From a bacterium (GTDB lineage Bacteria; Bacteroidota; Ignavibacteria; UBA10030), in NCBI GenBank assembly GCA_043803945.1, contig JAZDJN010000091.1, positions 1 through 64,000 on the forward strand: 64,000 bases of DNA, written 5' to 3'. The notes under the pieces are model-generated. The model saw only the letters and a list, made by a program, of their open reading frames with translations, was not told the origin of the DNA and searched no databases. Position numbers and translations under genes: made by a program. Positions 1-64,000 of this stretch are shown here, in pieces (positions within the stretch are counted from its first letter, which is position 1; each line of letters starts with the position of its first letter).

Positions 1-66
1 TTTGAGTGATTCTAATGCCACTTTTGTCTTAAAGATGGCACTGTGTGTACGGCGGATTCTCTTCAT
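1..66 (-). CDS. IS3 transposase OrfA, N-terminus (partial)
   Basis: Manual translation MKRIRRTHSAIFKTKVALESLK matches the IS3 OrfA 'RR.hS.eFK.KVALE.LK' HTH start. Confidence 0.8.
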   Translation of the reverse strand, partial: MKRIRRTHSAIFKTKVALESLK

Positions 67-141
67 TGCTGGATCTCCTATGGGGAAAGGTAACCATTTT
101 TTCCACCTTAGCAAGTTGTCCAGTTTTTGGGGTACAGCTCA
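1..141 (-). mobile_element. IS3-family insertion sequence, left end (continues beyond the window)
   Basis: The - strand from 141 reads TGAGCTGTACCCCAAAAACTGGACA, an IS3/IS150-type 5'-TG terminal repeat. An AGGAG RBS and an OrfA-like start follow. Confidence 0.85.
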
Positions 142-857
142 TACTCGACTGTCGTAAACGAATCGTAGAGTGATGAATCACTCGTTCCAATCCGTATAGT
201 CTCACCTCCATTCTGTGTCGTTCCATTGAAAAAAAGCAAAGGCCGAAATGCAAAATAATTTGAATCAATCCGATGATAATTCGGTTTCGCTGTAAGCCGC
301 CATACGACAAGTGTTGCACCGGAATGTGTTTTCCCCTTCAAGTAGCAATGATCGACACGATTATATGATCCGTACAAAGATACCCACTTATAATCAATCG
401 ACGATGAGGAAGGATTATAATCGATAATCGCCGAGTTTGTTAACCGGCATGAATCACTCTCAACAGCGCCACTCCTGAATTCTATGACAGCGCCAGATGG
501 ACTGTAACCATTTTTAAAGAGAAGCCCATCGATAACCAGGTGTCGGCCCGAAATCCGGAGTGTCGATGTCCCAGACAATATCACCCTTCCGTATGATTCT
601 GCTCGCAAGAGGATCGGCAGTTCGGCTGTTCCCTTACCCTGGAACACAATAGCGGAATTCATCCATTGCCCATTCGTCATCGTTAAAGTATCGCCCGGTT
701 TAGCCGCTGTCATCGTCGACGCGATCTGTGCAGCAGTAGAGACACGATACTCAGTCGAAGCAAGCTTGCTCAGTGGAACGAGGAGAGAAAGAAAGGCAAT
801 TCTGATCAGCAGAAACAGTTTATGGCGCAATATTAAGTACCTAGAGAGGCGATCCAA
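142..857 (-). pseudogene. PL6 (chondroitinase B-like) alginate lyase, 5' part interrupted by IS3
   Basis: PL6 motifs AKPGDT, GRVILSGTS, YNRVDHC and NGGETIRIG are present. After 'TTVEY' the frame runs into the IS end and stops at 108. Confidence 0.85.
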
Positions 858-878
858 TGGTAATCCGATTGTAAGGTA

Positions 879-2096
879 TTATTGTGAGAGTTTTGGGTAG
901 ATTATATTCGATCGATCTGCCAGCCATTTGGTATTTGGTATCAACCGGCGAATCGATTCATATTCAGGATATCGATACTTCACCGCTGCAAGTTGGAGAA
1001 CTGCGCAGAGCCGCTCAGACTCCATGCGGGTAATTTGTTGTTCCTTCCATTCAGCTTTTCTCGTCGCAGATGGAATGAGAAACTCGATTGCCTTTCGAAT
1101 ACAGCGGCCGTCACTGGTCTGATAATGCCAGAGGTCAATGCCGACCACTTCGCCTAACAGAGCAAGCTGGATGAGTGCCTCGAGGTTGAGCATTGAGTAG
1201 TTCCAGGATTTTGTCCTGACCAGTTCCAGCGGCTGCGATCCGTTAGGTTCGATCTGAGCCGCAATTCTCTCTTTCCCTTCTTGTACATACTCTTGCGCAA
1301 TATCGCTCCGGTCCAGGAAGAGTGCAATGGTTGCCACCTGCACTGCATAGGTGGTGCCATGGTTATTTTCTGCTTCTGCCTCCTCCTTACCATTCTTGCT
1401 GTTAAGCAGCCAATCCAAATATTGTGCAAACCACTTCTCTATTCCTCTCTGATCATCTGTCGTCCAATGTCGTGAACCATTCAGGAGACCTATTGCATCG
1501 ACCACATTTCGAAATCCGTAGCTATCGATAATTCCTGTACCTCTTCCCAGATTAAGGCCGCGTACGATCTGTGAATATTCAAGATGAGGATTCATCTTAG
1601 TTTTTGGTTCGAGGAACCAGGTCTTTAGGATTTGGGCTGCGTGAGACGCAAAGCGTTCTTCAAGAGTAATATAGTAGGCAAGCGAAAGTGTCGATACGGC
1701 ATTGACCATCGCTCCAATACGTTCACGGTCACCCAGAGTATAGCGGTCCGGATTAATTACTCCATCGCGGCGAATATACGGAAGGCCGTCCGGTTTCGAT
1801 GAATCGGGCCACCAGTACGGAGAGACACTTACATAATCGTGCTTGTCGCCGCTCGGTCCTGCCTGAGATTTTTGCATTACAGAGACAGGTTGAAATTTTA
1901 AAAGATCAACAGCTTCTGAAATTACCGCCTGAATAGACTCCTTCTCGATTTGTCTCTTTGCTTGATATGCTTGCTGAACGGATACGAGCCTATCTGCATC
2001 CATCAGGTACACTCTCGGCAGGGATGATTGAGCGATGAGATGAGAGAGAGGTAGAATCAGTGCTATGAACAGATAAGAGAAAATGATTTTTTTCAT
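879..2096 (-). CDS. Alginate lyase domain protein (PF05426; PL5/PL38-like) with signal peptide
   Basis: SGDKHDY.S.SPYWWPD, PYIRRDG, NNHGT and ELVRTKSWNYS motifs. Start reassigned to MKKIIFSYLF (2096). Confidence 0.85.
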   Translation of the reverse strand: MKKIIFSYLFIALILPLSHLIAQSSLPRVYLMDADRLVSVQQAYQAKRQIEKESIQAVISEAVDLLKFQPVSVMQKSQAGPSGDKHDYVSVSPYWWPDSSKPDGLPYIRRDGVINPDRYTLGDRERIGAMVNAVSTLSLAYYITLEERFASHAAQILKTWFLEPKTKMNPHLEYSQIVRGLNLGRGTGIIDSYGFRNVVDAIGLLNGSRHWTTDDQRGIEKWFAQYLDWLLNSKNGKEEAEAENNHGTTYAVQVATIALFLDRSDIAQEYVQEGKERIAAQIEPNGSQPLELVRTKSWNYSMLNLEALIQLALLGEVVGIDLWHYQTSDGRCIRKAIEFLIPSATRKAEWKEQQITRMESERLCAVLQLAAVKYRYPEYESIRRLIPNTKWLADRSNIIYPKLSQ

Positions 2097-2124
2097 GTTC
2101 ACCACACAATTTACGAGCTTATTT

Positions 2125-4041
2125 CTATTTCGTGAGAAGCAGCTTTTGCACATAGGTCGTTCTCTGGACATCAATACGGCATAAATACACTCCGCTGGGA
2201 TAGAGACTTGCATCCCAAAGAACATTATGATACCCGGCGTTGAGATCTCTATGAAGAAGCTGCTGAATCTCCCGACCGAAGATGTCAATGATGGTCATCC
2301 TTACAACTTGTCGCTGAGGAAGATAGAACTGAATGGTCGTTTCAGGATTGAACGGATTCGGGAAGTTTTGCATCAATCGAAAATCCTGAGTCACCTCACC
2401 CTCGTGGTTACTGACTGCGATTGATGTTGGTGTCGAAATCCGGTCCGCAAGTTGCGCGAGATAGAGCGACGCAGGATGAAGGCCCGACTTATTTGAACCC
2501 TCAATAAAACCAACTGGGCCAGAGTAAGGGCCAACTCCTGTCACTGTTCCACTGCAGCCGATAGCATAATTTTGAGCAGTTGGAGGTTTCTGAATGACGA
2601 TGGTTGCTGATGGCGCCGAACAATTCCACGCAACTGAATGAACCGATGCCCATCCGTGACCCGTTCCATAATCACCCCGATTATAGAGCCCCAGGACCGT
2701 TGAAGTCTTTGGATTCGGATTCTTAAATGTAATCTTGTCATAGAGAAGGCCCTGACTCCATTGACGATGTCCTTCACTTGAGGCATAGGTGAATTCACTC
2801 GTACAGTTCGTAAAGACACATCCCGAGACGGAACTTGTACCATTCGAAACAAAGTCGTGACGGCCATAGGTTGCCATGCAATTCTTAAACAGAATCAATT
2901 GCGATGCGACATAGAGGTTAAAATTATATCGCCGCTCTCCTGTAATGATGCTGATTGGTTCGAGTGCCGAACATGAGTCGATGGTAATCCGGGTAGCCGT
3001 TGAAGTCTTGAATCCCGACTGGCCAAAATGCAGCGCAGTACATTTCAAAATCCATGAGTCTTCAATCTGGATAAAGCGAATGGCATCCCACGCATGGTTC
3101 CGTTCGTCGCCATTCGAATCGGTCGTCACACCTTTCGCGTTAATGTCAATGCGAAATCGCTCGAGTCCGATATTCGTCTTCAAACCGGAGCGGGAATATT
3201 TGTAGATATACGACTGCGAAAGCGTTCTGATGAATGTCGTAAAGAGCGGTGCATCGATAGTGATGGTGTTGCCATTTTTCGCAACGATGTACCTGTTATA
3301 GAGAATAGGCAATTGATCGATTGTCCAACCCGCATCGCTTCCCGTCTCGCCAAATTTCACCACCTCCAGCCAGGATATGCTGCAAGGGTGATAGAGAATA
3401 ATGTTATCCCCTTCTTTATAAGGAGATGCATCAACTACGGTAAATGAGCGTGCACCGACCAAAATCGTATCTGACGTAATATCGGTCTGTGTGAGCCTCA
3501 CCTTATCGGACCATTTTGTATCGCTGCCGCCTCCCGCAATAAGCACGGTGGTCTGCAGAAGTGAATCCCCCGTCGCAAGCAGAATTGTATTACGCGTGGT
3601 GTCACTCCCATCCCCTGCACCGCGAACAACGACACCAGATGCGTTGATGCGCAACGTACCGCTGACCCGATAAATCCCGGCATTCAGAAATAATGCACCT
3701 CGAAGACCGAATGCATCAAGAGGCCTTGCACCCACAATATCAATGGCAGTTTGTATATGAGAAGTATTATCACCCAGAAGGGGCGAGATAGTGTGGACGA
3801 CAGGAACCGAAGGTATCGATGTGCTGCTATTCTTGTATCCGGCATAGCTGAAATCAGGGATGCGGTTGCCTTCGGCATCGGAGAGATATTCAAGCTTGCC
3901 GGAAGGTGTATACTTCATAATACTCGATTGAAATGTTTGTGCGATCCCCCCGGCAGCGTGGAACAAGATCAGAGTGAAAAGAGCTATGCACCTCGACGAT
4001 ATGTGATCACTCGCAGACATCAACACGCTCTCACTTCGCAC
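2125..4041 (-). CDS. Secreted pectin-lyase-like beta-helix protein with C-terminal secretion (T9SS-type) domain
   Basis: N-terminal IPDFSYAGY...DNT.HIQ.AID...GA.FL.AG.Y; HR.WSQGLLYD; C-terminal QNFPNPFNPETTI...KLLLTK. Confidence 0.75.
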   Translation of the reverse strand: MRSESVLMSASDHISSRCIALFTLILFHAAGGIAQTFQSSIMKYTPSGKLEYLSDAEGNRIPDFSYAGYKNSSTSIPSVPVVHTISPLLGDNTSHIQTAIDIVGARPLDAFGLRGALFLNAGIYRVSGTLRINASGVVVRGAGDGSDTTRNTILLATGDSLLQTTVLIAGGGSDTKWSDKVRLTQTDITSDTILVGARSFTVVDASPYKEGDNIILYHPCSISWLEVVKFGETGSDAGWTIDQLPILYNRYIVAKNGNTITIDAPLFTTFIRTLSQSYIYKYSRSGLKTNIGLERFRIDINAKGVTTDSNGDERNHAWDAIRFIQIEDSWILKCTALHFGQSGFKTSTATRITIDSCSALEPISIITGERRYNFNLYVASQLILFKNCMATYGRHDFVSNGTSSVSGCVFTNCTSEFTYASSEGHRQWSQGLLYDKITFKNPNPKTSTVLGLYNRGDYGTGHGWASVHSVAWNCSAPSATIVIQKPPTAQNYAIGCSGTVTGVGPYSGPVGFIEGSNKSGLHPASLYLAQLADRISTPTSIAVSNHEGEVTQDFRLMQNFPNPFNPETTIQFYLPQRQVVRMTIIDIFGREIQQLLHRDLNAGYHNVLWDASLYPSGVYLCRIDVQRTTYVQKLLLTK

Positions 4042-4114
4042 TCAGTCTTACAATTCCTGGTTATAACGGCTTCTTGGATTCGTTGACAATATATTATCGC
4101 TTTGTTATTACTCA

Positions 4115-4220
4115 GCCACAGAGGCCCAGAGGACACAGAGAAAAGAAAAATTTTAGGTGTCTAAATGTGTGAGTCTAAATACTTTAAGAAAAACCTCTGT
4201 GATCTCAGTGTCTCTGTGGC
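4115..4220. repeat. Palindromic MITE-like element (GCCACAGAG...CTCTGTGGC)
   Basis: Imperfect ~26-bp inverted arms gccacagaggcccagaggacacagag / ctctgtgatctcagtgtctctgtggc around an AT-rich core. Confidence 0.7.
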
Positions 4221-4276
4221 AATTTTTTGAATACGCTGAGCTGCTACTTCGTTTTTCAATACGTTCGCGCAATGAA

Positions 4277-4310
4277 GAAAAGGGGCTATTGTATTGCTAT
4301 AGCCCCTCTC
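4277..4310 (-). terminator. Intrinsic terminator
   Basis: aggggcta...tagcccct stem followed by a T-tract on the - strand, just after the 4336 stop. Confidence 0.6.
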
Positions 4311-4335
4311 CTCCGTATTACAATTATGTCAGTTC

Positions 4336-5886
4336 TTATTTGATGACTAGCATTTTGCGAGTCATCATGAAATCACCGGCTTGAATCTGATAATAGTACA
4401 TCCCGCTCGCCGCTCCGGAAGCATTCCACACTGCACTATACGTACCACTCTGCAGTGAAGAATTCACCAGTGTCGTGAACTCCCGTCCCAATGCATCAAA
4501 AATCTTCAATGTGACATGCGCAGTTGAAGGGAGGCTGAACCGGACGGTTGTCGATGGATTGAATGGATTGGGATAGTTCTGATGTAGTGAGAAATTCGCA
4601 GGTAAAATCGATACTTGCTCAACAGTCGTTGTTGTGTAAACGAGCGAATTTGTTGTTGTCCCGGTTGCGCGTGCAAGGGCAATATTGATGCTAGCGCCGC
4701 TATTTATAGTGATCGGAGTAGCCACCGAATCGGCGTTGAATCGCGCGGGTGGTCGAGTCGTGTCAGGTGTTGCCTGGGGGACACCTACCCACGTCGCCCG
4801 GTTGTCAGTCGAATAAGCGATCCGAAGGTCCGTGTTCCCGACACCAACTCCGTCATCAATTCCATAGGTTGGCCTGAACCTGTCAAAACTCATGTTTGCC
4901 GCACCGCCGATAGCATTGCTGTAGCTTAACTGGTAGTAGCGTACGGCCGAAACTTTATCAATTGCTCCGCTCAATACACTTGTTCCTGTGTTCGCGTTCC
5001 CCCTTATGCATTTCACAATGGCCAGATGCCCCGTCGCAGAACCAGCTGTTGTCGACCGAAGGTTGAGAGGCTTGTACCCATCTGCATCGCCAACAAGAAA
5101 ATCCTTTGAAGATCCACCCGAGGAAGACATGCCGCGGCCAAAATTCCCTGTCACATAGCTGGTTGTTGATCCGCCTATTACCTGGGCCGCAGTCGTACCT
5201 TGATAAACAAGTTTGAAATTCCCTGTTTCAACGATGCCATTCTGAAAGTTCATTCCGCTGTTCGCCGTTGCTAATCCAGAGGAGGATCCTCCGGCTGTAA
5301 TGATATCGCTTGCCAATACTACCTTGCCAGGTAGCGTTTTATTGATTGTGATATAATTGAATTCTCCATTCGACGAACTCGCATATGGGCAGGTCAGGGT
5401 GGAGATCTTTGATCCAGACAAGATGAGGTTCAAGACGGCCAAGTTGCCACCGGATGAGCCTGTCCTGAAATCGAGTGTTCCACCATCATTTGTCAGACTA
5501 CCTCCAAGATTGAGTCTGTGCGCAACCCCTGTGGCGCCTGATAGCGAGATGGTTTGGACCTTAAAAGCACCGCCTGTTTTGATAAGGATGTTACCGCTTA
5601 TCACCATGTCTACAGTATCGGTTTTCGAGGTCAGCAGTACACCGGATGCTCCTTCTCCAATTGTCAAATTAGTACACACAATGTTTTTCCCATCAAGTAG
5701 AACCGTATCGCCATCAGCGATTGTCACGTTGTCGGTTGCGGTTGGAACAGTACCTCCTACCCAGGTTGCTGTTGCGCTCCATGTACCTTTCACACCGGCC
5801 GATTTAATATCAGCGGCAAAGGTACTGCTCACTGCAATAGTCAAGATTGCCAGGATCGCAAGATAAATCATGGTTCTGTGTGTCAT
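4336..5886 (-). CDS. Secreted Gly/Ser/Thr-rich protein of unknown function with C-terminal secretion domain
   Basis: Signal peptide MTHRTMIYLAILAIL after a GAGGTGG RBS; G8-like start (W...W.GG.VP...DNVTI); C-terminal QNYPNPFNPSTT. Confidence 0.75.
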   Translation of the reverse strand: MTHRTMIYLAILAILTIAVSSTFAADIKSAGVKGTWSATATWVGGTVPTATDNVTIADGDTVLLDGKNIVCTNLTIGEGASGVLLTSKTDTVDMVISGNILIKTGGAFKVQTISLSGATGVAHRLNLGGSLTNDGGTLDFRTGSSGGNLAVLNLILSGSKISTLTCPYASSSNGEFNYITINKTLPGKVVLASDIITAGGSSSGLATANSGMNFQNGIVETGNFKLVYQGTTAAQVIGGSTTSYVTGNFGRGMSSSGGSSKDFLVGDADGYKPLNLRSTTAGSATGHLAIVKCIRGNANTGTSVLSGAIDKVSAVRYYQLSYSNAIGGAANMSFDRFRPTYGIDDGVGVGNTDLRIAYSTDNRATWVGVPQATPDTTRPPARFNADSVATPITINSGASINIALARATGTTTNSLVYTTTTVEQVSILPANFSLHQNYPNPFNPSTTVRFSLPSTAHVTLKIFDALGREFTTLVNSSLQSGTYSAVWNASGAASGMYYYQIQAGDFMMTRKMLVIK

Positions 5887-6024
5887 ATCCACCTCTTTGT
5901 AGTTAGTGAAAAATGAATTGTGGTTAATTAATAGTAAGAAAATTTCTGAATTTCTTCTTGCCGAACTCTGTGACCAGCCCAGTCCCCAGACTCTACATCG
6001 CTCCTGCCGTGAACACCATCGCAA

Positions 6025-7314
6025 TCAATCCTGATGGGCAGACTGCCGCAATTCAATCCGCTTAATCTCCCCGCTGAAGAAATGTATCGCGAGAACACCA
6101 ATCGGCACAAGCGATGCTCCCATCAGAAACACCGGGACATAACTCTCGGCGCTTAATACGGGGATTAACCAAGTACTAAAAACCAGAACACCACAGACAG
6201 CCGACATCCCTCCCAATCCGGCGAGCGAGCCGACCGACTTCCCTGAAAAATAATCGCTTGGTAATGTCAGAATATTATTCATCGTTACCTGATAGCCAAA
6301 CAGAACAATGGCCATTACTATCACAGCAAGGAGAGGAGAACTTGAAAAGGCAATCATGATGAAACCAGGAAACATGATCATCCCACCAATGACGATGGCC
6401 CACTTCCGAGCTTTATTCACCGTCCATCCTTGCCGAATTTTGTGTCCAGACCACCAACCTCCAACAATACTCCCAATAGCTGCTCCAAAATAAGGCACCC
6501 ATGCAAAATATCCAATTTCTTTTACATCAAATTTGAATTGATCGTGAAGATAAATCGGCAGCCAGTTCACAAACAACCACCAAACGGGATCCAGAAAGAA
6601 TCGTCCGACAATGACCGACCAGCTTTTTTTGTAGGTAAGTATTTCTCCCCATGTTGGGACGCGCGTCTCCTCTTGCACCGGTGCACCTAACTTTTGTCCA
6701 GTGATGATATACTGGCGCTCCTCTTCTGTAATCCATGGATGCTGACCCGGTTCAGCTCGATGGAGGTACAGCCAGGGAATAATCCAGAGAAATCCCAACG
6801 CACCGATCACCACAAATGTCGCTTTCCATCCGAAGAGCCCATAGAGGATGGCAATGAGCGGAGCAGAGATCACAGCACCAAGCGACGCTCCGGCATTGAA
6901 GATACCGTTTGCCAGCGCGCGTTCGCTGACAGGGAACCACTCGGCTGATGCCTTTGCTCCGCCAGGCCAGTTTCCTGCCTCGCTTAATCCCAGCATTCCA
7001 CGAAAGAATGAGAAGCTCAGGATTCCACGTGCAACTCCATGAAACGCACACGAGAGTGACCAGACAACAACGGAAAGAACAAAACCCATCCGCGTCCCTA
7101 TCCAGTCGAACAATTTCCCGGAGATTGCCTGGCCAACTGCGTACGCAATCATAAACGCCGAGACAATGGTTGCATATTGTTCTCTCGACAGATCCAATTC
7201 CTTCGAAATATCAGGCCACATCACAGCAAGAGACGTACGATCGATATAGTTAATTACTGTAACGACAGCAATTAACCCCATTATCCACCAACGGAGACCA
7301 TTAACTTTCTTCAT
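6025..7314 (-). CDS. MFS hexuronate transporter (ExuT-like)
   Basis: LRWWI...INYIDR, EAGNWPG, EWFP..ERALA.GIFN.GAS and RFFLDPVWW motifs; about 12 TM segments. Confidence 0.9.
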   Translation of the reverse strand: MKKVNGLRWWIMGLIAVVTVINYIDRTSLAVMWPDISKELDLSREQYATIVSAFMIAYAVGQAISGKLFDWIGTRMGFVLSVVVWSLSCAFHGVARGILSFSFFRGMLGLSEAGNWPGGAKASAEWFPVSERALANGIFNAGASLGAVISAPLIAILYGLFGWKATFVVIGALGFLWIIPWLYLHRAEPGQHPWITEEERQYIITGQKLGAPVQEETRVPTWGEILTYKKSWSVIVGRFFLDPVWWLFVNWLPIYLHDQFKFDVKEIGYFAWVPYFGAAIGSIVGGWWSGHKIRQGWTVNKARKWAIVIGGMIMFPGFIMIAFSSSPLLAVIVMAIVLFGYQVTMNNILTLPSDYFSGKSVGSLAGLGGMSAVCGVLVFSTWLIPVLSAESYVPVFLMGASLVPIGVLAIHFFSGEIKRIELRQSAHQD

Positions 7315-7334
7315 CGCATTTTTTCCGTGTAATT

Positions 7335-7482
7335 GCCACTAAGTCTCTAAGACACTAAGAGAAGAACTTTAAGCACTAACTATTGTGTGAGTTTTATTCT
7401 GATAAATCAACAAGTAGCATTGCCTCTTACGCGACTATACTCATTCAAAATAGTATTTATTGAGTCTTGGTGTCTTTGTGGT
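7335..7482. repeat. Palindromic MITE-like element (GCCACTAAG...CTTTGTGGT)
   Basis: Arms gccactaagtctctaagacactaag / ttgagtcttggtgtctttgtggt with ~8-bp periodicity; same design as 4115-4220. Confidence 0.6.
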
Positions 7483-7500
7483 TGACTAGTTTTTTATCCG

Positions 7501-7851
7501 TCACATTTTCTGAACCAGGAAATCTTCCCTTGCGGGCGTAAATGTGTCCACTAGTACTCCATCTTCAAGCGCAACCACACCATGGAACACCTGTGATGGA
7601 ATAAGGAAGCAATCCCCCTGGCGAAGAACTTGCTTCTTGCCATCGATTTCTACTTCAAAAGATCCCTGATTTACATAGGTGACCTGAGTGTGATGATGGC
7701 TATGAACCGGGCCGATAGAACCAATTTTAAATTCCACAATAGTCATCATCATCGTATCGTTATATCCAAGGATTTTTCTTTTCACACCATCTCCGACAAC
7801 TTCCCAAGGAATGGCAGCAGCATCGAGAAACAGACCTGTTGGTTTGATCAT
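7501..7851 (-). CDS. kdgF: Cupin KdgF (unsaturated uronate ring-opening)
   Basis: GVKRKILGY, H.H.H.Q, HGV..LE.G.L.D.F.P.REDF; located between PL17 and the MFS gene. Confidence 0.85.
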   Translation of the reverse strand: MIKPTGLFLDAAAIPWEVVGDGVKRKILGYNDTMMMTIVEFKIGSIGPVHSHHHTQVTYVNQGSFEVEIDGKKQVLRQGDCFLIPSQVFHGVVALEDGVLVDTFTPAREDFLVQKM

Positions 7852-7854
7852 GAA

Positions 7855-10056
7855 TTACCTTTCCATTAATACCAGCTTTGCATTTCCTCTCCAGGAATAA
7901 ATCTGACCGTTAATATTGAGTGCGTGCTCCGCCGAATCCGAAGCTTGAGTATTCGTTATTAAGAGAATCCACTGCCTGCCGGAGATGCCGCGCACTTCTA
8001 CGGCGCTGCCTTCCTCTGTTGATCCTAAGACCACCACGGAAGCAATGGAGGGTCTGGCGTTCATCGAAAACTCATTCGTACCATCCCATTGTCCATGTGG
8101 TTCAATCACCGATGCAAACACATGCGAGGTTGCCTGCTGCCGGAGTATGAACGCCGGCTCATGGCGGAGGTTAAAATCCGGATCACCGGCACCAATGCGG
8201 ACAAAGAAGATCTGTGTCGACGTATCGGCTGCAGACGTGATGGTATAATACCGTTCCCCGGAAATCCAGGTGACTTGAACAGAATTCGCAGCTTTCCCTT
8301 CCGCTTCCTTCCAGAGATGCTGATATCCGGACGATGTTCCGAGTGCGGACATTTGTTTCGTAGAAGGAATGTATTTGACATTTGTTGAGATCAGGTGTCC
8401 TTGATAGTAAAAGGGAAGATCATAGGTGTGGAGCTTTTCCGAACGTACCCGGAATACATCAATGACAATCGGATTGGAAAGGCTGTCATCCTTTACCAGC
8501 GCGGTGGTGCGTTGTATCTCGACGCCAGGATAGGCAGTCGCCACTCGTGCGCTCATCACCTGGAACGCGGGATCGGCAATTGAGAAAAAATGCCTGTCGG
8601 CATGATTTTTCTCAGAGAGAGAGATCTTCCCCTGATAGTGCGATTGCTGATCCACTGTGACAGTATTGTGAGCAATGGTCTGCATTGCAAACGATTTCGT
8701 TTCGGGTAAATAGCGGCCGCCATATTTTGGCTCAACGTTGACGAAGCGAACGAAACCATAATCCTGAAGAATTTCACGCCCCTGATCATAATAGAGAAGA
8801 GCCAGTTTATCGTAATGCCCATGGGAAAGTCCATGACCCGTGTATTTCATAATGACCAGAGACTGATCGAAGTTTGGACCGGACCGGAGGGCACCGATGC
8901 CCCCCTCGTCTCCATTGGCACCATCGGTGTATTCCACACTTTTGTACGGAAATGGTGGAATTGTTTTTTTCTGCACCAACGCCTGAGCAACGGCTACACC
9001 CGCTGCATTGAGTAAAACACTATTCTGCTTTTGTGCAATGGAGAGCAACGACCGGTCTCTTCCATAGACCATGAAAGAAACATCCAACGCGTGAACGATT
9101 TCGGGAGAAAGATAATTTTTATCCTTCATCGCATCGTTAATCGGGATAAATTCTCCATTGGTGTAGGTCAATTGCAGTGCAGAATAGAATGCCTTTTTGA
9201 GAATCTGTTGCCGGAATTCAAAAATTTTCAGATCCGGCGTGTTCTTATCGATCACAGTGGCAAATGTAAAGAACGGCAGGAGTGCATAGCGGGCATAATA
9301 TAATCCCTCCGTATAAAATCCATCCGGAGAGAACAGTGCTTGCAACTGCCGCACATAACCACCGCTCGTATCTTTCCTGGAACCGTAAAGGGCTTTGTCG
9401 ATTAAATCGTCATCGTGCAAAACGAAGCCTGCCATTCCGACCGCCGTGCAGGTCCAGGTTCCATGATTGTGAATCCGATCCAGTTCCTTCACATGATCCT
9501 CGGAAAGAAACTTTGCCATGGGCCGGATGAGTTTTCCCTCTATGCGCTGCCGGTCTTCCTCAGAAAGAAAATCGTAGATACAATCATACGCTTGCGTTGC
9601 GTGCACAAGCCAGACTGATTCATTCAGCGTTTGCCAGAAGAGTCTCCCTGACGACTCGCCTCCTGCGGCGGGATGCTTTCCAAGCGTGGGATAGATCTCG
9701 GCGTACTTCAACAACATCTCCCGGACGAACCGGGCATACCGTTTCTCGCCGATGACGCAGTACAGAATGCCCGCTTGATGCATCTCAAGGTAATTCTGTT
9801 TATGCCGCTCATGAGTGTATCCACCTGCATCTATTGGAAGAGGGATATCCATTCTTTGCCGGAGTGCGCGATCGACAAATACTTTTGCTTCATTCCATGA
9901 TTTGTCAAAGAGAGGATACTTCCCCAGCGCTTGCTTCATTGCGTTCGCCTCAACCCTATTCAAGAACAGATGGGGGTGCGACTGTCCCGAGCCCTTAAAG
10001 AATCCGAGGATAGAAAACAGACAGATGATGAACACTTTACCGATCCGGAAACGCAT
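7855..10056 (-). CDS. PL17 oligo-alginate lyase (alginate lyase + heparinase II/III domains)
   Basis: GGYTHERHK.NY, RLFWQ.LNE, IHNHGTW, EG.YYARYA and HGHYDKL motifs. Confidence 0.9.
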   Translation of the reverse strand: MRFRIGKVFIICLFSILGFFKGSGQSHPHLFLNRVEANAMKQALGKYPLFDKSWNEAKVFVDRALRQRMDIPLPIDAGGYTHERHKQNYLEMHQAGILYCVIGEKRYARFVREMLLKYAEIYPTLGKHPAAGGESSGRLFWQTLNESVWLVHATQAYDCIYDFLSEEDRQRIEGKLIRPMAKFLSEDHVKELDRIHNHGTWTCTAVGMAGFVLHDDDLIDKALYGSRKDTSGGYVRQLQALFSPDGFYTEGLYYARYALLPFFTFATVIDKNTPDLKIFEFRQQILKKAFYSALQLTYTNGEFIPINDAMKDKNYLSPEIVHALDVSFMVYGRDRSLLSIAQKQNSVLLNAAGVAVAQALVQKKTIPPFPYKSVEYTDGANGDEGGIGALRSGPNFDQSLVIMKYTGHGLSHGHYDKLALLYYDQGREILQDYGFVRFVNVEPKYGGRYLPETKSFAMQTIAHNTVTVDQQSHYQGKISLSEKNHADRHFFSIADPAFQVMSARVATAYPGVEIQRTTALVKDDSLSNPIVIDVFRVRSEKLHTYDLPFYYQGHLISTNVKYIPSTKQMSALGTSSGYQHLWKEAEGKAANSVQVTWISGERYYTITSAADTSTQIFFVRIGAGDPDFNLRHEPAFILRQQATSHVFASVIEPHGQWDGTNEFSMNARPSIASVVVLGSTEEGSAVEVRGISGRQWILLITNTQASDSAEHALNINGQIYSWRGNAKLVLMER

Positions 10057-10071
10057 TATGCCTCTTGTCGA

Positions 10072-10827
10072 TTAACTAAAGAAAATTCCGCCATTGATTT
10101 CGACCGATTCACCGTTGATGAATGAAGATTCGTCAGAGGCAAGAAATGTTACAAGGTTTGCCACTTCGCCGGCCTCTCCTTCTCGTCCGAGCGGTGTCAT
10201 ACCTGCTACACGCTGGCGGACTTCAGGTTTCGTAAAGGTATTATGGAATGTGGTATTGATCATACCAGGTGAAACGGCATTGACTCGAATTTTTCTGGGG
10301 CCAAGTTCCTTCGCCAAACCACGGGTAAACGTTAAAACACCTCCCTTTGCAGCGGCATACGCGATCGCACCGGACCCTCCGCCGTCTCGTGCCGCCTGAG
10401 AAGTGAAATTCACAATTGCCCCGCCGTCTGCCATAAACGGAAGGACCGCTTTCGTGACCAGGAACGTACTCTTCAAGTTCAAGCCCAGGACAAAATCCCA
10501 GAAGGCCTCATCCATCTCCTCCATTTTCTTCCGTGCCACAAGGCCTCCGGCAATATTGATGAGCAGATGAATCTGTCCTCCCAATGCTTCGCGGGTTTGT
10601 GTGACCAATCGTTCAATCTCGTTCTGCTTTGTCACATCAGCTTGAAGTGCGATAGCCGCTCCCCCATCTGCTTTTATCAGCCTTACTGTTTCCTCGGCAT
10701 CCAATGGATTATCAAAGAAATTTACTGCAACCTTGGCACCATGCTTTGCCAGTGACAGAGAGACAGCCCTGCCAATATCCCGTGCACCTCCGGTAACCAG
10801 TGCAACTTTTCCCGTAAGATCAACCAT
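10072..10827 (-). CDS. SDR oxidoreductase, probable DEH reductase
   Basis: TGGARDIG, YAAAK, SQAARDGGG and PGMI.T.FH motifs, as in alginate-pathway DEH reductases; operon context. Confidence 0.8.
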   Translation of the reverse strand: MVDLTGKVALVTGGARDIGRAVSLSLAKHGAKVAVNFFDNPLDAEETVRLIKADGGAAIALQADVTKQNEIERLVTQTREALGGQIHLLINIAGGLVARKKMEEMDEAFWDFVLGLNLKSTFLVTKAVLPFMADGGAIVNFTSQAARDGGGSGAIAYAAAKGGVLTFTRGLAKELGPRKIRVNAVSPGMINTTFHNTFTKPEVRQRVAGMTPLGREGEAGEVANLVTFLASDESSFINGESVEINGGIFFS

Positions 10828-10845
10828 AGATGCTCCTATTCGTTT

Positions 10846-13248
10846 TTAAAATGGAATTGACTTTCCTAAAATTAGCGGAAGGATTTTCTCCTTACCCGAT
10901 TGAGTGCGAAACGTACATTGAGCGATTTCTCCTTTTAGGAGAGTGAGTGACTCAAGTTCCCCATTGACAAGCGAGAATTCCATCGATGCCGGCCGTTGAC
11001 ATGTAACGAAGATTCCATTGTAACGCAGCTCAGTCATTTCACCGCACACCAGCGTCACCAGAGTATCTCCAACAGACTGGCTAATAACCATTTTCCCAAC
11101 GAGTTGAATTTGGCCGGCACGAATTTCTTTCCCCTTCCCTTCCAAAATCTGCCAACGCCTTTCTCCTAAAGTGATTTCGATTTCGGAATACTCTCCTTCC
11201 CTTTTCGTTATCGATGGGATAATGTGATCGTTTGTTCGGCCCGGATACAGCAGGGTGGAAAAGCTATACCCTTGTTGAGGGGCAGATTCAAATTGAATAC
11301 TCTGGGTTGAGGCAACGGACTGTTTGGTTAGTCTCAACGCCTGATGATCTGCCTGTAAAATCCTCAGTTGAACATTACCCTTTTTCTGGATTGCCTCTCC
11401 CTTTTTCTCATTCGTATCGTACACTCCCTGCCAGATCTGTTTATAGCGGTGTGTTGCGGTTGAAGAAAAGTTATCGACCACAACCCAGCAAATCGGTTTA
11501 AGGAAATAGACAGATCGGGTGTAGTGCACGCCATGATCTTCATATGCATTGTGACTTGCTTTTAAATAATCGAATGAAGAACCGCTGAGCCATTGATGAA
11601 CCTGAGGGATAGGAAGTGTCTTCCACCGTCCGAAGCCGGTTCGGGCTTTGTTATCGATCCAATCCCGCCCCTGCAGAAGATCGTCGACAAGAGCTACATT
11701 TTTTACAAGTGAATTTTTTAAGATTTTATAGGATGAATCGCTGTAGCGGACATGATAATTCGGCAATAATTCGATCCCGAATCCATAGGCAATCAGGCCG
11801 AGAATTCCGCCATGAGTATGGTCGGGTTTGTCCTTCGCCAATCCCGCATCGATAATCGCGTAGAGGTCATCCTTTTGCCATCCTGATCGCATCACGAAAT
11901 ACCGTGTCTGCGGCAATTCGAGCGAACCGACCTTCGGAATCGAACGCCCGAGTTTCTCAAATTCATCAATCGAATTCTTCTCAAAGAACCAAAAGAGGCT
12001 TGAAGGCATTTGCACTGCGCTGAAGTATTTGTATTCAGTATTTCGAAAAAGCGCAGCACCAATACTGAAGTACTCCTCTTCGGTGGGTTCGGAAAGTTCG
12101 GCAATTTCGTTGCTTGTTGATTGGGTCCTGGATTGAGCATCCTGGAGAACCGGCATCTGTCTGTTGGGCATTGCTACGGCGAGCATCGCATCGAACATTT
12201 TTTGAAAACGCTCTTCAAACAATTGCGGGAGCTGGACTGTATTCAATTTCGAGAGTTGGTAAATCCGGAAGTAATTCATCACATCAAGTTTGAAATAATG
12301 CGAGGCACGTTCAACCTGAAAACCGTCGGGAGGGATTTCCTTCTCCACATGCTCCAGAATAGTCTTGAGTGCCTTTCGGTTCCACTCTCGCATGACAGGG
12401 AACTCAGGATAGAGGAGCGACACTTCATAAAGTGCGACAAGTCCGACAAGCTGGTGATTCCCCCAGTTGAACTTTTCTGAAACATCCATGAGGCGTGCGC
12501 CATGGAGCAGAAATACTTTGAGCATCAGCAGATGATCGTCTGCTGTATATTTATCGGATGCGAGGAGAAGGTGGTGAACAACAAGCCAATTCCTCAGGCG
12601 ATGCCCTCCGTAAAACCGCTCAAAAACATCGTTTGCTCCGGCTTCTGCATTCCCCGATTCATAATCCGCGACGAAATCCTGTATATGAGCTCTCAGATAC
12701 TGGAGGTATCTAGCATCATCCCGCTGCAGATAATAGGTTAACGCAATATTCTCAGCCTGCCATTGCCGGGCAAGAAACCGGACCGTATTGGGCGTATGTG
12801 CTCTTCCGAGCAGATCTTTACCGGGTAATTTCCAATCGACATCGCTGCCGTAGGTCCGTATATACTCATCTGCCTGACGCTTGATCTTCTTCAACTCAAC
12901 CGGATATCGCTGTTGGAACTCACTAAAACGTTCTGGGATATCCGAGATCTGGAAGAAATATCTGGGAGCGGTCCGAGTACGGAAATAATTTGTCAGGAGG
13001 CGAATCGCGGCCGCAGTATCCCGTAATCCAACCGCCTTCTCCAATTCGGCGAGAAGCGGAAAGTTTGGATCAAGTTGAGCGAAGAGTTCACTTGTGGAGA
13101 GAAATCGATTACGCGGAACTTGATCGCTTCCTTTTTGCTGGCTAGCGAGGGAATTGCCAAGGAAGAATGTACCAAGAACGATCCACACGACGAACGAACC
13201 GTTGCACATGCTTTGGGAGTAATTGTTGTTCAGGAAACGAAGTCTCAT
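10846..13248 (-). CDS. Heparinase II/III family polysaccharide lyase
   Basis: GNHQ, DGFQ.ER.SHY, YFVMRSGW and H.H motifs; N-terminal signal-like segment. Confidence 0.75.
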   Translation of the reverse strand: MRLRFLNNNYSQSMCNGSFVVWIVLGTFFLGNSLASQQKGSDQVPRNRFLSTSELFAQLDPNFPLLAELEKAVGLRDTAAAIRLLTNYFRTRTAPRYFFQISDIPERFSEFQQRYPVELKKIKRQADEYIRTYGSDVDWKLPGKDLLGRAHTPNTVRFLARQWQAENIALTYYLQRDDARYLQYLRAHIQDFVADYESGNAEAGANDVFERFYGGHRLRNWLVVHHLLLASDKYTADDHLLMLKVFLLHGARLMDVSEKFNWGNHQLVGLVALYEVSLLYPEFPVMREWNRKALKTILEHVEKEIPPDGFQVERASHYFKLDVMNYFRIYQLSKLNTVQLPQLFEERFQKMFDAMLAVAMPNRQMPVLQDAQSRTQSTSNEIAELSEPTEEEYFSIGAALFRNTEYKYFSAVQMPSSLFWFFEKNSIDEFEKLGRSIPKVGSLELPQTRYFVMRSGWQKDDLYAIIDAGLAKDKPDHTHGGILGLIAYGFGIELLPNYHVRYSDSSYKILKNSLVKNVALVDDLLQGRDWIDNKARTGFGRWKTLPIPQVHQWLSGSSFDYLKASHNAYEDHGVHYTRSVYFLKPICWVVVDNFSSTATHRYKQIWQGVYDTNEKKGEAIQKKGNVQLRILQADHQALRLTKQSVASTQSIQFESAPQQGYSFSTLLYPGRTNDHIIPSITKREGEYSEIEITLGERRWQILEGKGKEIRAGQIQLVGKMVISQSVGDTLVTLVCGEMTELRYNGIFVTCQRPASMEFSLVNGELESLTLLKGEIAQCTFRTQSGKEKILPLILGKSIPF

Positions 13249-13272
13249 ACTGATAAATGAATGAATGATACT

Positions 13273-13986
13273 CTACTTTTTACAACCGTAGGTTTTGATG
13301 ATATGTTCTTCTGCAATTTTCAAATGATTCTGCATCATGCGAAACGCTTCCTTCTCATCGCGTTTGAGAATCGCCTTGAGAACCTTGGTATGCCATTCAA
13401 TCGCCGATTGATGGGCATTTTTTATCACCGAATAGACGTCCGTTTTAATTTTCGGCATCAACCGGTGAATTGGGTCGAGCAGGAGCGGGATAATTGGATT
13501 TTCAGACGCTCGGGCAATATCCAGATGGAATGTCATATCAAGCCGTGAGAGTTCACCATGATCGCCCTTAAATGCTGTAAGTTCAGCGAGGTCATGCGAA
13601 AGCTTCTCGATGTCTTCTGCTGTATGATGTTTTGCCGCGGCAGCGGCTATGGGCGGTTCGATTAACTGGCGTGCATGGATGACATCCAGGACATAGTTGC
13701 GATCATACGTGAGATGAAGGTAGAGATGCATGGGATTGGTGACCGTTTCTGCCGAGGGATTTTTCACAAAGACTCCCTTGCCTTTGACGATGGTTACCAA
13801 ACCACGACCGCTCAGCATGCGCAATGCTTCTCGGATGGCCGTTCTGCTGACTCCGAATTGAGAACAGAGTTCTTGTTCGGAAGGAAGCTTCGAACCGGGA
13901 GAGATCGTTTTCGAGAGAATCGCTTCCTCGATTTTTGCTTCGATAGACTTGCTGAGAAGCATCCGTTCACCAATGGGAGTAAAGAT
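13273..13986 (-). CDS. GntR/FadR family transcriptional regulator
   Basis: wHTH motif KLPSEQEL...GVSRTAIREAL and an FCD domain. First ATG is at 13962, but the RBS points to an in-frame ATC at 13986. Confidence 0.9.
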   Translation of the reverse strand: MFTPIGERMLLSKSIEAKIEEAILSKTISPGSKLPSEQELCSQFGVSRTAIREALRMLSGRGLVTIVKGKGVFVKNPSAETVTNPMHLYLHLTYDRNYVLDVIHARQLIEPPIAAAAAKHHTAEDIEKLSHDLAELTAFKGDHGELSRLDMTFHLDIARASENPIIPLLLDPIHRLMPKIKTDVYSVIKNAHQSAIEWHTKVLKAILKRDEKEAFRMMQNHLKIAEEHIIKTYGCKK

Positions 13987-14001
13987 AGTTCTGTCTCCTT
14001 A

Positions 14002-14052
14002 TATGATGTATGACATCATACCAACGGTAAAAAAAAAGAAGTTGGATGTCAA
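14002..14052 (-). promoter_or_regulatory. Sigma70-like promoter with palindromic operator
   Basis: TTGACA-17-TACCGT on the - strand, immediately followed by the perfect inverted repeat TATGATGT-N3-ACATCATA (14002-14020). Confidence 0.65.
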
Positions 14053-14206
14053 GGATTTTATTAAAGTGAAGAATATTTTTCACCCGCCATATAGTATCCC
14101 CGCAGCAGCCTGCCCTGCCTAACGTTGGTGGCAACTTCACTGCAGCATGAATTCGTCGGCGAACGGAGTGAAAGGAAAGCCAGAGAAATGTTCAACAGGA
14201 AATGCG

Positions 14207-15502
14207 TTAAGCCGATTTGCGTTTAATAACAATCAGAGACAAATCATCGGCAGTGGAATTCGCATCGTAAAATTTCTGAATATCTTCATGAATCGAGCTT
14301 ACCAGCTCCGAGCATGGTTTGGTCCTGTTCTCTTGGACACTGGCGATCAGGCGTCCTTCACCAAACTCCACACCATTATTGTTGGTGGCATGAAGAACGC
14401 CATCGGAGTACAGGAGGAGAACATCACCAGCATTTAACTGAACAGTATCCTGGCCGTAGGGAAATCCTTCAAGTGCCCCCAGGAGTATTCCACCAGTACT
14501 AAGCTGCTTTGGCCATCCATCGCTCTGGAAATAGTAGGGATGCTCATGGCCCGCATTGCAAAAGGTGAAGATCCCCGTTGCAGGATCCAGAATTCCAAAG
14601 AAAAGGCTTAACTGGCCGATATTCAGATCGGCCTGGATAATCAGATCATTCCACCTGCGGGCATAGTCACGCGGTTCCGCCTCGTGAAGAAGCTGACCCC
14701 GGAATGCCATCTGCAGCCTTGCAATCCTCAGCGCTGCATCGATACTCTCACCGCTTACATCAATCAGGTAAAGGGCCACCTTTCGATTTGGCAGATGGAC
14801 GATGTCAAAAAAATCTCCACGAATTATTCTTGCCGGAATCAGGCTTCCCGCAATCTCATACTCCGTCAGTTCGAGATTGGTCTTCGGAAGCATGCCTGCC
14901 TGGATATGTTGTGCCAGCCGATCGCGCTCTGCACGTTGAATCCGGGCGAGTTCCTCCCTCTTCCCTCGCACCATTTCAAATATCTGGTCGATCTGTTGTG
15001 CTACAAGCGGCAGGAGGTGGGTATCCGCCCGGGAGAAATCCGATTCCTCCGGGAGATTGAAGAGAGCGATAATCCCTTCCGAAGTATTTTGGTGAAGGAT
15101 CGGAGCGGCAAGGAAATTTGTCGGACAGGTGATCCATGGAAGTTTTCTCGGAAATTCCTGAATAAGCGGATGATTGAGAAGAATGGAATTCCGACCTTCT
15201 TCAATCCATCTGATGAGATCATCCGTGATTGAAAATTGCTGCCGCGTTCCACTTGTTACCTGGAGTGGGTGCAGCACGGCATTTGCAACGGGGCGAAAAA
15301 GGATGCTGCATTGACCGACATTGTAAGCACGCACAAGACAATCGGCAATCGTCGTGAGAATCTGCTCCTGACTTTGATTAACATCGACAAGGGTATTAAT
15401 TTCATAGAGCAGTGAAAGCTCACGGAGAGATTCACGTAACCGGTTCACTTCATCATCGGGTGGCGTCGTAACTATCCCCATGGGATTGCTTTTCACGGTC
15501 AC
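14207..15502 (-). CDS. GAF + PP2C/SpoIIE (RsbU-like) phosphatase
   Basis: GDFFD, DVSG, NAGHE.P, LYSDGV and DDLSLI motifs; N-terminal GAF-like region. Confidence 0.85.
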   Translation of the reverse strand: MTVKSNPMGIVTTPPDDEVNRLRESLRELSLLYEINTLVDVNQSQEQILTTIADCLVRAYNVGQCSILFRPVANAVLHPLQVTSGTRQQFSITDDLIRWIEEGRNSILLNHPLIQEFPRKLPWITCPTNFLAAPILHQNTSEGIIALFNLPEESDFSRADTHLLPLVAQQIDQIFEMVRGKREELARIQRAERDRLAQHIQAGMLPKTNLELTEYEIAGSLIPARIIRGDFFDIVHLPNRKVALYLIDVSGESIDAALRIARLQMAFRGQLLHEAEPRDYARRWNDLIIQADLNIGQLSLFFGILDPATGIFTFCNAGHEHPYYFQSDGWPKQLSTGGILLGALEGFPYGQDTVQLNAGDVLLLYSDGVLHATNNNGVEFGEGRLIASVQENRTKPCSELVSSIHEDIQKFYDANSTADDLSLIVIKRKSA

Positions 15503-15673
15503 ATCTCATTTATTGGTGATGGGGTGCAAACATCATAACGGAAAGAGTATTAAAAAAAATCGTTTGAAGTTCCACATAAAATTTCATTCTTTTTCCTAAG
15601 TCATTGATGTACTTTCATCCTCAGAGATGGGATAGGTGAGTTCACCTTTCCTTGAGGTGAGTAATAAAAGTGC

Positions 15674-18280
15674 CTACCCTCCCGATCCCTTCTCCCCCAT
15701 TGCCAGCACTTCGTTGACCTTCTGTGAAAATTGGCGTGTCGAAAATGGTTTTTGTATGAAATGAACTCCTTCATCAAGAATGCCATGTTTGTTGATCACT
15801 TCTGCTGTATAGCCGGACATAAACAGCACTTTTAATCCGGGTATGATGGCACTTAATTGCTTGTAGAGATTCTTCCCGTCACCGTCCGGAAGAACCACAT
15901 CGGTAATCAACATGTTAATCTCTTTCCCTTCTTTCGTCTCCAGGATGGAAAGCGCCGTTCGTACATCCTTTGCCTCGAGCGTCGTGAATCCTTTTTCTTC
16001 CAGTGATTCGACCAACATCGAGAGTACCTGTTCCTGATCTTCTACCACCAGCACCGTTCCACTGCCCTGCACCGGGAGAGGTGGGGGTATGGATTGTTTG
16101 ATTGGCAGCGCATTGCCATAATATTGGGGGAAAAAAATCTTAAACGTCGTTCCTGAACCCTCTTCGCTATAGACCGTAATAAATCCTCTATGCTGCCTGA
16201 CTATTCCATAAATCATCGAAAGCCCAAGGCCCGTTCCTTTCCCAAGGCCTTTGGTTGTAAAAAATGGTTCAAATATTTTATCCAGATATTCTTTGCCAAT
16301 CCCAACTCCTGTATCGCTGAACGACATCAGAATATATTCTCCGGCAATGGCGCCTTCATATTGCTTTGCGAGATCTTCATCCACAAAAATTGGCGATGTT
16401 TCGACAATGATTGTTCCCCCTCTGGGCATTGCATCCTGTGCGTTTACAGCCAGATTGAGAATAATCTGTGTGAGCTGCCCATGGTCAGCCCGAATGGCCG
16501 GGAGCGAGCCTGCAAGCACATACGTAATCTGGATATCTTCTCTGAGTGTTCGACGAATAATGTCATGCATATCAGAAAGAATCGTATTAAGATCGAATGG
16601 CTTCATCTCCAGTGTCTGTTTGCGAGCAAAGGCGAGTAGTTGACCGACAAGATCGCGCGATTTCAAAGCCGCACGCACAATATGTTCGACTCTGCCCTGC
16701 TCCGTCTCGTTTAGCCGTGGAGAAGATTGCAGCATCTCGGCATATCCGATGATCGGTGTTAACATATTATTGAAATCATGAGCGATTCCTCCCGCGAGAC
16801 GCCCGACCGATTCCATCTTCACGGCCTGGATGAGTTGCTCCTCGAGCCGTTCGCGCTGCTGCTCCGCCAATTTTCGTTCGCTGATATCACGACTGACACC
16901 GATAAGTCCCACCGGTATTCCTTGCGCATCTTTCAGAAATCGAACTGCCAACTCGCTCCAAAAGCGTGACCTATCTTTCTTAACCTGTTCGAGCTCCAGA
17001 ACAACGATTTTATATGGAGACCGCTGGTGTGCCCTCTCTAGCGCAAGTTCTTTTGCCAGGACGGCTGATGCGCTCTCAACAGATTCCGGCGTCATGAAAT
17101 CACTCAGTTTCATCGTGAGCATCTCTTCTGCCTTCCAACCGCTGAACCGTTCTATAGAAGGACTGATGTATGTCAGATTGAAGGAGAGGTCTGTTGTCCA
17201 AATCACATCGGAAATATTTTCAGCGAGAATGCGGTATCGTTCCTCGCTGGTACGGAGGATTTCCTCTGCCTGCCTTCGATCGGTAATATCCTGAAGGATC
17301 CCCACTGAACCTTTGACATTTCCCTGTTCATCCCAGACCGGGACAGCAGAATCTGTAATCCATTTCAGCGTACCATCACGCATACGGATTTGGCAGTCGG
17401 ATTTCCATACCTTCAATTTGCCTTCGGCAGCGCGATGGATCGCCTCTTGCATCGGAAGGCCTGCGGCTTCGCCGATCGGAAATGTTTTGAGCACAAGTGA
17501 ATTCCAGATCTCGGGAGTCATCTCACTCGCGGAATAGCCTGTGAGTTGCAGGATCCCCTCGCCCATGAACGTGTACGTATGAGGCTGCAGCGTGTCCGAG
17601 TAAGGAACCGCTCCAATCGTTTCAATCGCCTGGCGATAGAGCAACTCTGACCTGCGGAATTGTTCTTCAATCTTTTCTTTCTCCTGCATCCGCTTATTGG
17701 CTACCGAGAGTGCACGACGGATACTTAGATTGATGGCGAAGACAACGATCCAACCGATCAGGAAAAAACCTGTGGTGACACTCAAATTGCGGAGCTGAGA
17801 TTGAGCTGCAGAAACCGGCATCATTCCGTGCGAATCGAGGACCATGAACAACACACCGGAAAGTGCACTGAGGAGAACCAGTATGAGTGAAGGAAGCCAT
17901 CCAAACACGGCACCGGAGGCAATGATAGGAATGAGGAAACCGGTGAATGCTGCCGCCTTAAGTCCACCTGCTGTATAGGCAGCAAAAAAAACGGTGAGCC
18001 AGGCTCCACCAATGACGGTGCCACCTGCAATGCGAACATACCCGCGGCGTGCGAGAATCATTCCGGCAAAAGCCACTACCGTCATCGTGCCGCCGATGAC
18101 AAGCCGGCGGAAAAACGCACTTGGATCGATTACCGTATACCCAATATACCAGATTGAAACAACAAACAAGCTCCAGAGCATCGCCTGGATCATGACACTC
18201 TGATGCATAAGTAGTTCATCGGTTCGCGGGGAATCGGGGTGACTGCTTTGATCCGATTGTTCGAGCATTGATCTGTCCAC
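15674..18280 (-). CDS. Membrane hybrid sensor kinase (TM-PAS-PAS-HisKA-HATPase-REC)
   Basis: GRLAGGIAHDFNN, NLAVNA.DAM, FFTTKG.GKGTGLGL; receiver domain VEDQ...TDVVLP...MSGY...KPF. Confidence 0.9.
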   Translation of the reverse strand: MDRSMLEQSDQSSHPDSPRTDELLMHQSVMIQAMLWSLFVVSIWYIGYTVIDPSAFFRRLVIGGTMTVVAFAGMILARRGYVRIAGGTVIGGAWLTVFFAAYTAGGLKAAAFTGFLIPIIASGAVFGWLPSLILVLLSALSGVLFMVLDSHGMMPVSAAQSQLRNLSVTTGFFLIGWIVVFAINLSIRRALSVANKRMQEKEKIEEQFRRSELLYRQAIETIGAVPYSDTLQPHTYTFMGEGILQLTGYSASEMTPEIWNSLVLKTFPIGEAAGLPMQEAIHRAAEGKLKVWKSDCQIRMRDGTLKWITDSAVPVWDEQGNVKGSVGILQDITDRRQAEEILRTSEERYRILAENISDVIWTTDLSFNLTYISPSIERFSGWKAEEMLTMKLSDFMTPESVESASAVLAKELALERAHQRSPYKIVVLELEQVKKDRSRFWSELAVRFLKDAQGIPVGLIGVSRDISERKLAEQQRERLEEQLIQAVKMESVGRLAGGIAHDFNNMLTPIIGYAEMLQSSPRLNETEQGRVEHIVRAALKSRDLVGQLLAFARKQTLEMKPFDLNTILSDMHDIIRRTLREDIQITYVLAGSLPAIRADHGQLTQIILNLAVNAQDAMPRGGTIIVETSPIFVDEDLAKQYEGAIAGEYILMSFSDTGVGIGKEYLDKIFEPFFTTKGLGKGTGLGLSMIYGIVRQHRGFITVYSEEGSGTTFKIFFPQYYGNALPIKQSIPPPLPVQGSGTVLVVEDQEQVLSMLVESLEEKGFTTLEAKDVRTALSILETKEGKEINMLITDVVLPDGDGKNLYKQLSAIIPGLKVLFMSGYTAEVINKHGILDEGVHFIQKPFSTRQFSQKVNEVLAMGEKGSGG

Positions 18281-18636
18281 CTTTTGTGTGATGCTGCTAA
18301 CCTCGGCGGGCCCACATTTTTATAAAACGTCGATATCCGTAACGGCCGTTTGCTATGCTCTTGTGTCTCCATTCACGGAACCACCATCGAATTAACCTTC
18401 ATCCAGGTTTTAATGGCGATCGTATGAGGTGAGTGATCGGAGATCTGATGCAGACTCTCCTGCAACACTTCCTGTGATAATGGATCTCTTCAAACGAACA
18501 GTGGATGAGAGTCTCTGCGATGAATTCTCAATCCCGGTTGATAGGTACTCGAAATTTTTAAATTGTGCAAATATTCTTTACTCAATTCTGGATCCAGAAT
18601 AGCAAGGCATCAGGCCCAGGGATTCAATCCTTACAC

Positions 18637-18662
18637 AAAAGCCCAGCAACTGCCGGGCTTTC
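18637..18662 (-). terminator. Intrinsic terminator
   Basis: aaagccc.gca/tgccgggcttt hairpin downstream of the 18701 stop. Confidence 0.65.
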
Positions 18663-18700
18663 GCTTTGAGTTCAACCATCACATGATTGAGTAATGAACC

Positions 18701-21700
18701 TTACCGAATGAGCATCAACTTACGTGTCAGGCGGAATTCACCCGCTGTGAGCGAATAGAAGTATGTTCCGCTTGGGAGCGATGCCGCATTAAATTGAATC
18801 TGATACTCACCTGCCTTGAGCATTCTCTCCACAAGTGTTGCTACGTTCTTTCCAAGGAGACTGAACACTTCCAGCGTTACTTTGGAATCCGTTGGAATAG
18901 AATACCTGATCGTCGTCGACGGATTGAATGGGTTGGGGAAGTTTTGTTCAAGCACAAATCCAGCCGGTACCATCTTCTCATGGCCAATCTCACTTACAGA
19001 AATTGGTGTGATTGTCAGGAAAGCAGTTGCAGGCTGTGCCGCTCCATCGGACGATGAATGATACGCCGGGTTTGCTTTTACTGATCCCATAGAAAGATAG
19101 TTCACTTTATCGACAATCAGTGTATAGGATCCCGGCGTAAGGTCCTGAATTGTAAAGTTACCGCTCTGGTCCGTTATGCCGTACCCGGCAACATCTTCGG
19201 AATTCACCAACGCGTACACCATGACACCGGCAAGCGTACCTGCCTCACTGTTCCTGGCTGCTCCTCCACTTAGAGCAACAACACCTTGAATGGAGGTATA
19301 TCCTGCCATTGCTTTTACAAGCGGCTTCACGATAATCGTGATCGCTGCAACTGAATTTCCATTGATCGGGATTCTCGTTGCTTTCTCCCAGCTTGTGGTT
19401 GGACCCGAAATGCAATAGAATGTCGGTGTGTAATGCCCCAGCGGCAATGCGAAAATGATATAATTCCCCGGCGGCAGATTATTGAAATTATAGGCCCCGG
19501 TCGAATCGGTATCAGTCGTATAGGAGAGGGGAAGATTGGTGTATGTCTTCACAGCCGGATCAAGATAGGCCACTACTCTCGCCCTCAGCCCGGCTTTGGT
19601 TGCTGAATCCACAACTGTGCCGCTGATCTTGCCGGTTGAGACGGAGCTGATTTTCTTTAGCGTAAAGCTGATCTTCGTGGTATCTTTCGTTAACTTTATG
19701 ACATTGGCGGTGAGCAAATCCGATTTTCCATCGAAGAAGACATTCAAGTATCCGGGAGCCGTCGCCATTGCCGTATACGACCCTTGAGGCACCTTTACTG
19801 AGTATTTGCCGGTCGAATCCACACGAACTTTGTAAACATATTCCGAGGTCCCATCAATCCTTCCATCACCGTTAATCTGGATCGTGCTCACAAGCGGATC
19901 TGTTGGCTTTGGAATTTGTGAATTCATCGAATCGAAAAGATCACGGGTGCTGACTGTGCCCGATTCGCCAGGCATAAGTGAGACTCCGGCATTCAGACTG
20001 AATCCTGATGCGGTGAACACAACAGTAGCTTCCCGCATTGGTTTCTGGGTATCATCGAGAACGGATCCACTTACCGTATACAATGGAAGAACCACTTTTG
20101 CCTTCATAATGAAGTTCACTGTCGATGTTGCATTGGGACGCACGAGAATGAGTGTGGCTTTATCCGAACTCGCAGCTCCATCGTACCACTGTTCGAGATA
20201 GTCGCCGCGACTTGAGGTCGCCCGCGCGACATAGGTACCCGAATCGACACGAGTGATTGTATACGTACCGTCTGAGCCGGTTACACCTTTGATCTCCAGT
20301 ACCTGGAATGCATCCTTCTTATAGAGGCGCACATAGATTCCGGCAAGAGGTTTTCCAAGTGAATCCTTTACCACTCCTGCGACAGTTCCGGTCGGACCTT
20401 GAACTGCGACAGAGAATGATTGATCTGCCCGCCCGCCTTTTGTCGAGGTCACTAACAGTGCAGCTTTGAATATCCCTTTTTGATCCGGTACCCACTTGAT
20501 CAGTCCGGTGGCAGATTCAATCGTCATGCCATTCGGTTTGGCACTTAATTGATACGTTAGTGTTGCCGTTGGATCGGTTGAGGTGGCAATCACTTGATAG
20601 GTATAAGGAATATTGAGCGTTGCACTCTCTGCAGCTTTCGATGTTATCCTGACGATATCGCCTTTGGCGGTCAATTTAAAATTGACTGTCGTCGTAGTGT
20701 TCGTCTTCACAGGGAAATATGTTGCCTGCTCAACACTCATCACACCATCGTACCATTGTTCGAGATAATTCGAATTATAGGGTATTGCACGAGCAACGTA
20801 CGATCCGGTATCAACACGGATAATCGTATACTTGCCCAACGAATCAGTGATGCCCCTAATCTCAAAATATTGTATCGTATTTTTTTGATACAAACGGATA
20901 GTCACTTTGGTTAATGGTTTTCCCTCAGAATCTGTAACGATACCGGTAACGCTACCTGTTGGACCGCTAATGGTGACTCCAAACATCTGTTCAGCACGTC
21001 CTCCCCGTGATGAGGTAACGAGCAGTGAAGCTTTAAAGGTACCTTTCGACTGAGGAATCCAATTGATAAGTCCGGTAACTGCATCAATTGTCATGCCCTC
21101 TGGTTTCATGGTGAGCTGGTAACTCAATAAAACAGTTGGATCGGATGAGGTTGCTTTCACCTGGTAGGAGTAAAGTGTTCCAACGACTCCGCTTTCCAGA
21201 GGTTTTGAGGAAATGGCGATTACATCGTTTTTTACACTCAGTTTAAAATTCACGGTGACTGGCGCGTTTGGCTTCACTGTTATCGGAGTTGCTAACTCTG
21301 CATTGGTCACTCCATCGAACCATTGCTCATAAAGATCGCTGCGATTTGGAGTAGCACGGACAAGGTAGAGGCCCGAATCGACTTTACTGATGGTGTAATT
21401 ACCAAGCGAATCGGTGATACCTTTAAATTGGATTGAGAGTAAACTATTTTTGGGATAGAGATAAACAGTAGCTCCTTTCACAGATTTTCCTGCAGGATCT
21501 GTTACGCTCCCTGCAACTGTCCCCGTCGGGCCATTGACAACCACCGTAAACGGTTGTTCAGCGCGGCCCCCTCGCGTAGAGGTGACAACCACTACTACTT
21601 TGAAGGTACCTTTCTGCAGTGGGATCCATTTCAATAATCCAGTGGCCGGATCAATTGTCATACCTTCAGGTTTCATCGATAATTGATAGCTCAACGTTAC

Positions 21701-22150
21701 AGCGGGATCGGTTGTCGTCGCGACGACCTGATACGTGTATTGAACATTCAACGATGCCGACTCGGCCGGTTTCGAGGTGACACGAACCACATCGGTAACA
21801 TTGATGTTTACCATGTTGCTATAACGCATTGAACCATTTTTCATCACTGCTACCACATAATAGACGAAGATCGGTGGATTAACCGAGACTGGCGGGCGAT
21901 CGACCGATTCAATCGTTGTCGTAGAGTCAGTCCGGATAAATGCGAGTATCCCCGATGTTTGACCACGATACACCAGGAAGTATTTCACGGAATCTCCTGC
22001 TGGAGCGTTCCATTTGAGATACGTCGCTCCTCCTTCGTACTTCCCGCTTAAGGCAAAGTCAATCTTCGTGGATTGAGACCACAGTAACGTCGAGCAAAGA
22101 AGGATGCCGAGAATCAGCATTCCGAAAATAGAAAATATTTTTCGTTCCAT
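18701..22150 (-). CDS. Large secreted repeat protein (Ig-like + carboxypeptidase-regulatory-like domains) with C-terminal secretion domain
   Basis: Three ~190-aa units (YTYQV.AT...KPEGMTID..TGL..W.P + G.V.G.V.D..GK...EQWYDG); C-terminal QNFPNPFNPSTTI. Confidence 0.8.
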   Translation of the reverse strand: MERKIFSIFGMLILGILLCSTLLWSQSTKIDFALSGKYEGGATYLKWNAPAGDSVKYFLVYRGQTSGILAFIRTDSTTTIESVDRPPVSVNPPIFVYYVVAVMKNGSMRYSNMVNINVTDVVRVTSKPAESASLNVQYTYQVVATTTDPAVTLSYQLSMKPEGMTIDPATGLLKWIPLQKGTFKVVVVVTSTRGGRAEQPFTVVVNGPTGTVAGSVTDPAGKSVKGATVYLYPKNSLLSIQFKGITDSLGNYTISKVDSGLYLVRATPNRSDLYEQWFDGVTNAELATPITVKPNAPVTVNFKLSVKNDVIAISSKPLESGVVGTLYSYQVKATSSDPTVLLSYQLTMKPEGMTIDAVTGLINWIPQSKGTFKASLLVTSSRGGRAEQMFGVTISGPTGSVTGIVTDSEGKPLTKVTIRLYQKNTIQYFEIRGITDSLGKYTIIRVDTGSYVARAIPYNSNYLEQWYDGVMSVEQATYFPVKTNTTTTVNFKLTAKGDIVRITSKAAESATLNIPYTYQVIATSTDPTATLTYQLSAKPNGMTIESATGLIKWVPDQKGIFKAALLVTSTKGGRADQSFSVAVQGPTGTVAGVVKDSLGKPLAGIYVRLYKKDAFQVLEIKGVTGSDGTYTITRVDSGTYVARATSSRGDYLEQWYDGAASSDKATLILVRPNATSTVNFIMKAKVVLPLYTVSGSVLDDTQKPMREATVVFTASGFSLNAGVSLMPGESGTVSTRDLFDSMNSQIPKPTDPLVSTIQINGDGRIDGTSEYVYKVRVDSTGKYSVKVPQGSYTAMATAPGYLNVFFDGKSDLLTANVIKLTKDTTKISFTLKKISSVSTGKISGTVVDSATKAGLRARVVAYLDPAVKTYTNLPLSYTTDTDSTGAYNFNNLPPGNYIIFALPLGHYTPTFYCISGPTTSWEKATRIPINGNSVAAITIIVKPLVKAMAGYTSIQGVVALSGGAARNSEAGTLAGVMVYALVNSEDVAGYGITDQSGNFTIQDLTPGSYTLIVDKVNYLSMGSVKANPAYHSSSDGAAQPATAFLTITPISVSEIGHEKMVPAGFVLEQNFPNPFNPSTTIRYSIPTDSKVTLEVFSLLGKNVATLVERMLKAGEYQIQFNAASLPSGTYFYSLTAGEFRLTRKLMLIR

Positions 22151-22339
22151 ATAGCGTACCCCCATTTAAACTAATGTTATGAACTATATCAACAAAACAC
22201 TCTAGATCGAATGTGTTTACACCTCTTGATAGAATTATAGAAGTGAACACATACCAGAAATTATTCCCATGAAATTTACATCAATAGCAATTGATAGTCA
22301 ATAAGACGAACAGCGGCGTATCTGCAATCACCCACCTCT

Positions 22340-24679
22340 TTACCTTGAACTCTCCTTCTTGAGCCCCGACAAAGCTTTGCCTGGCAGTGGTTTAGCCATT
22401 TCAACCAGCAGGGCCAGCATCATCCGGGTACAATTCTGGACAAGCTGTGGATCGAGCTTGCCGGCTGTATCCGCAGGTTTGTGATAATAAGGATCGAGCC
22501 CACCCCAAATCTCCATCGCTGTTCCCTCGGAGATTTCCAGCGCCTGATAGCCCATCTGGAGAAATGATGCATGATCGCTTCCGCCGTAGCGTTCGAGGTG
22601 TGCATCAAGGGTAAAATTCAGATTGTACCGGCGATTCAGGATAAGCGCCGAATCCAGCAAGGGGCTCCATGGAGGGCTTGTACTTAGCGAGATACGAGCT
22701 GGATCGTTGAGGATTGGATAACCCAGCATATCGCCATTGACGACTGCATTAATGTTCATCCCCTGTTCTCTTGCATATTCTGCATAATAACGACTTCCAA
22801 CCAAACCAAGCTCTTCGGCTGCGACAGCCAGAAATTTAATTGTGTGGTTGAACCGGTACTTGCTGCAGATTCGAGCTGCCTCCATCACGGCAGCGACACC
22901 AGTTGCATTATCATTTGCACCCGGCACATCTTTCGCTGCTGAATCATAATGTCCAACAATGATTGAGACGATATCGGGATTTTCCGATCCGCGAAGCGTG
23001 GCACAAATGTTTTTTGATAGTGGACGGGTTGGGGAAAGAAGCTTCGAACCGAGAGATGACCATGATTGTCCGCGATTGTTGCTTATCAAAACAGATCCAT
23101 AGAAACCATATCCGGCAATGAGACTATCCTTGTATCGAATCCATCGCTGGATATATCGTAGTGGTGGAGAGACATCCTGCCAACTCTTTCCTCCATCTGA
23201 TGTTTCCGATACTCCGGAAGGATACCCTTTTCGAATCAGCAATCCTCTGACGCTATCGATAAAATAGACATCTGCCGGAATTCTTCCTTTCAATGTGATT
23301 TCAAATGTCTTCCAGGTCATTCCGCCATCGGTGGTTTTAAGAACTGTAGAATTATCTCCGGTGATCGTTCCATTATTCTGATCCCAAAAATGTATTGTAT
23401 ACAAATTCACTGCAACTCCAGAAGCCAGCTTCGACCATGTTACTCCTGTATCGGTTGACCGGAGAAGAATACCGGAAGCGCATGGAATCCACAGGATGTT
23501 ATTCCCGATATACTCCAATGTAGAGAGTTCCATATCGACACCAGAGTTTATCCGTTTCCACTCTTTGCCGCCATTCACAGTCAACTGTATTATTCCATTT
23601 CGTCCGATAACAATACACCGATCAGAGTTCAAACACTTCAGGTCAAGGGGCACGAGTGTTGGATCCATTTTTTGAGTCGTCCAGAGCTTTCCCTCATTTG
23701 TTGTTTTATAAATTTTACCGTCCATGCCTACACTAAACCCGATTTGAGTCGTGGCAAAAGATATTTTGCAGAGCGGTGGTGAATTCTTCCCTTCCAGACA
23801 TGTGAATGTCTCTCCGCCATTGCGAGAAGAGTACAAATCATTTCCATCCATCAATATCAGGAGGGTTTTCGAATCAATAATATTCATATCCAGGCAATCT
23901 GGTTTTCTTGTCTCAAACCTGAATGGTTCAACCTCGAGTCCGTACTGTTGAAATGTTTGCGTCAGATAAGCCGCAGCCGAGTCTTCTTGTGGAGAGTTTT
24001 CAACACGTGTGCCAAAGTTTTCAAGTGTTCTGATTGAGCGCATGAGTGAATCCTGAGAAACCATCCGGATCATTTCTTCGATCTGTGGGTTGGGAGTACC
24101 GGCTGGCATGGCATTTATTTTCTCGACGAACATTCGCTCTTTCGGTCCCTGGATTGGTATGATCGCAACCATCTTTCGGCTGAGTGTGATGGCATCACGC
24201 TTTGATACCTCCACACGATACATTCCCTCCTTGCCATTGAGAATTCTGAGTGTCGGAGCATACTTTTTCACATCGCTGATTGTTTTCCCGGGACTGAGTT
24301 TGAGCGTTGCAAGATAGATGTCGTCAAAATCGGCTAGGAAAAGAATTGCTGGAAGGAATATGTAGATAGTAAGAATTGGAATAACCACAGCAAGTGTAAC
24401 TTTACTCCAGTTGATTCTCAATACATCCGGATGAATCCGTTGTGATACTACCAGTCCTATAATTGTGAAACCGATCGCCGCTAAAACAAAAGAGAATTTA
24501 AATAATATGCTGGCATACATAAGCTTCTTCAAAATCAGATAGAAGACCGAACCCCACATGAGAAGGAGAAGAATGATGAGAAGCAGAGCGAGAACCTTGC
24601 TTGCCAATCCAGCAACTTTTACACTCTCTGAGGATGAATCAGTATGGTGATTATCTGAAGGGGAATTTGTGTGTTCCAT
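22340..24679 (-). CDS. Membrane-anchored M28 metallopeptidase with inserted BNR/YCF48-like repeats
   Basis: GHYDS, GANDNATG, AEELGL.GS, SDHASF and YH motifs; several T.DGG.TW Asp-boxes; N-terminal TM helices. Confidence 0.8.
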   Translation of the reverse strand: MEHTNSPSDNHHTDSSSESVKVAGLASKVLALLLIILLLLMWGSVFYLILKKLMYASILFKFSFVLAAIGFTIIGLVVSQRIHPDVLRINWSKVTLAVVIPILTIYIFLPAILFLADFDDIYLATLKLSPGKTISDVKKYAPTLRILNGKEGMYRVEVSKRDAITLSRKMVAIIPIQGPKERMFVEKINAMPAGTPNPQIEEMIRMVSQDSLMRSIRTLENFGTRVENSPQEDSAAAYLTQTFQQYGLEVEPFRFETRKPDCLDMNIIDSKTLLILMDGNDLYSSRNGGETFTCLEGKNSPPLCKISFATTQIGFSVGMDGKIYKTTNEGKLWTTQKMDPTLVPLDLKCLNSDRCIVIGRNGIIQLTVNGGKEWKRINSGVDMELSTLEYIGNNILWIPCASGILLRSTDTGVTWSKLASGVAVNLYTIHFWDQNNGTITGDNSTVLKTTDGGMTWKTFEITLKGRIPADVYFIDSVRGLLIRKGYPSGVSETSDGGKSWQDVSPPLRYIQRWIRYKDSLIAGYGFYGSVLISNNRGQSWSSLGSKLLSPTRPLSKNICATLRGSENPDIVSIIVGHYDSAAKDVPGANDNATGVAAVMEAARICSKYRFNHTIKFLAVAAEELGLVGSRYYAEYAREQGMNINAVVNGDMLGYPILNDPARISLSTSPPWSPLLDSALILNRRYNLNFTLDAHLERYGGSDHASFLQMGYQALEISEGTAMEIWGGLDPYYHKPADTAGKLDPQLVQNCTRMMLALLVEMAKPLPGKALSGLKKESSR

Positions 24680-24847
24680 TGGATCTCCTTAGGGGCTTAC
24701 CGGCAGATGGGGATTTAGTGTCAGGCATTTTGGACCATCCATCGACTGAACTCCTGCTTTGTCGGAGGATGAGAAGCACTTCTGAAAAACATTCGGTGAA
24801 AGAATTTGTGCAAAAGAGAGAGGAGATGCAAATGAGACAGAAAGTGA

Positions 24848-24984
24848 TTCCAAAGTGCATGAGTTTGGAATATTATCGTTCCCAAGTTCCCGCTTGGGAA
24901 CGTCTACTGTAAGCTCAGCTTATCACTCCAAGGTATCATTGCGACCATTGAGATGAAGCAGAGCTTCTCAAACCGTGTTCCCAA
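24848..24984. repeat. REP-like palindrome cluster
   Basis: ttccaaa...tttggaa, cgttcccaag-ttcccg-cttgggaacg, gaagcagagcttc and a partial gttcccaaa copy. Confidence 0.55.
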
Positions 24985-25099
24985 ATAAGAAAAGCATAGC
25001 GCTTCGAACATCTCCTCCTTCACTTGCAGTATGGCTAAAAAAAACACCCGAGAAACTTTCGGGTGTTTTCACCGTCCACATTGTCATGCGAATGATCTT

Positions 25100-26422
25100 C
25101 TACTTTATTTCTGTAACTTTCATTATCGTCTCCAGACGAGTTTTGAACATTGCCTTCTGCGCTTCGGGAGCCAACTCGATAGCTTTTTCTCCGGCTTTCT
25201 TTGCTTCATCCAATTGCTTGTTTTTCACATAGATATTTGCAAGGGTCATATAGGCAGATGCAGAGGGATTCATTGTTACCACTTTCTTTGCGGCATCGAG
25301 AGCCCCCTCTAAATTCTTCCCTTGATTAGCCCAGAAATTGGCATAGGTAGAAAGAGCGTATTGATACATCGAAGTCTCGCGACTAATGAAATCCTTTCCA
25401 TAAACCTCTTCAGCCTTTGCTTGATCGGCTTTAAGCATGTACAATTCTGCAAGCATACTCACATACTGTGAATTGCTGCCATTTTTAGGAAGGTCGACTG
25501 CTTTTTGTGCAAGCTCGATTCCCTTGTCGAGGTTCTCTTTGCTCCGAATAATTCTCCGTACAACGGCACTCAGAACCATCGGATCGTCGGGATACTTTGC
25601 CAGGTAGTCCTCAAAGAACTTTTTTGCTTCAACACTATGTTTTGCGGAGTCTTCTGGCGTTGCATTCCTGGGTGTGGACATATAATAGGAGGAGAGTCGC
25701 TGGTAACCTGATTTTGCCATCTCCGTCGAGCCATACTTCTTGAGAAATGCTTTCATCGGCTCAGCATTGATTTTTGCACCTCTCAGTGTTTGGCCGGCGA
25801 CCTGGAATTCTGCAAACTGGGTGTAGGATACTTTCTCCTTGCCGTACTCCGTCGTACCCAACTTTCCATTTGGATCGAGAGCAATCAACTCTGCGTACAA
25901 CGCGGCAGCTTTGTCTTGATTGTACCGGCTGTCGTATTTTTTGGCAAGGTTAAAGATGACGGGAATATTTTTTGGATCTTTTTTGTACTGATCGGAATAG
26001 GACTTGAAGGTTTCTTTGCCTTTTACGGCATTGTCTACTTGCTCGTGGTATTTCTCAACTGCACCGCCGAATCCGACAATCCAATCGACTTCAGCTCCAT
26101 CATTGGCAAGAAACATTACTGTGGGAGTGGCACGGATGCTATACTTTGTAAAGATTGCTTTACCATCATCCTTGCTGTTATCAGCACGGAACATGATAAA
26201 GTTTGCATTGAAATAATCAGCGTACTTTTTATTCTCATAATATTGCTCACCGAGCAATTTGCAGAATCCTCACGTAGGAGAATAAAAATCTATTAATACC
26301 AACTTCTTCTCACTCTTTGCCTTCGCAAGCGCTTCGTCCAGGTTACCTGTAAACCAGACCTGGGAAAAAGCTGTGCCGACGAAAATGAGCAAGAGTAGTC
26401 CCAAAATAATTGCCCTTTTCAT
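25100..26422 (-). CDS. Probable selenoprotein: signal peptide + thioredoxin-like (UxxC) + TPR repeats, 440 aa with UGA read-through
   Basis: ATG at 26422 gives MKRAIILGLLLLIFVGTAFSQVWFTGNLDEALAKAKSEKKLVLIDFYSPT-TGA-GFCKLLGEQ..., in frame with ORF 25100..26257. The TGA at 26270-26272 occupies the first Cys position of the Trx motif; cis-Pro motif ATPT downstream. Confidence 0.8.
26242..26272 (-). promoter_or_regulatory. Putative bacterial SECIS element
   Basis: TGA + 11 nt (GGATTCTGCAA) + perfect 7-bp stem ATTGCTC-GGT-GAGCAAT with a G-rich apical loop. Confidence 0.65.
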
Positions 26423-26724
26423 CTCGATAAATCCTTCTAAATGTTAATGGTTGATAGTGAATTATCCATACGTTCTCCCTGGCAAAAGGTAATCGAATTT
26501 AACCTATGAATCAATTACTGTGTTTCAAAATTGATATCACATTAGGAAGACCGACGATATTGAATGAAAGATTAAATGGCTCGACATTGCTGCCGGACCC
26601 GCTTATGGATTGAGAGAAATCTGAACCTGCATGATTCCCGCTATCTTCGTCTGCACGAACGCCCCTGCTTGCGGGATCACTCTGGAAAAGCTTGGTTTTT
26701 ATTTTTCATTCTGCCGGAACTGTG

Positions 26725-28074
26725 TCAGTTGCCTTGTTTCTTTTTCTCCCGGTTGGCATGCCTGCCTGTGCCGTCTCCTTCGTCCAGAATTCCACCGGTG
26801 GGATTCAATTGATCGAGTGCCGCCTGCAACCGCTTGCGCACGGCGATTGCCGCGGGGGCTTTCGTATCGGCTGCTAAGAGTTTCTCTTCGAACGGAGCGT
26901 TACTCATGTCGAACAGTTCGCCCGCTTGATTCAATTTCCATCCGGCATCCCGGACATACCACTGCCGGGCGAGTTGAATGAAGATCAATTCGCGCGACTG
27001 CCCTTTATTACCATAAACTTGCGCGGCGAAACTGCGTCCGTCAATGGTGGTGTTTTGGGGAAGTTTCGCTCCTGCCAGATCAGCAAACGTCGGGAGGAAA
27101 TCGCTGGAATCGATCATCTCATGGGAAACTTTACCAGCGGGTGTCGTACCGGGCCAGTTGACGATCAGCGGCTCACGGCTGCCTCCTTCGAGCATCGAAC
27201 CCTTTTGACCGGAGAGGCGTCGACCGCCGATTGTCGCCCGGTCTGCATGTCCACCTGCAGTGCCGTTGTCGCTGAAGAAAACGATCAGGGTTTTCTCGCG
27301 AAGCTTCAGGCGATCGAGTTCAGCAATCAACTTACCGACAAGCATGTCCATGTAGGTAACGTTGTCCGCGTAAAAGTCTTTGCTGTTCGGCGCGCTATCG
27401 GGTGTGGGCAGGATTTCTGCATGCACATGCGACATTGAGTAATAGAGATAGAACGGTTTTTCTTGGTGCATTGTGATGAAGTCAATAACATGCTGATGCA
27501 TCACATCGGGCATGTATTCTTTATCGTGAAGGACTTTTTCCTCGCCGTTGACGAGATAGGTTCGGCCTTTGGCCTGCGTGTTCCAGTAGATACCGCTTCC
27601 GGTAAACTTCAGGTAGTAGTCGAAACCAAAGTCGTCCGGATTCAGTGGAAGCTGGCCCCATTTACCGATCGCAGCAGTGACGTAGCCCGCCGGCTTCAGG
27701 ACATTGGGAATCATGGTTTCGACTGAGGGTTTCATGAGCCCAGTGCTATCCTGGTTCGTGGCACCGGTGCGAAACAAGTAGCGCCCCGTCAGGATGGTTG
27801 CACGGGATGGTCCGCACAACGATGGCGTATAAGCATGGGTGAAGCGAACACCACCGCGTGCAAGCTGGTCAATGTTTGGCGTCTTGTAATTGTCCGCACC
27901 GTAGCAACTCACCTCGCCGATACCGTAGTCATCTGCAAGAATGAAGATGATGTTGGGCTTCTTGTCTTGGAGCAGCATGCCAGGAAGGAGATCATTGCCA
28001 AACACATAGTCATGCGCTGCTGCGCTCCCGGCAGCAATTACGCCGGCAGCTTTGATAAAGTTACGTCGTTGCAT
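26725..28074 (-). CDS. Tat-exported arylsulfatase (S1 family)
   Basis: RRNFIK Tat motif; KPNIIFILADD, CGPSR..ILTG, GKW and SDNG motifs. Confidence 0.9.
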   Translation of the reverse strand: MQRRNFIKAAGVIAAGSAAAHDYVFGNDLLPGMLLQDKKPNIIFILADDYGIGEVSCYGADNYKTPNIDQLARGGVRFTHAYTPSLCGPSRATILTGRYLFRTGATNQDSTGLMKPSVETMIPNVLKPAGYVTAAIGKWGQLPLNPDDFGFDYYLKFTGSGIYWNTQAKGRTYLVNGEEKVLHDKEYMPDVMHQHVIDFITMHQEKPFYLYYSMSHVHAEILPTPDSAPNSKDFYADNVTYMDMLVGKLIAELDRLKLREKTLIVFFSDNGTAGGHADRATIGGRRLSGQKGSMLEGGSREPLIVNWPGTTPAGKVSHEMIDSSDFLPTFADLAGAKLPQNTTIDGRSFAAQVYGNKGQSRELIFIQLARQWYVRDAGWKLNQAGELFDMSNAPFEEKLLAADTKAPAAIAVRKRLQAALDQLNPTGGILDEGDGTGRHANREKKKQGN

Positions 28075-28321
28075 CGTACAGCCTCCATCATTTGATGAGT
28101 TCAGAATAATCTATGAGTCGTTTCTCCGAAAGCCGATTGCATACTCCGAAAAGAAGAAATGAAATCGAACTACAACAAGTAACTGCCTGACACAGTTTTA
28201 CAGATTTGACGCTTCGTGAGAATGTAGAGATGTTTACCAGAATAGCCAACGGCAGCAGTAGATGGTTGAAGAGAAATCTATCGTATATACTCTCGTAGAG
28301 GGCAATAGGTGAATATATTCA

Positions 28322-29006
28322 TTATATCCTGAAGCGAATTCCAAACATTGAGGTGATGACAAACGGTGCTCCAGGGATCACAGACCATTGAAACTCCATT
28401 GTATCGTTCAACCTGCGGAGATATTCAAACTCAACTGCATACCAGATGAATCGATATTGCCATCCTTGGTAAACTCGGTCGCCGTAAAACTCATCATCTT
28501 GATATTCTTTAAATCGATGCCAATCCCCGCGATAGAACAATCCTGGCCCAATGCCTCCGTTGATCGCATTATTTCCCCAGGAGAACTGGAATCGCGTTCC
28601 AAGATGGACACAACCTGATGTAACGAATGCACAATCTTGATAAAGAGCAGTTGTAAATCGGAAGAAGAGATTCTCACTCAGCGCATAATCGACATTGCAT
28701 ACACCGCCGAGGTCTAAGACAAGGTATGCTTTCTTATCGAGCTTTAAGGGATATACTTCAGGCGTATTCCCTCCATCCGGATGATAGGTCAATCCAATAT
28801 ACTGAAAGGAGAGATGCCATGAAGGGGTAGGGTTTGATAGTTGAATCAGGAGTTTGAGCGAATAGCAATCTCGGCCAGAACACTAGAACAAGTAGGGCAA
28901 CCGGCTTGAATATTCTGGAGACACTCGTCTTCAAGAAATTGAGAGGTGTTCCACTCAAGCCACATCCATTGCTGCTTTGAGAGGGATCACCATACATATT
29001 CTTCAT
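28322..29006 (-). pseudogene. Frameshifted gene for an exported (outer-membrane-like) protein
   Basis: The signal-peptide ORF 28758..29006 and ORF 28322..28792 join into TIKPTPSWHLSFQYIGLTYHPDGG if one C is removed in aaaccctacccc (~28830). C-terminus FGIRFRI. Confidence 0.55.
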
Positions 29007-29202
29007 CAGTTATTGAGAAAGTATGTATTTAGATGAGGTGAGCTTCGATGCGGGAATTTCAAAAAAAGATATTTGAGATGCAAGAAAGAAATACTCTTCG
29101 TTGGGAGATGTATTAGCTACCAAGGGGAAAAGGATATTTCACTTTTATTTATAGGGAAAAAAATGTCCAGAGTTGTTCGCTCTCGGCTCTCATTACTTTT
29201 CT

Positions 29203-29560
29203 CTATCCTGTTTTCGGCGGATTCTCAAAGTTTTTCAAACTTAGTCCCGCTTCTAAGGATTCCGCCTTCGAGCGGGATTCCAGAAGGCGGAACTTTGCCC
29301 TGTACATAAAAAAGCCTGGGAGGTAATCCCCCCAGGCCGGTGAGCGATATGGTTCCAGATGCTATCCGCCAAACAGACGGCGGATTCTCAAAGTTCATCA
29401 GACTTAGCTGCGCCCTTCGGGTGTCAGCGCAATAAAAAGAAACCCAGAAAGTACTTTTCTGGGTTCGTTAATTCCGTTCCTATCCGCCAAACAGACGGCG
29501 GATTCTCAAAGTTTCTCAAACTTAGCTTCACCCTTCGGGTTCGCTAAGTTTGGAAACTTT
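29203..29560. repeat. Three dispersed copies of a double-hairpin element downstream of tRNA-Phe
   Basis: ctatcc(gccaaacagac)ggcggattctcaaagtt...cttag at ~29203, 29362 and 29480. Confidence 0.8.
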
Positions 29561-29565
29561 GGAAG

Positions 29566-29638
29566 TGGACAGGGAGGGAATTGAACCCCCGACACATGGA
29601 TTTTCAGTCCATTGCTCTACCAACTGAGCTACCTGTCC
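29566..29638 (-). tRNA. tRNA-Phe (GAA)
   Basis: GGACAGGTAGCTCAGTTGGTAGAGCAATGGACT-GAA-AATCCATGTGTCGGGGGTTCAATTCCCTCCCTGTCCA; 73 nt; CCA not encoded. Confidence 0.97.
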
Positions 29639-29691
29639 GAAAATTTCCACACTTAGTGAACCCGCAGGGTGAAACTACGTGTGTTGAAATT

Positions 29692-29910
29692 TTCAGGATC
29701 CGCCATCTTCTTGGCGGATCCGAATTACAACTAATTTCAAAAACGAAGTGAAGCTAACTTCATTGTAAAATTCAGGATCCGCCATCTTCTCGGTGGATCC
29801 GAATTACAGCTAATTTCAAACACGAAGTGAAGCTAACTTCATTGTAAAATTCAGGATCCGCCATCTTCTCGGTGGATCCGAACAACATCTCATTTCAAAA
29901 ACGAAGAGGT
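29692..29910. repeat. 79-bp tandem repeat (~2.7 copies) with GGATCCGCC...GGYGGATCC hairpins
   Basis: ttcaggatccgccatcttct starts at 29692, 29771 and 29850. Confidence 0.9.
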
Positions 29911-29940
29911 GCTAATTTCAAACTAAAATTTATTCACGCA

Positions 29941-29974
29941 AAAACAAAACCGGTGCGTTTACCACTCGCACCGG
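29941..29974 (-). terminator. Intrinsic terminator-like hairpin
   Basis: ccggtgcg-N9-cgcaccgg followed by a T-tract on the - strand. Confidence 0.6.
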
Positions 29975-30009
29975 AGCAAAAATAGCAGACTTTTGGTAGA
30001 AAGTCAATA

Positions 30010-31155
30010 CTACAATAGCACACCATTTTTCTTGAGGACATCACGGGCAATCACCAGGCGTTGCACTTCGCTTGTCCCTTCAAAAATCCGGTTGATGCGA
30101 TTGTCACGATAATATCTCTCGATGGGTAGATCGCGTGAATAACCCATCCCCCCATGAATCTGAACCGCCCAGTCGACAATCCGATCCAATGATTCTGAGC
30201 AGAAGAGTTTTACCTGGGCAGTATGACGGGAGACAGACTTTTTTGCATCATAGGCCGCCGCTGTGCGATAGACCATCGATTCCATTGCATAGATAAGCGT
30301 CGCCATATCGGCGAGCATAAATTGTATGGCCTGAAATTGTGCAATAGGTACATCGAATTGTACTCGCTGTTTAGCAAAGCGTGTCGAGAGTTCAAGCATC
30401 TCTTTTGCCGCACCGACACTTGCTGCACCCAACCCGAGCCGACCTGCATCGAGCGTTTTCATCGCTATCAAAAAACCACGTCCATCTTCGCCGATGATAT
30501 TCTCTTTAGGAATACGAACATTATCGAAGGTGAGAGCATTGGTTATGCTGCCGCGCTGACCCATCTTCTTCTCTTTCGGACCGGCACTGAATCCGGGAGT
30601 ATTCGTCTCGACCACAAAACCCGTTATTCCACGTTCTGTCCGGGCAAACACAGAGATCACATCGGCAAATCCGCCATTGGTGATCCAGAGCTTCTCACCA
30701 TTGATGACCCATTCATTGCCATCGAGATGAGCGTGGGTTTTCAAGTTAAAGGAATCAGAACCTGCCTGTGCTTCGGTCAATCCAAACGCACCGATCATCT
30801 TCCCCTCCGCAAGCGGGACAAGATATTTCTTCTTCAGTTCCTCAGAACCGCCAATGTAGATGGCATTCGCTCCAATCGATTGATGAGCTCCGATAAATGT
30901 TCCAACCGACATATCGCCGCGGACAATTTCTTCCTGAACAATGCAATAGCCAACCTCGCCAAATCCTCCCCCGCCATATTCAGGAGGGAACACTGCGCCG
31001 AGAATTCCCAGATCCCTTATTTTCTGTATCAATTCTTTTGGAATTTCTTCGTCTTCATCAATCTTCTGCGCAATCGGTTTAATTTCTGCATTTGTGAAAT
31101 CACGCACCATCTGCCTGAGCATAGTTTGTTCTTCGCTGAATTCGAATTCGAACAT
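30010..31155 (-). CDS. Acyl-CoA dehydrogenase
   Basis: FGLTE.QAGSD, NGEKLWITNG, KMG.RGS, R.QF, QIHGG.GY and IFEGTSE motifs. Confidence 0.95.
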   Translation of the reverse strand: MFEFEFSEEQTMLRQMVRDFTNAEIKPIAQKIDEDEEIPKELIQKIRDLGILGAVFPPEYGGGGFGEVGYCIVQEEIVRGDMSVGTFIGAHQSIGANAIYIGGSEELKKKYLVPLAEGKMIGAFGLTEAQAGSDSFNLKTHAHLDGNEWVINGEKLWITNGGFADVISVFARTERGITGFVVETNTPGFSAGPKEKKMGQRGSITNALTFDNVRIPKENIIGEDGRGFLIAMKTLDAGRLGLGAASVGAAKEMLELSTRFAKQRVQFDVPIAQFQAIQFMLADMATLIYAMESMVYRTAAAYDAKKSVSRHTAQVKLFCSESLDRIVDWAVQIHGGMGYSRDLPIERYYRDNRINRIFEGTSEVQRLVIARDVLKKNGVLL

Positions 31156-31205
31156 AGTTCTCCTTGAAGAATAATAATTGGGGATTTAAAATATATAATC
31201 AGTGA

Positions 31206-32084
31206 TTATTCGTCTGCACCAGCTTTGTGACCAGGTATCCCTACAATATCCTCTCCACCATCAACCCCGATCACGTTCCCTGTAACCCAATGTGCGCCAT
31301 CCTGTGCAAGAAGTGCAATGGCCTTCGCGACATCTTCAGGTGTGGTCAACCGGCCATGGGGATTCTTCCCTTTGGCATATTCACGCATCTTTACATGACC
31401 GGGAATTTTTCGGAGAGCCGGCGTATCCGTAACACCGGCCATAATTGAATTTGCAGTAATTCCCCAAGTGCCTAATTCCATGGCGAGTTGGCGAATATGA
31501 GATTCGAGACTAGCTTTAGCTGCAGAGATTGCACCATAATGAGGAATGATGGAATGTCCACCCGAGCTTGTCAACGCAAAAACTCGAGCTCCACGTTTCA
31601 TCAAATTTCTCGTTATTAATCCCTGAGTCCAGTACACCAGGCTATGCGCCATGACATCGAGAGTCATTTCCATTTGTGCCTGGTTAATGGTCTCATCGGA
31701 TTTCTTTGAGATGAATGGTTTCAGCGTACCAAATGCAAGGGAGTGAACAAGGACTTTGACGGTTGTGGTATTATCTTTCCCGAAGCGTTCCTGAATCTCA
31801 TCAAGAGCTTCTTCACGTTTGATGGAATCAGCCGCATTAATGTTAAAAAATACAGCATCGCTTCCAACGTGTTTAATATCTTTAATCAACTGCTGCACTG
31901 CGGGCATCGTTGCCTGACGGTCCAAATGGACACCAAAAATGTTCATTCCGTGTCGTGCCAATTCCAGTGCAATCGCGCCGCCAAAACCGCTGGATGCTCC
32001 AAGGATTAAAGCCCATTCAACCGATTTAAATCGGTGCTCCGTCTTCAACCTCAACTCCTCATTTTTGATAATTGTCGGACACAA
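31206..32084 (-). CDS. Enoyl-ACP reductase-like SDR (FabL/FabI-like)
   Basis: GASSGFG, YGAISAAK (YX6K) and GVTDTPAL motifs. Confidence 0.7.
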   Translation of the reverse strand: MCPTIIKNEELRLKTEHRFKSVEWALILGASSGFGGAIALELARHGMNIFGVHLDRQATMPAVQQLIKDIKHVGSDAVFFNINAADSIKREEALDEIQERFGKDNTTTVKVLVHSLAFGTLKPFISKKSDETINQAQMEMTLDVMAHSLVYWTQGLITRNLMKRGARVFALTSSGGHSIIPHYGAISAAKASLESHIRQLAMELGTWGITANSIMAGVTDTPALRKIPGHVKMREYAKGKNPHGRLTTPEDVAKAIALLAQDGAHWVTGNVIGVDGGEDIVGIPGHKAGADE

Positions 32085-32118
32085 GATAGCAGAAAATCAG
32101 CGAAAATCAAAGGTTTCA

Positions 32119-33951
32119 TTATTCAACCGTTACACTTTTTGCCAGATTTCTTGGCTGGTCAACGTTCGTTCCGCGGGCAACGGCAATGTAATATGCAAGC
32201 AACTGCAACGGAATGACATTCAGAATAGGACCGAAGAAACCATAGGTACGAGGTACGCGGATTACATACTCGGACAGAGCGTCGATGTCGTGGTCATCTT
32301 CATTCGCAATGGCAATGACTCTGCCTTTCCGCGCCCGAACTTCCTGAACGTTACTCATCACTTTGTCATAGATAGCGTCTTTAGGTACTATGCAGACCAC
32401 CGGCATCCGTTCATCAATGAGGGCGATCGGGCCATGTTTCATTTCGGCAGCCGGATATCCTTCAGCATGAATGTAGGATATCTCCTTCAGTTTCAATGCA
32501 CCTTCAAGTGCCACCGGAAAATTTGAACCGCGTCCGAGATAAAGAAAATTTTGAACATTCTTGAACTGCGCGGCGATCACCTGGATTTGGGTAAGATTGC
32601 TGAGAACCTGCTGCACCTTCCCCGGTATGGCGGCCAACTCATGGGTAAGAACACGAGCCTCCTCTTTCGTCATTCCCCGCAATCGGGCAGCGAAGAGTGT
32701 GATTAAGGCAAGCACTGTAAGCTGTGATGTGAATGCCTTTGTCGATGCGACACCGATTTCCGGGCCGGCATGGATATAAACGCCGCCTTCTGTTTCCCGT
32801 GCAATCGAACTGCCCACGACATTCACAATTCCAAGAACTGTCGCACCCTTCGCTTTTGCCTCCCGTACGGCAGCGAGTGTGTCTGCAGTCTCACCGCTTT
32901 GACTAATTACAAAAACGACATCCTGACTTGAAACCAGCGGATTGCGATAGCGAAATTCAGAGGCGTATTCCACCTCGGTCGGAATTTTGGCAATTTGCTC
33001 AAGCATATATTCGCCAACGAGCGCGGCGTGCCACGATGTTCCGCAAGCGACGAGAATGATCCGGTTTGCGGATTTGAGTTTTTCTGTAACCTGTTCCAAT
33101 CCGCCCAGCTTCACTTCTCCCTCTTCCACCAGAAGGCGCCCCCTCATCGCGTTCTGCACTGTCTCGGGCTGCTCGAAGATTTCCTTCAGCATAAAATGAT
33201 CATAACCGCCACGTTCGATCTGCTCCAGTTCCAGTGTGGTACGTTCAACCTCTTTCGTAATGGTAACATCGCCGAGAGTTTTTGTATGAACACCCTCTCT
33301 GGTAACAATAGCCACTTCCTCATCATCCAGATAGGAAATCTTCCGCGTATGTGCAACAAGTGCCGCAGCGTCGGAAGCAATGAGGTATTCATCATCACCA
33401 TACCCGATGACAATTGGGCTTCCTTTTCGGGCGACGATCAAGGCATCCGGCTGATGTTCGCTCATTACGACAAGTCCATAGGTTCCTTCAACCTGGATAA
33501 GGGTTTTTCGAACTGCCTCCTCTAATGATCGGCTCTCTTGCATAAACTGCTCGATGAGATGGGAGAGCACTTCGGTATCGGTTTCAGAACGGAACTGATG
33601 TCCGTCGTGTAACAGCTTCTGCTTTAGCACCCGATAATTCTCTATGACCCCATTATGGATGACCACGAGCTTTTGATGACAGTCATAATGCGGATGTGCA
33701 TTGATTTCTGTTGGCTCCCCGTGAGTCGCCCATCGTGTGTGTCCAATACCGATGGTCGATTGCGATGATTCCGGAGGTAGTGCCTTGATAAGGGTTGAGA
33801 CTTTACCGACGCGCCTGGTGATTGCGAGCCTGGCATCGGCAAGATAGGCAACGCCAGCCGAATCGTACCCGCGATATTCCAGCCGCCGTAAACCTTCAAC
33901 GACTATTCCTACTGCCTGTCGAGACCCGATATAACCAACAATTCCACACAT
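32119..33951 (-). CDS. glmS: Glutamine--fructose-6-phosphate aminotransferase
   Basis: MCGIVG start, LEYRGYDSAG, GHTRWATHG, C-terminal PRNLAKSVTVE. Confidence 0.98.
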   Translation of the reverse strand: MCGIVGYIGSRQAVGIVVEGLRRLEYRGYDSAGVAYLADARLAITRRVGKVSTLIKALPPESSQSTIGIGHTRWATHGEPTEINAHPHYDCHQKLVVIHNGVIENYRVLKQKLLHDGHQFRSETDTEVLSHLIEQFMQESRSLEEAVRKTLIQVEGTYGLVVMSEHQPDALIVARKGSPIVIGYGDDEYLIASDAAALVAHTRKISYLDDEEVAIVTREGVHTKTLGDVTITKEVERTTLELEQIERGGYDHFMLKEIFEQPETVQNAMRGRLLVEEGEVKLGGLEQVTEKLKSANRIILVACGTSWHAALVGEYMLEQIAKIPTEVEYASEFRYRNPLVSSQDVVFVISQSGETADTLAAVREAKAKGATVLGIVNVVGSSIARETEGGVYIHAGPEIGVASTKAFTSQLTVLALITLFAARLRGMTKEEARVLTHELAAIPGKVQQVLSNLTQIQVIAAQFKNVQNFLYLGRGSNFPVALEGALKLKEISYIHAEGYPAAEMKHGPIALIDERMPVVCIVPKDAIYDKVMSNVQEVRARKGRVIAIANEDDHDIDALSEYVIRVPRTYGFFGPILNVIPLQLLAYYIAVARGTNVDQPRNLAKSVTVE

Positions 33952-33963
33952 GGTAATCCCTTT

Positions 33964-34713
33964 CTATGGTTGCTTCATAACGATACTCGCCATCATTCTC
34001 CCCGATTTCTCGCGGTCACGTCTGTAAGAATGAAAGAGTTGAGCATTGCAGATTGTACAATGGGGTGCAATTTCAATATTTGTCTGACTCAATCCCTGCC
34101 GGAGCAATTGAAACTGATTTGCAGATTTCAGATCGAGAACTATTCTCTCCCCCCGCCGTTGTATGAATATTGCCTGGAATTGCGAGGCTACATCTTCTCC
34201 AACTTCATAGCAGCAAGGTCCAGCCGATGGGCCGATATAGGCTTTGAATGATGAGGGAGAACAGGAATATTTTTCGATCATTTGTTGAACCGCTCGTTCG
34301 ACAATTCCCTGGGCAGTTCCTCGCCAGCCAGCATGGATTGCTGCAATGACCATCCTCTCCGGATCAAAGAGCAAAATTGGCGTACAATCGGCTATTGTTA
34401 CTGCAAGTGCAAGGTTCGGCCTGTCAGTTATGAGTGCATCACATTCACCAACCGGCCCGGGCACAGTGACTGATTCCACCCGGCAGGAATGGATTTGCCT
34501 GGGATAGATAACAAGCGAGGGCTCGATTTCAAGCTGAGAAAAAAATAGCTCCCGATTCCTGATTACATTTTCCCGAGCATCGCCGATATTAAAACTCAGG
34601 CTCATCGAGAGCGGATCCGGACTGACACCGCCAAGGCGTGTACTGACAGCACACCGAATCTGTGGAAATAGAAGAAAGACAGATGGAATGATAATGGGAA
34701 TCTCAGGTTTCAT
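33964..34713 (-). CDS. pgeF: Peptidoglycan editing factor / YfiH family
   Basis: QIH, DALIT, ADC.P, HAGWRG, IGPS..PCCYEV, CT.C and SYRR motifs. Confidence 0.9.
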   Translation of the reverse strand: MKPEIPIIIPSVFLLFPQIRCAVSTRLGGVSPDPLSMSLSFNIGDARENVIRNRELFFSQLEIEPSLVIYPRQIHSCRVESVTVPGPVGECDALITDRPNLALAVTIADCTPILLFDPERMVIAAIHAGWRGTAQGIVERAVQQMIEKYSCSPSSFKAYIGPSAGPCCYEVGEDVASQFQAIFIQRRGERIVLDLKSANQFQLLRQGLSQTNIEIAPHCTICNAQLFHSYRRDREKSGRMMASIVMKQP

Positions 34714-37700
34714 ATCCGGAGGTCAATGGAATCTGAATCTCAATCGTTGTTCCCACTCTAACACTGCTTCGAATCCCGATAGTTCCATTTAAATCTTCGA
34801 TGATCTTACGGCAGATTGCCAGCCCTAATCCCATCCCTTCTGTTTTTGTTGAAAAGTTCGGTTCAAACACCTTCGACTGTAATTCCTCTGGAATTCCAGG
34901 CCCGGTATCGGTGATCATGATCCGGCATCGATTATCATTCACGATGGATTCAACAGTCACCATTCCATTGCTGCCCATCGCCTGGATACTGTTGCGGAAG
35001 AGATTGATAAACACTCTCCGGAGTTCATCACTATCGGCGATCAATTCCACCGGATCATTTCCAATCCGGGTTTGAAATTCGACGCCCTTGATCTCAGAGA
35101 AAAGATGAATTGTATCCTGAATGATTTTTTGAAGGTCGACGCGCTCGAACCGCCGGTGCGGCATTCGTGCGAAGTTAGAGAACTCTGACGCGATCCGTGT
35201 CAATGTATCGATCTGATCGAGAATAGTCTGACTTACCCGTTCAAGAATAGAACCGAACTCCGCAACACTGTCTTTATAAGCCTGCTGAAGGTGTTGAATC
35301 GAGAGTTTAATGGGGGTCAGCGGGTTTTTAATTTCGTGAGCAACCTGTTTAGCCATCTCCTTCCAGGCCAGTTCCCGTTCAGCGCGTGCCAGATTCGCCC
35401 TGTTGGCTTCCAATTCCTCAATCATGGTATTGAAGGAGCGGACCAACCTTCCGACTTCATCGTCGCTGTGCGGAGTAATCCGGACGGAGAGATCACCATG
35501 GCCAACTTGTTCAGCGGCGTACGATAAATCCTGAAGAGGTTTGGATAATTTACTGGCGATGAAGAAAGCGATGATTCCAATACCCCCCAGCACGGAAGCG
35601 TAAAGGCCAATGAGGAATGCGTTCCTTTGTGCAATGTCTTCCTCAATTTCATCCTGTCGATTAAGAACTGCGACAGAAAGTACTCCCAGCAATAGATCGT
35701 CTTTAATAATCGGGCGGTATCCAACGACATATTCAACTTCGCCAATACGTTCGATGTCCTTAAAAAATTCACGTTGCAGCAACGCGGCGTTGACGAAAGC
35801 GTTTGCACTCAGTCGTTCGTCGAGGATGGCAGCTTTGAACAGCTCTGGCCGGCTGCTCGCATGCACAAGGGAGGTGCCATACACCGTAAAATCGGTCCCC
35901 AACTCCGAAGAGATACTTTCACAGTAATCGTCTGTGATGCCCCGTATAAAATCTTCTTCACTTTCGATCGTCTGAGAAATCCTCTGATGGAGAAGGTCGA
36001 GATCACGTGAGAGCCGCCGTGTCACACTCTCATCCACCCGTTCAATGGCAAGTTCTCTATTGTAGTAGGCCATTACAAAGAGTGGAACAATCGCCAGCAG
36101 AGTAAATGTAAGGATGAGTTTATCGCGGAAATCGAGCCCGATCGCTTTCCCCCGCAACAGCCGCTGGATAAGCCATCCGAGAAGAACGATTCCAGAATAA
36201 AATAAATAAAGGCTGAGGGATTTCACAAAATTATAAATATACCAACGAATCGTAAGCGGCGGGACACTGATTCCTAGGATTCGCTCCGGGGAAACCTCAT
36301 CACGCACAAACAAGATATCACGCTGGACGTTGTCATTGTCATAATCGTACCACATCATCCTGAGGCCTCGGTTGTTCAGTTCCTCCGGAACTCCCTGCGG
36401 CAACGGCATACCACGATAGAAAGCATCGTCGGTGGTTGATTGAAGAATTCCATCACGATATTCACTGATGGAAAGCGTTCTGAGGCCCAGTTTCAATTTC
36501 TCTTCGGTAAGCGACCTCAGTGGAGCCGGAGCTTCTCCCTGGAATAATGTGTGCTGACCTGCAGAAAGCATGAGTGCGACATACCCAAAAGGACGCCCCT
36601 CCTCATCGAGTAATGGGCTCCACTCTCCATAGTCCCGTAACGTCCCTTCCGAGGTTCCTCGTTCTTGAACATTGAGAGATTCCTCTTCCTTTGAAAAAAT
36701 GTTCGCCAAAATTTCACGCTGCTGGTAAGCGGTGATCCCGACGGAAAACCGGCTGATTTCTCTTCGCTGTGCATTGTAGACATACAACGCAGAATTATAA
36801 CCTTCCCGGCTGATCTGCGTTTGAACCCAGAGAGAGAATGCCAGTGTCGAGGAGCGTAATGAATCGAAGTCACCCGATTTAAACAATTCATGAGCTTTAT
36901 CAGCGACTGAACGAACACCATCCGAAACAAGAAACGAATGCCACCGATCAATCGGCTGGGATATTTCGTACGCTAATTCTTCAATTTTCTGCTGTTCACG
37001 AATATACAGCTTTGAGTCAAGTATGAGATTAGAGAGGATAAAGACTGCTCCCATGGCAAGAAATAAGTACCTGATTTTTTGGCGCGGGAGGATTTTCTTC
37101 CCTCCGAGGAAATGTTCAAGACTCCAAACTGCAAAGAGGACAATTCCGAGTATCAGTCCGGTAAGCAGCGGTGACACTTGGGGAGTCTTATCAAGCAAGT
37201 AGTAGAAGAGCCATCCGATAACGAGGAGCAGTATCATGAGCAGCCATTCAACAGATTCCTGCAGCCGTTTCCCGCTGATCTCCTGGAGAATTCTCCTGAG
37301 GAACGAAACGATCATGCCGGCTATGACAAGGAAACAGAAAGTTACAGCAGCAATGTTAAGGTGCATCAGAAGAAGCGAGGCATCCGGTGTCATCGATCGG
37401 GGATCTTGATAGTTGATTGTCGAGTCGAACACCACACTCCGTAACGCCGCTCCATAGCCACGGATTAACCAGAAGACAACCGTGCTTATTACAAGCATAA
37501 TAAGTACGGCGACAATTTCCCTCAATGGAGTCCTGAGCCTGAGCAGCAGCCGTGGAGGCCGAATCTCAAACCTGAACACTGTTGTTGCCAGGAGGGAGAC
37601 CGATAACACCAGAGCAACTGTGGAGATTGTAAGATCGCCCAGAGAGCTGACTATGTCGAACCCGAATGGCGACCCAAATGGAATAGAGGAAAACAATGAT

Positions 37701-38638
37701 CCGCCGATAAGTTGGGAGGGAAAATCCAGCAGCCTCCATCCATAACGCACTGCCCAAATCAGAAGTATTTGCAGACTCACCCGGAACAATACTCTCAAGC
37801 GATTCAGAACAGGGAAAAGTATAGCGGCGAGCAGAATCATCGCAAAGGAAGTCCAGGCATTAATCCAATTCGTGATTAAACGATCAAATTCTTCGAGATC
37901 AACTTCGGGGCTAAGTTTGGGTGAAGTTAACGAGGCGAGAACTTTTCCCTGCAAATCCAGGAGCGAAATGGAATAATTCTCCAGCGCTGCAATCCCCTGC
38001 TGAGCTTCTCCCACACTCAATTCCATCGGCAGCGACAGCTCACGTGAAAGGTCATCCGCGAAACTTGAAGGAGCTATGAATCGATTGGAGATCGGATAAT
38101 TGACCTCTAAGGGAGCGCTCACCAGGATATAACATTGCATCCGCGGCACGTAGGTGCCGAACATGAGATTGGTACGAAGATCAGCACGCAAAATTGTGAG
38201 GAAGGTATCCGCTGCTGCATCATGGAGTAAAACCTCGTATTCAGATCTGATCGCTCTTCCCGACCAGGCCAGAACCACACCATGCGGATCAACAAGATCG
38301 ACAGTAATTTTCTCCGGAAAGAGATATTGCTGCAAACGTTTAAAGAGTCGAGCCAAATCATCCGGGTTGGTCGGAGCAGTGGGAACCATCAGCAGTGTAT
38401 CATGGTAGAGTCTGGTGGAAATGCTCCGGAGTTCATCCACACGCTGGTGAAACCGATTTCGGATAACTTCCCGGATATTCTGCTGCAGAATTGCTTCCCG
38501 TTCAGACCACCGGCTCGCACTGTACGAATGGACCATCTGCTTGTAGAGACTCAAACCGAGTACGATGGCCAGAGAAATAAAAAAGCCCCAGACGGCGGGG
38601 CGCTTCCGAAGAGAACTGGTCAAGAATGCAGAAGTCAT
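34703..38638 (-). CDS. Large multi-TM HAMP histidine kinase (NtrY-like)
   Basis: AWKEMAKQVAHEIKNPLTP, HAMP domain, FSTK..GMGLGL. Confidence 0.85.
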   Translation of the reverse strand: MTSAFLTSSLRKRPAVWGFFISLAIVLGLSLYKQMVHSYSASRWSEREAILQQNIREVIRNRFHQRVDELRSISTRLYHDTLLMVPTAPTNPDDLARLFKRLQQYLFPEKITVDLVDPHGVVLAWSGRAIRSEYEVLLHDAAADTFLTILRADLRTNLMFGTYVPRMQCYILVSAPLEVNYPISNRFIAPSSFADDLSRELSLPMELSVGEAQQGIAALENYSISLLDLQGKVLASLTSPKLSPEVDLEEFDRLITNWINAWTSFAMILLAAILFPVLNRLRVLFRVSLQILLIWAVRYGWRLLDFPSQLIGGSLFSSIPFGSPFGFDIVSSLGDLTISTVALVLSVSLLATTVFRFEIRPPRLLLRLRTPLREIVAVLIMLVISTVVFWLIRGYGAALRSVVFDSTINYQDPRSMTPDASLLLMHLNIAAVTFCFLVIAGMIVSFLRRILQEISGKRLQESVEWLLMILLLVIGWLFYYLLDKTPQVSPLLTGLILGIVLFAVWSLEHFLGGKKILPRQKIRYLFLAMGAVFILSNLILDSKLYIREQQKIEELAYEISQPIDRWHSFLVSDGVRSVADKAHELFKSGDFDSLRSSTLAFSLWVQTQISREGYNSALYVYNAQRREISRFSVGITAYQQREILANIFSKEEESLNVQERGTSEGTLRDYGEWSPLLDEEGRPFGYVALMLSAGQHTLFQGEAPAPLRSLTEEKLKLGLRTLSISEYRDGILQSTTDDAFYRGMPLPQGVPEELNNRGLRMMWYDYDNDNVQRDILFVRDEVSPERILGISVPPLTIRWYIYNFVKSLSLYLFYSGIVLLGWLIQRLLRGKAIGLDFRDKLILTFTLLAIVPLFVMAYYNRELAIERVDESVTRRLSRDLDLLHQRISQTIESEEDFIRGITDDYCESISSELGTDFTVYGTSLVHASSRPELFKAAILDERLSANAFVNAALLQREFFKDIERIGEVEYVVGYRPIIKDDLLLGVLSVAVLNRQDEIEEDIAQRNAFLIGLYASVLGGIGIIAFFIASKLSKPLQDLSYAAEQVGHGDLSVRITPHSDDEVGRLVRSFNTMIEELEANRANLARAERELAWKEMAKQVAHEIKNPLTPIKLSIQHLQQAYKDSVAEFGSILERVSQTILDQIDTLTRIASEFSNFARMPHRRFERVDLQKIIQDTIHLFSEIKGVEFQTRIGNDPVELIADSDELRRVFINLFRNSIQAMGSNGMVTVESIVNDNRCRIMITDTGPGIPEELQSKVFEPNFSTKTEGMGLGLAICRKIIEDLNGTIGIRSSVRVGTTIEIQIPLTSGYET

Positions 38639-38649
38639 TCAGATTGTTA

Positions 38650-39126
38650 TTAATAAATATTGAACTGGTTAATCACCCACTGCGATTGCTGCTTGACGAG
38701 GGAAACATACACCTGAGCGTACTCTTTTACCCCCTTTTTCACAAAAGTCAGCCTTCCAATAGCGAAAGGAGGAGATCCATCATCATGAAATCGTGAAAAC
38801 GAAAAGGACGAAGGTCTTTGCTGGATAAAATAGCTTCGGATGATGGAGGCCGCCTGATTGGCAGAATAGTATCCGCCTTCCGAGCCATGGACATTGACAA
38901 GAACCTGACGTGCGAAGCGATCGGACGATGATCCTATGGCGGACTCAAGTATTTCTCGTTCAATCTCTGAGAATAACTCACGGACCTGCGCCACGGGAGG
39001 GCGATTCCTATCAGTGAGCGTGTTACTAACGGATTCTTTTTTTTGCCTTCGGGGTATAAGTGAACGAATCTGTGCATCGGCAGAAACGACATAGACGATC
39101 ATCAATATGACGAGCACCCTGTTCAT
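38650..39126 (-). CDS. DUF4783-like exported protein
   Basis: Signal peptide; G.YS..QA..I...F....P..F pattern. Confidence 0.55.
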   Translation of the reverse strand: MNRVLVILMIVYVVSADAQIRSLIPRRQKKESVSNTLTDRNRPPVAQVRELFSEIEREILESAIGSSSDRFARQVLVNVHGSEGGYYSANQAASIIRSYFIQQRPSSFSFSRFHDDGSPPFAIGRLTFVKKGVKEYAQVYVSLVKQQSQWVINQFNIY

Positions 39127-39203
39127 GATTAGTGGCAAAGTATCAGAAAAGCATCTAAAAATCAACCAGTCCACGTTTTCCTTTTTTTCAAGTCGCTTTC
39201 AAT

Positions 39204-39261
39204 AAAAAGCGACACTTTCTTCTTCCAGATTGCCTCTCGCCTTGGTGATAGAAAGTGTCGC
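39204..39261 (-). terminator. Terminator-like hairpin
   Basis: 12-bp stem gcgacactttct/agaaagtgtcgc followed by a T-tract on the - strand. Confidence 0.5.
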
Positions 39262-39285
39262 CAATATACTGCTTCCTCGTGCTGC

Positions 39286-40086
39286 TTATTCTCCGGGATG
39301 ATGTAGCTTCATTTCAATCTTTCGTTTTCCATCGGGGGGCAGATTGCGCTTCAGTGCAAGATTTCCCTTTACAAGTTGGTATGCCCAATCGAATTTAATC
39401 TGCAGATCCTTCGCCTCTCTGACACGAACCTTGGCGTAGTGATCATCCCATGTCCAGATGATGTAGAGATGACCCGGAACAGCTTCAACGGATCGTGACG
39501 GCACCCACCCAGCAGTCGGAGCAATGGTGATGTCATCGAGCGATTCCGTATAGCCCATATCCAAAATATCGCTGTCCTCCCACACATTGAGATAATAACG
39601 ACCATTATAGGTTTCATAATAGACATCCGTATATTCATCATTGAACTTGCCAATCGAGTAGGTCGAGAAATCATAACCGGCATTGTTGGGTGAAGTCGCA
39701 AAGTTTGAGAGCCAGACTCCAAATCCTTCAGGACGCGGTGTAGCATAAATCACATCACGGCTCATTTCGCTTTCATTTCCTTCAAAATCGTACGCCGTCA
39801 CTCCATAGTAATAGAGCAGAGCGTTCTTGGCATCCAGGTCTTCAAACGTTGTTCTGGTTGTGGTACCAATTTTCAAGTAGCGTCCATCATATCGCTCACT
39901 CACCCAAATATGATAGCCGGCGACATCCGGTTCAGTATTTTTTAGCCAATCAATCTGAACGGAATTATCGAGCGCCAGTACCTGCAAGCCACGCGGCGAA
40001 GCAGGCGGCGTGGTATCGATTAGAAAGTCTTTATCGCAGCCGAAAAAGATGAGGCTGAAGAGTAGTATGGTCATTTGCTTTTTCAT
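39286..40086 (-). CDS. Lipoprotein with fibronectin type III domain
   Basis: Lipobox FFGC; DTTPPASP.GL...W..N.EPD.AGY...YYY.VTAYD..GNES. Confidence 0.75.
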   Translation of the reverse strand: MKKQMTILLFSLIFFGCDKDFLIDTTPPASPRGLQVLALDNSVQIDWLKNTEPDVAGYHIWVSERYDGRYLKIGTTTRTTFEDLDAKNALLYYYGVTAYDFEGNESEMSRDVIYATPRPEGFGVWLSNFATSPNNAGYDFSTYSIGKFNDEYTDVYYETYNGRYYLNVWEDSDILDMGYTESLDDITIAPTAGWVPSRSVEAVPGHLYIIWTWDDHYAKVRVREAKDLQIKFDWAYQLVKGNLALKRNLPPDGKRKIEMKLHHPGE

Positions 40087-40121
40087 AGATCCTCCAGAAA
40101 TTGAATTCTACACTATGAAGT

Positions 40122-40137
40122 TCAAAGGGTGTGCCAA
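40122..40137 (-). promoter_or_regulatory. Putative sigma54 (-24/-12) promoter
   Basis: TTGGCAC-N5-TTGA, ~35 nt upstream of the 40086 start. Confidence 0.45.
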
Positions 40138-40227
40138 AAACAGCAGGTGTAATTTTTGCCGTAAAATACAGAGGCAAGCACAGAAGTGTCTGATTTCCTG
40201 GAGGTTTCGTTCAGAAATGTAAACAAC

Positions 40228-40255
40228 AAAGGCGGCCCCGACGAGGACCGCCTTT
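40228..40255. terminator. Intrinsic terminator downstream of pyrC
   Basis: aaaggcgg...ccgccttt hairpin. Confidence 0.6.
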
Positions 40256-40301
40256 CTGATCCGAGGTAGTTGCCGAAAAATCCACTCTCAGCAAAGGAGT
40301 G

Positions 40302-40497
40302 AACCGCCCCCGATGAATCGGGGCCAAGAACACCAAGAGATTTTATAATTCTGATTGAAAATGCAATTCTAATACCACTATGGCGCTCTCGGCGTCTTGC
40401 CCGCCTGCGTGCCTGCCTGCGCTGCCGCTCCGGCAGACAGGCCGAAGGCGCTTCCGCCTACACTTCGTTTCGGACAGGTCGGCAGGCAGGGCGGTTT
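40302..40497. repeat. Nested palindromic mini-elements
   Basis: A ccgccaag...cttggcgg type element whose arms carry cccgatgaatcggg and cctgcc...ggcagg insertions. Confidence 0.65.
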
Positions 40498-40520
40498 AAT
40501 TTTTCAGCACTTGCTAGACC

Positions 40521-41804
40521 TTACTGAAGGTAACTCTTATCGTTATTTATAATGCCAATTGCCCTCCCTTTCAATTTGCGGCCATGGAAAGGAGAGTTCT
40601 TGGATTTGGACTTGAATGCTTTGATATCAACGACCCACTCCCCATAAGGATCGAGCAGCGTGAGATTTGCCTTCTCACCTTCAGCAATGGTAATCTGCGG
40701 GAGTGAGAGGATGTGTCGCGGATTGGTTGTGAATTTTTCAATGAGCTGGAAAAGAGTGAGATACTTCGATTCAACAAGTTCAGAGATAGAGAGGCCGATG
40801 GCTGTCTCGAGTCCCACAATGCCAAACGGTGCCTGGGTGTACTCCACCTCCTTTTCGTCGATGGTATGCGGGGCATGATCAGTCGCAATGGCATCAATCG
40901 TCCCATCGCGTAAACCTTCCTTGATGGCCATAACATCGTCACGGGAACGCAATGGCGGATTCATCTTGGTATTCGTATCAAAGCTGCCGACGGCTTCCTC
41001 CGTGAGAGAGAAATGATGCGGTGCTACTTCGCATGTGGCCAACAATCGTTCGACTTTTGCTTTCCGCACCAAGTCGATCGATGGAGCCGTACTGATATGA
41101 TCAACGTGGTACCGTGCTTTCTGGATATATCGAAGGAGAATAAGATCGCGTGCAATAATCAACTCTTCGGCTACCGGCGGAATTCCAACCATGCCGAGTC
41201 TGGTCGAGGTGAAGCTTTCATTCATGAGTCCGCCTTGAGTAAGCGTGGGTTCCTCGGCATGCTGCATGATCGGCAAGCCGAACATCGAGGAATATTCCAA
41301 CGCACGTCGCATGATCCCGGCACTCGCCACAACATTGCCATCGTCGGTAAAACCGACAACCCCGGCTTCAGCAAGTTCCGCCATGGGAGCAAGTTCTTCT
41401 CCTTTGCGCCCTTTCGTAATGGCAGCCACAGGATAGACATCAACGATGCCATCGCATACCTGTTTTCCTTTTTCGTGAACGTAGCGTGCGACCGATTCAT
41501 CGTCGATACAGGGATGTGTATTAGGCATGCAGCAGACCGCAGTGAATCCACCCGCCGCCGCCGACCGGCATCCGGTCTCTATTGTTTCTTTATGTTCAAA
41601 CCCCGGTTCACGGAGATGGACATGCATATCGATGAAGCCGGGCGAAATGACCTTTCCCTTCAGATCGATTGTTTGATACGATGCATCTGCAGAAAGATTC
41701 TTCCCCAGTTTCTCAATCCGTCCGTTAAGCAAAAGCAGATCGAGAGCTTCATCCCTTCCCGATGCCGGATCGATGAGTTGTCCGTTTTTCAATAACAGTT
41801 TCAT
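40521..41804 (-). CDS. pyrC: Dihydroorotase
   Basis: DMHVHLREPG, MPNT, KMNPPLR and ATDHAPH motifs. Confidence 0.95.
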   Translation of the reverse strand: MKLLLKNGQLIDPASGRDEALDLLLLNGRIEKLGKNLSADASYQTIDLKGKVISPGFIDMHVHLREPGFEHKETIETGCRSAAAGGFTAVCCMPNTHPCIDDESVARYVHEKGKQVCDGIVDVYPVAAITKGRKGEELAPMAELAEAGVVGFTDDGNVVASAGIMRRALEYSSMFGLPIMQHAEEPTLTQGGLMNESFTSTRLGMVGIPPVAEELIIARDLILLRYIQKARYHVDHISTAPSIDLVRKAKVERLLATCEVAPHHFSLTEEAVGSFDTNTKMNPPLRSRDDVMAIKEGLRDGTIDAIATDHAPHTIDEKEVEYTQAPFGIVGLETAIGLSISELVESKYLTLFQLIEKFTTNPRHILSLPQITIAEGEKANLTLLDPYGEWVVDIKAFKSKSKNSPFHGRKLKGRAIGIINNDKSYLQ

Positions 41805-41816
41805 ACTTCCCTCTTT

Positions 41817-42737
41817 CTAATTTGTTGTTCCTAAGAGATAGAGAACAGCCATCCGGATCGCAACGCCATTTGTCACCTGTTCGAGGATGACCGAATGTTC
41901 GCCATCCGCGAGATCGGCGGAGAGCTCAACATCGCGGTTGATGGGACCGGGATGCATAATCGTGATCGGTTTAGGAGCGCTGTCCACGCGCTCTTTTGTG
42001 ACGCCAAAATAGCGGTGATATTCACGCAAGGATGGAAACAATCCGCTCTTCTGGCGTTCCAGTTGAATCCGAAGAACATTCAAGACGTCAATACGCGGAA
42101 TGATATCTTCGAGGCGATGGTACACGTTGACGCCGAGTTTTTCAATATCGCGGGGAATGAGTGTCTCCGGTCCGCAAACCGAAACTTCTGCTCCCATGGT
42201 GATCAGCCCGTAGATGTTCGAGCGGGCCACACGGCTGTGGAGGATATCACCGACGATGCACACACGTAATCCCTCAAGTGTTCCGAACTTTTGCCTCAGT
42301 GTATACATATCGAGCAATCCCTGGGTAGGATGTTCGTGAGCTCCGTCCCCCGCATTAATGACGTTAGCGTCGACAACCCTGCTGAGAAAATGGGCAGAAC
42401 CCGGAGAGGCATGGCGAATTACCACCATATCGATTTTCATGGCTTCAATGTTCCGGGCAGTATCTTTCATCGTCTCGCCTTTACTCACACTGCTTCCCGA
42501 GCTGGTAAAGTTGACGACATCGGCCGAGAGGCGGCGTTCGGCAAGTTCAAATGATATTCTCGTGCGAGTCGAGCTTTCGAAAAATAAATTGACAACGGTT
42601 TTCCCCTGAAGCGGGGGGACCTTTTTTATCGGCCGATCGATAATCTCCCGGAATGAAACAGCGGTATCGAGGATCAGCGCCAGTTCCTCCCTTGTCATTC
42701 CTTCGAGACCCAACAAATGTCGGCTGCGCAATTTCAT
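41817..42737 (-). CDS. pyrB: Aspartate carbamoyltransferase catalytic subunit
   Basis: FFESSTRT, HEHPTQ, GDILHSRVARS and MHPGP.NR motifs. Confidence 0.97.
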   Translation of the reverse strand: MKLRSRHLLGLEGMTREELALILDTAVSFREIIDRPIKKVPPLQGKTVVNLFFESSTRTRISFELAERRLSADVVNFTSSGSSVSKGETMKDTARNIEAMKIDMVVIRHASPGSAHFLSRVVDANVINAGDGAHEHPTQGLLDMYTLRQKFGTLEGLRVCIVGDILHSRVARSNIYGLITMGAEVSVCGPETLIPRDIEKLGVNVYHRLEDIIPRIDVLNVLRIQLERQKSGLFPSLREYHRYFGVTKERVDSAPKPITIMHPGPINRDVELSADLADGEHSVILEQVTNGVAIRMAVLYLLGTTN

Positions 42738-43294
42738 GCTCCACCCTCCTTCCGTTCATCATCAATATCGATCAGTGTAACATTATCTTCTCCGTCCACC
42801 TCGGCAATCATCACCTTAATCTCCTGATTCGCCGAAGTAGGGATGTTCTTTCCAATGAAATCGGCTTTAATGGGAAGCTCCCGATGCCCCCGGTCGATCA
42901 GCACAAGCAGTTCAATGAGCGCAGGCCGCCCGAGATCCATTATAGCGTTCAAAGCCGATCGGATTGTTCTGCCGGTGAACAACACATCATCGACAAGTAC
43001 AAGCACTTTGCCTGTGACATCGAATAATATTTCTGTACTTTTTAGTTGCGGTTGGTCAAGCCTGCCTCGCAGATCATCACGGTAAAGGGTGATGTCGAGA
43101 ATTCCCACCGGTACTCTCCTTCCTTCAATCTCTTCAATTTTCTTCGCCAACCGTTGCGCAAGAAATTCACCACGGGTACGGATGCCAACGATACAGACAT
43201 TTTCCGCCCCCTTATGATTCTCGACAACTTCATGGGCCAATCGGTTCACAGTCCGACGGAAACCCTCGTTATCGATGACGATAGTTTTTTTCAT
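42734..43294 (-). CDS. pyrR: Pyrimidine operon attenuation protein / UPRTase
   Basis: LDITLYRDD, LVDDVLFTGRT and DRGHRELPI motifs. Start set at MKKTIV. Confidence 0.95.
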   Translation of the reverse strand: MKKTIVIDNEGFRRTVNRLAHEVVENHKGAENVCIVGIRTRGEFLAQRLAKKIEEIEGRRVPVGILDITLYRDDLRGRLDQPQLKSTEILFDVTGKVLVLVDDVLFTGRTIRSALNAIMDLGRPALIELLVLIDRGHRELPIKADFIGKNIPTSANQEIKVMIAEVDGEDNVTLIDIDDERKEGGA

Positions 43295-43305
43295 AGCTGC
43301 TCCAT

Positions 43306-43460
43306 AAAAATGAAAAACCTCCAATCCCGGAGATTCGGAAAAGGAGGGTCATCAAGAATCATTAACTTGTCATAGACAACGGAGAGCCGTGCCCCCTCTC
43401 CTTGTCCAGCGTGGATATCGATTGTTTCCTTTCCTACCTCGCAGGATAGGGTTTAAAGGA
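43306..43460 (-). promoter_or_regulatory. PyrR-binding leader with attenuator terminator
   Basis: CCTTTAAACCCTATCCTGCGAGGTAGGAAAGG (43428-43459) matches the PyrR loop consensus CUUUAA...UCC.G.GAGG.U...AAGG. A terminator cctcc...ggagg-TTTTT lies just before pyrR. Confidence 0.75.
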
Positions 43461-43581
43461 TGGATTCAAAGAACTGAAATTCGCTGCGTCAATATAGCAT
43501 GCAAGTTTTCAGGAATCAAGCAGCACGCAATTTCAACGATGAGTACTTTCTCTCAACCGATGCGATCGCTGGGAGATGGCC

Positions 43582-44481
43582 TCAAAGAATTCTATCAAGT
43601 ACCATTAAACTCATCAATGCGGAGAGATAGATGAGGGAAAAGGTAAAGAGCAATTTTGCACTTTCATTTGAGCGATCACGGTAATGGCGAAAGGCTATCC
43701 ATAGGAAGATACTTGTGAAGACTGCCGCCCCGATAAAGTAGACAATACCTAATAGTCCGACAAGAGTGGGCATCAACGCAGCGGGAAATAATGCAACGGC
43801 ATAGATCAGCATTTGCCGGCTTGCAACAATGCCCGAGGGATCGACCACGGTCAGGATTTTATGGTCGGCACGGGCATAGTCTACTCGATAGATCCAGGCA
43901 AGTGCGAGGAAGTGCGGCATCTGCCAGAAGAAAAGAATGAAAAAGAGTGACCACGCTTCAATTGTAATAGCGCCCCGCCCTACCGCCCATCCAATCAGTG
44001 TCGGTAGTGCACCGGGAATCCCCCCAAGAATTGTTGCAAAAGGAGTCTTTCGTTTCATCGGAGTATACAGCAGCAGATAAAGAAGCAGTGTCAGCAAGCC
44101 GGTTCCTGCGGCCCAGAGGTTCGTGGCAACAGCGAGATACAGCACACCCAGAAGAGCCAGGATTATCCCAAACCATAATGCTTTGTGCGGTTCGATGCGT
44201 TGAGCGGGCAGCTGGCGGTTGCGCGTTCGTTTCATGACCGCATCGAGGAGCCGTTCCGCATATTGATTCAATGTTCCAGCCGCCCCCCCAACGAGCCATG
44301 TGCCAACAAAGGTATGGACGATGAGGAGGAAATGAAAATTTTCACCGGAGGCCAGGTAGGTGGATCCGACCGCCGTTAGAACCGAGAGGAGCGTCAATCG
44401 GGGTTTTGTGAGAGAAAAATATTCACCAACACGCGATGCCGGATGCTCCATTGTGGGTGGAGTAGTACGTTCGTTGTTCAT
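43582..44481 (-). CDS. ctaB: Protoheme IX farnesyltransferase (heme O synthase)
   Basis: LTKPR, D..MKRT.NR.LP, YTPMKR and FFWQMPHF motifs. Confidence 0.92.
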   Translation of the reverse strand: MNNERTTPPTMEHPASRVGEYFSLTKPRLTLLSVLTAVGSTYLASGENFHFLLIVHTFVGTWLVGGAAGTLNQYAERLLDAVMKRTRNRQLPAQRIEPHKALWFGIILALLGVLYLAVATNLWAAGTGLLTLLLYLLLYTPMKRKTPFATILGGIPGALPTLIGWAVGRGAITIEAWSLFFILFFWQMPHFLALAWIYRVDYARADHKILTVVDPSGIVASRQMLIYAVALFPAALMPTLVGLLGIVYFIGAAVFTSIFLWIAFRHYRDRSNESAKLLFTFSLIYLSALMSLMVLDRIL

Positions 44482-44482
44482 C

Positions 44483-45877
44483 CTACTTCGAAGGAACCGA
44501 CGTACTATCCTTCTGGGGATTTTGCACGCCAACCTTTGCCAGCAAATACGTGATGATGGAATCTGCCTCCGAAGGTTTCAATCCCTGGGCTGGCATAGAC
44601 GGATACGCAGGATTAATTTTGACAGGGTTCAGGACAAAAGAAATCAGTTGTGCTTTCTTTCCGGCATACTTGGGGAGTACATCCTTGTAAGCAGGACCAA
44701 CCTTCTTCTGATCAAACTGATGGCAAGCGGAGCATTTTGCATTAAATATATCTTCACCCGTGAGTGCAACGGATGCAATACCTAATTTCGCCTTCAACTC
44801 CTCAGTTAAAAGGTCATGCCTATAGGTGAGGATGGAAGCATGAGTTCTTGTGGCATTATACATCATCACCTGATCGTTCATTACAGAACATGCCGCGGCG
44901 AATCCAAAAATAAAGAAGGCACTTGATACCCTGCTGACCTGAGAATCGCCCGAATACGCGTAAAGAAAATGCGCTGCCAGGAATAAGAGAACAATAGTGA
45001 CACCGGCAAGCATAAAGAGCAATCCGGAAAGCGACGTCTGGGGAAGCAGGAAAACCGTTACAAGGATGAGGAGCGGTTGTATCAGAAGAGAGCCCGTTGT
45101 CAGACGGAGGGTCAGCCTGCGCACCAGCATGGCATATTCAGAACCGGTCTCAAAGGATTTTGTTCGCCAGGCAAATAAGAAAAAGAGAATACCAATACCG
45201 GTAATACCGGCAGAGAAAGCGATAAACAGAATAAACCTCAGCCAGACATCAATCGCCAAAATTGCAGCGAAGATCGAATCGATGGCGATCCAGTTTTCCC
45301 GATTGACGGCAACAGTGGTTGCACTCGTGAAGAGCAGTGTGGCAAGGACTATGGTGACGACACCCCAACGGCCCGTTTTTGCATGAACGCTGCTGTTCTG
45401 CTTCCGATACTCTTCGATTTCCAGCGCCTCCTTACCCATTCCCTTTCCCTTCGCTAGTGAATTGCCAAGCACTTCCAAAAGATCATGCAAGCGGAAGGTA
45501 TATCGATAACTCGAGAGCAGAATTGTTGCTGCGAGGAAGAGAATGAAACCAAATCCTGCAAGACTGACGACGATTGCATCTGTTAATTGAAAGAGCTGTG
45601 CATAGATGAACATTAGCGAGAATGCCGGAATAATGCCGAGGAATGTCGGGATTAACTTGTTGGTGAGCGGAATATCGATGAGATCTTTTGCAAACCGGAG
45701 ATAGAGCTTGTTACCTTCACGCGTTCCTTTCCGGTTGTATGCATAGGAAAGGATGGAAGACCCGCCGAGAAATGCCAAATACGGGATAAACACCAGAGAG
45801 AGCAATCCGCTGATGAGCAACAGGAGATGAAAATGCTCAGTCGATTGTGGAAGGGCAAGATGTTTTAGGAATTCCAT
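44483..45877 (-). CDS. Polytopic membrane protein with C-terminal monoheme cytochrome c
   Basis: About 9-10 hydrophobic segments; CSACH...VGP...MP. Confidence 0.75.
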   Translation of the reverse strand: MEFLKHLALPQSTEHFHLLLLISGLLSLVFIPYLAFLGGSSILSYAYNRKGTREGNKLYLRFAKDLIDIPLTNKLIPTFLGIIPAFSLMFIYAQLFQLTDAIVVSLAGFGFILFLAATILLSSYRYTFRLHDLLEVLGNSLAKGKGMGKEALEIEEYRKQNSSVHAKTGRWGVVTIVLATLLFTSATTVAVNRENWIAIDSIFAAILAIDVWLRFILFIAFSAGITGIGILFFLFAWRTKSFETGSEYAMLVRRLTLRLTTGSLLIQPLLILVTVFLLPQTSLSGLLFMLAGVTIVLLFLAAHFLYAYSGDSQVSRVSSAFFIFGFAAACSVMNDQVMMYNATRTHASILTYRHDLLTEELKAKLGIASVALTGEDIFNAKCSACHQFDQKKVGPAYKDVLPKYAGKKAQLISFVLNPVKINPAYPSMPAQGLKPSEADSIITYLLAKVGVQNPQKDSTSVPSK

Positions 45878-45912
45878 GAAATTTCAGCTTATTCTCTTAG
45901 ATGTTCTTTCGG

Positions 45913-46566
45913 TTAGTTCGTCAGCATGCTTGGTAATGAAATATTCTGTTTCGCTTGTGCTGCCGACACACGCTCAAACCATGCCACAAACTGTGAGGAA
46001 TCATTTGACACAACCTTTGTGTACATATACGCGTGCCTCAAGCCGCAATACTCAGCGCAAGCGATATCATACGAGGCATTCTCTTTGGTCTTGAACCACA
46101 TTTCATTCTCGCGGTTCGGTATCACATCCTTCTTGATCCTGAATGCCGGGATGTACATCGAATGATTAACATCTAGTGAGTGAAGTGTCAGTTTCACCGG
46201 AATGTTCATCGGTACATACAGGGTATCGGTTTGCACTCCATTGGGGTATTCAAACGTCCAGCTCCACATTCGTGCCGTCACTTTAATCGGCAATGCTCCG
46301 GAGGGAATTTGGGATATCTTGAGGTATCCCTCCCAACCCAAATAGAACATTCCCATAAAGAGCCCCAGCGGAATCACAGTCCAGGCAATTTCGAGAGGAA
46401 CGTTACCTTCAATATTGGTTGGATATGGATGTTTTTCCCGATTATACTTGACAACGAAAAAAACCATGGCAATGAGGAGACCGATCAGCACCAGGAGCGA
46501 GATTCCTACGATGGTAAGGAATGTCGCGTCAATATAATCTGCAAAAGGCGATTTGCCTTCGAACAT
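45913..46566 (-). CDS. coxB: Cytochrome c oxidase subunit II
   Basis: LEIAWT, DVNHS and CuA motif CAEYCG.RH..M; no fused cytochrome c domain. Confidence 0.95.
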   Translation of the reverse strand: MFEGKSPFADYIDATFLTIVGISLLVLIGLLIAMVFFVVKYNREKHPYPTNIEGNVPLEIAWTVIPLGLFMGMFYLGWEGYLKISQIPSGALPIKVTARMWSWTFEYPNGVQTDTLYVPMNIPVKLTLHSLDVNHSMYIPAFRIKKDVIPNRENEMWFKTKENASYDIACAEYCGLRHAYMYTKVVSNDSSQFVAWFERVSAAQAKQNISLPSMLTN

Positions 46567-46580
46567 AAGGGTATCCTGTC

Positions 46581-46880
46581 TTACCGAAACGCGTAGTCAA
46601 AGAATGTGAGAACGATAAAAATCATCAGCGTGACGACTGCGACGAGTACAAAAATCCTGAATATTTTATCCTCAAATTTCAGGTGCATGAATATGCCAAG
46701 CACAAGCGCTGCCTTAATGGAGGCGATGGAGAGTGACGTAATAATGATCCAATGGCCAAGTTCAATCCCTGCCAGCGATACGGTAGCTCCCGTCAACACG
46801 ATCAAGCCCAGCCAAATGAGCAGATAGTGTCCGTAGCTTACTCGATGAACATGTTCTTCATGTTGCCCGTGTGATTCCAT
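46581..46880 (-). CDS. coxD: Cytochrome c oxidase subunit IV
   Basis: KA.LV...FMHLK motif; 3 TM. Confidence 0.85.
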   Translation of the reverse strand: MESHGQHEEHVHRVSYGHYLLIWLGLIVLTGATVSLAGIELGHWIIITSLSIASIKAALVLGIFMHLKFEDKIFRIFVLVAVVTLMIFIVLTFFDYAFR

Positions 46881-46891
46881 GCGTCCTTACC

Positions 46892-47518
46892 TTACTGCAA
46901 AAGATAGAAAAGCGGGAAAAGAAAGATCCAAATGATATCGACCAGGTGCCAGTACAAGCCGCCGGCCTCCAGGCGAACATACGAACGTTCATTGATTATC
47001 CCGCGACTGATAAACACCATCATGACGGCCAGGATGATCATTCCGATGACGACGTGAAGAGCATGTAATCCCGTCATCACAAAATAGAGCCCGAAGTATA
47101 ATATCTCTCCCGAAGGTTTGCCGAGGAGATCGGGAGAACCTGGATAGATTCCCAGTTCGAATTTATGCCCCCACTCAAAATACTTATTCACGAGAAATGC
47201 CAATGCCAAAACGAGGGTCATACCTATCAACATCTGGGCAAGGCTTTTCTTCCCCTCCTGAATTGCCGTGATCGACATGGCGACAGTAAGGCTGCTGGTG
47301 AGGAGAATAATGGTGTTCACCGTACCGATCAAAGTATCAAGTTCTTTCGATGCCAATTGAAACTCAGCCGGATACTTGAAGCGGTATACGGCATACACAA
47401 GAAATAATCCGCCGAACAGGATCAACTCGGTGAAGAGAAAGAGCCACATTCCCATCCGGGAGCCGATGTTGTCGCGATGCGTCTGTTCATGTGCAACGTG
47501 GATCGACGGCGTACTCAC
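46892..47518 (-). CDS. coxC: Cytochrome c oxidase subunit III
   Basis: GMWLFL.TE, TGLH.LHV and YWHLVD motifs. Confidence 0.93.
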   Translation of the reverse strand: MSTPSIHVAHEQTHRDNIGSRMGMWLFLFTELILFGGLFLVYAVYRFKYPAEFQLASKELDTLIGTVNTIILLTSSLTVAMSITAIQEGKKSLAQMLIGMTLVLALAFLVNKYFEWGHKFELGIYPGSPDLLGKPSGEILYFGLYFVMTGLHALHVVIGMIILAVMMVFISRGIINERSYVRLEAGGLYWHLVDIIWIFLFPLFYLLQ

Positions 47519-49161
47519 GATGCCGCCTCCAATGGTTTTTCATATTGGCTGTAATCATACGGCCCGGTGGTCACAACAGGAATTTCGTGGAAGTTTTCCA
47601 GGGGTGGCGGTGAGGGGACTTTCCATTCAAGGGTTTGTCCGCCCCAGGGATTTGCCGGCGCCTTCTTTCCTTTCAACAGCGAGACGATGAGATTCACGAT
47701 CAGGATGAGAATTCCGGCATAGAGTATCCAAGATCCTGCTGACGCAATGCGATGCAGGGTTAAAAACTCCGGAAGTGAATCGTAGTAACGCCGCGGCATC
47801 CCTTGATAACCCAGAATAAAAAACGGGAAATAGAGCAAATTGAAGCCGACCGTGAGGAGCAACCAGGAAAGTTTTGCCGCTCCTTTCTTGTACATCTTAC
47901 CAAACATCTTCGGAAACCAGTAGTGGATGGCAGCAAATAAACCAAATCCTGTCCCGCCAAACATGACATAATGAAAGTGCCCAACGACAAAGTAGGTATC
48001 CTGAACATGAATGTTGATCGCGAGCGCACCGAGCATTAATCCCGTAAATCCTCCGATGCTGAATTGGATAATGAACGAGAGGACAAAAAGCATCGGCACT
48101 TCAAGTTCAATGGAGCCTTTATAGAGTGTCGCAATCCAATTAAAGATCTTAATAGCACTCGGGATGGAGACGAGAAATGTCAGGAGCGAGAAGACAAACA
48201 CACCGGTATTGCTCATACCAACGGTAAACATATGATGTGCCCATACCAGCGAACCGAAGAAGGCGATGGCAAGACTTGAAAAAGCGATGAATTTATATCC
48301 AAAAATTGTTCGCCGCGCAAAGACCGGCAAGATTTCCGAGACCACACCAAGCCCCGGTAAGATCATGATGTAAACCGCAGGATGAGAATAGATCCAGAAC
48401 AGGTGCTGATAGAGCACAGGATCGCCACCCATCGTAGGGTCAAAAATCCCAACCCCGAACCAGCGTTCGAGCACAACAAGGAGCAGTGTAATTCCAATAA
48501 TGGGTGTGGCAAGAATTTGTACCCAGCCAGTAGAATATAGCGACCAGATAAACAAGGGCATTTTGAACCAGGTCATCCCCGGTGCCCTCATTCGATGGAT
48601 CGTGGTGATAAAATTCAATCCGGTTAAAATCGAAGAGAATCCGAGAATGAAGGCCGCCATCAATGCCGGGAAGACATTGGTTGATGTCCGGATACTGTAG
48701 GGAACATAGAAGGTCCATCCCGTATCCGCAGCTCCGCCCGGAAGAAAAACTGAAACCAGTGCCAGAAGTCCGCCAGTGAGAAACAACCACCAGGAGAGAA
48801 GGTTGAGCCGCGGGAAGAAAACATCGTTTGCGCCAATCATCAGCGGCATCATAAAATTGCCAAAAACTGCCGGCAATCCCGGAATGATGAATAAGAAGAT
48901 CATCATAATTCCGTGAAGCGTAAAGAAGGTATTATATGTTTGCGGCTCGACGATTGTTTTTCCAACCGTCATCAGCTCCAGACGCATCAAAACGCCGAGC
49001 GTTGCAGCCGTAAGAAAGAATACAGACATCGTAACAAGGTAGAGGATTCCAATACGCTTGTGATCGGTGCTAAGAATCCAACCGAGCACTCCCTTATCCT
49101 TCGTTTCAGCGTGATAAAAATCAGGCTCAACCTTCTCAGCGATAGACGCTGATGTTGCCAT
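47515..49161 (-). CDS. coxA: Cytochrome c oxidase subunit I (A2-type)
   Basis: DHKRIG, YSHPAVY (YS motif = A2), WAHH, HFH and MPRR motifs. Start set at MATSAS. Confidence 0.95.
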   Translation of the reverse strand: MATSASIAEKVEPDFYHAETKDKGVLGWILSTDHKRIGILYLVTMSVFFLTAATLGVLMRLELMTVGKTIVEPQTYNTFFTLHGIMMIFLFIIPGLPAVFGNFMMPLMIGANDVFFPRLNLLSWWLFLTGGLLALVSVFLPGGAADTGWTFYVPYSIRTSTNVFPALMAAFILGFSSILTGLNFITTIHRMRAPGMTWFKMPLFIWSLYSTGWVQILATPIIGITLLLVVLERWFGVGIFDPTMGGDPVLYQHLFWIYSHPAVYIMILPGLGVVSEILPVFARRTIFGYKFIAFSSLAIAFFGSLVWAHHMFTVGMSNTGVFVFSLLTFLVSIPSAIKIFNWIATLYKGSIELEVPMLFVLSFIIQFSIGGFTGLMLGALAINIHVQDTYFVVGHFHYVMFGGTGFGLFAAIHYWFPKMFGKMYKKGAAKLSWLLLTVGFNLLYFPFFILGYQGMPRRYYDSLPEFLTLHRIASAGSWILYAGILILIVNLIVSLLKGKKAPANPWGGQTLEWKVPSPPPLENFHEIPVVTTGPYDYSQYEKPLEAAS

Positions 49162-49168
49162 ACGTCTC

Positions 49169-49939
49169 CTACCCTTCTGTTTTCTTCTTTGGTTTGATAA
49201 TGAACACCACCACAAATATTCCGACTAAACCTAAAATAATGACCATGCTCACGCGGAGTACATTAAACGTGTACGTTCTCGCTTCTGGATCATAACTGAA
49301 GCAGAAGCTGAGTACTTTCGCGATCGTTGGTCCGACTTTTCCTTCGCCCGCCTCGATAACTGCCATCTTAATATCGAAGGGAAGATACTGAATGCCATTG
49401 ATATACCGTGTAATTTTCCCTTCCGGAGAGACGATGATGAGGACACCGGCGTGAACATAATTTTCACCGCTGCGCTGGAAATAAAATCCTGCTCCATCAG
49501 TGATGGTATAAATGTTGACACTATCACCGGTGAAGAATCTCCACCCATCCGGATTGACCGGTTTGCCAATGGCTTTCAGGTAATTCTCGCGTTTCTCTTT
49601 AGCGAGTTCCGGTTTCTCCCGATGATCGAATCCCACAGTGAGAATTTGATAGTCCTTCCCGAGCTCAAGATCGATTTTCGGGATGATCTTCGAAAGTTCT
49701 GTCATCAATGGATTACAAATCCCAGGACATCGATAGTACACGAATGTAAATATTGTCGGTTTATTGACAAACTGCCTCATCGTGGCAATATTCCCTGACT
49801 CATCATAGAATTCCACATCCAAAGGAATTTGTTGACCAAGTTTTTCAACAATTCCGATCGGAGGCCTCTGCTCCTGCTGAGCAAAACCGATGCTCACGGC
49901 CAGAGAAACGACAATCAGCAAACTCATCACTCGTGGCAT
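49169..49939 (-). CDS. SCO1/SenC family copper chaperone
   Basis: CPGIC (CxxxC) and conserved His; CFSYDP. Confidence 0.88.
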   Translation of the reverse strand: MPRVMSLLIVVSLAVSIGFAQQEQRPPIGIVEKLGQQIPLDVEFYDESGNIATMRQFVNKPTIFTFVYYRCPGICNPLMTELSKIIPKIDLELGKDYQILTVGFDHREKPELAKEKRENYLKAIGKPVNPDGWRFFTGDSVNIYTITDGAGFYFQRSGENYVHAGVLIIVSPEGKITRYINGIQYLPFDIKMAVIEAGEGKVGPTIAKVLSFCFSYDPEARTYTFNVLRVSMVIILGLVGIFVVVFIIKPKKKTEG

Positions 49940-49941
49940 AA

Positions 49942-50889
49942 TTATCCTTTTCGGATTTTCAATCCCGATACATATTGATAAAGCAAATTCCAATCGGTTG
50001 AAGAAAGTTGGAGCACTTCTCCATTAAATCCAAGTTGTACAGGATCTGCGGAGATAATTTTGATAAACCGATTGACCGTTGCCAATTCCTGTTCACTATG
50101 GACCAACATGGTGAAGATTCTCTTCTTATCCCGTGCAACTCGTCGAAAGAGCTCTGACCTTTTTTCCTGCAGGAGGCCATCTGAAGCAGAAGACAATCGA
50201 TCAATTACTTTACCATTATCTGAAAACTCCTGCTCAATAATTTGTGCGGCTTTTTTGACCGGGATCTGTCCCGGGATATTACTTCCTTTTGAAAGCTGAT
50301 AGGTTGTCTCAAGCGCTTGAATTTCTTGAGGAGAATCCTGAGGATGGCCATTCACAAAATTTCGGACATAATGAATCAATGCAAACCGGTCGTCCGGAGG
50401 AAGATAGTTGTACGATGCCATGCCATTCTTGACGATTCCCTCTTGCAGCGTTTTATAAATTTGCGATAGTTTGGATCCGTTTGTCCAACCTGTCAGTGTA
50501 TGAAAATTCCTGGGTCTCGGATTGAGCACGATACCAGCCGGCCCGTCTCCCATACCATTATCACCGTGGCACGATGCACAAGTAGTTTTGTAAAGATCCT
50601 TTCCTTTCGCAACCATCTGCGCTGATGAAACGCTTGCTTTCATCACATCGACAGGCGGCGATACTCGCGGACTCTGAAATGCGATATCCTGAACGAAGGC
50701 GGAAGAGTCTTTCAAAACAACCGGCAGAATTTTGTTCTTCCCTATCTGTGTGAGATTTTGGACATAGAGAATACCTAATCCCAGCAGAACGAGGAGAACA
50801 TAGAAATAGGAATAGCCGAATAACTTTACCGGCTTTCTCACCAGGTCGCGAAAATCGATTTCTGCTTTATATTCAGGTTTCTGATCCAT
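49942..50889 (-). CDS. Membrane-anchored monoheme cytochrome c
   Basis: One TM; CASCHG..G.GDGPAG...P.PRNF...M. Confidence 0.8.
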   Translation of the reverse strand: MDQKPEYKAEIDFRDLVRKPVKLFGYSYFYVLLVLLGLGILYVQNLTQIGKNKILPVVLKDSSAFVQDIAFQSPRVSPPVDVMKASVSSAQMVAKGKDLYKTTCASCHGDNGMGDGPAGIVLNPRPRNFHTLTGWTNGSKLSQIYKTLQEGIVKNGMASYNYLPPDDRFALIHYVRNFVNGHPQDSPQEIQALETTYQLSKGSNIPGQIPVKKAAQIIEQEFSDNGKVIDRLSSASDGLLQEKRSELFRRVARDKKRIFTMLVHSEQELATVNRFIKIISADPVQLGFNGEVLQLSSTDWNLLYQYVSGLKIRKG

Positions 50890-50904
50890 AGTTCCTTTTT
50901 ACCA

Positions 50905-52086
50905 TTACAGCCGAAAATCCAGGCCCCGTTGAAGCTTCGGATCACCGACAGGGACCAGATTATTTCTCTTGAGCTTGATTGAGAAGACAACCAGAATAAG
51001 GCCGATAAGGAGCACGGGGAATCCAAGTTCTATCCAACTAAAGACCGGGCTCGCGGAATAGGTCGGCATCACCAACCAGTAGAGATCGAAGAGATGAGCA
51101 AACAGTATCCAGAGTGCCATTATCCTTAATCGTTTCAGATCCATTTTGGAATTTTGTGTCAACAGCATAACATAAGGAACTGCAAATTGGACGATAATCA
51201 ATCCTACTGAGACATACTCCCAGCCGTTCTTCCATCGATTGATAAACCAGAATGTTTCCTCAGGCAGGTTGGCATACCAGATTAGCAGAAACTGGCTGAA
51301 GGCAATGTATGCCCAGAAATTCACAAAAGCGAACATCAATGCACCAAGACTGTAAAAGTGATCGCGTTTCAGTTTGGGGAAAAAACCATGCTCAGACAAT
51401 TGAACTATGGCAAATGTTGCGATGGCGACTGCGGCCAGAACTGTACCGGAAAAATAATAGATGCCATAGATTGTGGAGTACCAGTGAGGTTCGAGGCTCA
51501 TGGCCCAATCGATGGCCGTAACAGTCAATGTAATGGCAAAGACCGGAAGAAACACTGCCGCAAGTCTGACGTTCTTCGTTGTGAGTTGCTGGTCGCCGGT
51601 AGTATCCTGCTTTCTGGAGTTGCGGGTAAAAGCAATATAGAACAACGACCACAAGACAAACACAGCAATGAAGCGGATAAGAAAGAACTGAAAATTCAGA
51701 TAAGGCGCTTTTGCCTGCAGTAATACATCGGCAGAGACAGCATCTTCATGGGTCCAATGGTACAGCTCGTGCATATTGAATAAGAGTGGAATGGCAAGGA
51801 ACGGTACAACAAACGTCAGTGCACCGAGGAATTCGTTCACGCGCCGCATCGGAACGCTCCAGACTGCACCGGCAATGTACTCAAGTGCAACAAGGAAGAT
51901 CGCGCCACCGGCGATACTGGCGAGGAAGAGAAATGAAATGATAGTATTAAACGCACTTCGCTTCGCATCGATAGCATAACCGCCAATCCAGATTAGAAGC
52001 CCAAATGCCAGGAGCACCCATCCTATGCGAGTGACGCTGGCAGGCAGCTCTTTTTTCAATTCATCAAAAGAGGTGTGGCTGCTCAT
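50905..52086 (-). CDS. actF: Alternative complex III subunit ActF
   Basis: DWAMSLEPHWYST and QFLLIWYANLPEET motifs. Confidence 0.88.
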   Translation of the reverse strand: MSSHTSFDELKKELPASVTRIGWVLLAFGLLIWIGGYAIDAKRSAFNTIISFLFLASIAGGAIFLVALEYIAGAVWSVPMRRVNEFLGALTFVVPFLAIPLLFNMHELYHWTHEDAVSADVLLQAKAPYLNFQFFLIRFIAVFVLWSLFYIAFTRNSRKQDTTGDQQLTTKNVRLAAVFLPVFAITLTVTAIDWAMSLEPHWYSTIYGIYYFSGTVLAAVAIATFAIVQLSEHGFFPKLKRDHFYSLGALMFAFVNFWAYIAFSQFLLIWYANLPEETFWFINRWKNGWEYVSVGLIIVQFAVPYVMLLTQNSKMDLKRLRIMALWILFAHLFDLYWLVMPTYSASPVFSWIELGFPVLLIGLILVVFSIKLKRNNLVPVGDPKLQRGLDFRL

Positions 52087-53222
52087 TGAAAATCGGACTC
52101 CTTTGCATTGTGTGCACGCTGTAATACCCTGATGTAGTGAACTATCGCCCACCGGTCATCCCGCGAAATTTGTGATGCATAGGAAGGCATTATGTTCTGG
52201 CCTTCTGTGATCACGTGATAGACATTTCCATCCGGCCAGTTTCGAACTTTGTCGGAATGAAGGGTTGGAGGATTTGGAAATTGCCCCGCCAACCGGCTGT
52301 CGCCCGTACCAAAATTGCCATGACATGGACTGCAATAGGTGAGGAACCTCTCTTTACCGCGCATCAGAACCTGTTTTGTAGGACCCAGCGGATTGATCAG
52401 TAACTTTCCGGCATCGTCGGGTTTTCCCTTGAAGGCGTAAGGAATGAAACTACGGGCGACAGTACCATCTACCGGCGGACGCATGCCAATGCCATCCTTG
52501 AATAGTTCACTCGATCGCTGAGCTTTTTGTTTTTCCTGAGTCATCATCCATGAGAACGGTTCCATATACACCAGCTTGTTCAATGTAAAATATCCGGCTG
52601 CGCTGACAACCAGTGCGGTAACTGCAAGAACTCCCAAAAACCTTAGATCGAAGATCCGCTGACCATGGTTCATCTCCTCGAGATCGAAATAGACGGGAGT
52701 GATTTCTTTGGAACCCAATGATTTGAAGAGAGCATCAATTTCCTTTTGATTGAATTTCGGATCCTCGGCTTCGATATAGATCCCAAATCGATTGGCAGAA
52801 ACCCGCTTCATATAGGGAGTATCATGAAGCGGATGGGTATTGTTCGGAAATTTAAAGTAAAGCACAATCATTGTGACAGTCGATAGAACAGAGGCAAGGA
52901 GAACCGTCAGCTCGAATGAGATTGGGACAAACGCGGGCCATGACCAGAATGGCTTGCCGCCAATGACGAGCGGATAATCCTGCAGCGTCACCCAACTGAT
53001 AAACGAAATGGCTGTCAGTGCACCCATAGCACCGAATACCAATGCAAAATATCCGAGCTTCGACGGTTTGCTTTTCATCGCCAGATCCATCCCATGGAGA
53101 GGATAGGGCGTGTTGACATCGAAGCGCGAATAACCGGCACTGCTCACCGCCTCAGCCGCATGAGTGATCTCATCGGGAGTATCGAACAATGCCGTTATTG
53201 CATAGAGTGGATTTTCGTTCAT
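52083..53222 (-). CDS. Fused ActD (DUF3341)-ActE (cytochrome c)
   Basis: N-half TPYPLHG...IGGKP...FELTVL; C-half MRPPV.GTV.R...CSPCHG...MPSYA.QI...DRWAIV.Y. Confidence 0.85.
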   Translation of the reverse strand: MNENPLYAITALFDTPDEITHAAEAVSSAGYSRFDVNTPYPLHGMDLAMKSKPSKLGYFALVFGAMGALTAISFISWVTLQDYPLVIGGKPFWSWPAFVPISFELTVLLASVLSTVTMIVLYFKFPNNTHPLHDTPYMKRVSANRFGIYIEAEDPKFNQKEIDALFKSLGSKEITPVYFDLEEMNHGQRIFDLRFLGVLAVTALVVSAAGYFTLNKLVYMEPFSWMMTQEKQKAQRSSELFKDGIGMRPPVDGTVARSFIPYAFKGKPDDAGKLLINPLGPTKQVLMRGKERFLTYCSPCHGNFGTGDSRLAGQFPNPPTLHSDKVRNWPDGNVYHVITEGQNIMPSYASQISRDDRWAIVHYIRVLQRAHNAKESDFQ

Positions 53223-53237
53223 ACAATCTGCACTCGA

Positions 53238-54608
53238 CTAATGTTTGCCTGGTTGCGCATTCGGTATCACTGCTTTCATTTCGGCAATCGAGACTGCCGG
53301 CAGGAAGCGGACAAAGAGCAACACGAGCGTGAAGAATAAACCAAATCCCAGCAGGAGAATTCCAAAGTCAAAAATTGTCGGTGTAAAATGCCCCCAGCTT
53401 GAAGGAAGAAAATCACGGGAGAGCGTTGTCACAATAATCACATACCGCTCGAACCACATCCCGACATTCACAAGTATGCCGATGATGAACATTAGCGGAA
53501 TATTGGTACGGATTTTTTTGAACCAGAACAACTGAGGAAAGATTACATTACAGGAGACCATCGTCCAGTATGCCCATGCATAAGGGCCAAGGGCCCTGTT
53601 TAAAAAGACAAATCGTTCAAATTGACTGCCGCTGTACCAGGCAATGAAAAATTCCATCGCATACGCATAGCCGACCATGCTCCCTGTCAGGAGAATTACT
53701 TTGTTCATGTTCTCAAGGTGACGGAGTGTAATGATCGGCTCCAGCTTGAAATACTTTCTTACAAAGATGAGAACGTTCTGGACCATCGCAAATCCGGAAA
53801 AGACTGCACCTGCAACAAAGTATGGCGGGAAGATTGTGGCATGCCATCCGGGATTCACAGAGACTGCAAAATCGAAACTGACGATGGTATGAACAGAAAG
53901 AACGAGTGGTGTTGCGAACCCGGCAAGGATGAGATACATCTTCTCGTAATGGCTCCAGTGACGATTTGAAAATCGCCAGCCGAGGCTCAGTACAGAATAA
54001 GCCAGTTTTTTATATTTACTCGTCGTTCGATCGCGCAGCGTCGCAAAATCCGGGATCAAGCCAAGATACCAGAATACGAGCGACACCGTGAAGTAGGTTG
54101 AGACTGCGAAGACATCCCACACAAGGGGTGACATGAAATTCACCCAGAGGGAATGTTGATTCGGATAGGGCATTAGGTACCCTGCCAGCCATGGGCGGCC
54201 CAGATGGGCAACCGTAACAAACATTCCGGCGCATATAACTGCAAAAATAGTCATTGCTTCCGCAAACCGCGCTATCGCATTTCGCCACCGCTGGCGCATC
54301 AAAAAAAGAATCGCTGAGATTAATGTGCCGGCATGACCAATGCCAACCCAGAAGACGAAATTTGTCACATCGAATGCCCATGCTACTGGTTGGTTGAATC
54401 CAAGAAGTCCTATGCCCTGGAAGAGCAGGAGCGTCACAGTTCCAAGCCCGACAGCGAGGAGTGTCAGGGCTACACCAAATGCGATCCACCACCGTCTGGA
54501 GGGGAAGCGGTCGAGAGGAGCAGAAATAGCTGCGTCGAGATGTGCAGCCTCAACTGTTCCAACAGTAATCTCAGGCTCATGACGATAATCGACTGCCGTC
54601 AGGCTCAA
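53238..54608 (-). CDS. actC: Alternative complex III subunit ActC (NrfD-like)
   Basis: [29 protein letters not shown] and PLVLSVH motifs. Confidence 0.92.
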
Positions 54609-57600
54609 GCGACATTCTCCGATTCAATGTTTCGTAATTTTGCAAGATAGGTAACGTTCGGCCTGGCATTCGTTTCTTCAAGAATATGATATCCCAGCTT
54701 ATGCTTTCGATAATGCGACACCTCAGATTGAGGATCGTTCATATCGCCAAAGACAATCGCTGTAGCCGGACATGCATCCTGGCAGGCGGTTCTAACCTCG
54801 CTCCCCTTCAGTTCACGCCCCTGCTCGGCAGCATGTTGACGAGTCTCCATGATTCGCTGTACACAGAATGTACATTTCTCCATCACTCCCCGCGACCGCA
54901 CTGTCACTTCCGGATTATGCATTAGATTTATCGGCTGCTGCTCATAATATCCCTCTGCCAGATGATCACGCCAGTTAAAGAAATTATAGCGGCGGACTTT
55001 GAAGGGACAGTTGTTTGAACAGTATTTCGTTCCCACGCAGCGGTTGTAGACCATTTGGTTCAAACCATCGGGGCTATGATTCGTCGCAACAACCGGGCAG
55101 ACATTTTCGCATGGAGCGTTATCACAGTGCTGGCACAACATCGGCTGTTGGCTCAGCGATGGTTGATCGGCAGAGCCGGCATAATACCGGTCAATCCGAA
55201 TCCAATGCATCTCACGCCCATTCTTAACCTGCTCCTTGCCAACCACTGGAATATTGTTTTCAACATTACAGCCCGCCACACAAGCATTGCAGCCGATGCA
55301 TTTATTCAGGTCTATCGCCATCGCCCATTTCAGACCATGGTATTCCACTTCCTTAGTGATGCTCGGGAGCTCTTTCTTGCGGTGATGGAGAAAGTTCTGA
55401 TCTTTCTCAAATTGTTTTATCGTTCCTTCGCGGATGATTTCGCGCTTCAGATGCAGTTCTTTGACAAATTCATCATCCAGCGAGTGATGCTCCTGAGTTG
55501 AAACGAGCTCGTGTTGGCCTGTCCTCTTATTCACCCGGGCCCCGGAAAAATATCTTGCTCCTGTGAGCGATTCAGCCGAAAGCAGCGCTTGTGCATCAAA
55601 ACCCACTTCGGTTCCTATTGGCCCGGCATTGGTCCTGCCATAGCCCAATTCGATAGTGATCGTCTGATCAGCCTGGCCGGGCTGGATGAATACCGGAAGC
55701 GAAAGCGATCCATGTGGCAGTGTAATCTCGATGAGATCATTAATTTCGACACCCAATTCTTTTGCCGTGCCGGAAGAAATGGCTGCATAATTATCCCAGA
55801 CAATCTTCGAGACGGGATGGGGAAGTTCCTGCAGCCAGCCATTGTTGGCATAGCGTCCATCGCCAATGTAATAGTTTTCTACAAGAGCGACGGTATAGCC
55901 GCTCGCCGAATTCAGAGTGAGCGCATTGAATGCCTCCATCTTGAATTTCAGAGAAGGCTGCTGAAGATCTTCTGCCTTGAAGGCACCATCATGAAGCGAT
56001 GCAAACCAGAACGCTTGAAAATCCACTGGTCTGTTGAACGCGGGATAAAGTTTTTTCTCCCAATGAGATTTCAGATATTCATGATACAGTGCCTCTTTAT
56101 AACTATCCTTTCCACTCATCCACGTGAGCAGGACCGTTTCTTTCTGTCGTGTTTCATAAAGCGGGGCAATGACCGGCTGCTGGAACGAATAAACGCCGCG
56201 CCTCACCTCGTAATCACCCCAGGATTCGAGCGTGTGGTTCACCGGCAATACATACGTGCAGTGTCTTGATGTCTCATCGTCTGCCTCAACAAGGCTGATG
56301 CTGACAGGAACGGATTTCAATGCCTCTTCGTACCCTAAAGACTTTGGGAGATGATAAACTGGATTGGTGTCAACATGGATTACTATGCCAACTTCTCCTG
56401 CTTTCATTCTGCCTATCAAATCATCGAATTCTTTTGGAGACGTGAGATCGCCGAAAGAGACCGAGCGAGATGAGGAGTAGAGTTTCCCATTGCCAAGAAG
56501 CTCGTTGAGGTAAATCACGGCGATATGCACTTCAGCAGGAAGAATGTCTCCAGCCCAAACCATCGACGAACCAGCATGCACCAGGAGATCGTTGACCAGC
56601 CGGTCTGCCGCTTCTTTTGAGAGAGAATACTTCTCTGCGATGCGCGAGAGTGTGAGTGTTGTAGGCCATTGCTTCGAAGAAACCGGCAGCTTCCCTTTGC
56701 TTTGCCTTCCTACAATCTCGTTAATCAGGGCAATCACAAATTCAAGCTGCGCATCGGGCCGTAAGCGCATCCGATAATCGGCATTTGCGCCTGTCAGGCT
56801 CATCCGGCTTTCGATCACATAGAGCCGGTTTAACTCCTTTGACTTCATGATATCGCGGCTATCGGTGAATCGGCGGATTTGGTCGAGCGAATCTCCTTCT
56901 GTCCCAAGGAAGTCTGATTCCAATGCCAACACGACCTTTGCATTCTCCCACTCCACAACGGGTATTTCCGTAGTGGCATAGGACTGCACCCAGGCCTGTC
57001 GCCGTGTGGCATTATTATGAAGTGCATAGGTATAGAGACGCGTGGCAGGATATTTTTTTCTGAATTCTTCCAGCAAGTTTGCAGCGGTCGGCGATTGGAG
57101 TGGATGAGAAATAAGAGCAATCTCTTTTTTCGCTGTACTGCATTGCTCAAGCGATTTTACAATTTCGGCATCGGCCTGCTTCCAACTCAGGTGGCCCGTC
57201 TTTCCTGATGAGGTTCCAAATTGCGGTTCTCGTAATCGCACGGGATCATAGAGATTGAGAATGCTCGCCTGCCCCTTGGCACAGATCTTACCACGATTGA
57301 TAGGATGGTCAGGATTACCATCAATTTTTATTGGCCTGCCCTCCCGGGTCTTCACAAGAATTCCGCATGATTGCGAGCAGCCATCGCATGTCGAGGCGTA
57401 ATAATTTGCAGCGCCCGGAGTCACTTCTTCCGGTTTTTTATTGTACGGTACGATTTCACCGCGATCGTTATAACTGCTGCATCCGGCCGATGTGAATGCC
57501 GCTGAAGCTGTCAGGAGAGCCAGAAACTGTTTACGGGATAACGAGGAAACCTGTGAAAGGTCGAACTCATCCGTCACGCCGGCCATAAATTCATTTGCCT

Positions 57601-57670
57601 TTTCAGCACTGACCGATTTGCCGTCGTATAATTCGCGGAGACTCTTCCAGTATTTCGATTCATAAGACAT
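54605..57670 (-). CDS. actB: Alternative complex III subunit ActB (molybdopterin-oxidoreductase-like + Fe-S)
   Basis: [42 protein letters not shown] and [10 protein letters not shown] motifs. Start set at MSYESKYW. Confidence 0.92.
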
Positions 57671-57878
57671 TCGACTTCGAACTTTCTTTCGTCCTTGAGA
57701 TAGCCATCGGGTGCGTTGAGATGGTAATCGATTTCTCTTCTGAGGCCGTGCCGCGCCGGAACGATCCAATGGATCGTAACAGATTCCCTCCGAACATGCC
57801 TCCGCCGAGAGCGGTAGCCAGTTGGAGGAAAAATGTCCTTCGATTCTTTATAGTCTCCACCTTTTCGATCTTCTTCAC
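57660..57878 (-). CDS. Small hypothetical protein with twin-arginine-like motif
   Basis: GTG start after a purine-rich RBS; NRRTFF followed by a hydrophobic stretch; fills the actA-actB gap. Confidence 0.5.
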   Translation of the reverse strand: MKKIEKVETIKNRRTFFLQLATALGGGMFGGNLLRSIGSFRRGTASEEKSITISTHPMAISRTKESSKSNVL

Positions 57879-57891
57879 CTCTCTTTACTCC

Positions 57892-58461
57892 TTACCGATG
57901 GCATGCTGCACAGTGTTCGGGTCCAACTTTAATCCCGGAGATATGGGCAAGTTGTTTTGGTGCCGTCCGATGGCACTCCAAACAAGCTCCCATCGTAAAT
58001 TTCGAGACTTGACTCACGACATCCATTGCCTCAATTGTTCCATGGCAATTGACACAATCGATGCCCTTGTTGACATGCACGCTATGATTGAAGTAGGCAT
58101 AATCCGGTACTTTGTGGACTCGCTTCCACGGAAGTGCGACTCCCTCTTCAAAGTACTTCGTCAATTTAACTATTTCCGGCCGGTTCTTACGGGCAACAGA
58201 GTGGCAATTCATACAGATAGAGACCGCGGGCACACTTGCATGGGGCGAGGAGGTGGCTGCCGTATGACAATATTTGCAGTCAATGCGCATCGTTCCCGCG
58301 TGCAATTTATGGGAAAAGGCGATTGGCTGCACCGGGGCAAAGCCGACACCATCACGCTCAGCACGGGAAATAAAATAGGTTGCCAGAAATGATGCGGCAG
58401 CGACAAAAAGGACGATCGGTAATCTTATGCGTAGTGTATAGTCGAGTAGAGATTTTTTCAT
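57892..58461 (-). CDS. actA: Alternative complex III pentaheme cytochrome c ActA
   Basis: Five CxxCH motifs (CKYCH, CMNCH, CVNCH, CLECH, CAACH); QPIAFSH.LHAG. Confidence 0.92.
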   Translation of the reverse strand: MKKSLLDYTLRIRLPIVLFVAAASFLATYFISRAERDGVGFAPVQPIAFSHKLHAGTMRIDCKYCHTAATSSPHASVPAVSICMNCHSVARKNRPEIVKLTKYFEEGVALPWKRVHKVPDYAYFNHSVHVNKGIDCVNCHGTIEAMDVVSQVSKFTMGACLECHRTAPKQLAHISGIKVGPEHCAACHR

Positions 58462-58500
58462 TCCAAGATCAGAGTGAAACGATGATATCGTTCAATTTCC

Positions 58501-58516
58501 CCAAAACGTGTGCCAA
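58501..58516 (-). promoter_or_regulatory. Putative sigma54-type promoter of the act-cox operon
   Basis: TTGGCAC-N5-TTGG, ~40 nt upstream of actA. Confidence 0.4.
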
Positions 58517-58807
58517 TGTTAAGAAATCTTCTTCTTCGACGCAATCATTTATCGAAGCATTTCTTCTGCACTTTTCAACAGAACATCAGATTTATTTGTT
58601 CCAATCAGTTCAGGGACAAAACAGAATTTATCGATCCTCAGGAAATAATCTTCCCGCTTTCACTATCATGCAATTGTTCCTCCTATTCCATTACCCAAAC
58701 GTTTCCATGGTTAAAGTTCAATCATCAAACAAGCGCTGACTTTTCTTTTCTCCCAACAAATCGTATTATTACTCAATGCTACTCTATCACAACAAGTTCC
58801 TCTCAGA

Positions 58808-61213
58808 ATGAACGAGTCGGACAGACAATCTGCAGTAGTATGTTACCATTGCGGTGCTCCTGCACTCGTTACCCGAATTGATGATGAAGGCAAGAGCTTT
58901 TGCTGCGCCGGATGCAAAGCAGTCTATGAGATTCTATCACAGGCGGATCTCTGCAACTATTATGAGTTCCAGCAGAATCCCGGCATCACTCCTTCGATCC
59001 GCCCCGCGAAAAAATTCGCGTACCTCGATAATCCCGAACTGAAGCGCCAATTAGTGGAATTCTCTAACGGCGAGTTGAGCGTCATCAATCTTGTAATCCC
59101 TCAGATGCATTGCAGCTCTTGCATCTGGCTCCTTGAGCATCTTCAACGCCTTCATTCCGGTATTCTGTTTTCCCGGGTCGATTTTCTGAAAAAACAGCTC
59201 CTCATTCGGTTTTACGAAAAGAAGATTTCACTCAGAGAAGTTATCGAGTTGCTTTCCTCGCTGGGCTATGAACCGGAATTGAACCTTGGCTCCGTTCAAT
59301 CGCAGCAAAAAAACACAATCGATCGAAGCCTCTATCTGAAGATTGGTGTCGCAGCGTTCTGTTTTGGAAATATCATGCTCTTCAGTCTCCCCGAATACCT
59401 AGCAACATCCCAGGAGGATCTCGGTTCACGAATATATTTTGGGTACCTCAATCTTGTTCTCTCAATTCCTGTTGTTCTGTACAGCAGTTCGATCTTCTTT
59501 AGCTCAGGATTTAAAAACCTCTTGCGAGGAGTCATTACAATCGACCTGCCTATTGCGCTCGGCATTGCCATCGTTTTCTTAAGAAGCGCTGCCGATGTTC
59601 TCTTTCAAACCGGTCCCGGTTACTTCGATTCGCTGACCGGATTAGTCTTCTTTCTTCTTCTCGGCAGGCTCTTTCAGAATAAGACATTTGACAGTCTGAA
59701 TTTCGAACGGAAGTATCATTCCTATTTTCCTCTCGCTGCTGCAATAAAAACTGCTGAGGGGGAAACTACAGTCCCGCTTACTGCGCTGAGGCCCGGTCAG
59801 AGAGTTATCATCCGGAATAATGAAATCATACCGGCAGATGGTGTTGTGATGCAAGGGAAAGCCACAATTGATTACAGTTTTGTAACGGGCGAATCTGAGC
59901 CTACTACAAAGACCATAGGAGATCTGGTGTACGCAGGCGGGAAGCAGGCAGGGGCTGCCGTGGAAATTGAACTGGTGAAGGAAGTTGCCGAAAGCGAGTT
60001 GATACAACTCTGGAGCGATTTTGGAGCGTCGGAACGCACAAAATCACATTTACTGACTCTCTCTAACACTGCCGGTAAGTATTTCACGATAGCAATTCTT
60101 CTCATTGCAGCAGTCACTGCGCTGTATTGGTGGCTCATGAATCCTTCAATCATTCTCAACGCTGTTACTGCTATTCTCATTGTGTCCTGCCCATGTGCAC
60201 TGGCGCTTGCGGCACCATTTGCGTTTGGAAGCACTATGAGAATCTTCGGGAAGAAAGGATTCTACCTGAAACAGGCGGCAGTGATTGAGAGTTTGGCAAA
60301 AGTCTATACCATTGTATTCGATAAAACAGGCACATTGACCGAAACGAAACGTGCATCCATCCGGTTCATCGGAAAGGAGCTCACCGCAAATGAACGCTCA
60401 CTCATTTCATCCGTTGCCAGATGCTCGACACATCCTCTGAGCCGAACGATCAGCGAGTATTTTGCTGCGAGTCCTTTCGAAGTTCACGACTTCGAGGAAG
60501 TTCAGGCGGCAGGGATTGCAGGCCGGGTAAATGGTTCACAAGTACGGCTCGGAACTGGACAATGGGTACATGTCGACTATTCCGCGACGGAGAACGAAGA
60601 TCAGCCGACTGCAGTGCACGCCGCTATCGATAATCAGTATCTTGGACACTTTGTGGTCAGTAACATCTATCGGTCTGGTGTCAGAGAGGTTCTGAAAAAT
60701 CTTGGCGATCACCATGCAGTGTTCCTCCTGTCGGGCGATAGTTCAAAAGAGGAAGCGACACTGCGAGTACTCTACCCCGGATTCGTCGATATGCGCTTCC
60801 GCCAACAGCCGCATGACAAACTTGAGTCTATCAAACAACTTCAACATGACGGCAGGACCGTTATGATGATTGGTGACGGCTTGAACGATGCAGGTGCACT
60901 CTGGCAGGCTGATCTTGGCATAGCGGTAACAGAGCGGAGTTCTGCTTTTTCACCGGCATGCGATGCCATCCTCACAAGTGCTTCATTTCACCAGCTCGAT
61001 CGCTTCATACATTTTTCTACGACCTCACTCCATATCGTTTATGCTGCGTTCACTCTTTCTATAGTCTACAATATCGTGGGATTATATTTTGCCGTGCAGG
61101 GTGCGCTCTCCCCCATTCTCGCAGCGATTTTAATGCCGCTCAGTTCCATTAGTGTTGTGGCATTTTCAACGCTCATCACCCAGATGCTTGCTCGGCGGAA
61201 AGGTCTCCTCTAA
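58808..61213 (+). CDS. ccoI: Cu-translocating P1B-type ATPase CcoI/FixI
   Basis: CYHC...CC.GC, HCSSC, TGES, CPC, DKTGT and GDGLND motifs. Confidence 0.92.
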   Translation: MNESDRQSAVVCYHCGAPALVTRIDDEGKSFCCAGCKAVYEILSQADLCNYYEFQQNPGITPSIRPAKKFAYLDNPELKRQLVEFSNGELSVINLVIPQMHCSSCIWLLEHLQRLHSGILFSRVDFLKKQLLIRFYEKKISLREVIELLSSLGYEPELNLGSVQSQQKNTIDRSLYLKIGVAAFCFGNIMLFSLPEYLATSQEDLGSRIYFGYLNLVLSIPVVLYSSSIFFSSGFKNLLRGVITIDLPIALGIAIVFLRSAADVLFQTGPGYFDSLTGLVFFLLLGRLFQNKTFDSLNFERKYHSYFPLAAAIKTAEGETTVPLTALRPGQRVIIRNNEIIPADGVVMQGKATIDYSFVTGESEPTTKTIGDLVYAGGKQAGAAVEIELVKEVAESELIQLWSDFGASERTKSHLLTLSNTAGKYFTIAILLIAAVTALYWWLMNPSIILNAVTAILIVSCPCALALAAPFAFGSTMRIFGKKGFYLKQAAVIESLAKVYTIVFDKTGTLTETKRASIRFIGKELTANERSLISSVARCSTHPLSRTISEYFAASPFEVHDFEEVQAAGIAGRVNGSQVRLGTGQWVHVDYSATENEDQPTAVHAAIDNQYLGHFVVSNIYRSGVREVLKNLGDHHAVFLLSGDSSKEEATLRVLYPGFVDMRFRQQPHDKLESIKQLQHDGRTVMMIGDGLNDAGALWQADLGIAVTERSSAFSPACDAILTSASFHQLDRFIHFSTTSLHIVYAAFTLSIVYNIVGLYFAVQGALSPILAAILMPLSSISVVAFSTLITQMLARRKGLL

Positions 61214-61437
61214 TGTCGGTGGTCGTCGTCTTAATAGGATTTAGTGTTCTTGTTGCTCTGGGATTTCTCATCGCGTTTATTTGGGCGGTGCGATCGGGTC
61301 AATACGACGATAAGTACACACCCTCGGTAAGAATTCTCTTTGATGATCAAAAGAAAACGAGTAATTTTGACCAACATCCAACCACCACTGGAGAAGAAAG
61401 TCCTGATCATGCAGATGGAAAAGATCAGATACGATAA
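61213..61437 (+). CDS. ccoS: cbb3 oxidase assembly protein CcoS
   Basis: F.WAV.SGQYDD...P..RIL.DD motif. Confidence 0.9.
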   Translation: MSVVVVLIGFSVLVALGFLIAFIWAVRSGQYDDKYTPSVRILFDDQKKTSNFDQHPTTTGEESPDHADGKDQIR

Positions 61438-63520
61438 CGGAATCGTCCGCAATTTCGTCATTGCTACAGCCCTGTGGGGAGCAGTGGGAATGCTTGTGGG
61501 AATCCTTATCGCACTGCAACTCTTCGAGCCCGCATTCAATGCCAAACTTCAATTTATTACTTTCGGACGCATCCGTCCGCTTCATACCAATGCCGTTGTC
61601 TTTGCATTTGTTGGGAATGGTATTTTTATGGGATTATATTACTCCCTTCAGCGTCTCTGCAAAGCACGGATGTTCAGCGATCTCCTCAGCAAGATTCACT
61701 TTTGGGGATGGCAGACAATCATCGTTTCCGCCGCTCTCACACTCCCCCTCGGATTTACATCGGGAAAGGAATATGCCGAACTGGAATGGCCGATTGACAT
61801 CGCCATTACACTTATATGGGCAGTCTTGACAGTGAACGTTGTCGGGACGATCGTGAAGCGTCGCGAAAAGCATATGTACGTTGCCATCTGGTTTTATCTG
61901 GCAACGCTGGTGACTGTTGCTGTGCTCCATATCGTAAACTCCATTGAGCTGCCGGTCTCCTATCTCAAGAGTTACCCGGTCTATGCCGGCGTGCAGGATG
62001 CTCTGGTACAATGGTGGTACGGGCATAATGCTGTTGCGTTTTTTCTCACCACGCCATATTTGGGATTGATGTATTACTTTCTCCCCAAAGCGGCAAACCG
62101 GCCCGTCTATTCGTACCGGCTCTCAATTGTTCACTTCTGGTCGTTGATCTTCCTCTATATTTGGGCTGGCCCGCATCACCTTCTCTATACCGCGCTTCCT
62201 GATTGGGCACAGTCTCTCGGTACGGTATTCTCTGTGATGCTCCTTGCTCCATCGTGGGGTGGTGCTATCAATGGACTGCTGACATTGCGCGGAGCCTGGG
62301 ATAAAGTGCGGGAAGAGCCGGTATTAAAATTCATGGTAATTGCTGTTACAGCGTACGGTATGTCCACGCTCGAAGGGCCTTTGCTCTCATTAAAAAATGT
62401 GAATGCAATATCTCACTACACCGATTGGACAATCTCCCATGCCCACATTGGAGCGTTGGGATGGAACGGGTTTCTGACATTTGGAATTCTCTACTGGATC
62501 GTTCCAAAATTATGGAACACGCAGATATATTCCCGCAAATTGGCAAATTTCCATTTCTGGATTGGCACGCTTGGCATTGTATTCTATGCCGTTGGATTAT
62601 ACTGGGCTGGTATTACACAATCATTGATGTGGAAACAATTCACTTCCTTTGGCGTTCTTCAGTATCCCAATTTTCTTGAGACGGTAACACAGATCCTTCC
62701 CTTCTATATGATTCGAGCGTTTGGCGGCACTCTCTATTTCATCGGAGCACTCGTGATGATCTATACCCTCTTCAAAACCGCCAGACAGGGAAAGCTGGTG
62801 AAGAATGAGGAGGTCGAGGTTCCAAGCCGTTGGACCGACACCCACGCTGTTAAGGAAAACAAACATCGCTGGCTCGAAAAAAGGCCGATTCAATTCGCCG
62901 TCCTTTCTGCCGTTGTGATCTTGATCGGGGGCCTGGTGGAACTTATCCCCACGTTTCTGATCAAATCAAATATTCCAACGATCAGCTCGGTAAAACCCTA
63001 TACGCCGTTGGAATTGGAGGGGCGTGATATCTACATCCGAGAAGGGTGCAACACTTGTCACTCGCAGATGATACGGCCATTCAGGTCCGAGACAGAACGA
63101 TACGGCGAATATTCCAAAGCGGGAGAGTACGTCTATGATCATCCGTTCCTCTGGGGTTCAAAACGGACAGGTCCGGATCTGCATCGCGAAGGCAAGAAGT
63201 ATCCTAACCTCTGGCATTTCATGCACATGGAAAATCCACAATCTGTTTCACCGGGATCGATTATGCCTTCCTATCCCTGGTTGTTTACAAGTGATGCAGA
63301 CGTCTCGATTGCACAATTAAAAATCCGTGCCATGCAGAGGCTCGGTGTTCCATATCCAAAAGGATATGATAAGCAGGCAGCGGCAGATCTCCGGTCACAG
63401 GCTGAGAATATTGCCGCAGATTTACAGAAACAGAATGCACCTGCCGATCCCGGGAAAGAGATCATCGCACTCATTGCCTACCTGCAGCGGTTGGGCATTG
63501 ATATTGCAGTTCAGCAATAA
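61409..63520 (+). CDS. ccoNO: Fused cbb3 oxidase subunits I/II
   Basis: FGR.RPLHTN, WWYGHN, AGPHH, H.H; CcoO part EGC.TCHSQ.IRP and WGSKRTGPDL. Confidence 0.95.
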   Translation: MQMEKIRYDNGIVRNFVIATALWGAVGMLVGILIALQLFEPAFNAKLQFITFGRIRPLHTNAVVFAFVGNGIFMGLYYSLQRLCKARMFSDLLSKIHFWGWQTIIVSAALTLPLGFTSGKEYAELEWPIDIAITLIWAVLTVNVVGTIVKRREKHMYVAIWFYLATLVTVAVLHIVNSIELPVSYLKSYPVYAGVQDALVQWWYGHNAVAFFLTTPYLGLMYYFLPKAANRPVYSYRLSIVHFWSLIFLYIWAGPHHLLYTALPDWAQSLGTVFSVMLLAPSWGGAINGLLTLRGAWDKVREEPVLKFMVIAVTAYGMSTLEGPLLSLKNVNAISHYTDWTISHAHIGALGWNGFLTFGILYWIVPKLWNTQIYSRKLANFHFWIGTLGIVFYAVGLYWAGITQSLMWKQFTSFGVLQYPNFLETVTQILPFYMIRAFGGTLYFIGALVMIYTLFKTARQGKLVKNEEVEVPSRWTDTHAVKENKHRWLEKRPIQFAVLSAVVILIGGLVELIPTFLIKSNIPTISSVKPYTPLELEGRDIYIREGCNTCHSQMIRPFRSETERYGEYSKAGEYVYDHPFLWGSKRTGPDLHREGKKYPNLWHFMHMENPQSVSPGSIMPSYPWLFTSDADVSIAQLKIRAMQRLGVPYPKGYDKQAAADLRSQAENIAADLQKQNAPADPGKEIIALIAYLQRLGIDIAVQQ

Positions 63521-63532
63521 GGAGCTACAGTA

Positions 63533-63688
63533 ATGCTGGGAAATTATCTGAATGCCATTGAAGGCATCGCAACGTATCCTCTGGTGACGTTGATGATCTT
63601 CTTTTCGTTTTTCATCGCGGTTCTCGTGATGGTTGTTCGCATGAAGAAAGAACATATTGACAAGATGAGGCAACTCCCATTGGAGTAA
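63533..63688 (+). CDS. ccoQ: cbb3 oxidase small subunit CcoQ (51 aa; missing from the ORF track)
   Basis: AGGAG RBS; MLGNYLNAIEGIATYPLVTLMIFFSFFIAVLVMVVRMKKEHIDKMRQLPLE. Confidence 0.8.
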   Translation: MLGNYLNAIEGIATYPLVTLMIFFSFFIAVLVMVVRMKKEHIDKMRQLPLE

Positions 63689-63722
63689 GTATTGGTAATT
63701 TCGACTAAGCTTTTATAGGAAG

Positions 63723-63999
63723 GCTCCGTAGGAGCTATATATTTCTAACAAACACGATAAACTAAGTTTGAGCTCCATAGGAGCGAGACAAGGATTGGTT
63801 ACAATTCTATTTAAAGAAAGGTTCGAATACTTCGAAGATTATATCGCTCCGAATGGAGCTTGATTACTCTTAGTTTTTAGGTTACAAACATTCTGAGGGT
63901 GTCTGAAAAGTTTTGAATAGGTTATCTTCAATATTCAAAATTGTGCAATCCAATGAATTATCGCAACTCCAACGTGGACGAGTTGGCAACTCGTCCTAC
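63723..63999. repeat. REP-like palindrome cluster
   Basis: GCTCC-N3/4-GGAGC at 63723, 63772 and 63846; ggacgagttggcaactcgtcctac (GTAG-type REP on the - strand) at ~63976-63999. Confidence 0.65.
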
Positions 64000-64000
64000 A

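Follow-up and report, generated by a model that had tools for sequence, protein, structure and literature searches.

The locus raises the question of whether a single in-frame TGA ends a short reading frame or is read as selenocysteine (Sec) within a long one. In the mechanical list of open reading frames for the window (the whole stretch of DNA that was analysed, 64,000 nucleotides), the gene is split into a 385 amino acid frame with a TTG start (25100-26257) and a separate 50 amino acid frame (26270-26422). As the original prediction pointed out, the listed start is late, and the frame extends on the minus strand to an ATG at 26422 when one TGA, codon 51 at positions 26270-26272 (context SPT-U-GFC), is translated. 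This is the only in-frame TGA of the 440-residue frame, and translation of 25100-26422 revealed no further stops or frameshifts across the 440 codons. Taken as a whole, the region is very probably best explained as a single gene (25100-26422, minus strand) for an exported 440-residue selenoprotein. The features on which this reading draws are the following.

25100..26422, minus strand: full selenoprotein gene of 440 codons and a TAG stop, predicted Sec at codon 51 (translation)
26432..26437, minus strand: Shine-Dalgarno-like GAAGGA, 9 nt 5' of the ATG at 26422 (read from the sequence)
26363..26422, minus strand: predicted signal peptide, residues 1-20, MKRAIILGLLLLIFVGTAFS / QVWF (translation and homologue leaders)
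26021..26353, minus strand: thioredoxin-fold domain, residues 24-134 (Pfam PF13098, PF13899 and PF00085 above cut-off; AlphaFold beta-alpha-beta)
26270..26272, minus strand: UGA codon 51, predicted Sec, first residue of the U-G-F-C redox motif (TGA conserved in homologues)
26261-26263, minus strand: C54, last residue of U-G-F-C (translation)
26242..26258, minus strand: SECIS hairpin, AUUGCUC, loop GGU, GAGCAAU, encoding L-L-G-E-Q (folding and covariation)
25106..26008, minus strand: all-helical TPR-like domain, residues 139-439 (Pfam TPR_2, TPR_19 and TPR_14; AlphaFold helices; Foldseek)
25036..25070, minus strand: intrinsic terminator, a stem-loop and U run about 30 nt past the stop codon (fold -19.1 kcal/mol, z-score -4.2)

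Translation starts at the ATG at 26422, behind the Shine-Dalgarno-like motif; inspection of the sequence ahead of the TTG at 26257 found no such motif. The gene is solitary in the window, with a sulfatase gene on one side, an M28 peptidase gene on the other and a terminator of its own, and its own neighbourhood therefore gives no functional hint. The terminator was absent from a simple consensus scan for promoters and terminators and was seen by direct folding. The sigma-70-like matches of the same scan lie inside coding sequence and were disregarded.

The protein begins with MKRAIILGLLLLIFVGTAFSQVWF and continues through ...LDEALAKAKSEKKLVLIDFYSPT-U-GFC to RATPT, the cis-Pro motif containing P100, and a series of helical repeats. 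With the TGA read through (1 TGA), residues 1-440 match the homologues end to end in alignment A3. Every homologue carries a leader of the form MKK-hydrophobic-A-x-A/Q, with the cleavage site, before the Q, judged by eye. The signal peptide, thioredoxin-like start, single TGA in T-U-G-F-C, cis-Pro motif and TPR-like helices described in the original prediction are all present in the translation or its Pfam matches, and the observation is confirmed. It had also been expected that standard annotation would truncate the protein and lose its active site, and this is what the protein database holds: entry P0002 is the truncated 385 amino acid form, at 100% identity.

Homologues were fetched by a motif scan for a pattern situated some 60 codons 3' of the TGA, so that the TGA itself was not selected for. 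The scan returned 74 homologous loci, one for each of 74 species-representative genomes, mostly Aminicenantes with a few Ignavibacteriota, and the fetched loci hold from one to four copies of the gene. A TGA occupies the codon-51 site in all 74 loci and in all 93 gene copies therein, and neither Cys nor TGG was found at the site in any of these loci or copies. Protein conservation extends to both flanks of the TGA and takes in the signal peptide as well as the block WFxGxLDEAxAKAK..K.vL.DF.S (A3). The family is large, centred on Aminicenantes and, among the fetched loci, apparently always Sec-containing. A single Cys form was seen among close relatives, the full-length P0242, which has CQGC at the site and is 37% identical. 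A shorter exported thioredoxin-TPR family with CxxC also carries Cys at the Sec position, and CxxC occurs in 14 of the 18 representatives spanning the site. The alternation between TGA and Cys that was proposed as a check on the homologues is thus seen between the fetched loci and these Cys-containing relatives.

Within the family the commonest form of the motif is U-G-S-C (41 of 93 copies), and the UGFC of the window copy is unique. The window copy is the most divergent of its clade (end branch 0.52), has GFGGAV where the family has GYGPPP, and is without a TPR segment of about 60 residues that is found in most homologues. Some loss of function is therefore possible, given its long branch, unique motif and lost segment. 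That the TGA is a nonsense mutation terminating a dead or decaying gene, a reading favoured by gene callers that take TGA as a stop and by the long branch and lost TPR segment of the window copy, is barely credible and effectively refuted by conservation, since the same TGA stands in 74 of 74 loci of different species with conserved protein on both sides, it is followed by a hairpin with covariation, the genome has the Sec machinery, and the 440 codons are otherwise free of stops and frameshifts.

A SECIS element was looked for behind the UGA, and a hairpin was found with a stem of 7 bp that begins 11 nt past the codon and a loop 18 nt past it. The bSECISearch literature gives a spacing rule of 16-37 nt from UGA to loop. 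The first loop base is an invariant G, and the hairpin combines the downstream stem-loop, the apical-loop G and the spacing of a SECIS element. In all 90 of the 90 distinct sequences the seven core base pairs of the stem are formed, and three of them show compensatory substitutions: the 25-39 pair occurs as C-G (80 sequences) or U-A (10), the 30-34 pair as G-C (69) or C-G (21), and the 24-40 pair as A-U (83), G-U (5) or C-G (2). The stem has a covariation score of 0.211, versus 0.081 in shuffles, with none of 500 shuffles reaching 0.211, and sliding the 3' partners by 1-3 columns lowers it to 0.054 or less. The folding energy is modest (-7.1 kcal/mol, 6 of 200 shuffles folding as well; z-score -0.04 for the 81-nt context), and the case for a SECIS element therefore rests on covariation and not on energy. 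An Rfam scan of 25000-26800 at E <= 1 gave no match, and Rfam appears to be without a model fitting this hairpin. Since the hairpin is written in the coding sequence as Leu-Leu-x-(Gln/Glu)-Gln, it explains the family-wide conservation of that peptide, and it is a clear example of SECIS base pairing that determines a stretch of conserved protein sequence.

The same hairpin bears on the possibility of two products, in which a leader peptide of 50 residues would end at the TGA and a cytoplasmic TPR protein would start afresh from the TTG at 26257, or from the equivalent Leu or Met of homologues. By hand count, 39 of 150 listed representative proteins begin at profile position 55-56, so that start-like codons are common there. 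The Leu codons at this point are, however, accounted for by the hairpin, and the TTG lies inside the hairpin stem with no Shine-Dalgarno motif. A restart would moreover split the thioredoxin fold between strand beta-1 and helix alpha-1, and the conserved signal peptide, the beta-1 strand and the CxxC-type motif would all be lost. We consider this arrangement extremely improbable, and return to a single product that includes codon 51.

Of the machinery for decoding that codon as Sec, the genes named in the original prediction were found in the genome, all above curated cut-offs. At 116 to 130 kb on contig C87 are selA (593.6 bits), selB (377 bits) and selD, which scores 324.4 bits and has 1 TGA. 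The same contig carries the tRNA-Sec (62.9 bits, cut-off 47), which ARAGORN reports as SeC with anticodon tca. C87 and the contig of the window, C91, have equal GC (0.475), and their tetranucleotide composition is typical. Besides the window protein, the genome encodes two other exported UxxC selenoproteins, of the AhpC/TSA family; the UGA-containing genes found number at least four in all, three of which encode exported thiol-redox proteins. A crude genome-wide scan for UxxC or CxxU at a TGA with a hairpin gave 167 candidates, mostly noise, and was used only to cross-check selD and one AhpC/TSA match. TGA is otherwise an ordinary stop, ending 456 of the 1456 ORFs of at least 400 amino acids.

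Read-through without selenium, in which a suppressor tRNA or near-cognate decoding would put Trp, Cys or some other amino acid at the UGA, would account for the W found at the site in six database entries (P0006, P0012, P0072, P0120, P0372 and P0374) and the S in P0310. DNA loci near-identical to two of the W entries nevertheless carry TGA (L060 for P0006, L066 for P0012), so that W most likely reflects an alternative code applied by the gene caller. The use of TGA as a stop in so many long ORFs of the genome and the finding of a bona fide tRNA-Sec also speak against such decoding, as does the position itself, which is that of the nucleophile in a CxxC-type motif where Trp would abolish activity. 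We therefore regard it as highly unlikely.

Reads with TGC or TGT in place of the TGA had been named as possible counter-evidence. A DNA contig from a second study spans codon 51 with no listed change there, which is weak evidence in favour of the TGA. In RNA run X1 a single 182-nt contig covers 26302-26480 and ends 30 nt short of the UGA; RNA libraries can contain DNA too. Run X2 gave short contigs from a relative, and X3 and X4 gave nothing. Transcription through the UGA is seen in none of these runs, and the stretches they leave uncovered carry no weight either way. Sec at residue 51 is thus a prediction from the codon, the hairpin and the machinery, and as a reading of the UGA it is strongly supported.

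The suggestion that Sec use is poorly documented in this lineage agrees with the distribution of selA, which exceeds its cut-off in 2 of the 201 class genomes that were sampled and in none of 40 relatives within the organism's own family and order; the window organism is accordingly a rare Sec user in its class. A protein search of the same 40 relatives gave no orthologue, the best match being 24% identical and without a stop. No orthologue was found in G044 either, the only other selA-positive genome among the sampled class members. Literature searches on selenocysteine in Ignavibacteria and in Aminicenantes returned nothing relevant, and PMC5029168 has no passage on Ignavibacteria or Acidobacteria.

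The domain content of the protein is that of a thioredoxin-fold enzyme joined to a helical repeat domain. Thioredoxin_2 (47.5 bits, cut-off 27), Thioredoxin_7 and Thioredoxin match across residues 24-118, and TPR_2/TPR_19 across residues 369-421, with TPR_14 also matched. In the AlphaFold model (pLDDT 91.7, pTM 0.84) U51 stands between strand 41-47 and helix 52-62, at the helix start, and strand 101-105 comes directly after T99-P100. C54 and P100 are invariant in A3. Pfam, the model and A3 together show a thioredoxin fold in which helix alpha-1 begins with a CxxC-type motif and a cis-Pro loop is present. For the thioredoxin domain, the best match to the profile of the family alignment A3 is a putative disulphide isomerase, PDB 2kuc_A (E = 1.8e-16), and DsbD gamma domains come next. 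For the TPR-like domain, the best Foldseek matches are consensus TPR and OGT TPR domains.

Among known proteins the same order of domains, an N-terminal thioredoxin domain followed by a TPR domain, is found in the chaperedoxin CnoX/YbbN of E. coli and Salmonella (PDB 3qou, 3qdn), and one database source names a relative of the window protein "thioredoxin-like negative regulator of GroEL". Foldseek matches to CnoX/YbbN cover both domains, at ranks 13 (E = 2.7e-5) and 32. The TM-scores to 3qou at that E-value of 2.7e-5 are only 0.21/0.32 (rmsd 20.7), and the domains may thus be arranged differently. The window protein differs further in its much longer TPR domain of about 300 residues and in its complete U-x-x-C, whereas E. 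coli YbbN has SQHC. Its conserved signal peptide, recognised by eye, indicates that unlike CnoX/YbbN it is not cytoplasmic. The architecture, together with a leader, is also seen in the short exported thioredoxin-TPR proteins with CxxC (about 350 amino acids; P0342, P0347, P0354, P0366 and others), which align at profile positions 1 to about 297 and served as the outgroup of the tree. They differ from the window family in carrying Cys for Sec (a few entries have W, possibly a TGA), in being shorter and in having no Leu-Leu-x-Gln-Gln hairpin peptide.

The best NCBIfam matches of the thioredoxin domain are the C-terminal region of TsoB (43 bits) and DsbD (37.9 bits), and DsbD gamma chains in the PDB match at E ~1e-6. 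These scores are far under the cut-offs of 805 for TsoB and 330 for DsbD, and in contrast to those proteins the window protein has neither a membrane domain nor a rhodanese domain. TsoB is listed with a UxxxxU motif in the table of PMC13188914. Table 1 of that 2026 review also lists a thiol:disulfide interchange selenoprotein family (PF13098, UxxC), with which the window protein shares the Thioredoxin_2 domain and a UxxC with Sec first, a likeness of broad kind that need not mean orthology. Compared by description alone, the two differ, since the catalogue entry names PF13098 only and no TPR. The terms "TPR" and "tetratricopeptide" occur 0 times in the main text of the review, which names no TPR-containing selenoprotein among its 119 families. 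A literature search for bacterial TPR selenoproteins with a SECIS element found nothing relevant.

The UGSC-containing selenoprotein NF041046, described from Sargasso Sea and GOS metagenomes with a suspected thioredoxin-like fold (PMC2398784), resembles the present family in its commonest motif, U-G-S-C, the window copy having UGFC. It is absent among the 15 NCBIfam matches of the window protein (E <= 0.01). The GOS table gives no Pfam domain for UGSC, whereas the window protein matches three thioredoxin Pfam families.

How the protein might work can be proposed from these features and from the neighbours of its homologues. SelB with Sec-tRNA-Sec would recognise the hairpin, so that Sec is inserted instead of termination, and the product would leave the cytoplasm through the Sec translocon with removal of its 20-residue signal peptide. 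In the periplasm it would be a thiol/selenol-disulfide oxidoreductase, with U51, at the N-terminus of helix alpha-1, as the putative attacking nucleophile, C54 as the resolving residue and T99-P100 as the cis-Pro loop. The TPR domain of about 300 residues could hold unfolded or peptide-like clients at the active site. The most likely direction would be reductive, serving to repair oxidised envelope proteins or to protect them, and the electron donor would probably be one of two full-length DsbD proteins, encoded by the two DsbD-type ORFs of the genome. We infer, in short, a periplasmic reductase with a client-binding TPR domain. At the homologous loci, a DsbD_N-domain protein is nearby in five cases: four have it 17-66 nt downstream on the same strand, and L047 has it on the other strand, some 2 kb upstream. 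Five loci have a thioredoxin-reductase-like gene next to the homologue, and in five selD is directly upstream.

A true selenoprotein could also be an oxidase or isomerase of DsbA/DsbC-like type or a peroxidase-type scavenger, or its TPR domain, instead of holding unfolded clients, could dock to a partner complex, for example cytochrome bd in the case of Aminicenantes. The results are compatible with either direction of electron flow, the two exported UxxC AhpC/TSA selenoproteins of the genome point to a general need for envelope oxidant defence, and 21 of the 74 loci have cydB immediately 5' of the homologue in the same orientation. On the other hand, the thioredoxin domain is closest to reductive domains of the DsbD-gamma and thioredoxin types, DsbD_N-domain and thioredoxin-reductase-like genes lie beside homologues, and Thr stands ahead of the cis-Pro. 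Thr at this place is typical of reducing or isomerising periplasmic members of the thioredoxin fold. No cydB was found in the genome of the window organism, so the cyd link of Aminicenantes does not carry over, and a cytochrome bd role for the window's own gene was dropped. These alternatives together seem rather unlikely, though well above those that deny a selenoprotein; the reductase remains our preferred reading.

The database copies examined were all wrong, either cut behind the active site as "tetratricopeptide repeat protein" or given a Trp at the catalytic position. As a result of this mis-annotation, a thioredoxin-fold redox enzyme is invisible to functional surveys. The exported thioredoxin-TPR form is a selenoprotein architecture new to the 2026 catalogue of 119 families, as far as its main text goes. 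As a tentative joint reading, which as a whole is rather improbable and more doubtful than its parts on the gene and its Sec codon, the protein may be the founding member of an uncatalogued, almost always Sec-containing family. It would be an exported "seleno-chaperedoxin", with a Sec thioredoxin domain tethered to a long TPR client-binding domain, that repairs oxidised envelope proteins in anaerobes, and its SECIS hairpin would double as the Leu-Leu-x-Gln-Gln peptide. The gene may have come from Aminicenantes-like donors, together with a Sec "island" on C87 that comprises selA, selB, selD, tRNA-Sec and two exported Prx/TlpA-like selenoproteins. If this transfer is real, the organism would count among a very small number of Sec users in the class.

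The minus-strand frame at 25100–26422 translates into 440 residues followed by a TAG stop, with one in-frame TGA at codon 51 (26270–26272). As originally predicted, this frame extends to the ATG at 26422, and a GAAGGA motif is located 9 nt ahead of that ATG; inspection of the sequence before the TTG at 26257 revealed no GAAGGA-like motif. The expected truncation by standard annotation was also found. The mechanical ORF list breaks the gene into ORFs of 50 and 385 aa, and the 385-aa form is the one entered in the protein database (P0002). The N-terminal stretch ahead of the selenocysteine (Sec, U) site reads MKRAIILGLLLLIFVGTAFS and then QVWF, the site itself lies in the context ...KKLVLIDFYSPT-U-GFCKLLGEQ..., and farther towards the C-terminus come RATPT and, after it, an extended helical stretch. 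Three thioredoxin Pfam families match residues 24–118 above cut-off, and TPR families match near the C-terminus. Direct folding gave a strong hairpin, then a run of U, about 30 nt past the stop codon. With this hairpin behind it and about 300 nt between it and the upstream sulfatase gene, the gene looks monocistronic.

Neighbours of the Trx-TPR gene in the window
18701–22165, minus strand: downstream neighbour, protein of 1154 aa carrying numerous Ig-like and CarboxypepD_reg domains plus a sorting tail for type IX secretion
22340–24679, minus strand: downstream neighbour, protein of 779 aa that combines BNR repeats with an M28 peptidase domain
26725–28074, minus strand: upstream neighbour, sulfatase gene

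Relatives in the protein databases begin right after the motif (MLGQQ.../LLGQQ...) or carry W at the Sec site. Homologous DNA loci were fetched using the peptide pattern E[VIY]DWx[VI]G[YF][GD][PG], which lies about 60 codons downstream of the TGA and is therefore unable to select for it. This returned 74 loci, titled Aminicenantes (48), “uncultured Eubacteriales” (16, grouping with Aminicenantes in the tree), Ignavibacteria, Ignavibacteriales or Ignavibacteriota (3), Acidobacteria-type (3), “uncultured bacterium” (3) and Bacteroidota (1). The codon aligned with position 51 is TGA in all 74 (69 + 2 + 3), and in 93/93 gene copies when tandem paralogues are counted. Such paralogues occur in 16 loci (L063, L073, L098, L100, L115 and others), with 2–4 copies per locus, each having its own TGA and hairpin. 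The motifs of the 93 copies are UGSC (41), UGGC (31), UGAC (11), UPSC (5), UPGC (3), UGTC (1) and UGNC (1), one subclade having U-P-[S/G]-C instead of U-G-x-C; UGFC was found solely in the window's copy. Furthermore, some 50 codons upstream of the TGA, including the signal peptide, are kept at the protein level.

A profile search over 1.84 billion representatives (E ≤ 1e-30) gave 368 proteins, of which 150 were listed. Of these 150, 39 begin at profile position 55–56, directly after the motif. Among the matches listed, 18 cover the Sec site, with CxxC in 14, W in two, S in one and a garbled sequence in one. The full-length P0242 (37% identity) has Cys at this site, in the motif CQGC. In a quick tree P0242 falls within the Sec clade, at the end of a long branch whose support is weak (83), which tentatively hints at a Sec-to-Cys replacement. 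The 153-aa family fragment P0310 has Ser at the Sec position (AG-S-GGC), which could be a real variant, an error or odd translation.

The SECIS element sought after the UGA is represented by a conserved, covarying hairpin. Folding gave a 7-bp stem with a 3-nt loop, starting 11 nt past the UGA, and all seven core pairs are formed in 90/90 distinct sequences of an ungapped alignment. Two-sided changes occur at three of the pairs: one is C-G in 80 and U-A in 10, another G-C in 69 and C-G in 21, and another A-U in 83, G-U in 5 and C-G in 2. The covariation score was 0.211 vs 0.081 in shuffles, none of 500 shuffles scoring as high, and slid-partner controls reached at most 0.054. An outer eighth pair is weaker, being unpaired in 19 of the 90 sequences, and the fold energy by itself is unremarkable. 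At two of the covarying positions the changes are synonymous (Leu UUG/CUG paired with Gln CAA/CAG), and at the third the Leu codon used goes with a switch between Gln and Glu; it is therefore RNA structure that keeps Leu-Leu-x-(Gln/Glu)-Gln constant.

The genome holding the window, G000, has the Sec machinery clustered on one contig, C87: selA (593.6 bits), selB (377 bits), selD (324.4 bits) and a tRNA-Sec (62.9 bits; called SeC, anticodon tca, by ARAGORN). C87 and the window's contig C91 have equal GC (0.475) and matching tetranucleotide make-up. Elsewhere in G000 TGA serves as a stop, ending 456/1456 long ORFs. A further 20–35 kb along are genes for two AhpC/TSA-family proteins that are candidate selenoproteins of the exported UxxC type, their downstream hairpins resembling one another, and C87 at about 116–156 kb looks like a selenium “island”. 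In the window, a weak match to the tRNA-Sec model (33.3 bits, under cut-off) at 29567–29638, minus strand, is presumably an ordinary tRNA gene.

Selenium-related features on C87
116333–117694: selA
117744–119609: selB
121270–122193: selD, with one TGA
129548–129642: tRNA-Sec
TGA at 148493: candidate AhpC/TSA selenoprotein, T-U-L-E-C, leader sequence
TGA at 155209: candidate AhpC/TSA selenoprotein, K-U-R-E-C, leader sequence

A DNA contig from another study covers 26195–26342; three differences are listed for it, and the TGA is not among them. An RNA-library contig matches 26302–26480 exactly, ending short of the UGA; both are weak evidence for the selenoprotein reading. The TGA in 93/93 copies, the covarying hairpin and the machinery on C87 uphold the prediction of an exported Trx(UxxC)-TPR selenoprotein: the gene is a real selenoprotein gene, truncated in public annotation.

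Thioredoxin-fold UxxC selenoproteins are well known as a kind. A 2026 review lists 119 selenoprotein families (PMC13188914), and a text search of its main body gave no instance of “TPR” or “tetratricopeptide”. A UGSC family without a Pfam domain appears in the GOS paper (PMC2398784); the NCBIfam model NF041046 (UGSC-containing selenoprotein) does not match the window's protein. Literature searches covering main texts turned up no account of a protein of this sort, nor of Sec use in the lineages concerned. The Trx-TPR family is large and uncatalogued, with Sec in every fetched locus.

That Sec is little documented in this lineage also held: selA was above cut-off in 2/201 sampled genomes of the class, G000 included, and in 0/40 relatives from its own family and order. 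Within its class, G000 is a rare user of Sec. At 5.54 Mb it is larger than all 40 of these relatives (1.6–4.4 Mb). Identity of the window's GlmS to proteins from MAGs that carry the names Bacteroidota, Ignavibacteriales or Ignavibacteriae does not exceed 74%, and a Por_Secre_tail protein (type IX secretion sorting domain) is encoded near the selenoprotein gene. In the quick tree, which has long branches, the window's protein and three Ignavibacteriota sequences group together (support 100), and this group is nested in a clade of 23 rows (support 98) whose remaining labels are Aminicenantes or “Eubacteriales”. Such nesting would be compatible with gene transfer into the Ignavibacteria lineage.

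A confident AlphaFold model from 36 aligned read-through translations (pLDDT 91.7, pTM 0.84) has a thioredoxin fold at residues 28–134, with U51 starting helix 52–62 and T99-P100 just ahead of strand 101–105, and helices throughout residues 139–439. Foldseek's top matches are TPR superhelices. At ranks 13 and 32, with low TM-scores, are YbbN/CnoX of E. coli (3qou) and the Salmonella homologue. The thioredoxin domain of the family profile is nearest to 2kuc_A (putative disulphide isomerase, E = 1.8e-16) and DsbD gamma domains; its nearest NCBIfam models are TsoB and DsbD, matched in their thioredoxin part with scores far under both cut-offs.

Directly upstream of the homologue, on the same strand, is cydB (cytochrome bd oxidase subunit II) in 21/74 loci (within L083–L116, many of them Aminicenantes), and on its other side the homologue often has O-methyltransferase and esterase genes, which neighbour homologues in 15 and 14 loci; a search for cydB in G000 found none. 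In five loci (L045, L052, L057, L074, L106) the same-strand upstream gene is selD, 82–225 nt apart (369 bits in L045). A thioredoxin-reductase-like gene is convergent with the homologue in five loci. Five loci encode a DsbD_N-domain protein nearby: in four its ORF is 17–66 nt downstream on the same strand, and in L047 it is on the other strand, about 2 kb upstream. This ORF lies 46–66 nt downstream in L074 and L106, which also have the upstream selD, and 29 nt downstream in L060, where no upstream selD ORF was found. G000 has two full-length DsbD-type ORFs. We infer that the window's protein would be exported and act as a Sec-based reductase, its TPR domain holding clients and DsbD reducing the selenoprotein.
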